Positions 1 through 64,000 of a stretch of DNA of 64,000 bases are shown piece by piece; within the stretch, counting starts at the first letter, position 1; every line of letters starts with the position of its first letter. This stretch comes from Ranitomeya imitator (taxonomy: Eukaryota): positions 216,752,001 through 216,816,000 of the forward strand of contig NC_091286.1 of assembly GCF_032444005.1 (NCBI RefSeq), given 5' to 3'. A program made the position numbers and the translations under genes. A model generated the notes under the pieces. The model did no database searches and had not been told where the DNA came from. It saw only the letters and a list, made by a program, of their open reading frames with translations.

Positions 1-495
1 AAGCTGTTAAAGAGGTTCTCCATCAGTCTCATTAATGTGGCATTATGAGAAAGCGGAAAGTGCGGACTGAGTGCTGCCACCTTCAGTGCCAATTTGGCCT
101 GGTGATGAAGAACGCAGTAATGGAAAGCAGACTGGCTGCTAAGGTGGGCATTTATTACTAAACACCATTTCCTGCAATTTTACAACCAGGCTTCTGTATT
201 GTAAACTCCCCCAAAAATATATACATACATTTTTACTAAAACACTGAATTATTTTCATTAATCAACAATACAAGCAAAAATGAATTATTAGAGAAAACAG
301 CCCTTTCTCCTCTTATCAGTCACTTCTCCTCTCCTTGTCTCCAGCATCAATAGCTCACTCTAAAAAACTGCTCAAATATATCTTGAGGTCAGTCCTCACT
401 GAGGAAACAGATTACATCTTCTGCCAATAAAAGTCTATGAAGAGGAAAGCGGGACAGAGGCAGACGGAGACGCAGACAAGATGCTGCAGCTGTAA

Positions 496-757
496 GGCTA
501 CGTTCACATTAGCGTTTTGCGGTGCTGCGTCGGCGACGCAACGCACAACGCATGCAAAACGCAGCTTTTAATGATTTTTGGCGCAGAAAAAACTGCATCA
601 TGCAGCGTTTTCTGTTGCGCCAAAAAACGCATGCGTCACAAAACGCAAGACAACACATGTCCATGCGCCCCCCATGTTAAATATAGGGGCGCATGGTGCA
701 TGCGTTTCCGCGGCTGCGCCCGACGCAGCCCCGCAAAACGCTAATGTGAATGTAGCC
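496..757. mobile_element. PIF/Harbinger-type MITE (GGCTACGTTCAC family)
   Basis: TIR GGCTACGTTCACATTAGCG ... CGCTAATGTGAATGTAGCC; flanks TAA (493-495)/AAA; same family at 49669 and 57190. Confidence 0.85.
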
Positions 758-1517
758 AAAGGCACAAGGCATACAAGTAGGCAAAAATCCTCATGCGCAC
801 AGGACAGCTTATTCTAAAAAGTCCCATTAAGTCACAGAAAACTAATACCATTTCATGGATTTTTTATATATGTGAACCCTTACAGTGTTGTAGGACGTTA
901 TATTCAGAGCACATATCTGATCCATTATGACAACATTATATTTCCTATAAAGTATGCGAATTGCCTCTTCGGAGAGGACTAGAACGCTACAGCGCCACTT
1001 ATTGGAAGCAACCATAAAAGTCACAATTGACCCATTAATGAGACTTGCAATATGACTAAAGGTACCGTCACATTAAGCGACGCTGCAGCGATCCAGACAA
1101 CGATCCCGATCGCTGCAGCGTCGCTGTTTGGTCGCTGGAGAGCTGTCACACAGACAGCTCTCCAGCGACCAACGATGCCGGTCCCCTGGTAACCAGGGTA
1201 AACATCGGGTTACTAAGCGCAGGGCCGCGCTTAGTAACCCGATGTTTTTTTTATTCAAATATTTTTATTAAACAGTAAGAAAAATATAAATAGATTACAT
1301 TACTGTAAACAGTACATACATATGTTCTGCATTTTCAATAAACTTTTTAATCCCAAACCAGCTTCCCTCCTCTCCCCTCCCCCCCATCCCCGGAGACCCA
1401 AGAAGAACCACTCCGATCCTCCCAAACGTCTATCCTTAACCAAGAACAAGAAGGTGTCATGTCAATACTGCTCCCACGGGGGCAGAGTACCCAAAAAACT
1501 AGAAAACAATCTCCAGA

Positions 1518-4500
1518 TCACGCCGACTTGAGCCAAGGGTTCCACAACTTGTTGAAAAGGTCCATCTTGTTTCTTTTAGAATAAATGCTCTTCTCCAATG
1601 CCACGATATAGTCCACTTGTGTCATGAAATCTCTTCTCGTTGGTGGCTCTACCCTTATCCAAAACTTAGTGATCAACTTTCGAGCAATAAACAGCAATCT
1701 TGCAATGACTGTTTTGTACGAGTTATCAGTTACAATCTCCTCTACGTAACCCAATATGCATACCAAAAGATCCCGTGGTATCGAACATTTGTATGTTAGT
1801 CCCACTTTATTTAGCACCACGATCCAAAACGAGGACAGCCTGGGGCACTGCCACATCATATGGAGGATACCCGCCTCGGACTGCGAGCACCTAGGGCATT
1901 CGGAGTTAGGTCTCAGACCGGCTTTATACAACATGTCCGGAGTTCTATAAGCCCTATGAATGACCAACAGCTGTGACAGCCTCCCAGGCTCACCCATCGA
2001 GATCCTGGGCACGTATTCCAATATTGAGTCCCACTGATCGCCGTCAATCACCCCCAGGTCTGCCTCCCACTTTGCTCTAGCTCTGATAGGGTGCCCCTCT
2101 AAAAAGGAAAATAGAAGAAATTCATATATTCCTGAGATCACCCCCTTCGTGCCTTCCCCTATGAGGATAAAATCTAGCATTAGATCCACCTGGATCTCCA
2201 TAGGCCCCTTCTTACATTGTGCCCGATATGCATGAGAGATGCGGTTGTATTGGTACAATTCAGAGCTTGGCAGCTGAAATTCCTCCTGTAGTGTTTCAAA
2301 ATTCTTAATTCTACCTTGGTGCAAAACTTGGATTATCCGAGAAATTCCCGCTCCCTTCCAAACATGGAATCCCTCCATCTGTCTAAACTCCTGCAAGAGA
2401 CAATTATTCCATATGGGCGAAAACCTAGTAAGTGCCCTCACACCCCTAATTCCTTTAACTTTGTCCCAGACCTTATGGATGAGCCTAACAGTGCAAAATT
2501 TAGTCCCCTTCTCTCGGAAATGCCCACCCTCCAAACCCTCAACTAGTACCCTTGACCCAATCAGTTTCCTCAGACTGCAGGGTGTCCGCTCCCAACCCGA
2601 TTCCACACCCCATCCCCTAAAATGCTGACATTGTGAAGCCAAAAAATATAACCATGGGTTGGGCAGTGCCACTCCCCCCTCCGTCTTTGGTCTTTGTAGG
2701 ATTTCCTGTTTAAATCTAGGACTTTTCCCTCCCCAAATCAGCTCGCCAAATAGAGATTTAATCCTCCGAAATCTATTCTGCGATATCCATATAGGGGAGT
2801 TGTGCAGCACGTAGAGAAGTTGCGGCATCACAATCATCTTTATTAGATTTATTCTACCAATGACCGATAAGTGTAACTTTTTCCACGCCTGAACCTTAAT
2901 ACGTATCTTCCGCAATAGTGGCGCCAAATTTAGTTCCTCAAAACTCGTCAGAGGCAACGCAATCTGAATCCCCAAATATTTAAATTTATCCACCAACCTC
3001 AACTTTGCATGAGATTCCCTCATAGCACTATTCTCATAATCCCCATCCACTAACATCATATTGGACTTTTCCCAATTGATTCTCAGGCCAGAGTAGCTCC
3101 CAAATTCTTCAATAATGGCCTCCGCCCCTGTCAGGGACTCCCCCGAATCCTCCAAGAAGAGCAAAATATCATCTGCGTATAACGCTACCTTCTCTTCCGA
3201 ATCCCCGTACATAAATCCCCTCACCTCCCGGGAACCTCTAATTTTTGCAGCAAGGGGTTCCACCGCCAGGGCAAAAAGCAGTGGGGACAAAGGACAGCCC
3301 TGTCTAGTCCCCCTAGACAAAGAGAAAGTCTCAGAGAGGACGCCATTCACCCTTACCTTTGCCACCGGGGAAGAATACAGCAGCCGCACCCATGAGATGA
3401 ACCTAGGTCCAAACCCCAAACGTTCCAACACTGTCCACAGATAACTCCACTCCACACAGTCAAAGGCTTTGTGGGCGTCCAAAGATGCCACAACCCGTTT
3501 GCCAGCATTATCTGAAGGGATTTGTAAATTTAAGAACAACCTTCTCAGGTTGATTGCCGTTGACTTGTTAGGCATGAAGCCTGACTGGTCAGGGTGCACC
3601 AATTTGTCTATCACCCTACTCAACCTATTTGCCAAGGCTTTTGCCAAAATCTTAATATCGGCAGTCAATAGTGAAATTGGTCTATAGGATTCTGGCATCA
3701 GTGGATCTTTATCAGCCTTAGGGATAACCACCACTATAGCCTCTCTCATCGACAAAGGCAACTCCCCTCTTTCCAGCGAGCTATTGTACACCCCCACCAG
3801 CCTGGCCAACAGAGTTTCTTTCAAGGTCCTATAAACCTCAGCTGGAATGCCGTCCGCTCCCGGGGCCTTACCCCCCGCAACACCTGCCAAGGCCACCCCC
3901 AATTCCTCCTCCCCAATCGGTTCCTCCAATAATTCACACTCCTCTCTACTCAACCGGGGCATATCAATTTCTTCCAAGTACCTCTCCATATCCTCGGATC
4001 CCTTCTCCACACTGGACGTATATAATTTTCCATAAAATTTCCTGAACACTTCCAGGATCTGCTCCCCCTGAGTAACCAACGTTCTCTCCTCCGTCTTAAT
4101 AGAGTAAACATGTGAAGAGTCTCTTTGTGCGGATGCCACTACCGAGAGCAAGTGCCCCACTTTCTCCCCCTCCGAGTAGAAAGTTTCTCTCTGGAAGGCC
4201 CTCAACCTCTCCGCCTTTTTCAAAAATAACTGATCGACCTCCCGCTGAGCTGCCCTCATACGACTCTGAGATTCCCCGGTACGATGTTCCCCCAATGCCG
4301 CCTCTGCTGCTTTCAACTCCTCTAAAACGCCCTGATCCCGCTCTTTGGTCCTTGTCTTATGTCTTGAGATATCCCTAAACAAAATTCCCCTTAAATAAGC
4401 TTTCATGGTGTCCCACACTACATGGCATTCCGCGCTCCCTTCATTAATTTTGAAAAATTTCTCTATCTCTACTCCCACCTTTGCCATGTCCAAAATTTGT

Positions 4501-5255
4501 AGCCAGACTGGGTGAATTTTCCAACCCGCCCTCCTCAAACCAACCTGACCTGACAACTTTAGAGAGACCCGAACTGGGCTATGGTCTGATAAAATCCTGG
4601 GATTATATTCCACCCCGTTTAACAGTTCGTTCATCCTATCGTTACCCAAGGCAACATCAATTCTTGACATCGAGCCGTATGTAGTCGAGCAACAGGAATA
4701 GGAATATGTATTGGCATTGCGGACCCTCCATAAATCAATCCAATCAATTTCTCTGAGATAGTCATTACCGTCCCTGCGCTGTGATGCGTGGTTACTCTTG
4801 TCCCAGTGGTCATTTGCTATATTGTTTACATCACCCACCACCAGAAGGGGGATCCCATCCCAACCTCTTATAGCCTCCAATATGTCCTGGATCTTCCTTC
4901 CAGAGTATGGCGGAGGTATATACAATGATACTATGCACATTAAACAGTCAAAGATTTTACACACTAGCAAAACGTATTGACCATCCGTATCAATTTTAAC
5001 CTCAACTTCCTCAAATGGGGTATTAGTGTGAATTAAGACTGACACTCCCCTCGCGTAACTAGAGAACGTCGAATGATACGCCTTGCGCACCCACCGTTTC
5101 TGTAATATATCAACTTTTTCCTCCACTAGGTGGGTTTCTTGCAGGCAGATCACCGAGGGCCTCTGTTTCAGAAGATACTGAAATATTGCCGCGCGCTTAG
5201 TGGCGTCCGCTAACCCCCTAACATTCCAGCTTATAATATTAACGTCCCCTCCCAT
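1518..5255 (-). CDS. L1 ORF2p (APE endonuclease, reverse transcriptase, C-terminal CCHC), 1245 aa
   Basis: SWNVRG, LQETH, GDVN, SRID, SDH (APE); QGCPLSP, YADD (RT); CPRC...HMMWQC. Confidence 0.97.
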   Translation of the reverse strand: MGGDVNIISWNVRGLADATKRAAIFQYLLKQRPSVICLQETHLVEEKVDILQKRWVRKAYHSTFSSYARGVSVLIHTNTPFEEVEVKIDTDGQYVLLVCKIFDCLMCIVSLYIPPPYSGRKIQDILEAIRGWDGIPLLVVGDVNNIANDHWDKSNHASQRRDGNDYLREIDWIDLWRVRNANTYSYSCCSTTYGSMSRIDVALGNDRMNELLNGVEYNPRILSDHSPVRVSLKLSGQVGLRRAGWKIHPVWLQILDMAKVGVEIEKFFKINEGSAECHVVWDTMKAYLRGILFRDISRHKTRTKERDQGVLEELKAAEAALGEHRTGESQSRMRAAQREVDQLFLKKAERLRAFQRETFYSEGEKVGHLLSVVASAQRDSSHVYSIKTEERTLVTQGEQILEVFRKFYGKLYTSSVEKGSEDMERYLEEIDMPRLSREECELLEEPIGEEELGVALAGVAGGKAPGADGIPAEVYRTLKETLLARLVGVYNSSLERGELPLSMREAIVVVIPKADKDPLMPESYRPISLLTADIKILAKALANRLSRVIDKLVHPDQSGFMPNKSTAINLRRLFLNLQIPSDNAGKRVVASLDAHKAFDCVEWSYLWTVLERLGFGPRFISWVRLLYSSPVAKVRVNGVLSETFSLSRGTRQGCPLSPLLFALAVEPLAAKIRGSREVRGFMYGDSEEKVALYADDILLFLEDSGESLTGAEAIIEEFGSYSGLRINWEKSNMMLVDGDYENSAMRESHAKLRLVDKFKYLGIQIALPLTSFEELNLAPLLRKIRIKVQAWKKLHLSVIGRINLIKMIVMPQLLYVLHNSPIWISQNRFRRIKSLFGELIWGGKSPRFKQEILQRPKTEGGVALPNPWLYFLASQCQHFRGWGVESGWERTPCSLRKLIGSRVLVEGLEGGHFREKGTKFCTVRLIHKVWDKVKGIRGVRALTRFSPIWNNCLLQEFRQMEGFHVWKGAGISRIIQVLHQGRIKNFETLQEEFQLPSSELYQYNRISHAYRAQCKKGPMEIQVDLMLDFILIGEGTKGVISGIYEFLLFSFLEGHPIRARAKWEADLGVIDGDQWDSILEYVPRISMGEPGRLSQLLVIHRAYRTPDMLYKAGLRPNSECPRCSQSEAGILHMMWQCPRLSSFWIVVLNKVGLTYKCSIPRDLLVCILGYVEEIVTDNSYKTVIARLLFIARKLITKFWIRVEPPTRRDFMTQVDYIVALEKSIYSKRNKMDLFNKLWNPWLKSA

Positions 5256-5596
5256 TTTCTAGAGAAAAAACAATGAGTTAGAGCAGTCTCCTTCAGGTCT
5301 CCCCCGACACCCCCCCACCCCCTCCCATCCCCCTTTCCCAACTTCCCCATCTAAAACTCAATAGAATTCAACTAGTACAAACTTTCTTTCTCTGTATGAG
5401 AACTGAGAGCTCTTGATACAACCTAGAACTGAGCCCCTTGCAGTCCATCTCTCCCCCTCCCACCGCTATCAACATGAAATATTCTTTGCGCCGCCGAGCA
5501 CACTATTTCAAACTTTTGGGTGCATTCTGTAAGACAAGTTCAAAAATCACCATCAGGGGGTATAAACAAATGAGTGACGAAGTCTCAGCGTCAGTC

Positions 5597-6718
5597 TCAT
5601 CGGCTCCGATCCACGCCAATTTTCTTAGTATTGGTATCTAGCCAGTGCATAGCCTCCTCCGGGTTCTGGAAAAAATGAACACGGTCCAGCGCCACCACCC
5701 TGAGCTTAGCCGGGTATAACATCGAATATTTTAGGTCCAGGTCTCGGAGCCGCCTCTTGACCTCGCCGAACCTCATTCTCAGTTTCTGCACCGATGCCGA
5801 GTAGTCCGGATAAATGGAGATCCGATTTCCGTCTATGCTCAGTCCGTCACTGATCCTGGCCTTCCTTAGTAGGGTTTCCCGGTCCCGATAGTCCAAAATT
5901 TTTGCCAGCAGAGCTCGAGGGGGGGATCCAGGCGGCAGGGGCCGGGTGGGGACTCTATGGGCCCTTTCCACGGAAAAGTGGTTGGTAAGGTCTGCTCCTC
6001 CCACCGAGTTTTTGAGCCATGCCTCAATGTATTCCGTAGGATTATTCCCCTCCACCTTCTCCGGCACCCCAATTATTCTTAGATTGTTCCTACGGGAACG
6101 ATTTTCCAGGTCATCTGTTTTAAATTCCAGTTCTGCAATGCGCTGAATGTATCTCTTTTCTCTTTTCAACAGTTCATTTGTCTGATCTTCCACACTGCCC
6201 ACGCGCTCCTCCACCACCTCCACTCTTTTCTCCACTTTACGCATAGCAGAATTAAGGGACTTCATTTCAACTGTTAAATCGTCTACCCTTAGGTTCAGCG
6301 CAGCCAGGGCAGATTTGCAGTGTATAACGACTGAGAAAATGTCCTGCAGTGTAGGTTCCCCCACGTTTGATTGCTGCGCACCCTCAGAGTCCTTAGCCTG
6401 CACTGGACTGGCGGTGGGTGACATGTTAGTTGTCTCTTGCATCTCCTGCCTCTTCCCTGGAGAAAGCCGCTCCTCCACCACACTGAGGGTGTCATCCCCT
6501 CCTCTCTCCTGTCTCTGCGGGACTTCCTCCTCATCTGGCCCCTCAGGGCCCAGCAGCAGGGCACCCCCCTCCTCTGTCCGAGCAAACCGCTCCAGCCGGG
6601 CGATTACCTCAAGCCTCCGGCGGTATGCGGTGCTGGCTCTGGCCGCCTCCTCCTCTGCCACGGCGCCATCTTGGATTTTCGCGCCAGCCGCGGGCGCTGA
6701 CTGTCTTTTGCGCGGCAT
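5597..6718 (-). CDS. L1 ORF1p (coiled coil + RRM/CTD), 373 aa
   Basis: Heptad-rich region followed by LENRSRRNNLRIIGVPE, ERAHR, YPAKL, typical of vertebrate L1 ORF1. Confidence 0.95.
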   Translation of the reverse strand: MPRKRQSAPAAGAKIQDGAVAEEEAARASTAYRRRLEVIARLERFARTEEGGALLLGPEGPDEEEVPQRQERGGDDTLSVVEERLSPGKRQEMQETTNMSPTASPVQAKDSEGAQQSNVGEPTLQDIFSVVIHCKSALAALNLRVDDLTVEMKSLNSAMRKVEKRVEVVEERVGSVEDQTNELLKREKRYIQRIAELEFKTDDLENRSRRNNLRIIGVPEKVEGNNPTEYIEAWLKNSVGGADLTNHFSVERAHRVPTRPLPPGSPPRALLAKILDYRDRETLLRKARISDGLSIDGNRISIYPDYSASVQKLRMRFGEVKRRLRDLDLKYSMLYPAKLRVVALDRVHFFQNPEEAMHWLDTNTKKIGVDRSR

Positions 6719-7471
6719 TACCGCTCTTCTCCTTTCGCTGCCTCCGGCACTCTCCTCCGTGCCCAGGGGTCCTGCGGAGCAACTTCGCCCGGTTTTCGGC
6801 GCTCGGCGGCGCCTTCAAGGGTGAGGATTTAGGAGCGGTGCGGGGAGAGAGATCCGTCGCACGTCCGCTCACATCGCTCGCTAGGCCACGCCCCCAGTAA
6901 CCCGATGTTTACCCTGGTCACCAGCGTAAAAGTAAAAAAAAAAAAAACAGTACATACTTACATTCCGGCGTCTGTCCTTTCCGGCGCTGTGCTTCTCTGC
7001 ACTAAGCGCCGGCCGGAAAGCACAGCACAGCGGTGACGTCACCGCTGTGCTCTGCTTTCCGGCCCCTGCGCTTACACAGTGCAGAGAAGCACAGCGCCGG
7101 AGAGGACAGACGCCGGAATGTAAGTATGTAGTGTTTGTTTTTTTTTACTTTTACGCTGGTAACCAGGGTAAACATCGGGTTACTAAGCGCGGCCCTGCGC
7201 TTAGTAACCTGATGTTTACCCTGGTTACCAGTGAAGACATCGCTGAATCGGCGTCACACACGCCGATTCAGCGATGTCTGCAGGGAGTCCAGCGACGAAA
7301 TAAAGTTTTGGACTTTCTGCGCCGACCAACAATGGCACAGCAGGATCCTGATCGCTGCTGCCTGTCACACTGAACAATATGGCTAGCCAGGACGCTGCAA
7401 CGTCACGGATCGCTAGCGATATCGTTCAGTGTGAAGGTACCTTTAGGATAAAAAACAAATCAGAATGTCAA

Positions 7472-7512
7472 TTTACAGACAGTGTTTCGGGGTGTTGCCC
7501 CTCATCAATGCA
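7472..7512 (-). ncRNA. Type I hammerhead ribozyme motif, copy 1 (C3U core variant)
   Basis: Minus strand: UGCA-UUGAUGA-GGGG CAACA CCCC-GAAAC ACU GUC-UGUA. Confidence 0.65.
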
Positions 7513-7797
7513 GAGCATGAGAACTGATTTGGCTAGGTGAGAGGTTCTGGACTGAGGTGTAAGGGCTAACGTTTCTCCCTGTGGAGAGTGACATACCAGC
7601 TCTGGCATGCCAATGTAAGTTGACTTATTCGCCGTGCAATGCTCCTCTGGGAAATGAAATGTGCAAATTGCCTCTTCAGAGTGAGAGGACTCGACTTGAA
7701 CTTCCATCTGTTGGAAGCAGCGTTCCTACAAGTCACAATCCACCCTTTAACGAGTCGTGCAATATGACTTAGGATAAAAGCCAAATCAGTATCTCAA

Positions 7798-7842
7798 TTT
7801 GCAGACACGGTGTTTCGGGGTATTGCCCCTCGTCGGTGCAAA
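7798..7842 (-). ncRNA. Type I hammerhead ribozyme motif, copy 2 (CCGACGA core variant)
   Basis: Minus strand: UUUGCA-CCGACGA-GGGG CAAUA CCCC-GAAAC ACCGU GUC-UGCAAA; perfect 6-bp stem I. Confidence 0.65.
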
Positions 7843-7980
7843 GTTTGAGATCTGACTTGGCCTATCAAGAAGATTAAAAGGACAAAGTCTGTGTGAACAA
7901 TGAGCAAAGGGAAATAAGATTTCAACTCTAAAGGGGTTGGTGACGAGTTTAGAAGTCTCTTTAATGTGAACTAACTGCTT

Positions 7981-8185
7981 TCAAATTCAAATTCAAATTC
8001 AAATGAGCTTTATTGGCAGGATTAAGTACATGTTAGCATTGCCAAAGCATATGGTAAAAATACGGGGGTGGGGGAGGGGGGGCATATAGAGGTCCAGGGA
8101 ATATCAAATTCCTTTTAGAGGATAGGGGATGTTTCCAGGGTGGGGTATAGGAGTCCATGACATATCGGGCTCTTTCTTGATGACA
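7981..8185 (-). mobile_element. Probable LINE 3'-end remnant with short-tandem tail
   Basis: (TCAAAT)x4 next to a TTTATT (minus-strand AATAAA) signal; no recognisable ORF. Confidence 0.35.
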
Positions 8186-8374
8186 AGATCTCTGGCTGAG
8201 GATCCTGACTTCCTGCTATGTCTTGTCAGATTCCTCCTCACGTCCTGGCTTTGTAATCTGAGGTGGAATTACAGTCTTGTGATTCCCATACTGTGAGGGT
8301 GAGCGGGACTCCATTCAGCAGAGCTCACACGCACATGCTGCTGAACACACAGCTCTTCCTTCTATCTCTATGTA

Positions 8375-9986
8375 CAGGTCCTTCTCAAAAAATTAGCATA
8401 TAGTGTTAAATTTCATTATTTACCATAATGTAATGATTACAATTAAACTTTCATATATTATAGATTCATTATCCACCAACTGAAATTTGTCACGTCTTTT
8501 ATTGTTTTAATACCGATGATTTTGGCATACAACTCCTGATAACCCAAAAAACCTGTCTCAATAAATTAGCATATCAAGAAAAGGTTCTCTAAACGACCTA
8601 TTACCCTAATCTTCTGAATCAACTAATTAACTCTAAACACATGCAAAAGATACCTGAGGCTTTTATAAACTCCCTGCCTGGTTCATTACTCAAAACCCCC
8701 ATCATGGGTAAGACTAGCGACCTGACAGATGTCAAGAAGGCCATCATTGACACCCTCAAACAAGAGGGTAAGACCCAGAAAGAAATTTCTCAACAAATAG
8801 GCTGTTCCCAGAGTGCTGTATCAAGGCACCTCAATGGTAAGTCTGTTGGAAGGAAACAATGTGGCAGAAAACGCTGTACAACGAGAAGAGGAGACCGGAC
8901 CCTGAGGAAGATTGTGGAGAAGGACCGATTCCAGACCTTGGGGAACCTGAGGAAGCAGTGGACTGAGTCTGGTGTGGAAACATCCAGAGCCACCGTGCAC
9001 AGGCGTGTGCAGGAAATGGGCTACAGGTGCCGCATTCCCCAGGTAAAGCCACTTTTGAACCATAAACAGCGGCAGAGGCGCCTGACCTGGGCTACAGAGA
9101 AGCAGCACTGGACTGTTGCTAAGTGGTCCCAAGTACTTTTTTCTGATGAAAGCAAATTTTGCATGTCATTCGGAAATCAAGGTGCCAGAGTCTGGAGGAA
9201 GACTGGGGAGAAGGAAATGCCAAAATGCCTGAAGTCCAGTGTCAAGTACCCACAGTCAGTGATGGTGTGGGGTGCCATGTCAGCTGCTGGTGTTGGTCCA
9301 CTGTGTTTCATCAAGGGCAGGGTCAATGCAGCTAGCTATCAGGAGATTTTGGAGCACTTCATGCTTCCATCGGCTGAAATGCTTTATGGAGATGAAGATT
9401 TCATTTTTCAGCACGACCTGGCACCTGCTCACAGTGCCAAAACCACTGGTAAATGGTTTACTGACCATGGTATTACTGTGCTCAATTGGCCTGCCAACTC
9501 TCCTGACCTGAACCCCATAGAGAATCTGTGGGATATTGTGAAGAGAAAGTTGAGAGACGCAAGACCCAACACTCTGGATGAGCTTAAGGCCGCTATTGAA
9601 GCATCCTGGGCCTCCATAACATCTCAGCAGTGTCACAGGCTGATTGCCTCCATGCCACGCCGCATTGAAGCAGTCATTTCTGCCAAAGGATTCCCGAGCA
9701 AGTATTGAGTGCATAACTGAACATTATTATTTAATGGTTTTTTTGTTTGTTATTAAAAAACACTTTTATTTGATTGGATGGGTGAAATATGCTAATTTAT
9801 TGAGACAGGTTTTTTGGGTTATCAGGAGTTGTATGCCAAAATCATCAGTATTAAAACAATAAAAGACCTGACAAATTTCAGTTGGTGGATAATGAATCTA
9901 TAATATATGAAAGTTTAATTGTAATCATTACATTATGGTAAATAATGAAATTTAACACTATATGCTAATTTTTTGAGAAGGACCTG
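8375..9986 (+). mobile_element. Tc1-family DD34E transposon with ~200-bp IR/DR TIRs, intact
   Basis: TA TSDs (8373-74, 9987-88); TIRs 8375-8574 and 9787-9986 nearly identical, with internal AAATTAGCATAT direct repeats. Confidence 0.97.
8704..9708 (+). CDS. Tc1 transposase (DD34E), ~334 aa
   Basis: Paired-like HTH, GRK NLS, SDESKF, FQHDLAPAH, 34 aa spacing to SPDLNPIENLW; MGKTSDL start preferred over the upstream ATG at 8641. Confidence 0.95.
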   Translation: MGKTSDLTDVKKAIIDTLKQEGKTQKEISQQIGCSQSAVSRHLNGKSVGRKQCGRKRCTTRRGDRTLRKIVEKDRFQTLGNLRKQWTESGVETSRATVHRRVQEMGYRCRIPQVKPLLNHKQRQRRLTWATEKQHWTVAKWSQVLFSDESKFCMSFGNQGARVWRKTGEKEMPKCLKSSVKYPQSVMVWGAMSAAGVGPLCFIKGRVNAASYQEILEHFMLPSAEMLYGDEDFIFQHDLAPAHSAKTTGKWFTDHGITVLNWPANSPDLNPIENLWDIVKRKLRDARPNTLDELKAAIEASWASITSQQCHRLIASMPRRIEAVISAKGFPSKY

Positions 9987-9994
9987 TATACAGG

Positions 9995-9997
<3 letters not shown>

Positions 9998-10038
<41 letters not shown>
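9998..10038. repeat. (TA)n microsatellite
   Basis: ~20 perfect TA units. Confidence 0.95.
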
Positions 10039-10040
<2 letters not shown>

Positions 10041-10115
10041 TAGAGGTCGCGACCAATGAATATCCGTGACAGACAGAAGGACAGACAGAAAGACGGAAGT
10101 GACCCTTAGACAATT
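10039..10115 (-). mobile_element. Very short non-autonomous Helitron-like remnant
   Basis: Minus strand begins a|TCTAC...AATTGTC and ends CTAG|t; terminal motif shared with the element at 14538. Confidence 0.45.
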
Positions 10116-13100
10116 CTGTAGTAGATATATATACATACCATATATGTACACACATCGCTCTATACCCTGTGTAATGTTGTATTCTCTCTATTATATACAT
10201 ACATTCATATCTGCCGTCCAACCATACATTATTCAGTTACGAGGAGGAGGGGTTAAACTTTACTGCAAGGGCTGCTGTTCTGGTGCTTTGTGTTACTTCT
10301 ATCCCCTGTTTTAGTGACTTGCCTGCAATAGAGTCCTGAACATGCGGGTTGGGCTGTGTGATGTTGCAGGAGCAGTGGAAGGGGTTAGGTGAAGATATAG
10401 GGGGGTATGCTCACTGCTGGCTTGCAACCCATCACAAAAAATGAAGTCAGAAGGAAGCAGAGAATTCTCAGAGGAATTGATGGCTGTGACAGCAGAGCTG
10501 ATGATGGGAAGTGAAGCAGAAAGGTATAAAAGAACATGAAACTTTGCAAAAAATGTATATGGGGCTCTTTATGGGAATTCTCCTTAAGAAAATATAGATG
10601 GGAAGCACAAGTCGGCATGTCTGTATATTAGACTCAGAGCATCCATATTTAAGCATAAATGGCTTTTTACTACATTACCCAGTGAAAAATAAACCACTGT
10701 GACTTGCAATGAAAGCCCAGAATGACCTTCAGCAGCTCTCCAAACCAAGACGATAACAATTGTGTAATTATTTCACCTTGGCATGGACACACATTTTAAT
10801 CGGCCGTGATAACAGTGGATAATTATACGCTACAGTTATAATGACACAAACATGTTTAATAATTGCTGCAGTAGACGGTTATTTAGAGAAAATGTCAGAC
10901 AAAATAGTGTGAAGAGAGAGGAGCTGTTTTTTCGATGCCGCGGTGTCAGAGCTCGAATTCCACTCACTTAGGAACCATGTGATAATACTGACTGAGCAAG
11001 CCATCAGCACTAATCTTTATATACAAACATCTTATATTGCAGGGTTTACGTTATGTCCAAGTATTCTGCAACCAATCTACAGATCTGCATCATATATTGG
11101 AGATAAGTGCGGGTTTCACTGGTAAGACCCCCAAGTTATTGTAAGATGTTGGTCCCATGCATGCATGTATCTCTCCATTCATGGACATGGCCGTTCCACA
11201 CATTGCAGAGCACGACCATCTCTATACTGACAGTGGCGCTCACAGATCAGTGATTTCAGTGATGTGTCATTTATTAGGCTGTGTGCTGTTGTTTCAATAC
11301 AATGAGTGGTTTATCAGCAGCAGATGATCATTGCCAGACTTGCCCTGTATGCCAAGTGGTCCAAACATCACTCCTTCTCAGATTAGCAGCTCATTGCCAA
11401 TAAACAGTGTACATACAGAGCCTGGTGTGGGCGGGGGCAGCTTTCTGAGCTCTGCTACATGCTAAAAACTGATTGTATTACAACTGCCGAACCCAGTGAA
11501 CTGAGTGATACATCACTGGAATCATGGTTTCTTTTCCAACATAATTCTGCACTTAAATGACGTACGAAAAACCTGGTGATGATTCACTTTAGTTTAGCAA
11601 GTTTTTTTTCTTAATTTAATAGGATGAATTTAGGCTGGGTGAGATTTAGGAACAGATGATACTCACAGCATTGCATAGAAGCCCACACATACACACATAT
11701 TGTATTGGAATTGGTGCAGATGCCAGCAGTCGGACCCCCTCTGATAGAAACCTTACATCACATCCTAGCAGTAAGATGGGCTCCCAGTCACACAATGCTC
11801 ATATACAGGAAGGCATAGATCTTCTGCCATGGAAGCAATCAGCGAGTGAGATGTCAGATGTCTGGGAGCTCATTTGGCATAAAATAAATAATCAGGCATT
11901 ACAGTTTTGCCGATGACCCTTAGGAGCAGTTTCAGGGCAGCAATTACTGTAAAATGAAGGTCATTAATATGCTGATTACAATTCCCCAATAATGATCCAG
12001 TGATGCTTGGCATGAAGCAGTGTTTTGACACCCAGCCAAGCGCTGTCACTCCACGGGATGGCTTTAGGGCATGTTGTCTATCAAAGTATATCTATATTAG
12101 CAGGTTCTCATACACGCTGTATCCGACAGCTCCCTAATAGAAAACCCATTCGTGTTCATGAAAGTGTTCGGTTCACGATGAGAAACACTTAGGTAAATAG
12201 AATTGTCTTTCCTATATTGTTTTTGAGAAGGCCGTTCTCCCCTTGTGAATGGTCCAGAAGGAAGATCCTGTGCCAAGTCGTGTTTCCCTTTATATGCCTG
12301 AGTAGCTCCGGCTTTATCACGGCTGAAGAGTACAAGCAATAAGCCAAGTCCTAAAAGGGAAGGGCAGCTCCCCGCACAAAGACCCTGGAAGGCGAGCTCA
12401 GGAACCATTGCACAGATGTTGGCTCCGAAACCTGGCGATGCCCATTACACAACATAGTGTGCTCAGATATAATTCTCTGCATTGCTTGGGTTAGGCGAGT
12501 CTCAACAACAATAATGGGTAAAACTGCAAAGCCTTTGTAAGAAGAAGCAACTTTGCAATTTAATTATTACTAAGAACAAATTGATCTAGCTGCCATTGTT
12601 AACGCTCTTGTCTAGGTTACCAGCCAGTGCTGCAATCTAGCAGTGGTGGCCGAGCTGGTAAGCGCTGATCTAAAGCTGGCTACATCACTACAGAGCCTTG
12701 GGACCCTCCAATACCACGACCACAGCCATTGTATTTACCATAATGATTACTGTGCCCTAAATAGTGGAATATATCATCTTATTTATGAAGTATCTTTTGT
12801 GCAAGTAGAAACATTGTTATACCTCTGAACCCAACTAGCTAACCTAAGGGTCGGTCAGCGCTAAACGACCACTGAAGAGTAATTGTCCGTAAATAAGTAT
12901 TTCAAGCATCTGAGACTTTTTGAAGTTGGAGTACTGTAACTTTTACATATGATTCTGACTAACAGTTGGCATAGAATGTAGCTGATATATTATTCACTGC
13001 AGCCATGCATCGCAATGATTCCTTACGGTGTTGCATTGTATGAATGAAAAATGTTGTCTGTCCTGGATTTTTTGATAAACGCTCCATAACAATATGACGT

Positions 13101-13875
13101 TGGCAGCCCTATGTAAGGGATGGTGATAAGACCTGTGTACTAACACAAATACCAGAGTACAAATGTAGCAATGTGCTATTTACACAAAGACTCTTAGGTC
13201 ATGGTTATTACTCGCAGAAAGGGAGGAGCGAGTGCAAACCGCAGAACAATATTATTCTCGGAGTGTTCACGTCTAGAATGGAAGAGTAAGGTAAAGGGCA
13301 CAACTATCAGGACAGTCTCCACATCCAAAGTTCACACAGATGTGTGGCTGAAAGTCAATGAGGGAGTAATCAATAAGAGGAAGGAGCGGAATTAGCATGC
13401 GGAACAAGCAAGCAACTTGGTTAGAGGCGACCTAGTCACATCATTAGTGTGAAAGCCAAATTCTCCCATAAACGCTATGGGATGAATACACTTTCATTTA
13501 TCTAAACGGGGGCTGGCACTGGGAGACAAATGACTCCTCAGTCTTATCGCATTAGCATGAAGCTGAAAGGGGCTTTAAGACTGCAAAGTTTTGACCTTGT
13601 TGGCATCCAAGTGAGAAAGGGATGGATCGCAAAATAGGTTCCATTCAATTATCTCCCCATTAGGTTTCCATGGAAATGGTTCTAGAGGCAGGTCAAAGCT
13701 TTCTCAGTGATCGCAAACCCTGCGGTCTTCAGCTGACGCCAACCCAACACACATGCGGATGGTATATCCCATGTATACGGAGAGTTTACAGGAGCCCAGA
13801 GTGGGCATCTCCTAGGGGAACCATGGAGAAAAGCATCAACCGGTTCATGAGCTTCATGTGAATTATGTAACCAAC

Positions 13876-14020
13876 ACTAGACTGTAAGCCCACGAGGGCA
13901 GGGTCCTATCCCCCTGGTCCAGTCTTCACTGTTACGTTTGTTCATTGTCATTTATATATGCTTTTTGCATGTAAACCCTCTTCACACGTAGACCACCCTG
14001 GATTCAATAATAATACATAA
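13876..14020 (+). mobile_element. L2 LINE 3'-end fragment
   Basis: TAGACTGTAAGCCCACGAGGGCAGGGTCC conserved L2/MIR-type tail motif and (AAT)n end; homologous to 56864-57020. Confidence 0.65.
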
Positions 14021-14537
14021 TCTAGAATAACTTTTATGAATGCAAAATTCTCCCATGAACTTTATGTTTCAAATTGTCAGGGTTTTGGGTTCAGCGAGAG
14101 CGAATGTTCTTGTTTACTTCCAGAGGCTGTATACTGTATATACCTAGTCCTGCCCTCAGTGGAGAAGTCAGTCAGCCCATCCACACAATCTCCCCGCTAG
14201 CATCAGTCCAATCATCAAAAGAACAGCGGTGGGTTCTGATATGATCATGGATGTATCATCTACTCTGTTGGGAGCAGATTCATTGTATCCCTTATAAGTT
14301 TCTTGTTGGATGGTCTCCCTCTGACTCCTGCAGCTATTCCACTATCCCACCACTAAACAAGTTTTTCCAAGCCATAAGCACCTGCCTTTTCCATAAATTA
14401 TACTTTAAAGGGCACCCATCTTTTTAAAATACATTTTCCCTATCCTACACTCCCTTTAGATCATCGGGATCTGGATTCTGAGCCCCTATGATCCTTACAA
14501 CAAAAAAAACCCTCTGCCCTTTCATATGTACATATTA

Positions 14538-15316
14538 TCTTCTATTTATATAATTGTCTTGTAATGTTTTCATTTCCTGTTCCGTCCAGATGTCACCGTA
14601 TCCCAGAATTCCAAGTGGAGGAAGTTCACCGACCTCCATATTGGGACATCCAAGTGATGGGTGTCTCAATATGGAAACTGCTGCTGGTACCAACCTATTG
14701 CGCGGTACCACCAGGGGAACACCATCGCACCACACACACACACTATATACGCCGTACGCACCACAGACACACACACGCACACACACACACACACTCTATA
14801 TGCAGTATGCAAAACACACACTCTATATGCGGTACGCACCACACACACACACTCTATATGCGGTACGCACCACACACACACTCTATATGCTGTACGCATC
14901 ACACACACAAGCACACTCTATATGGGGTACGCAACACACATACACGCACAATCTATATGCGGTATGCACCACACACACACAAGCACACTCTATATGCGGT
15001 ACGCAACAGACACACAAGCACACACTCTATATGCGGTAGGCACCACACAAACACTTACAGACACTCACACTCATGCAGCCTCTTGCGCGGTACCACCAGC
15101 GGAACACCATCGCGAACACGCCGCCGCCCGGGTCAGCAGAATGATTCACTGACTGCCGCCATCTTTGTACAGGAGGAGTGCGTGCACAGTTTTAATGTGA
15201 CCGCCTCTATCTGTCTGCACAAAAATTGCGGCGTTCTGATTTACAACAGTGCCACATGCCTGCCCCATTGTGACAATACCGCCCTCTCGATGCGATAGCA
15301 TCAGACCTCCATCTAG
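14538..15316 (+). mobile_element. Non-autonomous Helitron-like element, copy 1
   Basis: 5' a|TC, 3' hairpin GATGC GATA GCATC followed by CTAG|t; ~200-bp 5' block repeated at 15317. Confidence 0.6.
14730..15055. repeat. ~30-bp minisatellite (CACACACACTCTATATGCGGTACGCAC) inside the Helitron
   Basis: About 9-10 degenerate tandem units. Confidence 0.9.
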
Positions 15317-16386
15317 TATTTATATAATTGCCTTGTAATGTTTTCATTTCCTGTTCTGTCCAGATGTCACCGTATCCCAGAATTCCAAGCGGAGGAAGAT
15401 CACCGACCGCCATATTGGGACATCCAAGTGATGGGTGTCTCAATATGGAAACTGCTGCTGGTACCAACCTATTGCGCGGTACCACCAGTGGAACACCGTC
15501 GCAACACTCACACTCATACTCGTGCACTCACGCAGTCTCTTGCGCAGTACCACCAACGGAACATCATCGCGAACACGCTGCCGAGATCAGCCGAATGATT
15601 CACTGACTGCCGCCATCTTTGTACAGGAAGAGTGCATGCGCAGTTTTAATGTGACCGCCGGTATCTGTCTGCGCGAATTATGCACTGAATCATTCGGCTG
15701 ATCCCGGTGGCAGATGCGCAATGTGTCTACAGGCAGAGGAAGCCGGTCACATGAGAGGGGTTTTTTCACGAAGGAAAGTTCATTTTAAAAATTGTCTGTG
15801 TCTGACCGTGTACAGAGCATATCACATCTCCTGGGCAGGGGAGGAAGCAAAAGATAATACTGACATTACAGCAGGGGATCACAGAGAATTCATTTTGTGA
15901 GGTAAAATATTTCACTGACTGTTTTTAAAAAATATTTTACCTTACAAAACGTATCATCTGCGATCTCCTGCTGTAATGTCAGTATTGTCTTTTGCTTCCT
16001 CCCCTGCCCAGGAGATGTGGTATGTTCTGTACATGGTCAGACACAGACAACTTTTAAAATGAAGTTTTGCTTGTGGGAAAACCCCTTTAAAAAGCAAATA
16101 ACAATGCCAACATGGCTCCTCCTAAAAAGTATGCCAATGACAATGAAAGGAAAGCAGCAAAGGCACAACGTTGAAGACAACAAAGGGCAAATGAGACTCT
16201 TGAAGAGCAACAGCATCGCTGGGACAAAAACAATGCATATAAGCGTAGGCATCAAGCACATGAGTCCCCTGATGCATAAGTCATTAGATTATCACAGGAT
16301 GCCATTAGGCAACAACAGCACTGCATGTCTGCCCCCATTGTGACATTACCACACTCCCAATGCGATAGCGTCGGGCATCCGTCTTG
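15317..16386 (+). mobile_element. Non-autonomous Helitron-like element, copy 2 (head-to-tail with copy 1)
   Basis: Repeats 14543-14730 and 15100-15230; ends ATGCGATAGCGT hairpin ... CTTG|t. Confidence 0.55.
15756..16086. mobile_element. Palindromic TTAA-type (T2-like) MITE
   Basis: AGGGGTTTT ... AAAACCCCT|TTAA; whole element is an imperfect inverted repeat. Confidence 0.75.
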
Positions 16387-16401
16387 TATATATACATACA
16401 G

Positions 16402-16658
16402 TACTACCTCTTGAAGCTCATCAAGAGAATGCCAAGAGTGTGCAAAGCAGTCATCAAAGCAAAAGGTGGCTACTTTGAAGAACCTAGAATATAAGACATA
16501 TTTTCAGTTGTTTCACACTTTTTTTGTTAAGTATACAATTCCACATGTGTTAATTCGTAGTTTTGATGTCTTCAGTGTGAATTTACAATTTTCATAGTCA
16601 TGAAAATACAGGAAAATCTTTAAATGACAAGGTGTGTCCAAACTTTTGGTCTGTATTG
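16402..16658 (+). mobile_element. Tc1 3'-end fragment
   Basis: Encodes ...RMPRVCKAVIKAKGGYF; ends GTGTCCAAACTTTTGGTCTGTATTG|TA. Confidence 0.75.
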
Positions 16659-16974
16659 TATACACTGTATATATAGCATTCACGGATGGCAATTGGGAGC
16701 TGTAGAGACAGTGAACATGCGCTCCTCCGCATCGATTACAGCTGATGGCTAGTACTAGCCATTCTCTGACTGTGATCGTATCATCTCACAAGAATGGACC
16801 GCCCAAACAGACACACTACCTGCCTTATAGTAATGTTTTAGTATCCCTGGACCCTGTCATTTCTCACCAATCTATAAATCATATTGCATAAAGGACTGCA
16901 CTCATTCTCTGCTTGTTGTACTTGATGCTCCACTCACTTTCTTACATTTCTCAGAAAACTTTTCTGTAAATAAC

Positions 16975-19900
16975 TGTTATGTTTGCTAATGACAGGTGTT
17001 ATGAAGGCAATCCAGAAACACAGTGTGCTTAGCGATCAGAGCGCACACAGTGATCTGACAAATACCCAAAAATAAAAGAACGAGCTCTGAGACGTGGAAA
17101 CTCTGTAGACTGCACACCTGATCCTATCCTAAACACAACTAAAAGCGGCTGTGGATTGCGCCTAACAACTACCTAGGCAACTCGGCACAGCCTAAGAAAC
17201 TAGCTAGCCTGAAGATAGAAAAATAGGCCTGACTTGCCCCAGAGAAACTCCCCAAAGGAAAAGGCAGCCCCCCACATATAATGACTGTGAGTAAGATGAA
17301 AAGACAAAACGTAGGGATGAAATAGATTCAGCAAAGTGGGGCCCGATATTCTAGGACAGAGCGAGGACAGTAAAGCGAACTTTGCAGTCTACAAAAAACC
17401 CTAAAGCAAAACCACGCAAAGGGGGCAAAAAAAACCCACCGTGCCGAACTAACGGCACGGCGGTACACCCTTTGCGTCTCAGAGCTTCCAGCAAAACAAA
17501 GACAAGCTGGACAGAAAAAAAGCAACAAAAAAGCAAAAAGCACTTAGCTATACAGAGCAGCAGGTCACAGGAACAATCAGGAGAAGCTCAGATCCAACAC
17601 TGAAACATTGACAAGGAGCAAGGATAGCAGCATCAGGCGGAGTTAAGTAATGAAGCAGTTAACGAGCTCACCAGAACACCTGAGGGAGGAAGCTCAGAAG
17701 CTGCAGTACCACTTGTGACCACAGGAGTGAATTCAGCCACAGAATTCACAACAGTACCCCCCCCTTGAGGAGGGGTCACCGAACCCTCACCAGAGCCCCC
17801 AGGCCGACCAGGATGAGCCGCATGAAAGGCACGAACAAGATCGGAAGCATGAACATCAGAGGCAAAAACCCAGGAATTATCTTCCTGAGCATAACCCTTC
17901 CATTTAACCAGATACTGGAGTTTCCGTCTTGAAACACGAGAATCCAAAATCTTCTCCACAATATACTCCAATTCCCCCTCCACCAAAACCGGGGCAGGAG
18001 GCTCAACAGATGGAACCATAGGTGCCATGTATCTCCGCAACAACGACCTATGGAATACATTATGTATGGAAAAGGAGTCTGGGAGGGTCAAACGAAAAGA
18101 CACAGGATTGAGAACCTCAGAAATCCTATACAGACCAATAAAACGAGGTTTAAATTTAGGAGAGGAAACCTTCATAGGAATATGACGAGAAGATAACCAA
18201 ACCAGATCCCCAACACGAAGTCGGGGACCCACACGGCGTCTGCGATTAGCGAAAAGTTGAGCTTTCTCCTGGGACAAGATCAAATTGTCCACTACCTGAG
18301 TCCAGATCTGCTGCAACCTATCCACCACAGAATCCACACCAGGACAGTCCGAAGACTCAACCTGTCCTGAAGAGAAACGAGGATGGAACCCAGAATTGCA
18401 AAAAAATGGAGAAACCAAGGTAGCCGAGCTGGCCCGATTATTAAGGGCGAACTCAGCCAACGGCAAAAAGGACACCCAATCATCCTGGTCTGCAGAAACA
18501 AAACATCTCAGATATGTTTCCAAGGTCTGATTGGTTCGTTCGGTCTGGCCATTAGTCTGAGGATGGAAAGCCGAGGAAAAGGATAGGTCAATGCCCATCC
18601 TACCACAAAAGGCTCGCCAAAACCTTGAAACAAACTGGGAACCTCTGTCAGAAACAATATTCTCAGGAATGCCATGCAACCGAACCACATGCTGAAAGAA
18701 CAAAGGTACCAAATCAGAGGAGGAAGGCAATTTAGCCAAGGGCACCAGATGGACCATTTTAGAAAAGCGATCACAGACCACCCAAATGACTGACATCTTT
18801 TGAGAAACGGGAAGGTCAGAAATGAAATCCATCGAAATATGTGTCCAAGGCCTCTTTGGGACCGGCAAGGGCAAAAGCAACCCACTGGCACGAGAACAGC
18901 AGGGCTTAGCCCGAGCACAAATCCCACAGGACTGCACAAAAGTACGTACATCCCGTGACAGAGATGGCCACCAGAAGGATCTAGCCACTAACTCTCTGGT
19001 ACCAAAGATTCCAGGATGACCAGCCAACACCGAACAATGAAGTTCAGAGATAAGTTTATTAGTCCACCTATCAGGGACGAACAGTTTCTCTGCTGGACAA
19101 CGATCAGGTTTATTCGCCTGAAATTTTTGCAGCACCCGCCGCAAATCAGGGGAGATGGCAGACACAATGACTCCTTCCTTGAGGATACCCGCTGGCTCAG
19201 ATAAACCCGGAGAGTCGGGCACAAAACTCCTAGACAGAGCATCCGCCTTCACATTTTTAGAGCCCGGAAGGTACGAAATCACAAAGTCGAAGCGGGCAAA
19301 AAATAACGACCAACGGGCCTGTCTAGGATTCAAGCGCTTGGCAGACTCGAGATAAGTCAAGTTCTTATGATCAGTCAATACCACCACGCGATGCTTAGCT
19401 CCTTCAAGCCAATGACGCCACTCCTCGAATGCCCACTTCATGGCCAGCAACTCTCGATTGCCCACATCATAATTACGCTCAGCGGGCGAAAACTTCCTGG
19501 AAAAGAAAGCACATGGTTTCATCACTGAGCAATCAGAACCTCTCTGTGACAAAACCGCCCCTGCTCCAATCTCAGAAGCATCAACCTCGACCTGGAACGG
19601 AAGAGAAACATCTGGCTGACACAACACAGGGGCAGAACAAAAACGACGCTTCAACTCCTGAAAAGCTTCCACAGCAGCAGAAGACCAATTAACCAAATCA
19701 GCACCCTTCTTGGTCAAATCGGTCAATGGTTTGGCAATGCTAGAAAAATTACAGATGAAGCGACGATAAAAATTAGCAAAGCCCAGGAACTTTTGCAGAC
19801 TTTTCAGAGATGTCGGCTGAATCCAATCCTGGATGGCCTGGACCTTAACTGGATCCATCTCGATAGTAGAAGGGGTAAAGATGAACCCCAAAAATGAAAC

Positions 19901-22735
19901 TTTCTGCACACCGAAGAGACACTTTGATCCCTTCACAAACAAAGAGTTAGCACGCAGGACCTGAAAAACCATTCTGACCTGCTTCACATGAGACTCCCAA
20001 TCATCTGAGAAGATCAAAATGTCATCCAAGTAAACAATCAGGAATTTATCCAGATACTCACGGAAGATGTCATGCATAAAAGACTGAAACACAGATGGAG
20101 CATTGGCAAGTCCGAACGGCATCACTAGATACTCAAAATGACCCTCGGGCGTATTGAATGCAGTTTTCCATTCATCTCCTTGCCTGATTCTCACCAGATT
20201 ATACGCACCACGAAGATCTATCTTAGTGAACCAACTAGCCCCCTTAATCCGAGCAAACAAGTCAGATAACAATGGCAAGGGATACTGAAATTTAACAGTG
20301 ATCTTATTAAGAAGGCGGTAATCAATACACGGTCTCAGCGAACCATCCTTCTTGGCTACAAAGAAGAACCCTGCTCCCAGTGGTGATGACGATGGGCGAA
20401 TATGTCCCTTCTCCAGGGATTCCTTCACATAACTGCGCATAGCGGCGTGTTCGGGCACGGATAAATTAAATAATCGACCTTTAGGGAATTTACTACCAGG
20501 AATCAAATTGATAGCACAATCACAATCCCTATGCGGAGGTAGAGCATCGGACTTGGGCTCTTCAAATACATCCTGATAATCAGACAAGAACTCTGGGACC
20601 TCAGAAGGGGTGGATGACGAAATCGACAAAAATGGAACATCACCATGTACCCCCTGACAACCCCAGCTGGATACCGACATGGAATTCCAATCCAATACTG
20701 GATTATGGGTTTGTAGCCATGGCAACCCCAACACGACCACATCATGCAGATTATGCAACACCAGAAAGCGAATAACTTCCTGATGTGCAGGAGCCATGCA
20801 CATGGTCAGCTGGGCCCAGTATTGAGGTTTATTCTTGGCCAAAGGTGTAGCATCAATTCCTCTCAATGGAATAGGACACCGCAAAGGCTCCAAGAAAAAC
20901 CCACAACGTTTAGCATAATCCAAATCCATCAGATTCAGGGCAGCACCCGAATCCACAAACGCCATGACAGAAAACGACGACAAAGAGCATATCAAGGTAA
21001 TGGACAGAAGGAATTTGGACTGTACAGTACCAATGACGGCAGACCTAGCGGACCGCTTAGTGCGCTTAGGACAATCAGAAATAGCATGAGTGGAATCACC
21101 ACAGTAGAAACACAGACCATTCAGACGTCTGTATTCCTGCCGTTCAACTCTAGTCATAGTCCTATCGCACTGCATAGGCTCAGGTTTAACCTCAGGCAGT
21201 ACCGCCAAATGGTGCACAGATTTACGCTCGCGCAAGCGTCGACCGATCTGAATGGCCAAAGACAAAGACTCATTCAAACCAGCAGGCATAGGAAATCCCA
21301 CCATGACATCCTTAAGAGCCTCAGAGAGACCCTTTCTGAACAAAGCTGCCAGCGCAGATTCATTCCACTGAGTGAGTACTGACCATTTCCTAAATTTCTG
21401 ACAATATACTTCTATATCATCCTGACCCTGGCACAAAGCCAGCAAATTTTTCTCAGCCTGATCCACTGAATTAGGCTCATCGTACAGCAATCCGAGCGCC
21501 AGGAAAAACGCATCGACACTACTCAATGCAGGGTCTCCTGGCGCAAGAGAAAATGCCCAGTCTTGAGGGTCGCCGCGCAAAAAAGAAATAATAATCAAAA
21601 CCTGTTGAATAGGATTACCAGAAGAATGAGGTTTCAAGGCCAGAAATAGCTTACAATTATTTTTGAAACTTAGAAACTTAGTTCTATCTCCAAAAAACAA
21701 ATCAGGAATAGGAATTCTTGGTTCTAACATAGATTTCTGATCAATAGTATCTTGAATTTTTTGTACATTTATAACGAGATTATCCATTGAAGAGCACAGA
21801 CCCTGAATATCCATGTCCACACCTGTGTCCAGAATCACCCAAATGTCTAGGGGAAAAAAAAAAAGTGAACACAGAGCTGAGGAAAAAAAAAAAAAAAAAT
21901 GATGTCAGAACTTTTTCTTTCCCTCTATTGCGAATCATTAGTTAGGCTCCTTGTACTGTTATGTTTGCTAATGACAGGTGTTATGAAGGCAATCCAGAAA
22001 CACAGTGTGCTTAGCGATCAGAGCGCACACAGTGATCTGACAAATACCCAAAAATAAAAGAACGAGCTCTGAGACGTGGAAACTCTGTAGACTGCACACC
22101 TGATCCTATCCTAAACACAACTAAAAGCGGCTGTGGATTGCGCCTAACAACTACCTAGGCAACTCGGCACAGCCTAAGAAACTAGCTAGCCTGAAGATAG
22201 AAAAATAGGCCTGACTTGCCCCAGAGAAACTCCCCAAAGGAAAAGGCAGCCCCCCACATATAATGACTGTGAGTAAGATGAAAAGACAAAACGTAGGGAT
22301 GAAATAGATTCAGCAAAGTGGGGCCCGATATTCTAGGACAGAGCGAGGACAGTAAAGCGAACTTTGCAGTCTACAAAAAACCCTAAAGCAAAACCACGCA
22401 AAGGGGGCAAAAAAAACCCACCGTGCCGAACTAACGGCACGGCGGTACACCCTTTGCGTCTCAGAGCTTCCAGCAAAACAAAGACAAGCTGGACAGAAAA
22501 AAAGCAACAAAAAAGCAAAAAGCACTTAGCTATACAGAGCAGCAGGTCACAGGAACAATCAGGAGAAGCTCAGATCCAACACTGAAACATTGACAAGGAG
22601 CAAGGATAGCAGCATCAGGCGGAGTTAAGTAATGAAGCAGTTAACGAGCTCACCAGAACACCTGAGGGAGGAAGCTCAGAAGCTGCAGTACCACTTGTGA
22701 CCACAGGAGTGAATTCAGCCACAGAATTCACAACA
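16975..22735 (-). mobile_element. Full-length Ty3/Gypsy chromovirus (sushi/Tf1-like) LTR retrotransposon
   Basis: 779-bp LTRs (16975-17753, 21957-22735) TGT...ACA, apparently identical; 5-bp TSD ATAAC; PPT at ~17754-17770; single gag-pol ORF. Confidence 0.97.
17633..21838 (-). CDS. Gag-Pol polyprotein (Gag, CCHC, protease, RT, RNase H, integrase, chromodomain), 1401 aa
   Basis: CFYCGDSTHAISDC; FVDSGA; YLDD; VDAS; HHCC and DDE integrase (SMDFI, SDRGSQF, GQTER); chromodomain YIVEKILDSR...YLVKWKGY...NSW. Confidence 0.97.
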   Translation of the reverse strand: MILDTGVDMDIQGLCSSMDNLVINVQKIQDTIDQKSMLEPRIPIPDLFFGDRTKFLSFKNNCKLFLALKPHSSGNPIQQVLIIISFLRGDPQDWAFSLAPGDPALSSVDAFFLALGLLYDEPNSVDQAEKNLLALCQGQDDIEVYCQKFRKWSVLTQWNESALAALFRKGLSEALKDVMVGFPMPAGLNESLSLAIQIGRRLRERKSVHHLAVLPEVKPEPMQCDRTMTRVERQEYRRLNGLCFYCGDSTHAISDCPKRTKRSARSAVIGTVQSKFLLSITLICSLSSFSVMAFVDSGAALNLMDLDYAKRCGFFLEPLRCPIPLRGIDATPLAKNKPQYWAQLTMCMAPAHQEVIRFLVLHNLHDVVVLGLPWLQTHNPVLDWNSMSVSSWGCQGVHGDVPFLSISSSTPSEVPEFLSDYQDVFEEPKSDALPPHRDCDCAINLIPGSKFPKGRLFNLSVPEHAAMRSYVKESLEKGHIRPSSSPLGAGFFFVAKKDGSLRPCIDYRLLNKITVKFQYPLPLLSDLFARIKGASWFTKIDLRGAYNLVRIRQGDEWKTAFNTPEGHFEYLVMPFGLANAPSVFQSFMHDIFREYLDKFLIVYLDDILIFSDDWESHVKQVRMVFQVLRANSLFVKGSKCLFGVQKVSFLGFIFTPSTIEMDPVKVQAIQDWIQPTSLKSLQKFLGFANFYRRFICNFSSIAKPLTDLTKKGADLVNWSSAAVEAFQELKRRFCSAPVLCQPDVSLPFQVEVDASEIGAGAVLSQRGSDCSVMKPCAFFSRKFSPAERNYDVGNRELLAMKWAFEEWRHWLEGAKHRVVVLTDHKNLTYLESAKRLNPRQARWSLFFARFDFVISYLPGSKNVKADALSRSFVPDSPGLSEPAGILKEGVIVSAISPDLRRVLQKFQANKPDRCPAEKLFVPDRWTNKLISELHCSVLAGHPGIFGTRELVARSFWWPSLSRDVRTFVQSCGICARAKPCCSRASGLLLPLPVPKRPWTHISMDFISDLPVSQKMSVIWVVCDRFSKMVHLVPLAKLPSSSDLVPLFFQHVVRLHGIPENIVSDRGSQFVSRFWRAFCGRMGIDLSFSSAFHPQTNGQTERTNQTLETYLRCFVSADQDDWVSFLPLAEFALNNRASSATLVSPFFCNSGFHPRFSSGQVESSDCPGVDSVVDRLQQIWTQVVDNLILSQEKAQLFANRRRRVGPRLRVGDLVWLSSRHIPMKVSSPKFKPRFIGLYRISEVLNPVSFRLTLPDSFSIHNVFHRSLLRRYMAPMVPSVEPPAPVLVEGELEYIVEKILDSRVSRRKLQYLVKWKGYAQEDNSWVFASDVHASDLVRAFHAAHPGRPGGSGEGSVTPPQGGGTVVNSVAEFTPVVTSGTAASELPPSGVLVSSLTASLLNSA

Positions 22736-23955
22736 ATAACTTAGCCATCATTCTGTAATCTGAAATTGGCTTAGATACTATCAAAATGTGGAAATATTTC
22801 CATGTTTTTTGCCAAATAAAAAAAAGAACTCAGTGACCAAACACAGCTGCAGCATGTATGATCTGTCGCTCTAGATAATCCAGCCTGGAACTGGAGAGAA
22901 GGCAAATTACAGCAGATTTGTCACACTCCTCCCGCTCAGCAGCTGATACAAGACTCGCCAAATACACGTTGCAGATAGCATGGCATCCTCATTCCAGGAA
23001 TGCTAAGCTGCCGAGAAATTCCAGCCAATTATTGATATGTGATTGTCTTGGTAAGTGGACTTAACACATTAAATGCAACAGCTCTGCTTTATCTAGTTTT
23101 TACCCAGTGATAGCTGCAGTACACCCACTGTCTACACAGGGAGACATACATTTCACGTGAAGAATCTGCCCACTACTTGGGTAGGGTGATGGTACCTGCA
23201 ATCTGCGCATTCTGATAGTCTAGTGAGTATGAATTGGTATTTGTGTAGGGAACAGATGTGACCGCAGGTTCTACAGCAAAGAAAACCGAAGACTGGTTTA
23301 CAGGGGACAATTGGCTGAAAGAACGATCAAAGGAATGGTAAATCACTGCCCCATGAACATGTACAGCATTCAGGCCAATCCATCACTTTTTTAACATGCT
23401 CATAAAAATGATGATTTATTGGCAGCATACCCCTGAAACAACAAGTAGTGTGATGCCATCATATTTAAAATATTAATTGCATGAGAGAGATCAAAATGAC
23501 AATCATTCATACCCATACAGCATGCACATTTACCATAATTACTTCATGTAAATGAAAGTTTAAGGCTGGCTTCACATTTGCATTTTTTGCGGCTACGTTT
23601 GTACCGCATATAAACGCATGCGTTGTGTTTTCCTATATTTAACATAAAAAACGCATGCGTTTTTTGTTGTTGTTCGCGTTTGGCCGCGTTTGACGACGCA
23701 TGCGTCTTTTTGTCGCTTGCGGCTTGGCGCGGAAATGCAACATGTAGCATTTTTAGAGGTGTCTATTTGCCGCCAGGAAACGCATGCGTTCGATTGCGCA
23801 CGGTTTGCGTAAAAAAAGCATTGCTGTCTATGTAAACGCATGCATTTTTAAGCACATGCGTTTGGTTGCGTTTTTGAACGCATGCGTTTCCATAGAGAAA
23901 AACAAGTCTAGACACTGATAAGCCACCCCCACCATCAAGGTGATAAAGGGATCCA

Positions 23956-24059
23956 AACCCTAACCCTAGCCCTAACCCTAAGCCACCATCAAGGTGATAA
24001 AGGGATCCAAACCCTAACCCTAACCCTAGCCCTAACCCTAACCCTAGCCCTAACCCTAA
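23956..24059. repeat. Telomere-like (CCCTAA/CCCTAG)n tract; continues at 26426-26452
   Basis: Runs of CCCTAA with CCCTAG variants on both sides of the nested MITE. Confidence 0.85.
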
Positions 24060-24572
24060 AGGTACCTTCACACATAACGATTTCATTAACGATATCGTTG
24101 CTTTTTGTGACGTAGCAACGATATCGTTAACGAAATCGTTATGCGTGACAGCGACCAACGATCAGGCCCCCGCTGGGAGATCGTTGGTCGCTGGGAATGA
24201 TCAGGACCTTTTTTTTGGTCGCTGATCACCCGCTGTCATCGCTGGATCGGCATGTGTGACGCCGATCCAGCGATGTGTTCACTGGTAACCAGGGTAAATA
24301 TCGGGTTACTAAGCGCAGGGCCGCGCTTAGTAACCCGATGTTTAACCTGGTTACCATTTTAAAAGTTAAAAAAAAAAAAACAGTACATACTTACATTCCG
24401 ATGTCTGTCACATCCCCCGGCGTCAGCTTCCCGCACTGACTGTCAGCGCCGGCCGGCCGTAAAGCAGAGCACAGCGGTGACGTCACCGCTGTGCTGCTTT
24501 ACGGCCGGCCGGCGCTGACACAGTGCAGGGAAGCTGACGCCGGGGGACGCGACAGACACTGGAATGTAAGTA

Positions 24573-26178
24573 CAGTGGGGCAAAATAGTATTTAGTCAGT
24601 CAGCAATAGTGCAAGTTCCACCACTTAAAAAGATGAGAGGCGTCTGTAATTTACATCATAGGTAGACCTCAACTATGGGAGACAAACTGAGAAAAAAAAA
24701 TCCAGAAAATCACATTGTCTGTTTTTTTAACATTTTATTTGCATATTATGGTGGAAAATAAGTATTTGGTCAGAAACAAAATTTCATCTCAATACTTTGT
24801 AATATATCCTTTGTTGGCAATGACAGAGGTCAAACGTTTTCTGTAAGTCTTCACAAGGTTGCCACACACTGTTGTTGGTATGTTGGCCCATTCCTCCATG
24901 CAGATCTCCTCTAGAGCAGTGATGTTTTTGGCTTTTCGCTTGGCAACACGGACTTTTAACTCCCTCCAAAGGTTTTCTATAGTGTTGAGATCTGGAGACT
25001 GGCTAGGCCACTCCAGGACCTTGAAATGCTTCTTACGAAGCCACTCCTTCGTTGCCCTGGCGGTGTGCTTTGGATCATTGTCATGTTGAAAGACCCAGCC
25101 ACGTTTCATCTTCAATGCCCTTGCTGATGGAAGGAGGTTTGCACTCAAAATCTCACGATACATGGCCCCATTCATTCTTTCATGTACCCGGATCAGTCGT
25201 CCTGGCCCCTTTGCAGAGACACAGCCCCAAAGCATGATGTTTCCACCACCATGCTTTACAGTAGGTATGGTGTTTGATGGATGCAACTCAGTATTCTTTT
25301 TCCTCCAAACACGACAAGTTGTGTTTCTACCAAACAGTTCCAGTTTGGTTTCATCAGACCATAGGACATTCTCCCAAAACTCCTCTGGATCATCCAAATG
25401 CTCTCTAGCAAACTTCAGACGGGCCCGGACATGTACTGGCTTAAGCAGTGGGACACATCTGGCACTGCAGGATCTGAGTCCATGGTGGCGTAGTGTGTTA
25501 CTTATGGTAGGCCTTGTTACATTGGTCCCAGCTCTCTGCAGTTCATTCACTAGGTCCCCCCGCGTGGTTATGGGATTTTTGCTCACCGTTCTTGTGATCA
25601 TTCTGACCCCACGGGGTGGGATTTTGCGTGGAGCCCCAGATCGAGGGAGTCTATCAGTGGTCTTGTATGTCTTCCATTTTCTAATTATTGCTCCCATTGT
25701 TGATTTCTTCACTCCAAGCTGGTTGGCTATTGCAGATTCAGTCTTCCCAGCCTGGTGCAGGGCTACAATTTTGTTTCTGGTGTCCTTTGACAGCTCTTTG
25801 ATCTTCACCATAGTGGAGTTTGGAGTCAGACTGTTTGAGGATGTGCACAGGTGTCTTTTTATACTGATAACAAGTTTAAACAGGTGCCATTACTACAGGT
25901 AATGAGTGGAGGAAAGAGGAGACTCTTAAAGAAGAAGTTACAGGTCTGTGAGAGCCAGAAATCTTGATTGCTTGTTTCTGACCAAATACTTATTTTCCAC
26001 CATAATATGCAAAAAAAATGTTAAAAAAACAGACAATGTGATTTTCTGGATTTTTTTTTCTCAGTTTGTCTCCCATAGTTGAGGTCTACCTATGATGTAA
26101 ATTACAGACGCCTCTCATCTTTTTAAGTGGTGGAACTTGCACTATTGCTGATTGACTAAATACTTTTTTGCCCCACTG
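24573..26178 (-). mobile_element. Tc1-family DD34E transposon (ZB-like), intact
   Basis: TA TSDs; ~200-bp TIRs CAGTGGGGCAAAA...; full ORF. Confidence 0.97.
24789..25811 (-). CDS. Tc1 transposase (DD34E), 340 aa
   Basis: [15 protein letters not shown], 34 aa spacing to [11 protein letters not shown]; ends KGYITKY. Confidence 0.96.
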
Positions 26179-28093
26179 TATGTACTGTTTGTTTTTTTTT
26201 ACTTTTACAATGGTAACCAGGGTAAACATCAGGTTACTAAGCGCGGCCCTGCGCTTAGTAACCCGATGTTTACCCTGGTTACCCGGGGACTTCGGCATCG
26301 TTGGTCGCTGGAGAGCTGTCTGTGTGACAGCTCTCCAGCGACCACACAACGACCTAAACAGCGACGCTGCAGCGATCGGCATCGTTGTCTATATCGCTGC
26401 AGCGTCGCTAAATGTGACGGTACCTTAACCCTAACCCTAGCCCTAACCCTAATGGGAAAATGGAAATAAATAAATGTTTTTAATTTTTTAATTTTTCCCT
26501 AACTAAGGAGTTGATGAAGGGGGTTTGATTTCTATTTATAAGGGTTTTCTAGTGGATTTTTATGATTGGCAGCTGTCACACACTGAAAGACGCTTTTTAT
26601 TCCAAAAAATATTTTTTGCGTTACCACATTTTGAGAGCTACAATTTTTCCATATTTTGGTCCACAGAGTCATGTGAGGTCTTGTTTTTTGCGGGACTAGT
26701 TAACATTTTTATTGGTAACATTTTCGGGCACGTGACATTTTTGATTGCTTTTTATTCCGATTTTTGTGAAGCAGAATGAACAAAAACCAGCTTGTGAAAT
26801 TTCTCATCATGCGTACCAAAAGCGCAAACGCAGGAAAAACGCATGCGTCTAAAAAACGCAGCGTTTGTACGCGTTTACATGCGTTTTTTTCACCACTTGC
26901 GGATGCGTTTTAAACGCTGCGGATTTAAACGCAAATGTGAAACCAGCCTAACAAGGGCAAATCAAATTGCTATACCCTTGATCGTCCCTCATTATGGGCA
27001 GATTATCGTTCTGTGTAAATGCAACCTAAAATGGGAGAGAATTCTATCATGCAAGTTCCTAAATGGGGTTGTCCTCTACGTTAAAAATTAGTGTATATGG
27101 CCTGGAGAGAGGAAATGATTTGAAAAAAAAGCATGTGACAGAGAGGAGCCAAAAGACCACAGCGTCCGATTTCTCCTACTCCTGCACTGATTAGAAGCAC
27201 TTCACCTTCATATTAAATGGTGTAAGTTTTTTTTAGTGATGCAGGGGTTAATTTTCTCAGTTGAGAGCTCATGGAAATTTTCCTGCATTAAGTGTCTCAG
27301 CTGTAAAATGTTAACCACTCCTATCTCCTATATAATCTGGGTCCTGGCTAGCACTCATTGTCAAAGCTAGCTTATGCTCCAGTTGGAGCTTCTTCTGACA
27401 GCGGCGGGCCCCCATGCACACGTGCCCAGTCGTGACCTCTGCAACTGTGGTCATTATGCCCCTTGTAGCCGGTAGAAAAGAGGGGTGGGTTTGTTTTTCA
27501 TGAATCAGAAAGGTTGGATAAGTGGTGCACACCTCTGTGTGCACCTCACCACAAATCCTTCTGCAGTGTCTGATGGAGTAAGATTTGTGGCATAGTAAAA
27601 GTAGCTGCTCGTCATGAATTTGATGAGCGGCGGTTGCCATGCCCTCGTCCCATCTCTGCGCACTTTGTCAGAGCTGAGCAAAAATGGCAGAGAACAGCAA
27701 AAGTAACCAAATTTTAGTTCAGTTGCAAACTGCGCCAAAATTAAGTGACTTTTCAAAGCTTTGTATCTGGTGTAAAAGTTTTGATGTACGAGGCCTTGCG
27801 TTTTGCAGCCTTTTCTCGACAGTGCCAAGTTTTGACCAGATTCCAAGAGGAATTTTCACTTCAAAGAAGTGACATGTTCCTTTTTTCTTTCCTGTTGAGA
27901 TTTTTCAAAATGCAGTTGGAAATAAAGTCTCAAAAAACTCACCTCAAAGTCCTCAAAGTGGGATTTTAAATTTAAATACATACACCATGTTCCAAATTAT
28001 TATGCAATAATATTTTTCTCGGATTTTCCTAAATGGTCGGTGCAAATGACAGTCAGTCTAATAAAAGTCATCACCCGTTAGAGTATAGAGTTA

Positions 28094-28486
28094 GGGTACC
28101 GTCACACAGTGCAATTTTGATCGCTACGACGGCACGATTCGTGACGTTCGAGCGATATAGTTACGATATCGCAGTGTCTGACACGCTCCTGCGATCAGGG
28201 ACCCCGCTGAGAATCGTACGTCGTAGCAGATCGTTTGAAACTTTCTTTCGTCGTCTAGTGTCCCGCTGTGGCGGCATGATCGCATGGTGTAACATATATC
28301 ATATACGATGTGCGCATAGTAACCAACGGCTTCTACATCGCACATACGTCATGAAATTATCGCTCCAGCGTCGTACATTGCAAAGTGTGACAGCAGTCTA
28401 CGACGCTGGAGCGATATTGTTACGATGCTGGAGCGTCACGAATCGTGCCGTCGTAGCGATCAAAATTGCACTGTGTGACGGTACCC
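28094..28486. mobile_element. PIF/Harbinger MITE (GGTACC family, short form)
   Basis: GGGTACCGTCACACAGTGC TIRs; TTA TSDs. Confidence 0.9.
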
Positions 28487-28614
28487 TTAGAGAGGTCACA
28501 TTCACTGAACAAAAAAGCTATTTAACTCCAAAACTTCCTAACAGGCCAAGTTACATGGTAACATAGGAACCCTTCTTTGATATCACCTTCACAATTCTTG
28601 CATCCTTTGAACTT

Positions 28615-29151
28615 GTGAGTTTTTGGAGAGTTTCTGCTTGTATTTATTTCCATGAAGTCAGAATAGCCTCCCAGAGCTGCTGTTTTGATGTGAACTGCCT
28701 CCCACCCTCAAAGATCTTTTGCTTGATGACACTCCAAAGGTTCTCTGTACGGTTGAGGTCAGGAGAAGATGGTGGCCACACCATGAGTTTATTTCCTTTT
28801 ATGCCCATAGCAGCCAATGACTCAGGTATTCTTTGCAGCATGAGATGGTGCATTGTCATGCATGAAGATGATTTTACTCCTGAAGGCACATTTCTGCTTT
28901 TAGACTATGGAAGAAAGTTGTCAGTCAGAAACTCTATATACTTTGCAGAGGTCATTTTCACACCATCAGGAACCATAAAGGGCCCTACCAGCTGTTTCCC
29001 CATAATTCCGGCCCAAAACATGACTCCTCCACCTCCTTGCAGACGTCGCAGCCTTGTTGGGACATGGTGGCCATCCACCGACCATCCACTACTCCATCCA
29101 TCTGGACCATCCAGGATTGCTCAACACTTATCAGTAAAAAAGACTGTTTGA
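28615..29151 (-). pseudogene. Degenerate DD37E-type transposase fragment
   Basis: Minus-strand remnants LDGPDGW, QGGGGVMFWAGI, WPPSSPDLNRTENLW, with stops and frameshifts. Confidence 0.75.
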
Positions 29152-30669
29152 AAATTAGTCTTCATGTTTGTCTGGGCCCACTGTAACCGTTTCTGCTTGT
29201 AAACACTTCAAAACAATTGAATCTTCATAACACAAATCTAATTTGCATAATAATTTGGAATACAGTGTAGGAGGAGTGTACAAAAGAGTATTTGAAACTT
29301 TTTTATTTTGAATTTTGGAGCAAATCTGCTTCAAAATCCTCCCAAAAAAACTTGTAAAGTCAAGCTTTAATATAACCAGAAAACAGTACACTCACCAGGC
29401 ACAATATATTTGAGACACCTTGTTTCCAAAATGTGTTAATTTTATCGTTTTGCATAAAAATTTAATCCAGTAACAACACAGTGGGCACACATGTAAAACA
29501 CATACTCAACAATGGTAACACAGGATGTGAGACAGGATGCAACAAGGTGCAGATTTACACAGGGAATGGCCTGGATATCCTGAAATTGAAGGCTTATAAA
29601 CAAAGCCATTATATGACCACCATCATCTATTAAGCTATTCTCCCTCTGAACTGAAAAAAAGCCTCGCTACAAAAGCAAATCCCATTTCAACGCTTCCACC
29701 ATGGCAGCTCTTGTCTGATATATATTTCATGCACAGTGTATGCAGTAGATATGTTTTTATGCAGAAATGATATAACTGTAGTGTCAATTGCGCCTGCCAG
29801 GTACTTTTTTAGTTTTAGAATCAATTTTCAAAAATTACAGCTAAAATTGTGGCAAAAAAACGCACCGTGGATGCAACTTGAGAACACACCCTTTTACGAA
29901 TAAAACATTTTGCATTTCTCATTTTCATTTTACTACAGAGAGGACAAATGGGGCAAAAATAGGCACTGTGAGCGTTATCTGCCCACACCCCCAAGGTGCC
30001 CACACATCTGAGATAGTTGTTGGATGAACTGATCTCTCTGACATCCCCATACATACACATGATTGTTCGGTTTGTCTGAGCGTACGTTTTTAATGGGCAG
30101 AAGAGAATAATCCAGAGTCAGAATCCTTAGTCAGCAGCATAACTTGCATGGGAAGAAAAGTAAAGGCATTTTTATGCAACATGCTGGATTCTTTTCTCGG
30201 GAGACATCATCTGTCAGAGGAGGATCAGGAGGCCCCCACATAATTTAGTGTGGTGTCTATGTACCTTGCATCCTTCTTAGAAATATGCATTAGTACACCT
30301 TTTTTTCTGTACGGAATGCGTAGTAGACTACACTTATTCCCGACAGTTGTACGCAGAAAAAATTATTTTTGTTCTATAATGAAAGGCTATGGGCAACATA
30401 TAGTATGACACTCTACGCCAATGCAATGGCATACCGGCATGTCAGAGGTACTTCTTGTTGGGAAATTCTCCAGACACATACCTTTGAGCGATGAGAACAG
30501 GTTAGCATTGGGCCTTAGGTAATATTCACAGTATCAAACTCAGGAGTCAAGATGTAACCATTAAGTCCTAGCAAAGGGGAGATGATCACAATAGTTCTTA
30601 GACGTGCACTGTTGAGAGGTCAGCCCCCTGAAGAGCTGAAAATCTCATTTACAAATAGCTACACCTTAA

Positions 30670-31180
30670 AGGGAACTTGTCACCCCCAAAATCGAAGGTG
30701 AGCTAAGCCCACGGCATCAGGGGCTTATCTACAGCATTCTGTAATGCTGTAGATAAGCCCCCGATGTATCCTGAAAGATGAGAAAAAGAGGTTAGATTAT
30801 ACTCACCTGGGTGGGTGGTCCGATCCGATGGGCGTCACGGTCCGATCCGATGGGCGTTGCGGTCCGGTCCGGGGCCTCCCATCTTCTTATGATGACGTCC
30901 TCTTGTATTCACGCTGCGGCTCCGGCGCAGGCGTACTTTGTCTGCCCTGTTGAGAGCAGAGCAAAGTACTGCGCACTGCAGGGAGGCGCTGGACCGGACC
31001 GCGACACCCATCAGACCGGAACGCAGCGGGACCGCCCCTGGGTGAGTATAATCTAACCTCTTTTTCTCATCTTTCAGGATAAATCAGGGGCTTATCTACA
31101 GCATTACAGAATGCTGTAGATAAGCCTATGATGCCGGTAGGCTTAGCTCACCTTCGATTGTGGGGGGTGACAGGTTCCCT
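30670..31180. mobile_element. Palindromic TTAA-TSD (T2-like) MITE
   Basis: TTAA|AGGGAAC ... GTTCCCT|TTAA; long inverted arms. Confidence 0.9.
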
Positions 31181-31441
31181 TTAAGAAAGACCCTGTAGAG
31201 AGGATCACACACATATTTACATGTGGTGCCATGTGATAAAAGAGGCCAAATGAAATCACGATGGTGTCTGTTTTACACCTGATCCCAAATGGGAGGTAAA
31301 ACAAGTTATCCCTGACTCAAGGAAGCTTAGATCAAAATAAGGAAAATATTAGAGGAATTGTTAGTCAGGACTTTTCCGTACTGACGATACACTAAATGGA
31401 CAAAAGTATTGGGACAAGTACACATTATACCTACATACTAA

Positions 31442-31788
31442 GGCTATGTGCACACATTGCGGATTTACTGTGGATCCCCAGCATTTTTTTCTGCACAGAA
31501 ACGCTGCAGATCCGCAAGTGATTTACAGTACAATGTAAATCAATGGAAAAAAAAATGCTGTGCTAATGGTGCAGAAAATTCCGCACGGAAAATGTTGCGG
31601 ATTAAAAGAAGGAGCATGTCATTTATTTGTGCGGATCTGCAGAGTTTTTGTACCCATTCCATTATAGAAATCCGCAGGGGTAAAAACGCATGAAATCCGC
31701 ATCAAATCTGCACCTGCGTTTTCTGTCAAGAGATGCAGAATCCGCACAAAAAATTCCAGAGGCAAATCCGCAACGTGTGCACATACCC
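31442..31788. mobile_element. PIF/Harbinger MITE (GGCTATGTGCACAC family)
   Basis: TAA TSDs; TIR GGCTATGTGCACAC / GTGTGCACATACCC; same family at 60605. Confidence 0.88.
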
Positions 31789-31842
31789 TAAATACGTAGG
31801 CTGTCACAACACAGCTGTCAGGTCACCCGGGACTAGGGGTTT

Positions 31843-32640
31843 TGTTATGATACGGTGGTCTAGGAGCAACATGGAACAAGCTCTGAAGGACGTGGTAACT
31901 GTACTGACCGCAGTCCCTAAGCTCAACACAACACTAGAAGTAGCCGTGGAATGCTCCTAACTCTCCCTAGGCATCTCGTCACAGCCTAAGAGCTAACTAC
32001 CCCTAAAGAAAGAAGCAGGAAAACTATCTTGCCTCAGAGAAAATCCCCAAAGGATAGATTAGCCCCCCACAAATAATGACTGTGAGTGGAGAGGGAAAAG
32101 ACATACACAGAATGAAACCAGGATGAGCACAGGAGGCCAGTCTAGCTAAATAGATAGGACAGGGTGGAATACTGTGCGGTCAGTATAAAACACTACAAAA
32201 ATCCACGCAGAGTTTACAAAAAAAAACTCCACACCTGACTAAAGGTGTGGAGGGCAAATCTGCCTCCCAGAGCTTCCAGGAAGACAGAATAAATTCACAC
32301 TGATAAGCTGGACAAACATAGAAAGCACAGAATGGATAAGTCCACAATCTATGGACAGAAAAGAGCAAGCAAAAACTTAGCTTAGCTGAACTGGTCAGGA
32401 TAACAGGGAACTCCAAAGAGATGTGAATCCAACCAGAAACCATTTACAAGTGGCACTGGCTGAAGACAGAGCCAGACCTAAATAGCCGAGCAGACGAGAA
32501 GATAAGTGGAGGCAGCTGATGACAGCTAACTCCAAGGAGCAGCCATACCACTAGAAACCACAAGAGGGAGCCCAAGAGCAGAACTCACAAAAGTGCCACT
32601 TACAACCACCGGAGGGAGCCCAAGAGCGGAATTCACAACA
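31843..32640 (-). mobile_element. Solo LTR related to the chromovirus LTRs at 16975/21957
   Basis: Starts TGTTATG, ends GAATTCACAACA, shares internal blocks (CACAGCCTAAGA, AGCCCCCCACA, AATGACTGTGAGT); imperfect TSD GGGTT/GAGTT. Confidence 0.8.
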
Positions 32641-33177
32641 GAGTTTCTTCCCTGTCCCTGACACTAGGAGGTGCCCTTACTCGCCTTGCTCCCTGGGATA
32701 CTTCAGATGGTGAAGATGCCAAGGCCTCCGCCCTTGCCTTATCTACTAAGTTAGCCTTCTGTCTGTTCTCTTCCCTCACCCAGGGAAGAGGGGGAGCAAC
32801 TGTGCACTGTAGTACACCAACACGACAAACAAGGCAACACAGACAAGGGTTAACAGAAAACTCCAGACACACAAAATATTCACTCACAAATAACAGAGGA
32901 ATACACCGAGGTGTGAAGGTAGGGGAATAAACCAAAACAGAGAAGGATAAGAAATTACCAGGCATACAAACTGTCACTAATAACACCTTCAACTATCCTC
33001 ATATGTACTCCTCTCCCTCCGTTAGCCATGAAGCAAATTCTAGCTCTGACAAGGATTTGTAATAGAGCCCACATTATAAAGGGGAAAGGAGTGGCTAAGC
33101 GAGCACAGCTGTGAGCACAGGGATTTCCAACATGGCCGATTAACCCCTGTTCTGCCAGAAGAAATAAACACATTTAA

Positions 33178-33813
33178 AGGGAACCTGTCACCCTGAAAAT
33201 CGCGGGTGAGGTAAGCCCACCGGCATCAGGGGCTTATCTGCAGCATTCTGTAATGCTGTAGATAAGCCCCCGATGTATCCTGAAAGAGGAGAAAAAGACG
33301 TTATATTATACTCACCCAGGGGCGGTCCCGCTGCTGGTCAGGTCGGATGGGCGTCTCTGGTCCGCTCCGGCGCCTCCCATCTTCATTACAAGACGTTCTC
33401 TTCTTATCTTCAGCCACGGCTTCGGCGCAGGCGTACTTTGCTCTGCCCTGTTGAGGGCAGAGGATAGTACTGCACTGCGCAGGCGCCGGAAAGGTCAGAG
33501 GCCCGGCGCCTGCGCACTGCAGTACTTTGTCTGCCCTCAACAGGGCAGAGCAAAGTACGCCTGCGCCGGAGCCGTGGCTGAAGATCAGAAGAGGACGTCT
33601 TGTAATGAAGATGGGAGGCGCCGCAGTGGACCAGAGACGCCCATCCGACCTGACCAGCAGCAGGACCGCCCCTGGGTGAGTATAATATAACGTCTTTTTC
33701 TCCTCTTTCAGGTAACATCGGGGGCTTATCTACAGCATTAAAGAATGCTGTAGATAAGCCCCTGATGCCGGTGGGCTTACCTCACCCGCGAATTTCGGGG
33801 TGACAGGTTCCCT
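33178..33813. mobile_element. Palindromic TTAA-TSD (T2-like) MITE, same family as 30670
   Basis: TTAA|AGGGAACCTGTCACC ... GGTGACAGGTTCCCT|TTAA. Confidence 0.92.
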
Positions 33814-34720
33814 TTAAAATGAAGAAGTGCTTCTTCTCAGTACCGGAGTAGGAGCAATCAGACACTGCGGTCTTCTGGCTCCACACTGTCATGGTAACCC
33901 CTTGACATAGGCATTATTATGGCGTTAATCTACCCTTTCCAGTGCTAACAAGCTTCCACTCTTCTGTGAACACTTTCTACAAGATATTGGAGTGTGTCTT
34001 TGGAAATTTTGGCCCATTAATTCCGAAAAGGCATTTAAAAGGTTAGACATTGATGTTGGATGAGAAATCATGGCTCACAATCTCAGTTGTAGTTCATCCC
34101 AAAAGTGTTCGATGAGGTTGAGGTAAGGGCTCTGTGTTGGTCAGTCAAGCTCTTTCACACCCAACTTTGACTTTATTAACATTGCTTTGTGTAAGCAGGT
34201 ACTGTCATACTGGAAAATGGAAAAGGGCGACAGAGGTCTACAAATGTCCAAAATGTCTTGTTACGCTGAAGCATTAAGCTACTTTCCCAAGATGAGGTTT
34301 GGAGTTTTTTCATTGCATTTTTAGTGCTTTTTTTTACATGCGTTTTTATATTGTTTTTGACACTGCACTTTTTTGTCTGTTGTTAGTATATGATGTTTTA
34401 CATGAAGCTGCTTTGGTTTTGATACTTACTTGTATTTGGTTTTGACAAAACTTTAATATTGTCATGGGCGGATTACATGTGTTTTTTATTTCAGCTGCGG
34501 AAACACATTAAAGAACCCATGTGCGTTTTATACGTGTGGATTCTCTGCTTCTAATGCAAGTCTATGGAAAAATCTGCACATAAAACTCGGCATACCGTAA
34601 GATAAATTGACAGGTTGTGGATTTGAAATGCGGACCACAGGACATTTTATGCTGAGTAAAAAAAAAAGCTCAGTGGGCATGAGATTTCTATGAATCACAT
34701 CGACTTTTCTGGAACTGTAA

Positions 34721-35454
34721 GGGTACCGTCACACTGAAACGACGCTGCAGCGATACGACAACGATGCCGATCGCTGCAGCGTCGCTGTTTCGTCTCTGTG
34801 GGTCGCTGGAGAGCTGTGACACAGACAGCTCTCCAGCGACCAACGATCCCGAAGTCCCCTGGTAACCAGGGTAAACATCAGGTTACTAAGCGCAGGGCCG
34901 CGCTTAGTAACCCGATGTTTACCCTGGTTACCAGCGTAAACGTAAAAAAAACAAACACTACATACTTACCTTCCGTGTCTGTCCTCCGGCGCTGTGCTTT
35001 CCTCTGCACTGTCAGCGCCGGTCAGCCGTAAAGCAGAGCGGTGACGTCACCGCTGTGCTTTCCGGCTGGCCGGCGCTCACAGCCAGTGCAGAGAAGCACA
35101 GCGCCGGAGGACAGACACGGAAGGTAAGTATGTAGTGTTTGTTTTTTTACGTTTACGCTGGTAACCAGGGTAAACATCGGGTTACTAAGCGCGGTCTTGC
35201 GCTTAGTAACCCGATGTTTACCCTGGTTACCAGTGAAGACATCGCTGAATCGGCGTCACACACGCCGATTCAGCGATGTCAGCGGGAGATCCAGCGACGA
35301 AATAAAGTTTCAAACGATCTGCTACGACGTACGATTCTCAGCGGGGTCCCTGATCGCAGTAGCGTGTCAGACACAGCGAGATCGTAACGATATCGCTGGA
35401 ACGTCACGGATCGTGCCGTCCTAGTGATCAAAGTGCCACTGTGTGATGGTACCC
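34721..35454. mobile_element. PIF/Harbinger MITE (GGTACC family)
   Basis: GGGTACC TIRs; TAA TSDs; two internal 60-bp palindromes. Confidence 0.9.
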
Positions 35455-35661
35455 TAAGGCGCTGCGTTTTTGACACCGTGAAAATATGCAGCATCGAAAA
35501 GTCACCAAAACTCATCATGGGCACACAGCCTTAAGTTTTTCTATCATTGTAACTAAGAGGATTACGTCAACCCATGAAGAACAACACAATAACATTATCA
35601 CCCTTCCAGTTGGCACAATGCAGTCAGACAGGTAACAATGTCCTCACACTCATCAAACTAA

Positions 35662-36222
35662 AGGTACCTTCACACATAACGATATCGTTAACGATATTGT
35701 TGCTTTTTGTGACGTAGCAACGATATCGTTAAGGAAATCGTTATGTGTGACAGCGACCAACGATCAGGCCCCTGCTGGGAGATCGTTGGTCGCTGAGGAA
35801 AGTCCAGAACTTTATTTCGTCGCTGGATCTCCCGCTGACATCGCTGGATCGGCGCTCTGCTTCTCTGCACTGTGAGCGCCGGCCAGCCGGAAAGCAGAGC
35901 GGTGACGTCACCGCTCTGCTTTACGGCTGACCGGCGCTGACAGTGCAGAGGAAAGCAGAGCGCCGGAGGACAGACAGCTCAAGGTAAGTATGTAGTGTTT
36001 GTTTTTTTTAACGTTTACGCTGGTAACCAGGGTAAACATCGGGTTACTAAGCGCGGCCCTGCGCTTAGTAACCCGATGTTTACCCTGGTTACCGGGGACC
36101 TCGGGATCGTTGGTCACTGGAGAGCTGTCTGTGTGACAGCTCTCCAGCGACCAAACAGCGACGCTGCAGCGATCGAGATCGTTGTCGGTATCGCTGCAGC
36201 GTCGCTCAGTGTGAAGGTATCT
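35662..36222. mobile_element. PIF/Harbinger MITE (GGTACC family)
   Basis: AGGTACC / GGTATCT TIRs; TAA TSDs. Confidence 0.88.
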
Positions 36223-37624
36223 TAAGACTTATCTATCAGACTTCTAGATAAAGAAGCCTGATTCGTCACTACACTGCACTGCTTTACACTACCACATCCG
36301 ACACTTGGCATTGTGCATGGTAATGTAAGGCCTACACGCAGCTGCTCAGCCATGGAAAACCATGCTGATGTTAATGCCAGAAGAAAAGGTTTGGAGCTCC
36401 ATAGTTACTGAGTCAGCAGAGCATTAGCAACTCCATGACACTACTCAGCAATTGCCACTTCATGGCTGAGTCGCTGTGGATTCTAAATGGTCCCACTTCT
36501 CAATAATAGCACTCACAGCTGATAGTGGAATAATTGGAGGAAAGAAATGTTATGAACGTACTTGTTACAATGGTCACATCCTATTACAGTATCACACTAA
36601 GATTTGCTGAGATCTTTAGAACAACCCATTCTTTCACGAATACCTAAAGGCATACTACATGACTCGGGGCTGGATTTGATACATCTGTGCAATAGGACTG
36701 GTTAACACCTGAATTCAATGATTAAGAGGCGTGCCTTACACATTTCTCTATATAGTATATCTAAAATATGTATTTTAATATAAATAAACACATATAAAGT
36801 ACACAAATATAAATATATACGATGGATAGGCAAAAAAAATCTACTCAAAACATTATTCCAAACACTGCTGGACAACTTTGAAAAAATTTGCACAGGACCC
36901 CTAAACCCTTGTTCATCTTGTTCTTCCTGGTACATAAAATGGCCAAACTATAGTGAACATTGACACATAAGCAAAACAGTAAAACACACTTAAGGGGGTT
37001 CTCCCAAAAATTAATAAAATGGCCTCCATCATATAAAGCAATTAAAAGGTTCAATAATGGCCCAAAGTCTGCTAAGACACCTACATACTAAGCTCACATG
37101 TTATGTAAGTAGGAGAGCTGAATATGATCTAATGCATTCTAATAGTTATGAGAAATACTGGAAGAATTTGCAGCTCTGCATTCCAATTCTTGATCTGCCT
37201 TGAAATGAATTCTTTTTAAGACAGAACTTGGATGGGTGACCATAACCCCTACTTGGTCCAAGTTACTGTAGATTAGCTTTTTCAGCCAAACAGGATGTGC
37301 GCCTTGGTTTCACATTATGACCGAAATGCATGAAACGATTGAACGTTTCTTTCAATAATACAAAAAGTGAAACGATAAAAGTTTAGAGAAATTGATTAAT
37401 CTACATCTTAGAGCAATAAGCTTGCAAAGTAGACCAGGTTCATGAAATACATTTTTTTAAACTCGGGCTGAGTAGTAAAACAGAAACCAGATATCGGTTA
37501 ATTGTGAAATAATTTTTTTTTTTATTTCTCATTAAAGAGTATTCGAGCCTAAATAATTTATTACTTACAAATGCAAGATTGGTGGGGATCTGATTGCTAA
37601 GACTCTCGTAACCAGAGCTTGGAC

Positions 37625-37705
37625 CAGGGCTGTGGAGTCGGTAAGCCAAACCTCCGACTCCTCACTTTCCATGACACCGACTTCGACTCCGACTCCACAA
37701 CTACG
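37625..37705. mobile_element. hAT-like MITE fragment
   Basis: CAGGGCTGTGGAGTCGG terminus with CGACTCC repeats. Confidence 0.5.
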
Positions 37706-39294
37706 ACGCCACAGTCCTGCTCGTAACTGACAGAATAGCGGATCCAGGGCTCTCGTTCTTCCCTGCACCAAAGCCACTCCCAGGAGGAGTGCAGAGAGGA
37801 TCCAATCCTACCCCTCCATGTTAATCATGTTGTCTTGCTACAGAGGTATGGGGGGAGGTGAAGTGGGCCAGCCAGTGGGGGACACTGATTTGGCAATCGG
37901 TGGGGGACACTGAAGTTGTATCTTCAAAATAATTTATATTCGAAAAATTTGCCCAATTCTCATCGAACAATAAGAAATTAAGGTGGGAATAATTTAGCAT
38001 TTCCTAATCATAAGTCACTTCATCAACTACCAATTCAATAATCATTCCAAGAAAAAAATGACAATAGGATATTAACAAAAAAACACTCCAGTAATCCTTT
38101 TAAACATTCCACTCCACATTCCACTAAGATTATAGCGATTACTAAGGGCTGCTCTATCCTTAACAATGTCCTTTAAAAAAAGCTATTTGGAGCATGACAA
38201 GTCAAATATGCTTAAGTATATACTTACTGGTAGCCTCTGTTAATAGAAATATTTGTGTAAATGCTATTTGTAACTTTTGATGGAACTTGAAGAACAATAA
38301 TTATGTTATTAAGTCGGAGAAGATTCTGGTTAGCCCAGATTATTGCTGGTAAAACGAGCAGAAAATCATTATTTCCAAGTGTCTCATCCGCTTTTGCTGT
38401 TAATAGTTCAAAATTATTCTGTACATCCAGTCCTGTTCCGTGCGACAGAGCATCTGGTACCTAAACTAGCCATAGCAATATATTCTACATTTCTGCACTC
38501 AATGATCATGTGACAGGGGTCAGCAGTGTACGCATTTCGGACCCCATGGCCGGAAGCGCTTGTTAAATGCCACTGTCAGAGTTTGACAACGGCATTTAAC
38601 TAGTTGATTGTGGGCACATGTCAACTGTTCAAAACAGCTGACATGTCGTAGCTTTGAGGTGGGTTCACCGCCGGAGCCCACCTGAAAGCGGGGGTACTGA
38701 CGTTGGACGTACTATTCCGTCCGATGTTAGTAAGGGGTTAAAGGGAGATACTGACATTCATGACATCCACATTGCTTAATTGTTGTAGTAGGATAGGATC
38801 TTCAAAACGACCTGATCCCCCTGTGATAATCCCAAAAATAACATAATCGAGGGAGCAAAGTAGCAAATGTTCAATTTTCCTACAGCAAAGCCATAGTAGA
38901 ACTGAAGCGTTGCACATTGGCCATTGACTTACATGAGTTTCTTAAGGAATAAAGAAAAACAGTGTTTAACATGTCTAGTGAACTGTCCCACATTAATGAT
39001 ATCACATGCATTTTTTTTATTAATTTAGCAGAATTTGCACTTTCGGACTATTTGTACAGTTGTCCTCAAAAGTTTACATACCCCTGCAGAAATTTTTACT
39101 TTCTTGGCCTTTTTTCATAGACTATGAATGATGACACCAAAACATTTTCTCCACTCTTGGTTAGTGGTTGAGTGAAGCCATTTATTGTCAAACTACTGTG
39201 TTTTATCTTTTTAAATCATAATGAAAACATAGGTATTCACTCTTTTTGCTATGAAGCCCCTAAAAATATCTGGTGCAAGTAACTATCTTCAGAT

Positions 39295-39492
39295 GGTCAG
39301 GGTCACACTTGTGAGTGTGATGACAGAAATTCTCATGAGTCTCTCGCATCAATACCCGACAGTGCCGGGTATTGGACCCGTATTGCTATGCAGCCACACA
39401 CTCCGGTCCGGAGTGCCGGCGGCAGTGCCAGGTATTGATGCGAGAGACTCGTGTGAGCTTCTCACATCACACTCGCAAACGTGGCCCTGGCC
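39295..39492. mobile_element. Short PIF/Harbinger MITE
   Basis: GGTCAGGGTCACACTTG ... CAAACGTGGCCCTGGCC|TAA; palindromic; related to 60024. Confidence 0.7.
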
Positions 39493-39620
39493 TAAGTCAC
39501 ATGCTTAGTTAGGGAAAGGAAGTCCACCAGTGTGCAATCTAATGTCACATGGTCTGTCAGGATATACAAACCTTTTCTGAAAAGCCACAGAGACTGCAAC
39601 ACCACTAACCAAACAACACC

Positions 39621-40630
39621 ATTGAAGACCAAGGAGATCTACAAACACGTCAGGGACGAAGTTGTTGAGAAGTACAGGGTTGGGTTATAAAAAAAAAACT
39701 CCCCATCTCTGTTGATCGGACCACCATCAAATACATTATCGTCAAATGGAAAGGACATGGTACCACAACAAACCTGCCAAGAGAGGGCTGCCCACGAGGA
39801 CTCTCAGCCCGGACAAAGAGGGCATTAATCAGAGAGGCAGCACAGAGACTAAAGGTGACTCTGAAGGAGCTGCAGAATTCTCAAGCAGAGACGGTAGTAG
39901 CTGTCCATACGACCATAGTAAACCGTACACTCCATAGCGGTGGCTTTTGTGGAAGAGTGGACAGAAAAAAGCCTTTAGTTACACACAATTGTAAGGCTCA
40001 CTTTAAGTTTGCCAAAAGACATGTGGGAGACTCCTCAAATGTATGGAAGAAGGTGTTGTGGTCAGATGAGACCAAAATTAAACTTTTTGTACACCTAGGT
40101 TAATGTTATGTCTGGAGCCAAACCAACACAGCTTATCAGCCGAAGAACACCATCCCCACAGTGAAACATGGTCGTGGAAGCATTATGTTGTGAGGACGTC
40201 TTTAAGAAGCAGAGATAGAATGGTCTGAGTCGAGGGGAAGACGAATGGTGCGAAATACAGCGATATCTTTGAACAAAACCTGTTTTAGTCTGTCAGTCAT
40301 TTGAGAATGGGACGGAGGTTTACCTTCCAACAAGACAATGAACCAAAGCATGCTGCTAAAGCAAAACTCAAGTGGTTTAAGGGGAAATGTGCAAATGTTT
40401 TGGGGTGGCCTAGTCAAAGCCCAGACATTAATCCAATTGAGAATATGTGGTCAGACTTGAAGATTGCTGTCCACAAGAGCAAACCATCTAACTTGAAGGA
40501 GCTGGAGCAGCTTAGCCTTCAGAAATGGGCAAGAATCCCAGTGGGAAGATGTGGAAAGCGCATAGAGAGTTATCTAAAAAGATTTGCAGCTGTAATTGTT
40601 GCAAAAGGAGGGCACTACAAAGTACTGACT
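39621..40630 (+). pseudogene. Tc1 transposase pseudogene
   Basis: KTKEI..., [33 protein letters not shown]; multiple stops and frameshifts. Confidence 0.88.
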
Positions 40631-40963
40631 TTAGGGGGGATGAAGTTATGCACACTGAAGTTTTCAGTTATGTTGCCTTATTTGTTGTTTGCTTCACAAT
40701 AAAAAGAAAGTTGTAGGCATGTTCTTTACATGACCTGATGCAAAGCCTCAAAAATACATTGACAAGTGACATTCCAGGTTGTGATGTAGCAAAACACAAA
40801 AACTGCCAATTTCAAAGAGAAAAAAAAACTCCAAGTAAATGTGGCGCTAAGCACCTACGGATTTTTTTAATTCATCCACTTCAAGTGAAAAATGTTAAAA
40901 AATTCATTTATTTTCTCAAAATAAAAAAATAAAATATATTTGTAAATTTTTTTAAAAAAACAG

Positions 40964-41011
40964 TACAACGCGTTTCGGCTGCTATTTTTACATTGCAGCC
41001 TTCATCAGGTA
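40964..41011 (-). ncRNA. Minimal PLE-type hammerhead motif (left arm)
   Basis: UAC-CUGAUGA-A-GGCUGC...GCAGCC-GAAAC GC GUU-GUA; palindromic ACGCGU stem III. Confidence 0.7.
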
Positions 41012-42121
41012 GTAAAAAAACAAAAAGAACAAACAATACAATAAGCACTATAAAATGATGTTACAACCTCCAAGTTCTCTTATTTATGAGGGTTCCTAGA
41101 AGGGATTAGCAGGGCGGGACCGGGGATCAGGTTCTCCTTTCCTGATGACTAACTACATGGTAGCCTCTAAAGAGACACATTTATCTTATATATATAAAAG
41201 AGCAGTTTAGTACTTCTATTCTATCCAAAATGAGCTTTTAAATACATGGTATTACACTGTTACGAACAAACACATTAAAAATATAGGTATATACACAATC
41301 ATAAATATGATTCATTCCAATACCTCATCAATACCATTACTATCAATTCATCCCATAAAATACATTTAAAAAAATATGTTTTAAAAAAAAAAAAAAAAGG
41401 GAAATTTTTTTTGTTGTTGTATTGACCCATGCGCGAACGACTGAGCTATTTATGACAAACCCTTACACATTCTCTACTACATCATTAAGTCCATTTGGAT
41501 AAAGGCTTTGTAACCTATATATCCAATATGACTCCTTGCGGTTTAATAATTTGTTCCTGTTATTAGCCCCTTTTGGTATATGCTCCAGCGGTGTGACCGT
41601 AATGCAGAAGCATTTATTGTGCTTCAGCAGGAGATGACGGGACAGACTATGTTTAATCTGCCCGTTCTTTGCATTATAGCGGTGATTATTCATCCGGGCA
41701 CTCAATTCCTTGGAAGTTCATCCAACGTATTGGAGCCCGCATTTGCAAGTCACTACATAGATGACAAAATCCGTTCTACATGTGAGTCTCTGCTTAATCT
41801 TAATTGTTTCCCCAGTAGTATTAGATTGAATACTCCGAGCTCCATGGTTAATGATCTTACAACATTAACATTTGTTTGAAGAGCATCTATATATTCCTGT
41901 GTTCATCTTCCCTCCATTCACATTGGTATTGTTTCCTATCATGTTTTCTATTTTTGGAACCTCTCTTAATTTACTCTGAGCTACAATATTTTTCACTGTC
42001 GCCCCTCTCCTAAAAGTTACTCTAATTTACAGGATTCTTCCTCCGTCCCGGCCCAGAAAATGATCAAATCATCTATATATCTACGGTATAGTAATATTTT
42101 TTCTTTGTATTCTCAAAGATA

Positions 42122-43563
42122 TTGAGATCAGTAGATCATTATTTATCATCAGTATCAGGACTGCGGGAGGAACAAAAAACATTTTTGTTGGAAGGGTTGA
42201 AATTCATATTAACGCACAATATCTTTGAGTTCCAGGGTAAACTCTATTTACAGCGCCTTGGTACAGCGATGGGGACTCGGGTAGCGCCAAGTTTCGCAAA
42301 TCTCTTCATGGGACGTTTCGAGTCCTCATCGCTGTTGTATGCATCTGAATACAAAGAAAAAATATTACTATACCGTAGATATATAGATGATTTGATCATT
42401 TTCTGGGCCGGGACGGAGGAAGAAGCCTGTAAATTAATAGATTCTCTTAATAGCAATAACTGGGGCATCTCCTTTACGTCATGCATCAGAAGGGACAAAA
42501 TCGTGTTCCTGGACCTGGAATTGGGGAAGCGGGGGAAATTATAACAAAAACGCACTTCAAAAGCTGTGCTACGAATGGCTACGTGGACTTTAGAAGTGCG
42601 CATTATAAAAAATGGAAAACTAATGTACCATTCAGCCAGTTCTTAAGGATACGAAAAAACTGTACAAACACTAAAGATTATGTGACCCAATCAGCGATAC
42701 TGAAGAAAAGGTTCAGTGATAAGAAGTATCCAAAAAAATTAATCGAGGCAGCATACAGAAAGAATTTGGACAAAGTACAGGAGGATTGTCTCCCAAGTAG
42801 GAAGAGAAAAGATTGTAATGCAGAGGAAACTAGAGGGAAAGAACGGCCAGCAAGCAATGAGGAGAATAAGAGAAATCTTTGGAAGTTTAATTTTATAACA
42901 ACTTATAATAAAGGGAATGTATTGATAAGGAGAATTTTAAAAAAATATTGGTATATTTTAAAAAAAGATGTGATTCTTGGGAAAATGCTTCCAAGGGAAC
43001 AGGGAGTATCTTTTAGGAGAGGGGCGACAGTGAAAAATATTGTAGCTCAGAGTAAATTAAGAGAGGTTCCAAAAATAGAAAACATGATAGGAAACAATAC
43101 CAATGTGAATGGAGGGAAGATGAACACAGGAGTATATAGATGCTCTTCAAACAAATGTAAATGTTGTAAGATCATTAACCATGGAGCTCGGAGTATTCAA
43201 TCTAATACTACTGGGGAAACAATTAAGATTAAGCAGAGACTCACATGTAGAACGGATTTTGTCATCTATGTAGTGACTTGCAAATGCGGGCTCCAATACG
43301 TGGGACGAACTTCCCAGGAATTGAGTGCCCGGATGAATAATCACCGCTATAATGCAAAGAACGGGCAGATTAAACATAGTCTGTCCCGTCATCTCCTGCT
43401 GAAGCACAATAAATGCTTCTGCATTACGGTCACACCGCTGGAGCATATACCAAAAGGGGCTAATAACAGGAACAAATTATTAAACCGCAAGGAGTCATAT
43501 TGGATATATAGGTTACAAAGCCTTTATCCAAATGGACTTAATGATGTAGTAGAGAATGTGTAA
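42122..43563 (+). pseudogene. 5'-truncated, frameshifted Penelope RT + GIY-YIG endonuclease
   Basis: GTAMGTRVAPSFANLFM, RYIDD, FLDL; then VIYVVTCKCGLQYVGRT...RMNNHR and ESYWIYRL...GLN; two ORFs in different frames. Confidence 0.92.
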
Positions 43564-44023
43564 GGGTTTGTCATAAATAGCTCAGTCGTTCGCGCATGGG
43601 TCAATACAACAACAAAAAAAAATTCCCTTTTTTTTTTTTTTTTTTTTTAAACATATATTTTTTTAAATGTATTTTATGGGATGAATTGATAGTAATGGTA
43701 TTGATGAGGTATTGGAATGAATCATATTTATGATTGTGTATATACCTATATTTTTAATGTTGTGTTTGTTCGTAACAGTGTAATACCATGTATTTAAAAG
43801 CTCATTTTGGATAGAATAGAAGTACTAAACTGCTCTTTTATATATATAAGATAAATGTGTCTCTTTAGAGGCTACCATGTAGTTAGTCATCAGGAAAGGA
43901 GAACCTGATCCCCGGTCCCGCCCTGCTAATCCCTTCTAGGAACCCTCATAAATATGAGAACTTGGAGGTTGTAACATCATTTTATAGTGCTTATTGTATT
44001 GTTTGTTCTTTTTGTTTTTTTAC

Positions 44024-44071
44024 TACCTGATGAAGGCTGCACTGTAAAAATAGCAGCCGAAACGCGTTGTA
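44024..44071 (+). ncRNA. Minimal PLE-type hammerhead motif (right arm)
   Basis: UAC-CUGAUGA-A-GGCUGC ACUGUAAAAAUA GCAGCC-GAAAC GC GUU-GUA. Confidence 0.7.
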
Positions 44072-44542
44072 CTGTTTTTTTTAAAAAAATTTACAAATAT
44101 ATTTTATTTTTTTATTTTGAGAAAATAAATGAATTTTTTAACATTTTTCACTTGAAGTGGATGAATTCAAAAAATCTGTAGGTGCTTAGCGCCACATTTA
44201 CTTGGAGTTTTTTTTTTTCTTTGAAATCGCCACCTATGTGGATCTGAAGCAGGATCAACACATAGTTCTCCAAAGTGAGCTGCACACCTTATTGGATTAT
44301 ACAACATACGAAGAAGAGTTGCCTAATGAATTGATTCCTCGAGAATCTCAACGTCTATTTCTTACCGATAGAAGGTGAGCATAACTACAAATAAAAGAAA
44401 TGTTTTTAACTTGTTGGTAAAAACGTATTACGCTCAGAGGAAGCGCCGCACTTGTCTCTTTTTTTCCCCTCTTTCCCTAAACCAGGGTATTTCTAAAGAC
44501 AAAAACTGCCAAGGGAGGTAAATACTTTTGCAAGTCGTTATA

Positions 44543-46091
44543 CAGTTGAAACGGAAAGTATTCATAACCATTTAAATTTTTCACTCTTTGTTTCATTGTA
44601 GCCATGTGGTAAGCTCAAAAAAAGCTTTTTTTCTCATTAAAATACACTCTGCACCCCATCTTGACTGAAAAAAACAGAAATGTAGAAATTTTTGCAAATT
44701 TATTCAAAAAGAAAAACTGAAATATCACATGGTCATAACAAGTTTTTCACACCTGGATTTGGTGGTCCTCTGCCATTCATCCTTGCAGATTCTCTCCAGT
44801 TCTGTCAGATTGGATGGTGAACGTTGGTGGACAGCCATTTTCAGGTCTCTCCAGAGATGCTCAATTGGGTTTAGGTCAGGGCTCTGGCTGGGCCAGTCAA
44901 GAATGATCACAGAGTTGTTCTGAAGCCAATCCTTTGTTATTTTAGCTGTATGCTTAGGGTCATTGTCTTGTTGGAAAGTGAACCTTCGGCCAAGTCTGAG
45001 GTCTAGAGCACTTTGAAAGAGGTTTTCATCCAGGATACCCCTGTAATTGGCCGTATTCATGTTTCCTTCAATGACAACCAGTCGTTCCGTCCCTGCAGCT
45101 GAAAAACACCCCCATAGCATGATGCTGCCACCACCATGTTTCACTGTAAGGATTGTATTGGGCAGGTAATAAGCAGTGCCTGATTTTTTCCACACATACT
45201 GCTTAGAATTATCACCAAAAAAGTCTATCTTTGTCTCATCAGACCAGAGAATCTTATTTCTCATAGTCTGGGAGTCCTTCATGTGGTTTTTTAGCAAACT
45301 CTATGCTGGCTTTCATATGTCATACACTGAGGAGAAGCTTCCGTCGGGCCACTTTGCAATAAAGGCCCGAGTGGTGGAGGGCTGCAGTGATAGTTGACTT
45401 TATGAAACTTTCTCCCATCTCCCTACTGCATCTCTGGAGCTCAGGCTCAGTGATCGTGGGCTTCTTCTTTACCTCTCTCACCAAGGCTCTTCTCCCACGA
45501 TTGCTTAATTTGGCTGAACGGCCAGGTCAAGGAAGACTTCTGTGGTCCCAAACTTCTTCCATTTAAGGATTATAAAGGCCACTGTGCTCTTATGAACCTA
45601 GAGTACTGTAAAAATTCTGTTATAACCTCGGCCAGATCTGGGCCTTGCCACAATTCTGTCTCTGAGCTCCTTGGCCAGTTCCTTTGACCTCATGATTCTC
45701 ATTTGGTCTAACATGCACTGTGAGCTATGAGGTCTTATATAGACAGGTGTGAGCCTTTCCAAATCAAGTCCTATCAGTTTAATTAAACACAGCTGGACTC
45801 CAATGAAGGAGTAGAACCATCTGAAGGAGGACCACAAGGAAATGGACAGCATGTGACTTAAATATGAGTGTCTGAGCAAAGGGTCTGAATACATATGACC
45901 ATGTGATATTTCAGTTTTTCTTTTTTATTAAATTTTCAAAAATGTCTACATTTCTGTTTTTTTTCAGTCAAGAATGGGGTGCTGGGTGTACATTAATGCG
46001 AAAAAAATGAACTTTTTTGAATTTACCAAATGGCTGCAATGAAACAAAGAGTGAAAAATTTAAAGGGGTCTGAATACTTTTCGTACCATTG
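44543..46091 (-). mobile_element. Degenerate Tc1 transposon
   Basis: TA TSDs; TIR CAGTTG...AAAGTATTCA / TGAATACTTT...CATTG; relic starting MRSKELAKELRD at 45693. Confidence 0.85.
44725..45693 (-). pseudogene. Tc1 transposase pseudogene
   Basis: [31 protein letters not shown]; N-terminal frameshifts/deletion and truncated C-terminus. Confidence 0.88.
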
Positions 46092-46876
46092 TATATACCA
46101 TATGTGTTATTTTTTTTTCTCCAACATCAAGCAATGCTAGGTATAATACAAATCTAAAACTTTGACTTACTTCCGTTCCGTCTCTGGTGTAGATAATGTG
46201 CTGTTTAATCCAACAGAATCCTAAAAATAGAAATATGGATTTAGCCACGGTTTCTCAGTGGTGGGGTGAAGTACAGTGAAGAATTACATAATTACATTAA
46301 CGGAAAGTACACAAAAAATAATTACTTATTACACTTACTTCACTTTGGGGGGATCGCAGCTGCAATGATGTGGAGCTAGTATCAGATTTCTCCTAAAACA
46401 AAATATATGCAATTTAGTCGTAATCCACCAAGAAATGTGGCATATTATAGAAGATAAGGAGCCATATATACTGTATATGAAGGCAGAAAATGAAAACCGT
46501 AATGTGTTCAACTCCTTAACCTACTGCTTTCAGCTACGGTAGCCAATACAACCGAGCACATCAGCACTTTTCTGATATTCACAACCTGACATTCAGTACA
46601 TTGCAATATGGACAGTTATATTTAGGAAGTTAGCTGACTTTCAGTTTAGATATTAACTATTCATATATACCGTAAATATAAAAATGACTTCTGTAGAGGA
46701 TCCGAATGTAGTAAAAAGGAAGGGTGAATTATATATATAAAAAATAAATATTCTAACATAAAACAAGGCAACTACGGTACTTTAAACAGGTGTAGTCTGA
46801 TAATACACATTCAGGGCTTCAGCGGAGTCCTGGACACTACCTCTTTCTCCTGGTCAGTAGGGTACCGTACTTTCTC

Positions 46877-48940
46877 TCTCTCTCTTATAGAATGTAAGCG
46901 CTTATGGTCAACGAGGTCCTCTATCTCTCTTCTGTAGAGTGGGAGCTCTTATGGAAGTGCAAGGTCCTCTCTAGCACGTCTACAGATTTTAAGCTCTTAT
47001 AATCAGCGGTGTCCTCTATTGCTTTCTCCTGTAAAGTGTAAGCTCCTCTATCTTTCTTTTCTGTAGAGTTTAATCTTTTATAGTCAGTGAGGTCCTCAAT
47101 CTCATATCCTCTATTGCTCTCTCCTGTAGATTGTAAGCCCTTATGCTCAGTGAGGTCCTCTATCTCTCATGTAGAGTGTAATCTCTTTCGGTCAGTGAAG
47201 TCCTCTATCTTTTTCCTGTACTGTGTAAGCTCTTATGGTCAGTGAGGTCCTCTCTCTCTCTCCTGTAGAGTACAAGCTCTTATGGTCAGTAAGGTCCTCT
47301 TTCTCTCCTGTAGAGTGTAATCTTTTATGGTCAGTGGGGTCCTCTATCTCTTACCTGCAGAGTGTAATATTTTATGGTCATAAGGTCCTCTCCCTTCTGT
47401 AGAGTGTAATCTATTATGGTCAGTAAGGTCCTCTATCTCTCTCCTGTAGAATGTAAGCTCTTATGGTTAGCGGGGTCCTCTCTCTCTTGTAGAGTGTAAT
47501 CTCTTATGGTCAGCAAGGTCCTCTCTCTTGTAGTGTAATCTCTTATGGTCAACGGGGTCCTTTCTCTCTCTCCTGTAGAGTGTACTCTCTTATGGTCAGT
47601 AAGGTCCTCTCTCTCATGTAGAGTGTAAAGTTTTATGGTCAGTGGGGTCCTCTATCTCTCTCCTGTAGAATGTAAGCTCTTATGGTTAGTGAGGTCCTCT
47701 ATCTTTCTCCTGTAGAACGTAAGCTCTTATGTTCAGTGAGGTCCTCTATCTCTCTTCTGTAGAGTGTAAGCTCTTATGGTCAGTAAGGTCCTCTCTCCTG
47801 TAGAGTGTAAGCTCTTATGGTCAATGAGGTCCCCTCTCTCTCTCCTGTAGAGTGTAAGCTCTTATGATGAGTAAGGGTACCGTCACACAGTGGCACTTTT
47901 GTCGCTATGACGGTACGATTCGTGACGTTCCAGCGATATCCATACGATATCGCTGTGTCTGAAACGCAGCAGCGATCAGGGATCCTGCTGAGAATCGTAC
48001 GTCGTAGCAGATCGTTTGTAACATTCTTTCGTCGCTGGATCTCCCGCTGTCATCGCTAGATCGGTGTGTGTGACACCGATCTAGCGATGTGTTCGCTTGT
48101 AACCAGGGTAAACATCGGATTACTAAGCGCAGGGCCGCTCTTAGTAACCCGATGTTTACCCTGGTTACCAGCGTAAATGTAAAAAAAAAAAAAACAGTAC
48201 ATACTTACATTCCGGTGTCCGTCAGGTCCCTTGCTGTCTGCTTCCCGCACTCACTGACTGCCGGCCGTAAAATGAAAGCAGAGCACAGCGCGCTGTGCTG
48301 TGCTTTCACTTTACGGCCGGCAGTCAGTCAGTGCGGGAAGCAGACGGCAAGGGACAGACACCGGAATGTAAGTATGTACTGTTTGTTTTTTTTTACGCTG
48401 GTAACCAGGGTAAACATCGGGTTACTAAGCGCGGTCCTGCGCTTAGTAACCCGATGTTTACCCTGGTTACCCGGGGACCTCGGCATCATTGGTCGCTGGA
48501 GAGCTGTCTGTGTGACAGCTCTCCAGCGACCACACTACGACTTACCAACGATCACGGCCAGGTCGTATCGCTGGTCGTGATCGTTGGTAAATCATATAGT
48601 GTGACGGTACCCTAAGGTCCTCCATCTCTATCCTGTAGAGTGTAATCTCTTATGGTCAGAAAGGACCTCTCTCTATCTTCTGTAGAGTGTAATCTCTTAT
48701 GGTCAAAAATATCTTCTAGATAGATATAGAGTGTAAGTTCTCATGAAAACCAAGGTTTTCTCTAGCTCTCCTACAGTGTAATCTCTTATAGTCAGTCAGG
48801 TCCTCTCTCTCTTGTAGAGTGTAATCTCTTATGGTCAGTAAGGTCCCCTCTCTCTCTCTCTCTCTGTCTCTCTTCTGTAGCGTGTAAGCTCTTATGGTAA
48901 GCAAGGTCCTCTCTAGCTCTCCTACAGTGTAAGCTCTTAT
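46877..48940 (+). repeat. ~45-bp tandem satellite (CTCCTGTAGAGTGTAAGCTCTTATGGTCAGTGAGGTCCTCTAT), roughly 25-30 units, split by a MITE
   Basis: Degenerate tandem units visible at 46877-47874 and 48613-48940. Confidence 0.92.
47875..48612. mobile_element. PIF/Harbinger MITE (GGTACC family)
   Basis: GGGTACCGTCAC TIRs; TAA TSDs (47872-74, 48613-15). Confidence 0.9.
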
Positions 48941-49668
48941 TATTATATATATATATATTATTTATTTGCTGCAAATCAAATTTTTAGGAAAATTCATGGT
49001 AAGCGGCCAATTCGAATATCAAAATATTGTCCCATCACTCTTATTTATGACATTTCTAAGAGATTCCAGTGTACAGCCATGAGCATCCATTCAGCAACAA
49101 CACCTATATTTGCATCACTTATGAGTTGGGTATCCATTCATGACCCTGAATGCAACATTTTCTGAAAAGTATCTTTTCTGAAATGGTGCTTAAATTAACT
49201 ACAGGAAACTGAAGCACAATGGGCTAAACCTCAATCCAGAAACCCCCAGTGTGGATTCATCTCAACCATCCCGCTTCCTTTTCAGGAATTTAGCAGACGG
49301 ACTTTTTGCAGGAAATGATGAAATAGAAGACATCTTATCGTTATATGTTATGCAGCAGGATTTAATGTGCTGTTTGCGAGACAGAGCACATTCTTCCTAC
49401 TAACATTGTGACAATGCCGATAATAAATGTACAACAAGGGTGCTGTATAGTAAACTCATAAATGCCAGCTTATTAATGTTTCACATTCACAAAATACATT
49501 TCTCAGGAGCTGGCGCACATCACAGCTAAGCCACAGTAGTACATGTAATATGCGAGGTCATATGCTTACCTTATTAATATATAATGTGTGTATGACAGAA
49601 GATTCATAACTATTACTTGTAGAATAAAGGCAGATACATAATGCACAGTATTATTACTAATGGATTAA

Positions 49669-49997
49669 GGCTACGTTCACATTTGCGTTGTGCGCCACTG
49701 CGTCGGCGACGCAACGCACAACGCAAACAAAAACGCAACAAAACGCATGCAAAAACGCTGCGTTTTGCGACGCATGCGTCGTTTTTTGCCGAAATTTGGA
49801 CGCAAGAAAAATGCAACTTGTTGCGTTTTCTTGGCCCGACGCTTGCGGCAAAAAAAACGCATGCGTCGCACAACGCATCACAAAAAGACGCATGCGTCCC
49901 CCATGTTAAATATAGGGGCGCATGACGCATGCGTCGCCGCTGCGTCGCCCAACGCAAACCCGACGCAAACATGCATAACGCTAATGTGAACGTAGCC
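49669..49997. mobile_element. PIF/Harbinger MITE (GGCTACGTTCAC family)
   Basis: TAA TSDs; TIR GGCTACGTTCACATT / AATGTGAACGTAGCC. Confidence 0.9.
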
Positions 49998-51100
49998 TAA
50001 TTACATAGTAATATAGCACAGATTATAAAACAAGATGTATCTCTTGGGTACACTTCATATGAGTTAAACATCGTATTCTGTGTTTAGTGTTTAGAAGTGA
50101 ATAATTACAGGTTTCACATGCATTTAGTATCGTCATGTCACAGTATAACAAACTTTCCAAGAATGTATGTATAAGTCAATGCAAAATGGGTGAACATATC
50201 ATCAAAGTTCACTCTTTTAAAGACACTAACTAAACTATTCATTTGTTGTATTTGTACAGTATATAGGAGCATAGAAGAAAAAGACAGACATGTGTATAAG
50301 AAAATAAAGTGTCCGCCCTGCTATGTGAATACATTGTTTATACTGCAGGACAATGGCTCCTCTGAGATGCGGAGTGCTGCTCCGAAGGCTACAAAGGAGG
50401 ATAGAATCAATAAACAATTCAATGGTCAGGTTCCTTGTACTGTGCCATGCAGAGTCACCCCTAGATGCCCACCACTATAAGCTCTGCCGGATGGTAAGAG
50501 AACTACTTACTATGTAATGAGCTGCTATTCTCCATCACTATCATTGAGCAGGCTCTCTGGATCCAGTCAGCTTGGACAGCATGCAGAATTATGGGCTATC
50601 CTGGAAACATGAGGTCGGCCCTGTCATGGCTGAGGTGTGCATGTTTCATCCAGATGCATCCTGCCTTACAAAACCCTGACCCTCACTGAACCTTCCTTAG
50701 TGGAATCCATAAAATACAAGTGACTAAACTACTGTAAACGGCTATAAATCATACAAGAGCCAATGACGTATATGAACTAAGAGAAGAGAGCTGGGCACAG
50801 TGGAAAACCCACAGGCTTAACTTCTCAAAAGGAACCCATCATCCATCGGTGGCTGGCCGTTATACTTAAAGAAAAAAATAAACAATGTGCAGCCGCAGAC
50901 AGGTGACTTTACTAAATAACATTACATGAAAAAATGCCCCTAATGTCACCCTACCAACCTGACCAAAATCGGACCTCAATGGATCCCACAACTGTCACTG
51001 GAAAAGAGTGAGATCTCGAGTGTTATCAATGCGTTTAAAGGTATGAAGATGTTACCAATCAGTAGCTTTGTGCATAATGCGGCTGCTTTGCTATAGCTAA

Positions 51101-51458
51101 AGGGGTATTGCCATCTCCAGTATCCCGTCGCAATATGTAGTAGGTGTACCGATAATAATATTAGCAAATACCTCCAATTAAAAATATTGTATAGTTTTTC
51201 TGATTTGCTATGTCTCTTTCCTCATGTGCAGGCATTGCAGGACCTTAGATATTTATGGTTACGACCTCTAGCAACTAGCTAACTGTCAGTATATCAGTGG
51301 TCGTAACCATGGATACCTAAGGTCCTGCAATGCCTGCACATGAGGAAAGAGACATAGGTAATCAGAAACACTATACATTTCTATTTGGAGGTATTTGCCA
51401 ATATTATTAGTACACGTACTACATATTGGAATAGGATCTTGCAGATGGAAATGCCCCT
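51101..51458. mobile_element. Palindromic TTAA-type MITE
   Basis: CTAA|AGGGG ... CCCCT|TTAA; ~170-bp inverted arms. Confidence 0.82.
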
Positions 51459-52274
51459 TTAAATATGAGTGTGTCAGGGAGGGATGTAAGATCTCACTCT
51501 GCATGCCAAAATCTCCTTTAGGGTCCTTTAAGGAAGCATTAAGGGCACTCTTGAGCACAACGTTATTACGCAAAACCACCAGTCTGAGGCTGCACACTCT
51601 TTTCTCAACTAAAAAAGGCAGCATTGGTGCTCCTTAAAGAGAATCGTTCAAGAAGATCAAGCCCACAAACCACATACTGTATATGGATATGCACATCTTT
51701 TTGAAATATAAATCCATCAACATCTTTATATCTTCTATATGTTGCTGAATTCCAGAGAAATTAGAGCTTCCATTCATATGTAAATTAAGAGCTAAGTGCT
51801 CTGGGTTTAAAAAGTGTCAGCCTATTGAAATTGTTTCCCATCTAGCACCAGCCTCTTTAGCTTGATTGATAGCTCAGTGTCCAATTTCATTGCTTGACAC
51901 CTAATGTCACACAGACAGTGAGCCATTACTCAAGCCAAAGAGGCTGGTGTGGGCGAAAAAACAACCTCCATAGGCAGAGGCTTGTTAAGTGCTCTGTCAT
52001 GCCCAGAGCACTTAATGCATTATTTGTATTTACCATAAATGTAAACGGAAATTTGTGAATACAGAAACAAATAGAAAAATAGAAATATGTTGATGGATTT
52101 AGCTTTCAAAGACCGGCATGCCCATATATGCGGTTTGGGGTGTGAAGGTTGATCTTACTGATAAATTCCTGTTAAGCAAGCCTACAAATTGGACTTATCT
52201 AAAGTAGCACTCAAGTCACATGCATATGATAAGAATGGTATATGAATCCCCATAAACCTCAAGAAAAGGAGTAA

Positions 52275-52725
52275 AGGTACCATCATACTCAGCGACGCTG
52301 CAGCGATATAGACAACGAGCCGACCTAAACTAGATCGCTGGAGCGTCGCTGTTTAGGTCGCTGTAGAGACGTCAAACACAGCAACTCCAGAACGATGCAG
52401 GAGCGATACAGTGACGTAACGGCGACTCACTTCTCGTTCTCGCTGGTTGTTAGCTCCATGTCAAACAGCCGGAGTGTACCGATCCGACACACATCTAGGG
52501 GCCCTATGCTCGTTGCTGGTGTCGTTGCTTTTGATGTCAAACATGACGAATCACGCCGACCTGGCGACGAAATAAAGTTCTGGACTTCTAGCTCCGTCCA
52601 GCGATGGCACAGCGGGATCCAGATCGCTGCTGCGTGTCAAACACAACGAGATCGCTATCCAGGACGCTGCAACGTCACGGATTGTTGTCGTTCTCTTTGC
52701 AAATTTGCTGAGTGTGACGGTACCT
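52275..52725. mobile_element. PIF/Harbinger MITE (GGTACC family, lacking the central palindrome)
   Basis: AGGTACC TIRs; TAA TSDs. Confidence 0.85.
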
Positions 52726-53689
52726 TAAATCCTATGATTACACTTATAAATTTACCTATAACTGCCTCTTCCACTTGTACAAACACTGTTCTCTGATATG
52801 TGGATAACTTCTAGATACTTAAAATACATTTTTCCTATCTGTTATATTATTTCTTTAGTCTCTTTATGATATATGAACCTGTAATAGTTGAATATCTAGA
52901 TCTATAAAGTGCAACATTTTGGTATTATATTATACAGAAGAAATGAGAATCTCATATGATGCCTAATTGGAGTAAAAAGATGAAAGTTATGGGGCGTTCA
53001 ATGGGCCCCCGGCTGCCATTGCAACCTATCCGGCCACCATTATCACGTTAGTGCAGAACATTCGCACTAAGCGCCAATATCAGAGACTGACAGTGGAATT
53101 TAAGTGGTTAAGCAGCAGCTATTGGAGCTAGCTCAGATCGCTGCTGTTAGAGACAAGCGCCTTCTGTATAATATTGCTGGCGTGCACCATGTATAGAGCA
53201 AGCTCAGGAACATGCACCCGCCATATGACATCATGTATGTCACACATTTGGAAGGGGTTGAATTTAATATTTTTGGAGTCCAGCTCTAGATTCAAAAAAT
53301 GCTTGTTACAATATTAGAAGTACACCAGTATTTTAATTATTTTTGATACATTATGGGTCCATAACATCACTTTTTTCATAATGGAGGATAGGCTGAGTTC
53401 TCTTACTTCTTGGTTCGCTGATCGGTTTGGGTTTCAGGACCCCCCACTAATCAACACTACTGAACAGTGGCTTTAGTATACCAAATTAAGGTTTCATTTT
53501 TAGATAATCTTAAAAAATTACAAATACATATAAAATCAAGAACAAATTATGTATTCGGGAAAGCTTTGTGGAGTAGTAACATACTGCTGCAATGGAACAG
53601 CTGATAATAGCAGAAGGCCTCCACAGCACGGAATGGGAACCTATAGCACTAAATACTGAATTCAAATCACGATTGTAAGTGGCAGTTAT

Positions 53690-53885
53690 ATGCAAGAGAG
53701 GCAGGTCTAGCAATTATGCAAACTTATGCCAGAGAGGCAGGTCTAGCAATTATGGCAAACTTATATGCAAGAGAGGCAGGTCTAGCAATTATGGCAAATG
53801 TGGCAAGAATCAAAGCAAATGTGGTAGACGTGGTGAGAGTCATAGCAAATGCGGCAAGAATCAAATCAAATGTGGCACAAGTGGT
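53690..53885. repeat. Local tandem repeats (~34-36-bp unit x3 plus shorter units)
   Basis: GCAAGAGAGGCAGGTCTAGCAATTATG repeated three times; AAATGTGGCAAGAATCAAA-like repeats follow. Confidence 0.8.
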
Positions 53886-55374
53886 AAGATATAGAGCATT
53901 GTTGCTCAATAAGAGTTAGCTGGGCATAGTCGCTGCAGAAATCAAGTATACGAGACAAAAATTATTTTTGCTTGATACCAGGTACAATAACGTACTCTTC
54001 CTACTAAAATGGATGATGCAGAAAGTTGAATATTTGCCATTATAATTACCGTACACATTTTTGCCTTGATTTTTAATGCTGTGTATGAGTCCAGCGGAAA
54101 AGAATGCTCCATGTTCCAAACGTTCTGCAATTTGACTGGAGCCCTTTGTGTTGCGGTTCTTGTGGGTCTTTGAGTAATTCCCAATTCTTCTGACGTCCTG
54201 AGCTTCTGTAGTGTGATTGTCAGAAGAACAGAGCTGCGGCTTGATAAGACAGACATGACTGGAATAAAAGATTCTCTCTACATGTGGAAGCATTTAATCA
54301 GGCAAGCTTCAATTATTTTTATCAAGTAAGGGAGAGAAGCAATCCCCTCTGCTCTCATAAATCTGTTTAACACTTTTCCAAGCATTCATACAGAATGCCA
54401 ATTTAGGCGTACAGGGGGAGCAGCGAACAGGCAGACATTTGGAGGCAGAGTGGATCTGAACAAGTCAGAAAACCTATCCATGTTCACCTGATAACGGAAA
54501 ACTTTATATGGAAAAATATTATCTAATTAAATAAGCGGATTCATTATGCATATGTGCCCTTGAGCGGCAGCGCCCCAGGAAATGGCACTGGTCTGAATCC
54601 CCATGTAATTAGTGAGAAAAGCTGGACTGTGTAGGAAAATATCCAGTAGTTTTGACCTCAGAAGTGTATTCTAGTCACTGTAATCACAGTTAATACCGCA
54701 GTCAGAGCACGAATATTGATTTTTGCTGAATGATGCCAGGCTTGACTGATACCCCATAATATCCATCCATTAAAATTATCGATATTGGCAACATAATTAG
54801 TAAATTAAAATTTCGCCCATACTGACATTTCCGACAAGCCAAGTGCACACCTCTTTCATTGATATTGTCATCTTGATGGAAATGGCCGTCAGATCACGGA
54901 TACATGACGGAGCGTTCGCCATTGGTGTGGAAAGTTACCTTAAACTAATAAGTGACAGCCATGATAAGCAAATGGCAGGAACACTGAAAAATGCTATCCC
55001 CAAAACCTTTCTAAAAATGTATGCAGTGTAGAGGAGGTGTCACCAGGTTTTTCCCATTTCACCACCATTCAGGCTCATGTGACAGCATTCTAACATGCTG
55101 TATATATGACTCTGGAAGGCAAAAAAAAACCCACCTTTTACAATACTCAACCAGGGGGCGGTAATGTCCAATGGGTATCGCTGGTCTTCATCCTGCACCT
55201 CCTCTCTTCTTGCGATACTGTTCTCATCTGCTTTTTACAGTACCAGCAAAAGATCTGAGATCTCAGAAATCTCATGCACAAATTTATTTATTTTTTTTCC
55301 TTACTGAGTTGGAAAACTGCTGCGCTTTTCAGAACTGCATTGCGTGACTTCTTTCAGCAATTTTTAACCTTAGA

Positions 55375-57022
55375 AAGGATCTCCTCACACCTTTCCAACT
55401 GCACATTCAGAAGCTCCCATTCCCACTCTACCTCCTCATCCCGCACTCCCTCTGTTGGATTCCTTCAAGGCTCTGTCATAGGACCCCTACTCTTCTCAAT
55501 CTATACCCTTGGCCTGGGGCAACTCATAAAGTCCCATGGCTTTCAGTACCACCTATATGCTGATGACACGCAGATCTACATCTCTGGCCCAGACATGACC
55601 TCTCTGCAGTCCAGAATCCTGGAGTGTCTTTTAGACATGTCCTCGTTCTTCTCCTCTCGCTTCCTCAAACTCAATGTGGACAAATCTGAACTCATCATCT
55701 TTCCTCCATCTCACGTATCTTTCTTATCTGATCCATCACAATAAATGACATAACGCTACTCCCCCCCCCCCCCCCTCTTCCCGGAATAGAAATCCGCGGC
55801 CTCGGAGTAAACCTTACCTCTGCCCTGTCCTTCAAACCTCTTTCCGCCTCCTGTAGACTTTAGCTCAAAAATAGTTTCTGGATCCGTTTCTGGATCCGTC
55901 CTTTCCTAACCCCTCAACCTACTAAAATGCTTGTGAATGCCATCATCATCTCCTGCCTCGACTACTGCAACATGATTTTCTGTGGCCTCCCTGCCAACAC
56001 TCTTGCACTTCTCCAGTCCATCCTTTACTCTGCTGTCCGACTAATTCATCTCTCTCCTCTCTACTCCTCAGCGTCTCCTCTTTGCAAATCTCTTCAATGG
56101 CTCCCAATTCCTCAGCATATCCATTTCAAATTACTAATACAGACCTTACTAACACTGACCTAATGATGTACAATAACAAATTATATTGTGGTACCGTGTT
56201 AGCCAGAAAAATCGATGTGAATACTTTTCTGCCCAATGATGACAAAAGTATTCTCGGAATGATATCTTTATTGGCAAACCAGAAAATAATATGTTTGCAA
56301 GCTTTCAGAGCACAGAGGCTCCTTCTTCAGGCAGACTACAATCTATTTGTAATCATGCCTGAAGAAGGAGCCTTTGTGCTCTTAAAGCTTGCAAACATAT
56401 TATTTTCTGGTTAGCCAATAAAGGTATCACTCAGAGAATACTTTTGTCATCATTGGGCAGAAAAGTATTCACATTAATACTGACCTACAAAGCCATCCAT
56501 AACATGTCTCTTCCATATAGCTCTGAACTAATCTCCCGATAGCTTTTCTCACGTAATCTCCGCTTCTCTCACGTAATCTCCGGTCCTCCTAAGACCTCTT
56601 TCTCGCCTCCACACTTATTCGTTCCTCACCCTATCACCTCCAAGACTTCTCACGAATATCCACATCCTGTGGAATTCTTTGCCCCAACACGTCCGACTAT
56701 CAACCACATATGGCTTCTTTAGATGGAACTTGAAAACCCACCTCTTCAAGAAAGCTTACAACCTGCAATGACCCTGCTGCCTCCTCACCACTACCGGAGC
56801 TACCGCTTCACCATCACCGGAGCTACTGCAACCCTCAACCTACTGTCTCCTTCCCCACCATCCTGTAGAATGTAAGCCCGCAAGGGCAGGGTCCTCACCC
56901 CTCTGTATCAGTCTGTAATTGTTAGTTTGTTTACTGTAAGTGATATCTGTAATTTGTATGTAACCCCTTCTCATGTACAGCACCATGGAATCAATGGTGC
57001 TATATAAATAAATAATAATAAT
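55375..57022 (+). mobile_element. 5'-truncated degenerate L2-clade LINE
   Basis: RT relic GFLQGSVIGPLLFSIY...HLYADDTQIY; SCLDYCN...; 3' motif TAGAATGTAAGCCCGCAAGGGCAGGGTCC; (AAT)n tail. Confidence 0.9.
56163..56474 (-). mobile_element. Fold-back mini-element with paired hammerhead-like motifs, inserted in the L2
   Basis: 119-bp inverted arms (56215-56333, 56356-56474); 13-bp TSD TAA(C/T)ACTGACCTA; tail GGTACCGTGTTAGCCAG. Confidence 0.75.
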
Positions 57023-57189
57023 GAGGAAATGCAAAAGCATTGCAAAAAAAGTATTAAAAAAGCTGAAAAATTAGCTTATTCTAAGCAGCGTCTCTACTGC
57101 CAAGAGAGTATGTTTTGCCTGCAGATAAAAAAGCAGCAAAAAATCAATGAGTAAACATAGCCTTAATATGTGTGCTGTGTACTGTATAA

Positions 57190-57507
57190 GGCTACGTTCA
57201 GACTAGCGTTGTGCTAGTGTGCGTCGGGCGACGCAGCGGCGACGCACGCGTCATGCGCCCCTATGTTTAACATGGGGGACGCATGCGTTTTTGTTTGTTG
57301 CGTTTTGCGACGCATGCGTCTTTTTTGCCGCAAGCGTCGGACCAAGAAAACGCAACAAGTTGCATTTTTCTTGCGTCCGATTTTCGGCAAAAAACGACGC
57401 ACGCGTCGCAAAACGCAGCGTTTTTGTGTGCGTTTTGCCGCGTTTTTGCGTGCGTTGTGCGTTGCGTCGCCGACGCAGCGGCGCACAACGCTAGTCTGAA
57501 CGTAGCC
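57190..57507. mobile_element. PIF/Harbinger MITE (GGCTACGTTCA family)
   Basis: TAA TSDs; TIR GGCTACGTTCAGACTAGCG. Confidence 0.9.
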
Positions 57508-58361
57508 TAAGTGCAATCAAATATTCACCAGTCGCCATCTCAGGTGCACTGCACCACACCAGTTCTCTTTTTACTCAATTCCAACTCAATGGTTCACACT
57601 GGGGTTTAAGTCTGAGTCGGAAGTGGAGCATAAGTGGAGCAAATGTAAATATATGGAGCATCAGAAATAGGCTCCAAAAGCTTACATTGTAATAGCAATT
57701 GCCGGCTCACCCATAAACCAGTGTGATCTCTCGGGAGTCAGGCTTGCAGTCACGGTGAGGACCAGAGTGGTGCTGGTAACCCATGAAGACAAAGATTGGT
57801 GAGTATTTGATGGCACTGACAGTACACAGCACTCTACAGAAACTACAAGAAAGAGGTCTGTGAACTGCAAGTCACTCCTGAGCTACATGGTGGCTGTATA
57901 TAGTACAAAGCATTGCACATAAATAGCTTTACTGGAAGAAGTACAAACAATGAAGGGCAAATGACATTATACAGCCTAGGGCGTTTCTTGCTGTGTCAAG
58001 AAAGGGTTAAAGTTCACAAAGTTCCACCTATTATTCAAGGCAGGAAATGTGCCTGCAGAGGAAACACATTCATAAATTTTAGGGAAGGGATACGGCCTTG
58101 GCCAGCTGCTGCAAGGCTAGAAACAACATCTTCAAACCAACGAGGAGCAAGGAAGACATCCAAGAGAGATTTACCTCCTTTTTCAAGGAATCTATTTAGG
58201 CCCTGGTGCCACGTGCAAATAAACTGAATTTTTTTACCTGCTGGGTTCTTTTTGCAGGTGTGGACACTTAATACAAAATAGCAATCTGCAGGTTTTTTAA
58301 TGCGTTTTGGTGCAGATTTGAAGCAGCATTGTTGCACTGGATGTCTTAGTGATAAAACCCT

Positions 58362-58487
58362 TAGAATTGAGAGTCCTCAGTGGTTGATACCTTTTAATGG
58401 CTAACTGAAAAGATGGTAATAAATTGCAAGCTTTCGAGACTACATACGTCTACTGGCTAACACGGTACCAAGATATATTTCTTTCCT
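58362..58487 (+). mobile_element. Internally deleted hammerhead mini-element
   Basis: 13-bp TSD GTGATAAAACCCT (58349-61, 58488-500); arm start joined to tail TACTGGCTAACACGGTACC. Confidence 0.7.
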
Positions 58488-58621
58488 GTGATAAAACCCT
58501 GAGATTCTGCCCTTAAAAAAGCAACTGCCTTTATTATACACATTTTAAGTTTTTTCAAAAATTGAACAGTTCAACTGCATTATTAAGCACACAATGGGTT
58601 TGAGTTTTCTTGAAGGCACAG

Positions 58622-58746
58622 AAAAATATTTAAAATTGAGAGTCCTCAGTGGTTGATGCCTTTTAATGGCTAACTGAAAAGATGGTAACAAATTGCAAGC
58701 TTTCGAGACTACTCAGGTCTCTTCATCAGGCACAGACTAAAGACTA
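58622..58746. mobile_element. 125-bp mini-element carrying one intact hammerhead motif
   Basis: 14-bp TSD TCTTGAAGGCACAG (58608-21, 58747-60). Confidence 0.75.
58694..58732 (-). ncRNA. Minimal hammerhead motif
   Basis: UGC-CUGAUGA-A-GAGAC CUGAGUA GUCUC-GAAAG CUU-GCA; palindromic AGCU stem III. Confidence 0.65.
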
Positions 58747-58765
58747 TCTTGAAGGCACAGCTATT

Positions 58766-59240
58766 TGACCCCATGTCTTGGCTAATTTTACACTATCTCT
58801 TGGCTAATTTGATACTATCTCTTGACTAAATTGACCCCATCTCTTGGCTAATTTTACCTCATCTCTTGGCTAATTTGACCCCATCTCTTGGCTAATTTGA
58901 CACCATCTCTTGGCTATTTTTATACCATCTCTTGGCTATTTTTACATCATCTCTTGGCTAATTTTACACCATCTCTTGGCTAATTTTACACCATCTTTTG
59001 GTTAATTTTATACCATATATTGACGAATTTTACACTATAGGCAGCACGGTGGCTCAGTGGAGAGCAGCCTGATATAAAATAAAGATTATAAAAATCTATA
59101 TAAAAATTAAGATTATTATTATTGGCTAGTTTTACACCATCTCTTGGCCAATTTTACACTATCTCTTTGCTAATTTTACACCATCGTTTGGCGAGTTTGA
59201 CACCATCTCTTGGATAATTTTACACCATCTCTTGGTTGAC
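58766..59240. repeat. ~20-bp minisatellite (CATCTCTTGGCTAATTTTACAC)
   Basis: About 18 degenerate units, interrupted at ~59039-59125. Confidence 0.9.
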
Positions 59241-59888
59241 GTTTTAGACCAATTTTTTAACACACAATAAATAGGTCCAAAACTAAAGTAGCAAATTCCT
59301 AGGAATATTGGCTTTTAATCTTCTGGGATCTGGCCAGAGAGTATAAACAGTAATACAATATTCTTGGAACATAAAGATGTTCAAGATAAAATTCCCTGTG
59401 TTAATACAGTATTAGTAGAATATGATACAATCAAGGAGACAAATAGGAAGGCTATACGGCTCAATGACAACAGAACACTATCCCATTCTCCCAGAGCCAA
59501 GAAGTGGCAAACTGACAAGAGAAATATCAGATACTGGCCTCATGGAGCTGTACGGCTGATGAAATCATATACCGTATATAGAAACGAAAACCTTCATAAG
59601 CCTCCATATGATATGAAAGACATAACTGTGTCCTATGGAAATCAATGGGTGCAGTACTACCTAAAGGTTGAACAGAGCTATGATGTTCTACATTTAGTTC
59701 AAGTTATTCCTTTACTCATATGAACCCACCATTTCTAAGACAAATTATGTGCTGTATTCATAATTTTTGGACATTAACCACTACAAGAAAAATCTATACA
59801 TCTAAGCCACAAATTAACATTTTGCAATCACCTTACAAAAAGCTCTATAATCTTACTGGTGGGTCAAAAAACTTCCAATACAAACTGA

Positions 59889-60421
59889 AAAATACTACAA
59901 TTTGAGAGTCCTCAGAGGTAATATTACAATTTGAGAGTCCTCAGAGGTTGATACCTTTCAATAACTATCTGAAAAGATGGTAACAAATATCAAACTTTCA
60001 AGACTACTCAAGTCTCTTCATAAGGGCTCATACTCACTTGCGCGAAACTCGGATGATTCTCGCATGGCAATACCCGGCACTGCACCTGGCACAGAGGAGC
60101 GGAGCGTGTGTCTGCATGTATTCCTATGCGGCCGCACGCTAAGATCTGAGAGTCAGCAGCAGCGCCGGGTATTGCCGTGCGAGACTCATCCAAGTTTTGC
60201 GCAAGTGAGTATGGGCCCTTAGGCACAGTATAACACAAAATCTGTGATATAAAGTACTCGTATGCCTGATGAAGAGACTCGAGTAGCCTCGAAAGCTTGC
60301 TATTTGATACCATCTTTACAGATAGTTATTAAAAGTTATCAACCATTGAGGATTCTTAAATTTTAATATTTTTCTATCTACTGACTAACAAGGTACAAAG
60401 ATATATTTTTCATGTATCAAG
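59889..60421 (+). mobile_element. Fold-back hammerhead mini-element interrupted by a MITE
   Basis: Left arm homologous to 58630-58732; inverted right arm 60263-60365 with CUGAUGA...GAAAGCUU; tail TACTGACTAACAAGGTAC; possible 8-bp TSD ACAAACTG. Confidence 0.7.
60024..60218. mobile_element. Short PIF/Harbinger MITE
   Basis: GGGCTCATACTCACTTGCGC ... GCGCAAGTGAGTATGGGCCC; flanks TAA/TTA. Confidence 0.85.
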
Positions 60422-60604
60422 ACAAACTGGTTACAAAATGGATGTCAAGAATCCTGATGGTTCAGCTGTAGACTAGCTAGTTTTCATGATAATTATTGTC
60501 TGTTTAATCTGTCAGGAGTGCTCTAAGTCTGATCCAGCACAGTTATGTCAAATGCTACCCATCCGAAGGACAGAATTTCACTTTACACATGAAGTTGAAC
60601 TTAA

Positions 60605-61004
60605 GGCTATGTGCACACGTCAGGTTTTTTCCTGACAAAATCCGGAGAATTCTGGCAGAAAATCGCGTTTTTTTCCGCGCGGATTTTTCGCGTTTTTTTC
60701 GCGGTTTTTTGCACGTTTTTTGCGCGGATTTTTTGCAGATTTTCTGCGGATTTTTTTTTTTTTTCCTGAAAGTCATTTTGGCTTAGAAATCCGCAAAAAA
60801 TCCGCAAAAAGAATGAGCATGTCCATTTTTTTTGCGGAATGCGTTTTTTTTGCGGAAAAAAACGCATCCATCTGAACAAAAAATCCGGAATGCATTCTAA
60901 ATGATAGGATGCATATTTTTAGCGTTTTTGATGCGGAATTATAGCGTTTTTATAGCGAAATTCCACAAAAAAAACGCTAAAAATCCGGACGTGTGCACAT
61001 ACCC
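60605..61004. mobile_element. PIF/Harbinger MITE (GGCTATGTGCACAC family)
   Basis: TAA TSDs; TIRs. Confidence 0.9.
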
Positions 61005-61983
61005 TAAAGGTGAAACAGAAAAAGTTTCTTGTAAATAACTGAATGCTAATAAGAAATTGTCTCATTTCGCTGTATGACCAGTAGATTAATCAGCTTCCTG
61101 GAAGTAATATGTTTCCTGCATGGAATCAATTTCACCATTTTGCTAATTTTGTAAATGTTGACTTCAGTCTACAAATGATACAGACGAGAACAATGAAAAT
61201 ATTACTGGCAGTCATAAATATATCATATATTGTGCTGCAATTTGGTATGTTTGCCTTTGTTAAATATCGCACAAAGTTCACAAATTCTCAACTGGAGAGA
61301 AATCACGGACTTCAGCAGATATTGTCAAGATGGATCAAGAGGAAAATTTAGTTACGTTACTATTTTTTAAAGGGATAAACTGTTTCCACGTAATGGAGCT
61401 GTATTTTCAAATTTAGAGGCATTTTCATAGCATCGCTTCCATCACACACATATTTTGGGATAACGGGTGGATAGTGATGTAAGATGTGAGTGGGGGGGAG
61501 TTGAAGATAGAATAATATATGTTACTCAATACAAAGATAAGCTTGAAATACTTCATGGGCTTTAGAAAGGCCCTCACAGTCCTAGGAGTCGAATAATTAT
61601 TCAGGAGGTTCCTGGCTGTCCTCTCGAAATTAAGGGATGGTCAAATCACCGCCAGCTTAATCAGGGAAATCTGGACATTGTGCATGATGGACACCATCAG
61701 AGCTTGTCAATCTGTAGTCACACAGAGATTACCTTAAGGCCAGCAGAAGTTTAACTCTAGGCCAGAAACTCCCTTTAAAGATGCAAGACTGCCAAAGAAT
61801 AATTCTGGACTAGAAGCAATATGCAAGGAGGAGCAGAAAAAGTTACCTAACATAAGCATGGTTGGAATGCTCGGACACAACACACGGGGTCAAGGGTTTA
61901 AAAAAATATTAGCCTCTCATGCAAAAAGTTTATATTAGGGTTTGACAATATGCAGCTTGTGATGGCTCCTGTTTGGCTACCAG

Positions 61984-64000
61984 TAGAGTTGAGCGACCTT
62001 GACCTTTTTAGAGTCGAGCCGGGTTTTGCGAAACCCGACTATGTCCAAAGTCGGGTCGAGTGAAATCGGCCGATTATGACGTAAAGTCGGGATCGACCGA
62101 AACACGAAACCCAATGCAAGTCAATGGGGCAGCATAGTCGGCAGTGAGTGGGGGCCAGGAAAACACCTAGAGTGCCCATTTTAATGTCAAAACCATCCAT
62201 TCTTCTTAATGAAGCTTGTCAAGCGTAATTTACCTTATAATAATTGGAAGGCATTTGAAATTGGGGGTCATTTGGCTAAAGTTGTGGGGGGTAGGGCTGG
62301 TTCAAGTAATTAGTGGGCCCAGGAAATCTGGACCACGTCACGGCAGTGGAGCAGGGAGAGGTAAGTATTTCAACTTTGCAAGTGCTGTGAACCTGAGCAA
62401 GCAGGGGGGGCCCACTCGTTGGCATTGGCACTGGCACAGGGCCCCTCAAAGTACAGCGGTGTGTTTGCACGGCGGGGGCGCCTCCCACCGGCAGCAACAC
62501 TTTTGCGTACTATGAGAGGCCCTGTGCCAGTGACGTCGCCAACTAGTATTCCTCCCCCCACCTGATGAAGGAACCTGCACTTTCATCTGCACCTTCCTCT
62601 TTGTCCCCGTGTAAGGTGGTATGGTATGCGGGAAGAGCAACCTGACTTTCAGCAGGGTCACAATGTTGTTGTGTAGCGTGCACGGGGAATGTTGCGTTAT
62701 GGGTCAATGTACCAGCAGACTCATCTATCACTGGCTGGGCAATGGGCACGATGAAGTGGAAACACAGATATAGGCCCAAAGAAGAAAGTGGGCTAAATGC
62801 AGTTCAAAATTGGTAACACAGGAATAACCAGGGGGCATTGCAGTGGAGGACAACTGGAATGAGAGGCTGACACAGAGAGTAGGGCCAAATCAGTAAGTAG
62901 TCGAAATGCAGTTCAAAATTGGCAACCGTAGTAAACAGGCGGCACAGCTTTGTTCAGTGGAGGAGAACAGCAAGGAGTGGCAGACACCGACTAGTAGGCC
63001 AAATGCAGTTTAACATTAACAACTACTTAACGAGAGGCTGAAAATGGAATTTCAGGACAGGAAACCAGGAGAACAGCAAGGAGCGGCAGACACCGATAGT
63101 AGGCCCCAAACCAACTAGTACGCCAAATGCAGTTGTTCCATTTAACCACAATTTAATGAGAGCCTGAAGATAGAAGCTCAGGAAAGGCAACCTGGTGAAA
63201 ACCTTGGAGTGTAACACAACCTGTCTCTACACCCCATACCAAATTTGTAGGCCTAATGCAGCGTAGTTTCCACCAACTACTAAACGAGAGCCGGAAGATC
63301 GAAGCTCATGAAAGGCAACCCGGGGAACACCTTGGAGTGTAACACAACCTCTCTCTACACCACGAAAGGGCTGATTCTTAGGAAGGAAGGCTGTTGACGC
63401 GCCATGCTTCTTGATTTGTAATTAATGTTTATTTGCAATGTGCTTTTGACTTACTCAATTATTTTTTTAATTATTGATTTTATTAAATTAATAGTTTAAC
63501 ATCTTATTGGAAATAATTTAAAGGAGACGCGACAGGACAACACTCGGTGGATGCCATATCTGTGTTAACAACTCCAAAAAACTTTCAGTTAACTTCTTGC
63601 AGGAGAAAGAAATTGTAGCTGTTGGACCTTTGTAGTACAGTTCCAGATATTTGTTGTGTGTTTGTTTTGATTGTTAAAATGTCTGCATTTGAGATCTCAA
63701 CACGATCTTATTTTTTATAATCAAATTAATTTTTTAAATATTTTATTAGGTTGGTTCAAGGGGTACACGGGCCGCAGTAGACAGGTCAGTGGAGGCCTAG
63801 TGGAAGGAGGGACCGCAGATGCGCCACTGTTTCACCCATACACAATTAGTAGGCCTAATGCAGCGTAGTTTCCAACAGCTACTAAACAAGAGCCGGAAGA
63901 TCGAAGCTCAGGAAAGGCAACCTGGGGAACACCTTGGAGTGTAACACAACCTCTCTCTACACCACGGAAGGGCTGATTCTTAGGAAGGAAGGCTGTTGTA
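61984..64000. mobile_element. hAT-like DNA transposon (left end; runs off the window) with internal tandem repeats
   Basis: TAGAGTTGAGCGA terminus with CG-rich subterminal repeats; ~120-130-bp repeated blocks at 62860-63390 and 63845-64000; no transposase ORF in the window. Confidence 0.6.

What the first reader, a model, noticed from the sequence alone, without database searches (positions are those of the whole stretch)
954..7860. Satellite-2/retrozyme-like ~326-nt tandem unit with hammerhead ribozymes in a frog, split by a MITE+L1 insertion
Seen: two type I HHR motifs on the minus strand (7472-7512, 7798-7842). Each has a GGGG-5nt-CCCC stem II, GAAAC, a short stem III and a GUC triplet, and the predicted cleavage sites lie 326 nt apart. 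Their flanks are direct repeats (TTAGGATAAAA..CAAATCAG..TCAATTT.CAGAC). Segment 956-1059 is homologous to 7663-7771, so removing the 1060-7442 insertion restores a tandem dimer. At the same position the two units read ATGCGAAT (954) and GTGCAAAT (7661), each one mismatch from the snRNA octamer ATGCAAAT. Established: newt satellite 2 is a ~330-bp HHR-bearing tandem repeat with snRNA-type promoter elements, and amphibian retrozymes yield circular RNA monomers. Inference: this is a relic of an anuran satellite-2-like, circRNA-generating retroelement family. Both cores carry substitutions (C3U; U4C/U7C), so these copies may be decayed.
Basis: partly seen in the sequence, partly recalled or inferred. 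Interest (0 to 1): 0.85.

Follow-up and report, generated by a model that had tools for sequence, protein, structure and literature searches.

The report
Dead hammerhead retrozyme copy in frog
This is an old, inactivated copy of a very abundant small non-coding mobile element (a "retrozyme") that carries self-cutting hammerhead RNA motifs, later split by two other transposons; the kind is already described in amphibians, so it is a clean but ordinary example.

Summary
On the minus strand there are about 1.6 tandem units of a 326-nt non-coding repeat: 7860/7864->7443, then 1056->953/947. Two type I hammerhead-like motifs have predicted cleavage sites exactly 326 nt apart (after C7804 and C7478). 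A MITE (1060-7442) splits the repeat, and that MITE itself carries a full-length L1 (1248-6895).

Each hammerhead core has one substitution (A: C3U; B: U4C). No Rfam hammerhead model matches, even at E<=10. Contigs from public DNA runs of two species nevertheless show a hugely repeated family. Its majority letters restore C3 (giving CUGAUGA) and a helix I base pair. So the motif is a real family feature and this copy is decayed.

The hammerhead is the "canonical" metazoan type I form: helix II of 4 bp, helix I of 6 bp with a long extension, and a short palindromic helix III. It is not the minimal form seen in this window's own Penelope element. No reverse-transcriptase ORF lies between or beside the units.

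Best reading: a single, old, 5'-truncated insertion of a non-LTR retrozyme, shared by two species. This kind is already documented in amphibians, Xenopus included, and this scan has noted similar elements elsewhere in the same genome. Homology to newt satellite 2, the snRNA-type promoter and circular RNA remain untested.

The parts
7769..7864 (-). Unit B: the 5'-truncated first unit of the insertion (about 93-96 nt). It contains hammerhead B.
   Evidence: It repeats 7443-7535 directly at 82.8% identity. Similarity to unit A stops at 7861-7864.
7775..7863 (-). Hammerhead B with its extended helix I. Core CCGACGA lies at 7836-7830 (U4C). Helix II is GGGG/CCCC. Helix III is ACA/UGU. The predicted cut follows C7804.
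   Evidence: Found by the descriptor scan. The fold shows a helix I extension of about 22 bp with a 2-nt internal loop: -38.4 kcal/mol, z = -6.5, and no shuffle out of 200 folds as well.
7443..7768 (-). Unit A: one complete 326-nt unit, non-coding.
   Evidence: No ORF of 80 aa or more lies within it. GC of the whole element is 0.45. The cleavage-to-cleavage monomer 7803->7478 folds with its ends paired, z = -2.7.
7472..7512 (-). Hammerhead A, decayed. Core UUGAUGA lies at 7508-7502 (C3U). Helix I has a C.A mismatch. The predicted cut follows C7478.
   Evidence: The fold is not better than shuffles (z = -1.6). Family contigs read C at 7508 and U at 7513, which restores C3 and the helix I pair.
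947..1056 (-). Unit C: the first ~104-110 nt of the next unit, forming the 3' end of the insertion.
   Evidence: 72% identity to 7654-7768, E about 1e-10; 71% and K2P 0.37. Similarity ends at 947-953.
7861..7869 (-). Candidate target-site duplication, upstream copy (CTTGATAGG in minus sense).
   Evidence: It matches 944-952 at 8 of 9 positions. 279 of 5000 shuffles of the 31-nt boundary windows reach this match, so it is only suggestive.
944..952 (-). Candidate target-site duplication, downstream copy (CTTTATAGG in minus sense).
7661..7668 (+). Octamer-like GTGCAAAT; the family majority reads ATGCAAAT. Its counterpart ATGCGAAT lies at 954-961.
   Evidence: At 7661, G>A is seen in over 92% of laid depth in all four runs. 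Function was not tested.
1060..7442 (.). Later insertion: a non-autonomous DNA transposon (MITE) of about 720 bp, with arms at 1060-1247 and 6911-7442 and an L1 inside it.
   Evidence: The inverted termini are 25 nt long and 84% complementary (I9). TAA (1057-1059) and TTA (7443-7445) flank it, while the intact unit has one TTA. MITE sequence is very highly repeated in the DNA runs.
1248..6895 (-). Full-length L1 nested in the MITE. ORF1 is 5597-6718 and ORF2 is 1518-5255.
   Evidence: ORF2 (1245 aa) matches Exo_endo_phos (4e-12) and RVT_1 (1.6e-40). A 15-bp duplication AGTAACCCGATGTTT lies at 1233-1247 and 6896-6910, next to a short T run.

Best explanation
This is one old, dead insertion of about 520-530 bp from a very abundant family of non-LTR retrozymes. 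These are small non-coding retroelements whose roughly 326-nt unit carries a type I hammerhead ribozyme.

How the family most likely works is inferred from the published model for animal retrozymes; none of these steps was shown here:
1. Copies with two or more units are transcribed.
2. The hammerheads have a very short, palindromic helix III, so they probably act as dimers. They cut the transcript into unit-length RNAs.
3. A host RNA ligase circularises these RNAs.
4. The reverse transcriptase/endonuclease of a Penelope-like element copies the RNA into a nicked target. This yields 5'-truncated inserts longer than one unit, flanked by a short target duplication.

What is shown for this locus:
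- The insert begins inside a unit just upstream of hammerhead B. It runs through one full unit with hammerhead A and ends about 104-110 nt into the next unit.
- It was later split by a MITE, which was in turn hit by a full-length L1.
- Each hammerhead has lost one invariant core base (C3U in A, U4C in B), and helix I of A has decayed.

From established hammerhead mutagenesis, recalled and not tested here, the copy should no longer self-cleave efficiently.
For: - Anatomy and the 326-nt spacing.
- Family abundance: with contigs of two DNA runs from two species laid at 80% or more likeness, summed depth over 7510-7850 is 1e5-1e6, against about 16-28 in the unique flank 7882-7974.
- Family majority letters: 7508 A>G on the + strand gives C3, so CUGAUGA. 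7513 G>A restores a helix I pair.
- Hammerhead B keeps 6-bp helix I, 4-bp helix II, 3-bp helix III and a long helix I extension; z = -6.5.
- This is the 'canonical' metazoan type I architecture as described in PMC4209133. The window's own Penelope element instead has the minimal form, with an unpaired A after A9 and a 6-bp helix II.
- No ORF of 80 aa or more lies within the repeat (longest stop-free stretch of the joined element 85 aa). There is no credible similarity to the window's Penelope ORFs in the element or its flanks (best E = 1.5).
- GC is 0.45 and the unit is 326 nt. Published ranges are under 50% GC and 150-450 bp, with an amphibian mean of 316 bp.
- The insert is bounded by unique DNA. 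A contig of organism A with 0 differences, and one of organism B with 10 differences and 6 gaps, both bridge the 5' junction. The insertion is therefore shared by two species (records 8 and 32).
- The units are 17-29% diverged from each other.
Against: - No Rfam hammerhead model matches, even at E<=10 on a 451-nt stretch. The gathering-threshold scan also missed the canonical-core hammerheads of the window's Penelope element, so this negative result is weak.
- Both local cores are non-canonical.
- The target duplication is only 8 of 9 and p is about 0.06.
- Laid depth is lower over the catalytic core and helix II (7479-7509 and 7820-7850) than over neighbouring segments. The family majority differs at 7826 inside helix II. 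The family hammerhead was therefore not fully reconstructed.
- Transcription, self-cleavage, circular RNA and dependence on a Penelope-like element are all inferred from the literature, not shown here.
- The large divergence between units (K2P 0.20 and 0.37) means either great age or a template whose units already differed.
Confidence: 0.8

Rival explanations
1. The unit is the terminal repeat (pLTR) of a coding Penelope-like element. This locus would then be a solo or tandem pLTR remnant of a heavily truncated autonomous element, not a dedicated non-autonomous retrozyme.
For: Li et al. 2026 find that Xenopus retrozyme families are sister to pLTRs and that most Penelope insertions are 5'-truncated to a single terminal repeat. 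A Penelope element with hammerheads lies in the same window at about 40.8-44.5 kb. Some family contigs show opposite-strand joints at 7681/7780 and 7681/7807, a Penelope-style feature.
Against: The two hammerheads here are 326 nt apart with no ORF between them. There is no RT-like similarity in the element or its flanks. The hammerhead is the canonical form (4-bp helix II, 6-bp helix I), unlike the minimal form of the window's Penelope element. The unit has no sequence similarity to that element.
Confidence: 0.12
2. It is the eroded edge or remnant of a true tandem satellite array, a homologue of caudate satellite 2. Such an array would be maintained by unequal crossing-over and transcribed from an internal snRNA-type promoter, and would not be a dispersed retrotransposed copy.
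For: The unit length is 326 nt, against about 330 bp for newt and axolotl repeats. It has an extended helix I with an internal loop, as in the 'extended hammerhead' of satellite 2. The family majority reads the perfect octamer ATGCAAAT. The strong divergence between neighbouring units fits an old array.
Against: Only about 1.6 units are present. They are bounded on both sides by unrelated DNA, single-copy on the side that was laid (depth about 16-28 at 7882-7974), and there is a possible target duplication. No other copy lies within the 64 kb window. Tandem Repeats Finder reports no array. Sequence homology to newt satellite 2 was not tested. One 8-mer is expected by chance in about 1% of such units, and it was noticed after the fact.
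Confidence: 0.06
3. The hammerhead resemblance is fortuitous. On this view it is an ordinary non-coding repeat, such as a SINE-like element, in which a GGGG-loop-CCCC hairpin next to GAAAC mimics a degenerate ribozyme.
For: Neither local copy has an intact core. Rfam finds nothing. No cleavage was tested.
Against: The family majority restores C3 and a helix I pair. All three helices, GAAA and a GUC triplet are in the correct order and spacing in both units. The 23-mer is conserved between units that are otherwise 17% diverged. A variant in organism D keeps the palindromic helix III ACAC-N-GUGU (table 5c).
Confidence: 0.02

Closest known systems
Animal non-LTR retrozymes (Cervera and de la Pena 2020, PMC7229834; Li, Clavereau and Pollet 2026, bioRxiv 10.64898/2026.07.22.740005)
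   Same: A non-coding unit of a few hundred nt with GC below 50% and no LTR, PBS or PPT. A type I hammerhead sits in each unit, with 6-bp helix I, 4-bp helix II and a very short palindromic helix III, which implies dimeric action. The family is very high in copy number and dispersed. Inserts are longer than one unit, and the monomer is self-paired. Such elements are reported in all amphibians sampled, with a mean unit of 316 bp.
   Different: This copy has only about 1.6 units, and both cores are mutated. Under the preprint's pipeline (tandem repeat finder plus intact motifs) it would not count as an 'active' retrozyme. Expression and circular RNA were not shown here.
Satellite 2 of newts and salamanders / axolotl Rtz_331 and Rtz_353
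   Same: The unit is about 330 nt. It has an amphibian type I hammerhead with a weak helix III that works as a dimer, and an extended, internally looped helix I. The loop 2 sequence (CAAYA) resembles the CAAAUA-type loop of classical metazoan hammerheads; this last point is from memory and was not tested.
   Different: No sequence comparison with the caudate repeats was possible. Helix III here is 2-3 bp with a 3-nt loop, not 1 bp with a tetraloop as in HHR_Amex1. There is no long array at this locus. The snRNA-type promoter was not demonstrated.
Penelope-like element terminal repeats with minimal hammerheads (Cervera and de la Pena 2014, PMC4209133)
   Same: The hammerhead sits in a direct repeat. 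The insertion is 5'-truncated and partly tandem. This is the probable source of the enzymes that mobilise the family, and such an element co-occurs in this window.
   Different: There is no RT/GIY-YIG ORF between or next to the repeats. The hammerhead is not the minimal form: it has no unpaired base after A9, helix II is 4 bp rather than 6, and helix III is present.

Membership tests
Animal non-LTR retrozyme | Type I hammerhead with a conserved catalytic core (CUGANGA, GAAA, UH) in each unit | tested here: inconclusive
   Both units have all elements in the right order, but each has one core substitution: C3U in A and U4C in B. The family majority restores C3 at the A position. The rest of the family core was not fully reconstructed. 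Rfam models do not match.
Animal non-LTR retrozyme | Head-to-tail repeats of about 150-450 bp, with at least two hammerheads delimiting a monomer | tested here: met
   About 1.6 units are present, with predicted cleavage sites 326 nt apart at 7804 and 7478.
Animal non-LTR retrozyme | Non-coding, with no LTR/PBS/PPT and GC below 50% | tested here: met
   No ORF of 80 aa or more lies within it. GC is 0.45, and the longest stop-free stretch is 85 aa with no similarity to the Penelope ORFs. PBS and PPT were not searched for explicitly.
Animal non-LTR retrozyme | Multi-copy dispersed family | tested here: met
   Summed contig depth is 1e5-1e6, against about 16-28 in the unique flank, in DNA runs of two species. 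Depth sums are not copy numbers.
Animal non-LTR retrozyme | Target-site duplication longer than 4 bp | tested here: inconclusive
   CTTGATAGG and CTTTATAGG overlap the two ends and match at 8 of 9 positions; 279 of 5000 shuffles do as well.
Animal non-LTR retrozyme | Expressed as unit-length linear and circular RNA | tested here: inconclusive
   No run holding the sequence is on record as RNA. Two small runs guessed to be RNA hold family contigs, but they are contigs and may be DNA. The 'goes back 326' joints are switches between the two paralogous units, not circle junctions.
Animal non-LTR retrozyme | Self-cleavage in vitro | not testable with these tools
   This needs transcription of intact family members.
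Caudate satellite 2 | Sequence homology of the roughly 330-bp unit outside the hammerhead | not tested
   No newt or axolotl sequence is available in the tools. Only the unit length and the hammerhead style could be compared.
Caudate satellite 2 | Long tandem arrays | tested here: not met
   At this locus there are only about 1.6 units, bounded by unrelated DNA. Arrays elsewhere in the genome were not examined.
Caudate satellite 2 | Internal snRNA-type promoter (octamer plus proximal element) | tested here: inconclusive
   The family majority reads ATGCAAAT at 7661-7668 on the + strand. The proximal element and transcription start were not tested.
Penelope-like element pLTR | Repeats flank an ORF encoding RT and a GIY-YIG endonuclease | tested here: not met
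   Only 326 nt separate the hammerheads, with no ORF between them. No tblastn hit better than E = 1.5 to the window's Penelope ORFs was found.
Penelope-like element pLTR | Minimal hammerhead: longer helix II with an unpaired base after A9, and little or no helix III | tested here: not met
   Here helix II is 4 bp with no extra base, and helix III is 2-3 bp. The window's Penelope element does show the minimal form.

The most novel reading that the evidence does not exclude
The 326-nt family could be the anuran counterpart, by descent, of caudate satellite 2. It would keep an internal octamer-dependent, snRNA-type promoter (the family majority reads ATGCAAAT) that drives abundant unit-length, circularising RNAs. 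A single hammerhead retroelement lineage with its own Pol II promoter would then have persisted since before frogs and salamanders split. One small run of a related species has high family depth but essentially none of the neighbouring MITE, which would fit strong selective expression if that run is RNA.
Probability: 0.08. Interest if true: 0.5.

Novelty: new member of a known kind. Interest (0 to 1): 0.15.

Why it matters
The locus adds one dated example of a hammerhead retrozyme family in a frog. The nesting order is clear: retrozyme first, then MITE, then a still-intact L1. The insertion is shared by two species, which is useful for dating repeats and for a family census. It does not change what is known. 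Retrozymes with dimer-dependent type I hammerheads are already described in amphibians, Xenopus included, and this scan has already recorded several in this genome. The one point a specialist might follow up is the near-unanimous perfect octamer in the family majority, because how animal retrozymes are transcribed is still open.

Tried and rejected
1. Rfam scans found no hammerhead family. I ran the whole window at gathering scores, 700-8300 at E<=10 and 7430-7880 at E<=10. The only hits were chance miRNA-like matches to MITE palindromes and to the helix I hairpin. I treat this as a weak negative, because the gathering-threshold scan also missed the canonical-core hammerheads of the window's Penelope element.

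2. blastn of the unit against the window with word size 7 found no further copies.

3. A hammerhead descriptor scan of my own found only the two motifs, and only once positions 3 and 4 were relaxed.

4. The 'goes back 326/327' joints in read laying looked at first like tandem or circular junctions. They join equivalent positions of units A and B (7808 = 7482 + 326), so I rejected them as alignment switches.

5. The loose ends at 7681 and 7704 looked like family boundaries. They reflect a local indel in unit A; unit C matches the family sequence there.

6. Both searches for RNA runs returned no run on record as RNA, so expression is unresolved.

7. Looking up earlier findings by sequence gave nothing.

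8. The species could not be verified, because organism names are coded. 'Poison frog' comes only from earlier scan notes.

9. A literature search for hammerhead or retrozyme work in dendrobatids found nothing specific.

10. I printed no full family consensus. Only majority letters at individual positions are reported.

Full report
**What is in the sequence**

Reading the minus strand from 7864 downwards gives this order:
- a 93-96-nt partial unit (B, 7864/7861->7769);
- one complete 326-nt unit (A, 7768->7443);
- after a 6.4-kb interruption, the first 104-110 nt of a further unit (C, 1056->953/947).

The repeats are real. Segment 7443-7481 matches 7769-7807 at 87%, and 7479-7533 matches 7807-7861 at 82%. 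Segment 947-1056 matches 7654-7768 at 72%, E about 1e-10. By MAFFT, A and B are 82.8% identical (K2P 0.20) and A and C are 71% identical (K2P 0.37). No other copy lies in the 64 kb window. Tandem Repeats Finder does not call an array.

**The hammerhead motifs**

A descriptor scan of both strands finds exactly two candidates, both on the minus strand, and only when core positions 3 and 4 are relaxed.

| Feature | Motif A | Motif B |
|---|---|---|
| Helix I | UGCA/UGUA | UUUGCA/UGCAAA (6 bp) |
| Core | UUGAUGA, 7508-7502 (C3U) | CCGACGA, 7836-7830 (U4C; the C at position 7 is allowed) |
| Helix II | GGGG-CAACA-CCCC | GGGG-CAAUA-CCCC |
| Helix III | AC/GU | ACA/UGU |
| Cleavage triplet | GUC ending at C7478 | GUC ending at C7804 |

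The shared 23-mer occurs nowhere else in the window and in none of 100 shuffles.

The region around B folds into a long hairpin. Helix I is extended by a further 7 + 9 bp beyond a 2-nt internal loop (-38.4 kcal/mol, z = -6.5). The region around A no longer folds better than shuffles (z = -1.6). The cleavage-to-cleavage monomer folds with its two ends paired (z = -2.7).

**Rfam**

There was no hit at gathering scores on the whole window. No hammerhead family appeared at E<=10 on 7.6 kb or on 451 nt. This weighs against the finding only slightly. The window's Penelope element carries two hammerheads with a perfect CUGAUGA...GAAAC core, and they were also missed at gathering scores.

**Is it a family, and does the family have a proper core?**

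I laid Logan contigs from four public runs on 7200-8100 at 80% or more likeness. Over 7510-7850, summed depth is 1e5-1e6 in the two DNA runs (organisms A and B). Over the unique flank 7882-7974 it is about 16-28. These sums are not copy numbers, but the unit clearly belongs to a very abundant repeat.

The majority letters are informative:
- At 7508, A>G on the + strand carries 70,010 of 71,748 depth in X1, and is similar in the other three runs. This turns U3 back into C3, giving CUGAUGA.
- No listed change affects 7507-7502.
- At 7513, G>A restores the mismatched helix I pair, giving UUUGCA as in motif B.

There are caveats. Laid depth is lower over the core and helix II than over neighbouring segments. 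The majority differs at 7826 inside helix II. Ninety rows of differences were not shown. I therefore did not reconstruct the family hammerhead fully, and I did not build a consensus.

A variant seen in organism D keeps the palindromic ACAC-N-GUGU at helix III (table 5c). That fits the dimeric mode of action described for amphibian hammerheads.

**One insertion, not an array**

Similarity to the unit stops at 7861-7864 on one side and at 947-953 on the other. Overlapping these ends are CTTGATAGG (7869->7861) and CTTTATAGG (952->944). They match at 8 of 9 positions, but 279 of 5000 shuffles of the boundary windows do as well, so the target duplication is only suggestive.

A contig of organism A with no differences (7815-7982) and one of organism B with 10 differences and 6 gaps (7802-7982) both bridge the 5' junction (records 8 and 32). 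The insertion is therefore present at the same site in two species and predates their split. Together with the 17-29% divergence between its own units, this marks the insert as old.

**Retrozyme or Penelope terminal repeat?**

- There is no ORF of 80 aa or more within the repeat.
- The element is 45% GC.
- tblastn with the window's own Penelope ORFs finds nothing better than E = 1.5 in the element or its flanks.
- The hammerhead has the architecture that Cervera and de la Pena call canonical for metazoan type I motifs: helix I 6 bp, helix II 4 bp, and a short helix III with a palindromic loop (PMC4209133).
- The Penelope element at about 40.8-44.5 kb has the minimal form: CUGAUGA, an unpaired A, and a 6-bp helix II GGCUGC/GCAGCC.

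At this locus the features of a non-LTR retrozyme are met and those of a pLTR are not. Li et al. 2026 argue that retrozymes derive from pLTRs, so the two classes are related in any case.

**Mechanism (inferred from the literature, not shown here)**

Following PMC7229834:
1. Multi-unit copies are transcribed.
2. Paired hammerheads cut the transcript to unit length.
3. A host RNA ligase circularises the RNA.
4. The enzymes of a Penelope-like element reverse-transcribe it into a new site, producing 5'-truncated inserts longer than one unit.

This copy has substitutions at invariant positions C3 and U4, so it should be inactive. That inference rests on established hammerhead mutagenesis recalled from memory.

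**The interruption**

The insertion at 1060-7442 has inverted termini AGGTACC.../...GGTACCT (25 nt, 84% complementary). It is flanked by TAA and TTA where the intact unit has one TTA. It is a MITE with a TWA-type duplication, and its sequence is extremely abundant in the DNA runs.

Inside it, at 1248-6895 on the minus strand, is a full-length L1. ORF1 is open (373 aa). ORF2 (1245 aa) carries endonuclease and RT domains. A 15-bp duplication AGTAACCCGATGTTT lies at 1233-1247 and 6896-6910. The order of events is therefore retrozyme, then MITE, then L1.

**The octamer**

The two units read ATGCGAAT and GTGCAAAT as stated. The family majority reads ATGCAAAT, with 7661 G>A in 92-99% of laid depth in all four runs. 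This is a real observation. However, one 8-mer in a 326-nt unit has about a 1% chance expectation and was picked after the fact. It lies on the strand opposite the hammerhead, and no proximal element or transcript start was examined. The snRNA-type promoter remains a lead.

**Expression**

No run holding the sequence is on record as RNA. Two small runs guessed to be RNA hold family contigs. One of them (organism D) has high family depth and almost none for the MITE. All of these are contigs and may be DNA. The 'goes back 326' joints are switches between units A and B, not circle junctions. Circular RNA is therefore untested.

**Comparison with what is known, and verdict**

Non-LTR retrozymes of 150-450 bp with dimer-dependent type I hammerheads are established in salamanders (PMC7229834). 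They have been reported in all seven amphibians sampled by Li, Clavereau and Pollet 2026, with 57 families in Xenopus and a mean unit of 316 bp. About 9,000 minimal hammerheads were already counted in Xenopus tropicalis in 2014.

Earlier notes of this scan describe several 314-353-nt hammerhead retrozyme insertions elsewhere in this same genome, which they call a poison frog. I could not verify the species.

The finding is real and well observed, but it is an ordinary, dead member of a known kind.

Noticed in passing
window 1248-6895 (-): A full-length L1 with both ORFs open: ORF1 is 373 aa and ORF2 is 1245 aa with endonuclease and RT domains. It has a 15-bp target duplication and only a short A tail. 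It looks young and is nested in a MITE.
   Followed up: partly
window 1060-1247 and 6911-7442: A MITE of about 720 bp with termini AGGTACC.../...GGTACCT, TAA/TTA flanks and several long internal palindromes (for example 6935-7003 / 7078-7146, 96% complementary). These palindromes give spurious miRNA-like Rfam hits. The MITE is extremely abundant in DNA runs of organisms A and B, but shows almost no depth in the one small run of organism D that was laid.
   Followed up: partly
window 40972-41008 (-) and 44027-44063 (+): Two opposed minimal hammerheads (CTGATGA-A-GGCTGC...GCAGCC-GAAAC) bracket a region with a weak RVT_1 match (42122-42544, E = 1e-4) and a 360-aa ORF with no Pfam hit. This fits the Penelope fold-back noted by the scan on this window. 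The hammerhead type differs from the one in the finding.
   Followed up: partly
window 8641-9708 (+): An open 355-aa Tc1/mariner-type transposase ORF (DDE_3 3.6e-19, HTH_Tnp_Tc3_2 8e-15), about 0.8 kb from the retrozyme relic.
   Followed up: no
window 17209-17248 and 22191-22230 (+): An identical 40-nt string appears twice, 4982 nt apart. It surfaced in the CTGANGA...GAAAC pattern search and probably marks a larger direct repeat or duplicated element. It does not look like a hammerhead.
   Followed up: no
window 7975-8098: The flank just beyond the unique stretch is itself repetitive. Summed depth reaches 1e4-1e5 in DNA runs, and it includes a (TTCAAA)4 microsatellite at 7980-8004.
   Followed up: no

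What the first reader, a model, noticed from the sequence alone, without database searches (positions are those of the whole stretch)
56163..56474. Fold-back mini-element with face-to-face hammerheads and a 13-bp TSD
Seen: a 312-bp non-coding insert in an L2. It has 119-bp inverted arms whose inner ends each carry an HHR-like motif (CUGAAGA-A-GGAGC..GCUCU-GAAAGCUU-GCA). The minus-strand copy keeps the core; the plus-strand copy has GAAA mutated to UAAA. It has an asymmetric tail (revcomp TACTGGCTAACACGGTACC) and a 13-bp TSD. The layout (inverted duplication + HHR + tail + long TSD) copies the Penelope insertion at 40810 in miniature. Inference: a MITE-looking but RNA-mobilised non-autonomous PLE derivative in which each ribozyme is sequestered by its own antisense arm, a possible built-in cleavage switch.
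Basis: partly seen in the sequence, partly recalled or inferred. Interest (0 to 1): 0.8.

Follow-up and report, generated by a model that had tools for sequence, protein, structure and literature searches.

The report
Truncated Penelope-type hammerhead insertion, inverted pair
This 312-base hairpin-shaped insert in an old LINE is a real but ordinary dead copy of a hammerhead-carrying Penelope-type retroelement. Its mirror-image shape is the known scar of how such elements are pasted in, not a built-in ribozyme switch.

Summary
At 56163-56474 there is a 312-bp insert with 119-nt inverted arms (95% complementary). A 52-nt extension sits on the left side only. A 13-bp direct repeat (12/13) flanks the insert, which lies in a LINE that carries a reverse-transcriptase domain.

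Each arm carries a Penelope-type minimal hammerhead. The motif is 4 hits against 0.07-0.28 in shuffles and covaries between families. The right copy's UAAA is a private mutation; nearly all family copies read GAAA.

The element is RNA-mobilised and of Penelope type, possibly from a ~170-nt protein-free "retrozyme" unit. The fold-back, however, is not an inherited design:
- The centre is covered about 50-3,000 times less than the sampled arm positions in DNA contigs.
- Three of the six arm differences are private to one arm.
- Three related insertions in the same window have other junctions: none, a non-overlapping inversion, and a larger fold-back.
- The architecture (head-to-head 5'-truncated copies, a tail at one end only, long variable target duplications) is already published for Penelope-like elements.

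Each transcript holds only one sense ribozyme of a dimer-dependent type, locked in a -204 kcal/mol hairpin, so a switch is unlikely.

This scan has already reported the same class many times in this frog genome. Verdict: already known, low interest.

The parts
56135..56149 (.). Extra, degenerate third copy of the target motif (TAATACAGACCTTAC) in the left flank. Unexplained.
   Evidence: Read. LINE paralogues carry the motif once (joint 56134>56475, loose-end consensus at 56475).
56150..56162 (.). Left target-site duplication, TAACACTGACCTA.
   Evidence: family D5, 12/13 with 56475-56487.
56163..56214 (-). The 'tail': 52 nt present only on the minus-oriented copy (its 3' end). It holds the conserved 17-mer CTGGCTAACACGGTACC (56190-56206) and a small terminal hairpin.
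   Evidence: The same 17-mer is in insertion A (58453-58469) and, with 3 changes, in C (60381-60397).
56215..56333 (-). Left arm: the minus-oriented copy of the unit (hammerhead plus 84 nt downstream of the cut site).
   Evidence: pair I1; alignment.
56303..56330 (-). Minimal type I hammerhead core from CUGAAGA to GAAA. The core is intact, but 10.1-11.1 is G.U. The predicted cut lies between 56299 and 56298.
   Evidence: The features match those listed in PMC4209133.
56334..56355 (.). Centre of the fold-back: about 10 nt of sequence upstream of the hammerhead from each copy, around a 5-nt loop. It resembles the end of the tail (TTGTA.ATCAT).
   Evidence: Depth is only about 46 at 56336.
56356..56474 (+). 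Right arm: the plus-oriented copy, without a tail. It ends at ...GTATTCACAT, the proximal terminus.
   Evidence: pair I1. A contig of another copy (record 8) also stops aligning at 56473 (table 8).
56359..56386 (+). Second hammerhead core with G12 changed to U at 56383 (UAAA). This is a private, inactivating change.
   Evidence: table 3: 56383 T>G in 2422/2610 (X5) and 20423/20485 (X13) of contig depth, and in 62/62 RNA reads (X33).
56475..56487 (.). Right target-site duplication, TAATACTGACCTA, identical to the LINE paralogue consensus.
58366..58487 (.). Sister insertion A. It has a minus-oriented tail-less piece (58366-58443, 5'-truncated inside helix II) joined head-to-head to a plus-oriented piece that is only the tail (58444-58487). 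The target duplication is 17 bp (58349-58365 / 58488-58504).
58622..58746 (-). Sister insertion B. A single tail-less copy with an intact hammerhead (58729-58701). The target duplication is 14 bp (58608-58621 / 58747-58760).
59888..60417 (.). Sister insertion C. A larger head-to-head fold-back with a tail-less left copy (-) and a right copy (+) that carries the tail. The target duplication is 12 bp (59876-59887 / 60418-60429).

Best explanation
The insert is one old, dead-on-arrival integration event made by the machinery of a Penelope-like element (PLE). The template was the hammerhead-bearing terminal module of a high-copy family, most likely a protein-free unit of about 170 nt (a 'non-LTR retrozyme'-type PLE parasite).

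Inferred steps, in order:
1. The PLE endonuclease cut both target strands about 13 bp apart.
2. DNA synthesis was primed at both ends. On the left it started at the distal start site of the RNA, so the 52-nt tail is included. On the right it started at the proximal start site, so the tail is absent.
3. Both copies ran back through the hammerhead to about 10 nt upstream of it.
4. They were joined head-to-head at a small palindrome.

Self-priming of a single cDNA is the alternative way to get the same joint.

The 'face-to-face hammerheads' are therefore two 5'-truncated copies of one module, and the hairpin is a scar of integration. Since then each arm has picked up private mutations, including G12U in the right ribozyme.

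Shown: the anatomy, the family-level conservation of G12, the low depth at the centre, and the variable junctions in sister insertions. Inferred: the order of enzymatic steps and the identity of the template RNA.
For: 1. Anatomy.
2. The hammerhead matches every feature listed for PLE minimal hammerheads (PMC4209133):
   - an extra nucleotide between A9 and 10.1;
   - a helix II of 5-6 bp that covaries between families (GGAGC/GCUCU, GAGAC/GUCUC, GGCUGC/GCAGCC);
   - palindromic 15.x-16.x (AGCU or ACGCGU);
   - a short helix I that also covaries (UGC/GCA against UAC/GUA).
   It is enriched 15-57 fold over shuffles.
3. Published PLE signature:
   - high 5' truncation, an adjacent inverted 5'-truncated copy, and a 30-40-bp tail at one end only (PMC8557442);
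   - inverted pLTRs with a tail on one of them, target duplications, and palindromes at head-to-head junctions (PMC3846280);
   - a purified PLE protein that cleaves and extends both strands and starts reverse transcription at two internal sites, with the tail lying between them. One start site lies 85-92 nt past the hammerhead cut (PMC11167929). Here the proximal end lies 84 nt past the cut.
4. All three head-to-head insertions of this family pair in the window (E, A, C) have their 3' ends outward, with one end carrying the tail and the other lacking it. The unrelated Penelope copy at 40810-44494 has the same outward head-to-head layout with an extension at one end only. Tail-less and tailed ends both recur across the sister family, next to heterogeneous AT-rich flanks (loose ends at 58361, 58487-58489, 58620).
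5. The fold-back is not inherited. Depth at 56336 is about 46, against 2,610 to 157,977 at the sampled arm positions and 13.4 for unique DNA. Positions 56259, 56265 and 56383 are private to one arm. Sister insertions have other junctions.
6. The tail end TTGTACATCAT recurs as TTGTAATCAT directly 5' of GCC-CUGAAGA. This suggests a tandem or circular ~170-nt template, within the 170-400-nt range of animal retrozymes (PMC7229834; bioRxiv 10.64898/2026.07.22.740005).
Against: - No autonomous PLE sharing the arm or the tail was found. The only RT-bearing Penelope in the window (40810-44494) shares the ribozyme architecture but not the sequence.
- The tail is 52 nt, longer than the published 30-40 bp.
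- The near-perfect symmetry of the centre (5-nt loop) is not predicted by two independent cDNAs, unless both stop or pair at the same palindromic site. Self-priming would explain it more simply.
- The ~170-nt unit rests on an 11-nt similarity found post hoc.
- Contig depths are summed assembler depths and are not copy numbers.
- The third copy of the target motif at 56135-56149 is unexplained.
- No Rfam hammerhead model scores.
Confidence: 0.8

Rival explanations
1. One reading: the fold-back is the transmissible unit of a MITE-like, RNA-mobilised mini-element. Each ribozyme is held inactive by its antisense arm, which works as a conformational cleavage switch.
For: - The hairpin is extremely stable.
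- Both arms carry the motif at their inner ends.
- A few contigs (about 3-6 unique-depth equivalents) cover the centre in two species (position 56336).
Against: - Centre depth is about 50-3,000 times lower than the depth at sampled arm positions.
- The arm differences that could be checked are private changes from the family majority.
- Sister insertions A, B and C differ in their junctions.
- Each transcript holds one sense and one antisense hammerhead, the antisense is transcribed first, and this ribozyme type needs two sense copies (PMC4209133).
- The hammerhead fold is worth -10.8 kcal/mol against -204 kcal/mol for the hairpin.
- The right copy has the lethal G12U change and the left copy a G.U at 10.1-11.1.
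- A hairpin RNA would also lack a second tail for priming.
Confidence: 0.06
2. Same PLE-type event, but the mirror image arose by self-priming. A single cDNA started at the distal site, folded back on a small palindrome about 10 nt upstream of the hammerhead and copied itself. The copy was then resolved 52 nt short of the end.
For: - The symmetry reaches a 5-nt loop.
- Arkhipova et al. 2013 infer self-priming from palindromes at PLE inverted junctions (PMC3846280).
Against: - The inverted arm stops at what looks like a regular proximal terminus. Another copy ends at 56473, and the sister family has recurrent tail-less ends. Under fold-back copying this would be a coincidence.
- Insertion A has non-overlapping inverted pieces, which self-copying cannot make.
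- Both-strand extension has been shown in vitro (PMC11167929).
Confidence: 0.3
3. A DNA-transposon MITE or a generic palindromic duplication, in which the hammerhead-like motif is a chance match.
For: It has a hairpin shape and a flanking direct repeat. No Rfam hammerhead hit was found.
Against: - The inverted repeat does not reach the left end, where 52 nt are unpaired.
- The duplication is long, and it varies among relatives (12-18 bp).
- Family members are 5'-truncated single copies (B).
- The motif is enriched and covaries.
- G12 is conserved in the family majority.
Confidence: 0.02

Closest known systems
Penelope-like element insertions with inverted 5'-truncated pLTR copies and a one-sided 'tail' (Arkhipova et al. 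2013, PMC3846280; Craig et al. 2021, PMC8557442; Frangieh et al. 2024, PMC11167929)
   Same: - Head-to-head inverted copies with a small palindrome at the joint.
- An extension at one outer end only.
- A target duplication of variable length.
- A hammerhead inside the repeated module.
- The proximal end lies about 84 nt downstream of the ribozyme cut site, against 85-92 nt in the anole element.
   Different: - There is no ORF or internal region at all: only 170 + 118 nt of the terminal module plus about 10 nt upstream in each copy.
- The tail is 52 nt rather than 30-40 bp.
- No matching autonomous element was identified.
Animal non-LTR retrozymes (Cervera & de la Pena 2020, PMC7229834; Li, Clavereau & Pollet 2026, bioRxiv 10.64898/2026.07.22.740005)
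   Same: - A protein-free, high-copy repeat with a type I hammerhead that needs dimerisation.
- An inferred unit of about 170 nt, within the published 170-400 nt range (51-972 bp in the 2026 survey).
- Target duplications longer than 4 bp.
- Monomeric dispersed copies are common.
- The class has been proposed to derive from PLE pLTRs.
   Different: - There is no tandem array at this locus. The tandem or circular nature of the template is inferred only from an 11-nt match.
- The hammerhead is the minimal PLE form (no loop 3, 3-bp helix I) rather than the canonical amphibian satellite-2 type.
PLE minimal hammerhead ribozymes (Cervera & de la Pena 2014, PMC4209133)
   Same: - CUGANGA.
- A bulged nucleotide before helix II.
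- A 5-6-bp covarying helix II.
- GAAA.
- A palindromic 15.x-16.x and a short helix I.
- Thousands of dispersed copies in an amphibian genome.
   Different: This locus has G.U instead of the highly conserved G10.1-C11.1 pair in both copies, and G12U in one copy. Activity was not tested.
L1 twin-priming inversions
   Same: Works alike: a second priming event on the other nicked strand gives an inverted 5' part and a direct 3' part within one target duplication. Insertion A looks exactly like this.
   Different: It involves a different enzyme family. In the element studied here the two parts overlap by about 128 nt instead of being adjacent segments of one RNA.

Membership tests
Penelope-like element insertion (PLE-mobilised DNA) | Minimal type I hammerhead in the repeated terminal module | tested here: met
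   The features are as listed in PMC4209133.
Penelope-like element insertion (PLE-mobilised DNA) | Adjacent inverted 5'-truncated copy, arranged head-to-head | tested here: met
   pair I1. The hammerhead orientations put both 3' ends outward.
Penelope-like element insertion (PLE-mobilised DNA) | [quoted passage not shown] | tested here: met
   56163-56214, 52 nt, on the left only. This is longer than the published 30-40 bp.
Penelope-like element insertion (PLE-mobilised DNA) | Target-site duplication, variable in length between insertions | tested here: met
   13 bp here. In the same window the other insertions have 17, 14, 12 and 18 bp.
Penelope-like element insertion (PLE-mobilised DNA) | RT plus GIY-YIG ORF, or sequence identity of the module to the pLTR of an autonomous PLE | tested here: not met
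   There is no ORF in the insert. The window's RT-bearing Penelope (40810-44494; weak RVT_1) shows no sequence similarity. A genome-wide test is not possible with these tools.
Non-LTR retrozyme | Tandem (or circular-RNA) units of about 170-400 nt, each with a type I hammerhead | tested here: inconclusive
   There is no array here. The tail end TTGTACATCAT recurs directly 5' of the hammerhead in both copies, which implies a 170-nt unit (local-alignment shuffle test 81/5000).
Non-LTR retrozyme | No coding capacity and high copy number | tested here: met
   The insert has no RT or endonuclease ORF. The only ORFs of at least 70 aa that touch it start in the host LINE (55927-56163 and 56082-56414). 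Summed contig depth in the arms is 10^2-10^4 times that of single-copy DNA; depth is not a strict copy number.
Non-LTR retrozyme | Expressed as linear and circular RNAs cut at the ribozyme site | not testable with these tools
   PolyA RNA reads of a related species cover the family on both strands, but no read ends cluster at 56298/56299 or 56390/56391 (table 6).
Catalytically competent hammerhead ribozyme | Conserved core (C3-A9, G12-A14, H17) | tested here: met
   Met for the left (minus-strand) copy. Not met for the right copy, which has G12U at 56383.
Catalytically competent hammerhead ribozyme | G10.1-C11.1 pair and a stable helix III | tested here: not met
   Both copies have G.U at 10.1-11.1. 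Helix III exists only as an intermolecular AGCU:AGCU duplex, and each fold-back transcript has one sense copy.
Catalytically competent hammerhead ribozyme | Match to a curated hammerhead covariance model | tested here: not met
   No Rfam hammerhead family matches at E <= 10. Minimal PLE hammerheads lack the loops on which those models rest.
MITE / DNA transposon | Terminal inverted repeats reaching both ends, with a fixed short target duplication | tested here: not met
   The left 52 nt are unpaired. Duplications are 12-18 bp and variable. Relatives are single 5'-truncated copies.

The most novel reading that the evidence does not exclude
Fold-back insertions of this kind, sitting inside transcribed LINEs, might act as ready-made long-hairpin RNA genes. 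Their roughly 128-bp double-stranded stem would feed small-RNA silencing of the whole hammerhead/PLE family. The integration scar would then become the host's trigger against the element. My evidence does not exclude this: family RNA from both strands exists. But nothing here shows transcription of this locus or any small RNAs.
Probability: 0.12. Interest if true: 0.4.

Novelty: already known. Interest (0 to 1): 0.15.

Why it matters
It matters little as a discovery. The class, its ribozyme, its inverted/tail/target-duplication signature and its abundance in amphibians are all published, and this scan has already reported the same class many times in this genome.

It has modest value as an illustration. 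Within 4.3 kb, four insertions of two sister families show every outcome of one integration mechanism: a single copy, a twin-priming-like inversion, a small fold-back and a large fold-back. In each head-to-head pair, one end carries the tail and the other lacks it. That is the genomic pattern expected from the in-vitro finding that a PLE protein extends both target strands from two RNA start sites.

It also warns annotators that such hairpins score strongly against plant miRNA-precursor models in Rfam (E = 7.6e-28, below the gathering score) without being miRNA genes.

Tried and rejected
- Rfam at gathering thresholds over the whole window, and at E <= 10 over 56000-56650: no hammerhead family. 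The only hits were generic long-hairpin miRNA models below their gathering scores. I rejected these as structural look-alikes.
- BLASTn of the element against the window to link it with the Penelope at 40810: no similarity beyond 14-16-nt chance matches.
- A search for LINE paralogues spanning the empty site inside the window: none. The public contigs supplied the empty-site evidence instead.
- Exact-pattern scans of metagenome and viral contig collections for the module (GAAAGCTTGCAA...CTGGCTAACA): 0 hits, as expected for frog DNA.
- The search of earlier findings by sequence: blank.
- RNA read ends at the predicted cleavage sites: none. The only cluster is 7 starts at 56293, which does not fit.
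- The MAFFT alignment of the seven hammerheads misaligned the Penelope copies, so I parsed the motif by pattern instead and did not run the count of structure pairs.
- I considered that the left copy is exactly one unit long. I rejected this because both copies extend about 10 nt into the preceding unit.

Full report
**What is there.**
- Window 56163-56474 is a 312-bp insert. Its arms 56215-56333 and 56356-56474 are 119 nt long, 95% complementary and 22 nt apart.
- The left side carries 52 extra bases (56163-56214) that have no partner on the right.
- The insert is flanked by TAACACTGACCTA and TAATACTGACCTA, a 12/13 match.
- As RNA, either strand folds into one long hairpin of -204 kcal/mol. 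Shuffles give -64.6 +/- 4.9, so z = -28.6. The stem continues through the 'spacer' down to a 5-nt loop.
- The host sequence is a LINE. It has a reverse-transcriptase ORF at 55274-55744 (RVT_1, E = 1.4e-12). Its 3' end lies near 57022, where hundreds of public contigs diverge.
- Public contigs and RNA reads from paralogous LINE copies run straight across the site without the insert (joints 56134>56475 and 56106>56476; loose-end consensus at 56475). Contigs of other family copies begin to align at 56163-56166 and stop at 56473. The boundaries are therefore real and the insert is a mobile unit.

**The hammerhead motif.** No Rfam hammerhead model matches, even at E <= 10. The motif nevertheless fits, feature by feature, the minimal hammerhead that Cervera and de la Pena described in Penelope-like elements (PMC4209133):
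- CUGANGA;
- an extra nucleotide before helix II;
- a 5-6-bp helix II;
- GAA;
- a palindromic 15.x-16.x stretch that can only pair between two RNA copies;
- U17 and a short helix I.

A pattern search finds four intact motifs in the window, against 0.275 (loose) or 0.07 (strict) expected from 200 dinucleotide shuffles. All four lie in TSD-bounded insertions. Across seven copies:
- helix II covaries (GGAGC/GCUCU, GAGAC/GUCUC, GGCUGC/GCAGCC);
- helix I covaries (UGC/GCA against UAC/GUA);
- the palindrome changes from AGCU to ACGCGU.

The right-hand copy reads UAAA. At that base (56383), 2422/2610 and 20423/20485 of DNA contig depth in two species, and 62/62 RNA reads, have G. The core is therefore conserved in the family, and the U is a private, inactivating change.

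**Relatives in the window.** BLAST and an nhmmer profile found three more insertions of a sister family, about 70-75% alike.

| Insertion | Coordinates | TSD | Layout |
|---|---|---|---|
| A | 58366-58487 | 17 bp | A tail-less piece truncated inside helix II, joined head-to-head to a piece that is only the tail |
| B | 58622-58746 | 14 bp | A single tail-less copy with an intact hammerhead |
| C | 59888-60417 | 12 bp | A larger head-to-head fold-back, tail on the right copy only |

- The 17-mer CTGGCTAACACGGTACC in the tail is identical in the studied element and in A, although the bodies have diverged.
- For the sister family, loose ends of public contigs show that most copies run from the body into the tail (consensus at 58620 and 58449). 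Both the tail-less end and the tail end abut heterogeneous AT-rich flanks (58361, 58487-58489). There are therefore two alternative 3' termini.
- The RT-bearing Penelope at 40810-44494 (18-bp TSD, arms of over 1 kb, weak RVT_1) has the same head-to-head layout. It shares no sequence with this element apart from the ribozyme architecture.

**Is the fold-back inherited or made at insertion?** Four observations point to 'made at insertion'.
1. Depth at the centre (56336) is about 46 in the run that matches the window's species. Unique DNA there is 13.4, and the sampled arm positions read 2,610 (56383), 4,608 (56259) and 157,977 (56315). These are summed assembler depths, not copy numbers, but the drop is about 50-3,000 fold over roughly 20-80 nt.
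2. Of the six differences between the arms, the three that the read table resolves (56259, 56265, 56383) are private departures of one arm from the family majority. This is expected if both arms were copied from one consensus-like template and then decayed.
3. A, B and C have different junctions or none.
4. The literature describes this layout as typical of PLE integration. It reports strong 5' truncation, an adjacent inverted 5'-truncated copy and a 30-40-bp tail at one end (PMC8557442). It reports inverted pLTRs with a tail on one, TSDs, and palindromes at head-to-head junctions (PMC3846280). A purified anole PLE protein cleaves and extends both target strands and starts reverse transcription at two internal RNA sites, and the tail is the stretch between them. 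One of those sites lies 85-92 nt past the hammerhead cut (PMC11167929). Here the tail-less end lies 84 nt past the predicted cut.

**Mechanism proposed.**
1. Staggered cuts are made about 13 bp apart.
2. Priming occurs on both strands, from the distal start site on the left (tail included) and from the proximal start site on the right.
3. Both cDNAs run back through the hammerhead to about 10 nt upstream of it.
4. The two are joined at a small palindrome.

I favour this (about 0.55) over self-priming of one cDNA (about 0.3). The inverted arm ends at a recurrent terminus, and insertion A cannot be made by self-copying. On the other hand, the near-perfect symmetry of the centre fits self-priming better. 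These steps are inferred, not shown.

**What was the template?** The last 11 nt of the tail (TTGTACATCAT) recur as TTGTAATCAT, and less well as TTGTAGTCT, directly 5' of GCC-CUGAAGA in the two copies (local-alignment shuffle test 81/5000). This suggests a template in which the tail end is followed by the next hammerhead. That would be a tandem or circular unit of about 170 nt, which is the definition of an animal non-LTR retrozyme (170-400 nt, PMC7229834). Retrozymes were recently argued to be non-autonomous derivatives of PLE pLTRs, with Xenopus as the worked example (bioRxiv 10.64898/2026.07.22.740005). I put this at about 0.55-0.6. The alternative is the 3' end of an autonomous PLE that I could not find.

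**The 'switch'.** Because the copies are head-to-head, each transcript contains one antisense copy followed by one sense copy. The complement of the ribozyme is thus already present when the ribozyme is made, and only one sense hammerhead is available for a motif that needs two. The hammerhead fold is worth about -11 kcal/mol against -204 kcal/mol for the hairpin. The left ribozyme has G.U in place of the highly conserved G10.1-C11.1 pair, and the right one has G12U. No RNA ends cluster at the predicted cut sites, as was also reported for the anole element. A regulated switch is therefore unlikely, although it has not been disproved experimentally.

**Comparison and verdict.**
- The element works like, and by its anatomy is, a PLE-mobilised insertion. 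Membership in 'PLE' in the strict sense (RT/GIY-YIG, or identity to an autonomous pLTR) was not met in this window and cannot be tested genome-wide here.
- Earlier notes of this scan call the genome a poison frog. They list some 520 hammerhead-related notes, including followed-up fold-back retrozyme insertions with a 13-base TSD. I did not verify the species.
- The kind is already known, and the specific claim of a designed fold-back switch is not supported.
- Unexplained leftovers: the third degenerate copy of the target motif at 56135-56149, and the 52-nt length of the tail.

Noticed in passing
window 59888-60417: A fourth hammerhead-bearing insertion (C), which the finding does not mention. 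It has a 12-bp TSD (59876-59887 / 60418-60429) and head-to-head copies (arms 59920-60025 / 60265-60370, 86% complementary). It also has a nested inverted repeat (60014-60088 / 60154-60228) around a GC-rich centre, a 29-bp tandem duplication at 59891-59948, and a tail on the right copy only.
   Followed up: partly
window 56135-56162 and 56475-56487: The target motif TAATACTGACCTA is present three times at this insertion: a degenerate 15-nt copy and a 13-nt copy on the left, and one copy on the right. LINE paralogues have it once. It may be a double target duplication or a local slippage event.
   Followed up: partly
window 57190-57507: Summed contig depth is about 830,000-850,000 in the run that matches the window's species (X5). 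In a related species (X13) it falls from about 1,100 in the first bin to about 1 in the last, and there are no polyA RNA reads. This looks like a species-specific very-high-copy repeat or satellite.
   Followed up: no
window 58741-58982: A 22-bp tandem repeat array (about 11 units, ...ATCTCTTGGCTAATTT...) lies directly next to insertion B.
   Followed up: no
window 56190-56206 (-), 58453-58469 (+), 60381-60397 (+): The 17-mer CTGGCTAACACGGTACC inside the tail is identical in two sister families whose bodies are only about 70-75% alike. It is a candidate protein-recognition or RT-initiation signal of the mobilising PLE.
   Followed up: partly
window 40792-44512: An RT-bearing Penelope insertion with an 18-bp TSD (40792-40809 / 44495-44512). 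It has head-to-head arms of over 1 kb, a second 90-nt inversion (42023-42112 / 42347-42436) and a right-only extension of about 262 nt (44233-44494), much longer than the usual tail. Only a weak RVT_1 hit remains (E = 1e-4).
   Followed up: partly
window 56221-56468: The hairpin scores E = 7.6e-28 against the Rfam plant miRNA-precursor model MIR2646 (121 bits, gathering score 245). This is a pure long-hairpin artefact and a trap for automatic annotation.
   Followed up: yes
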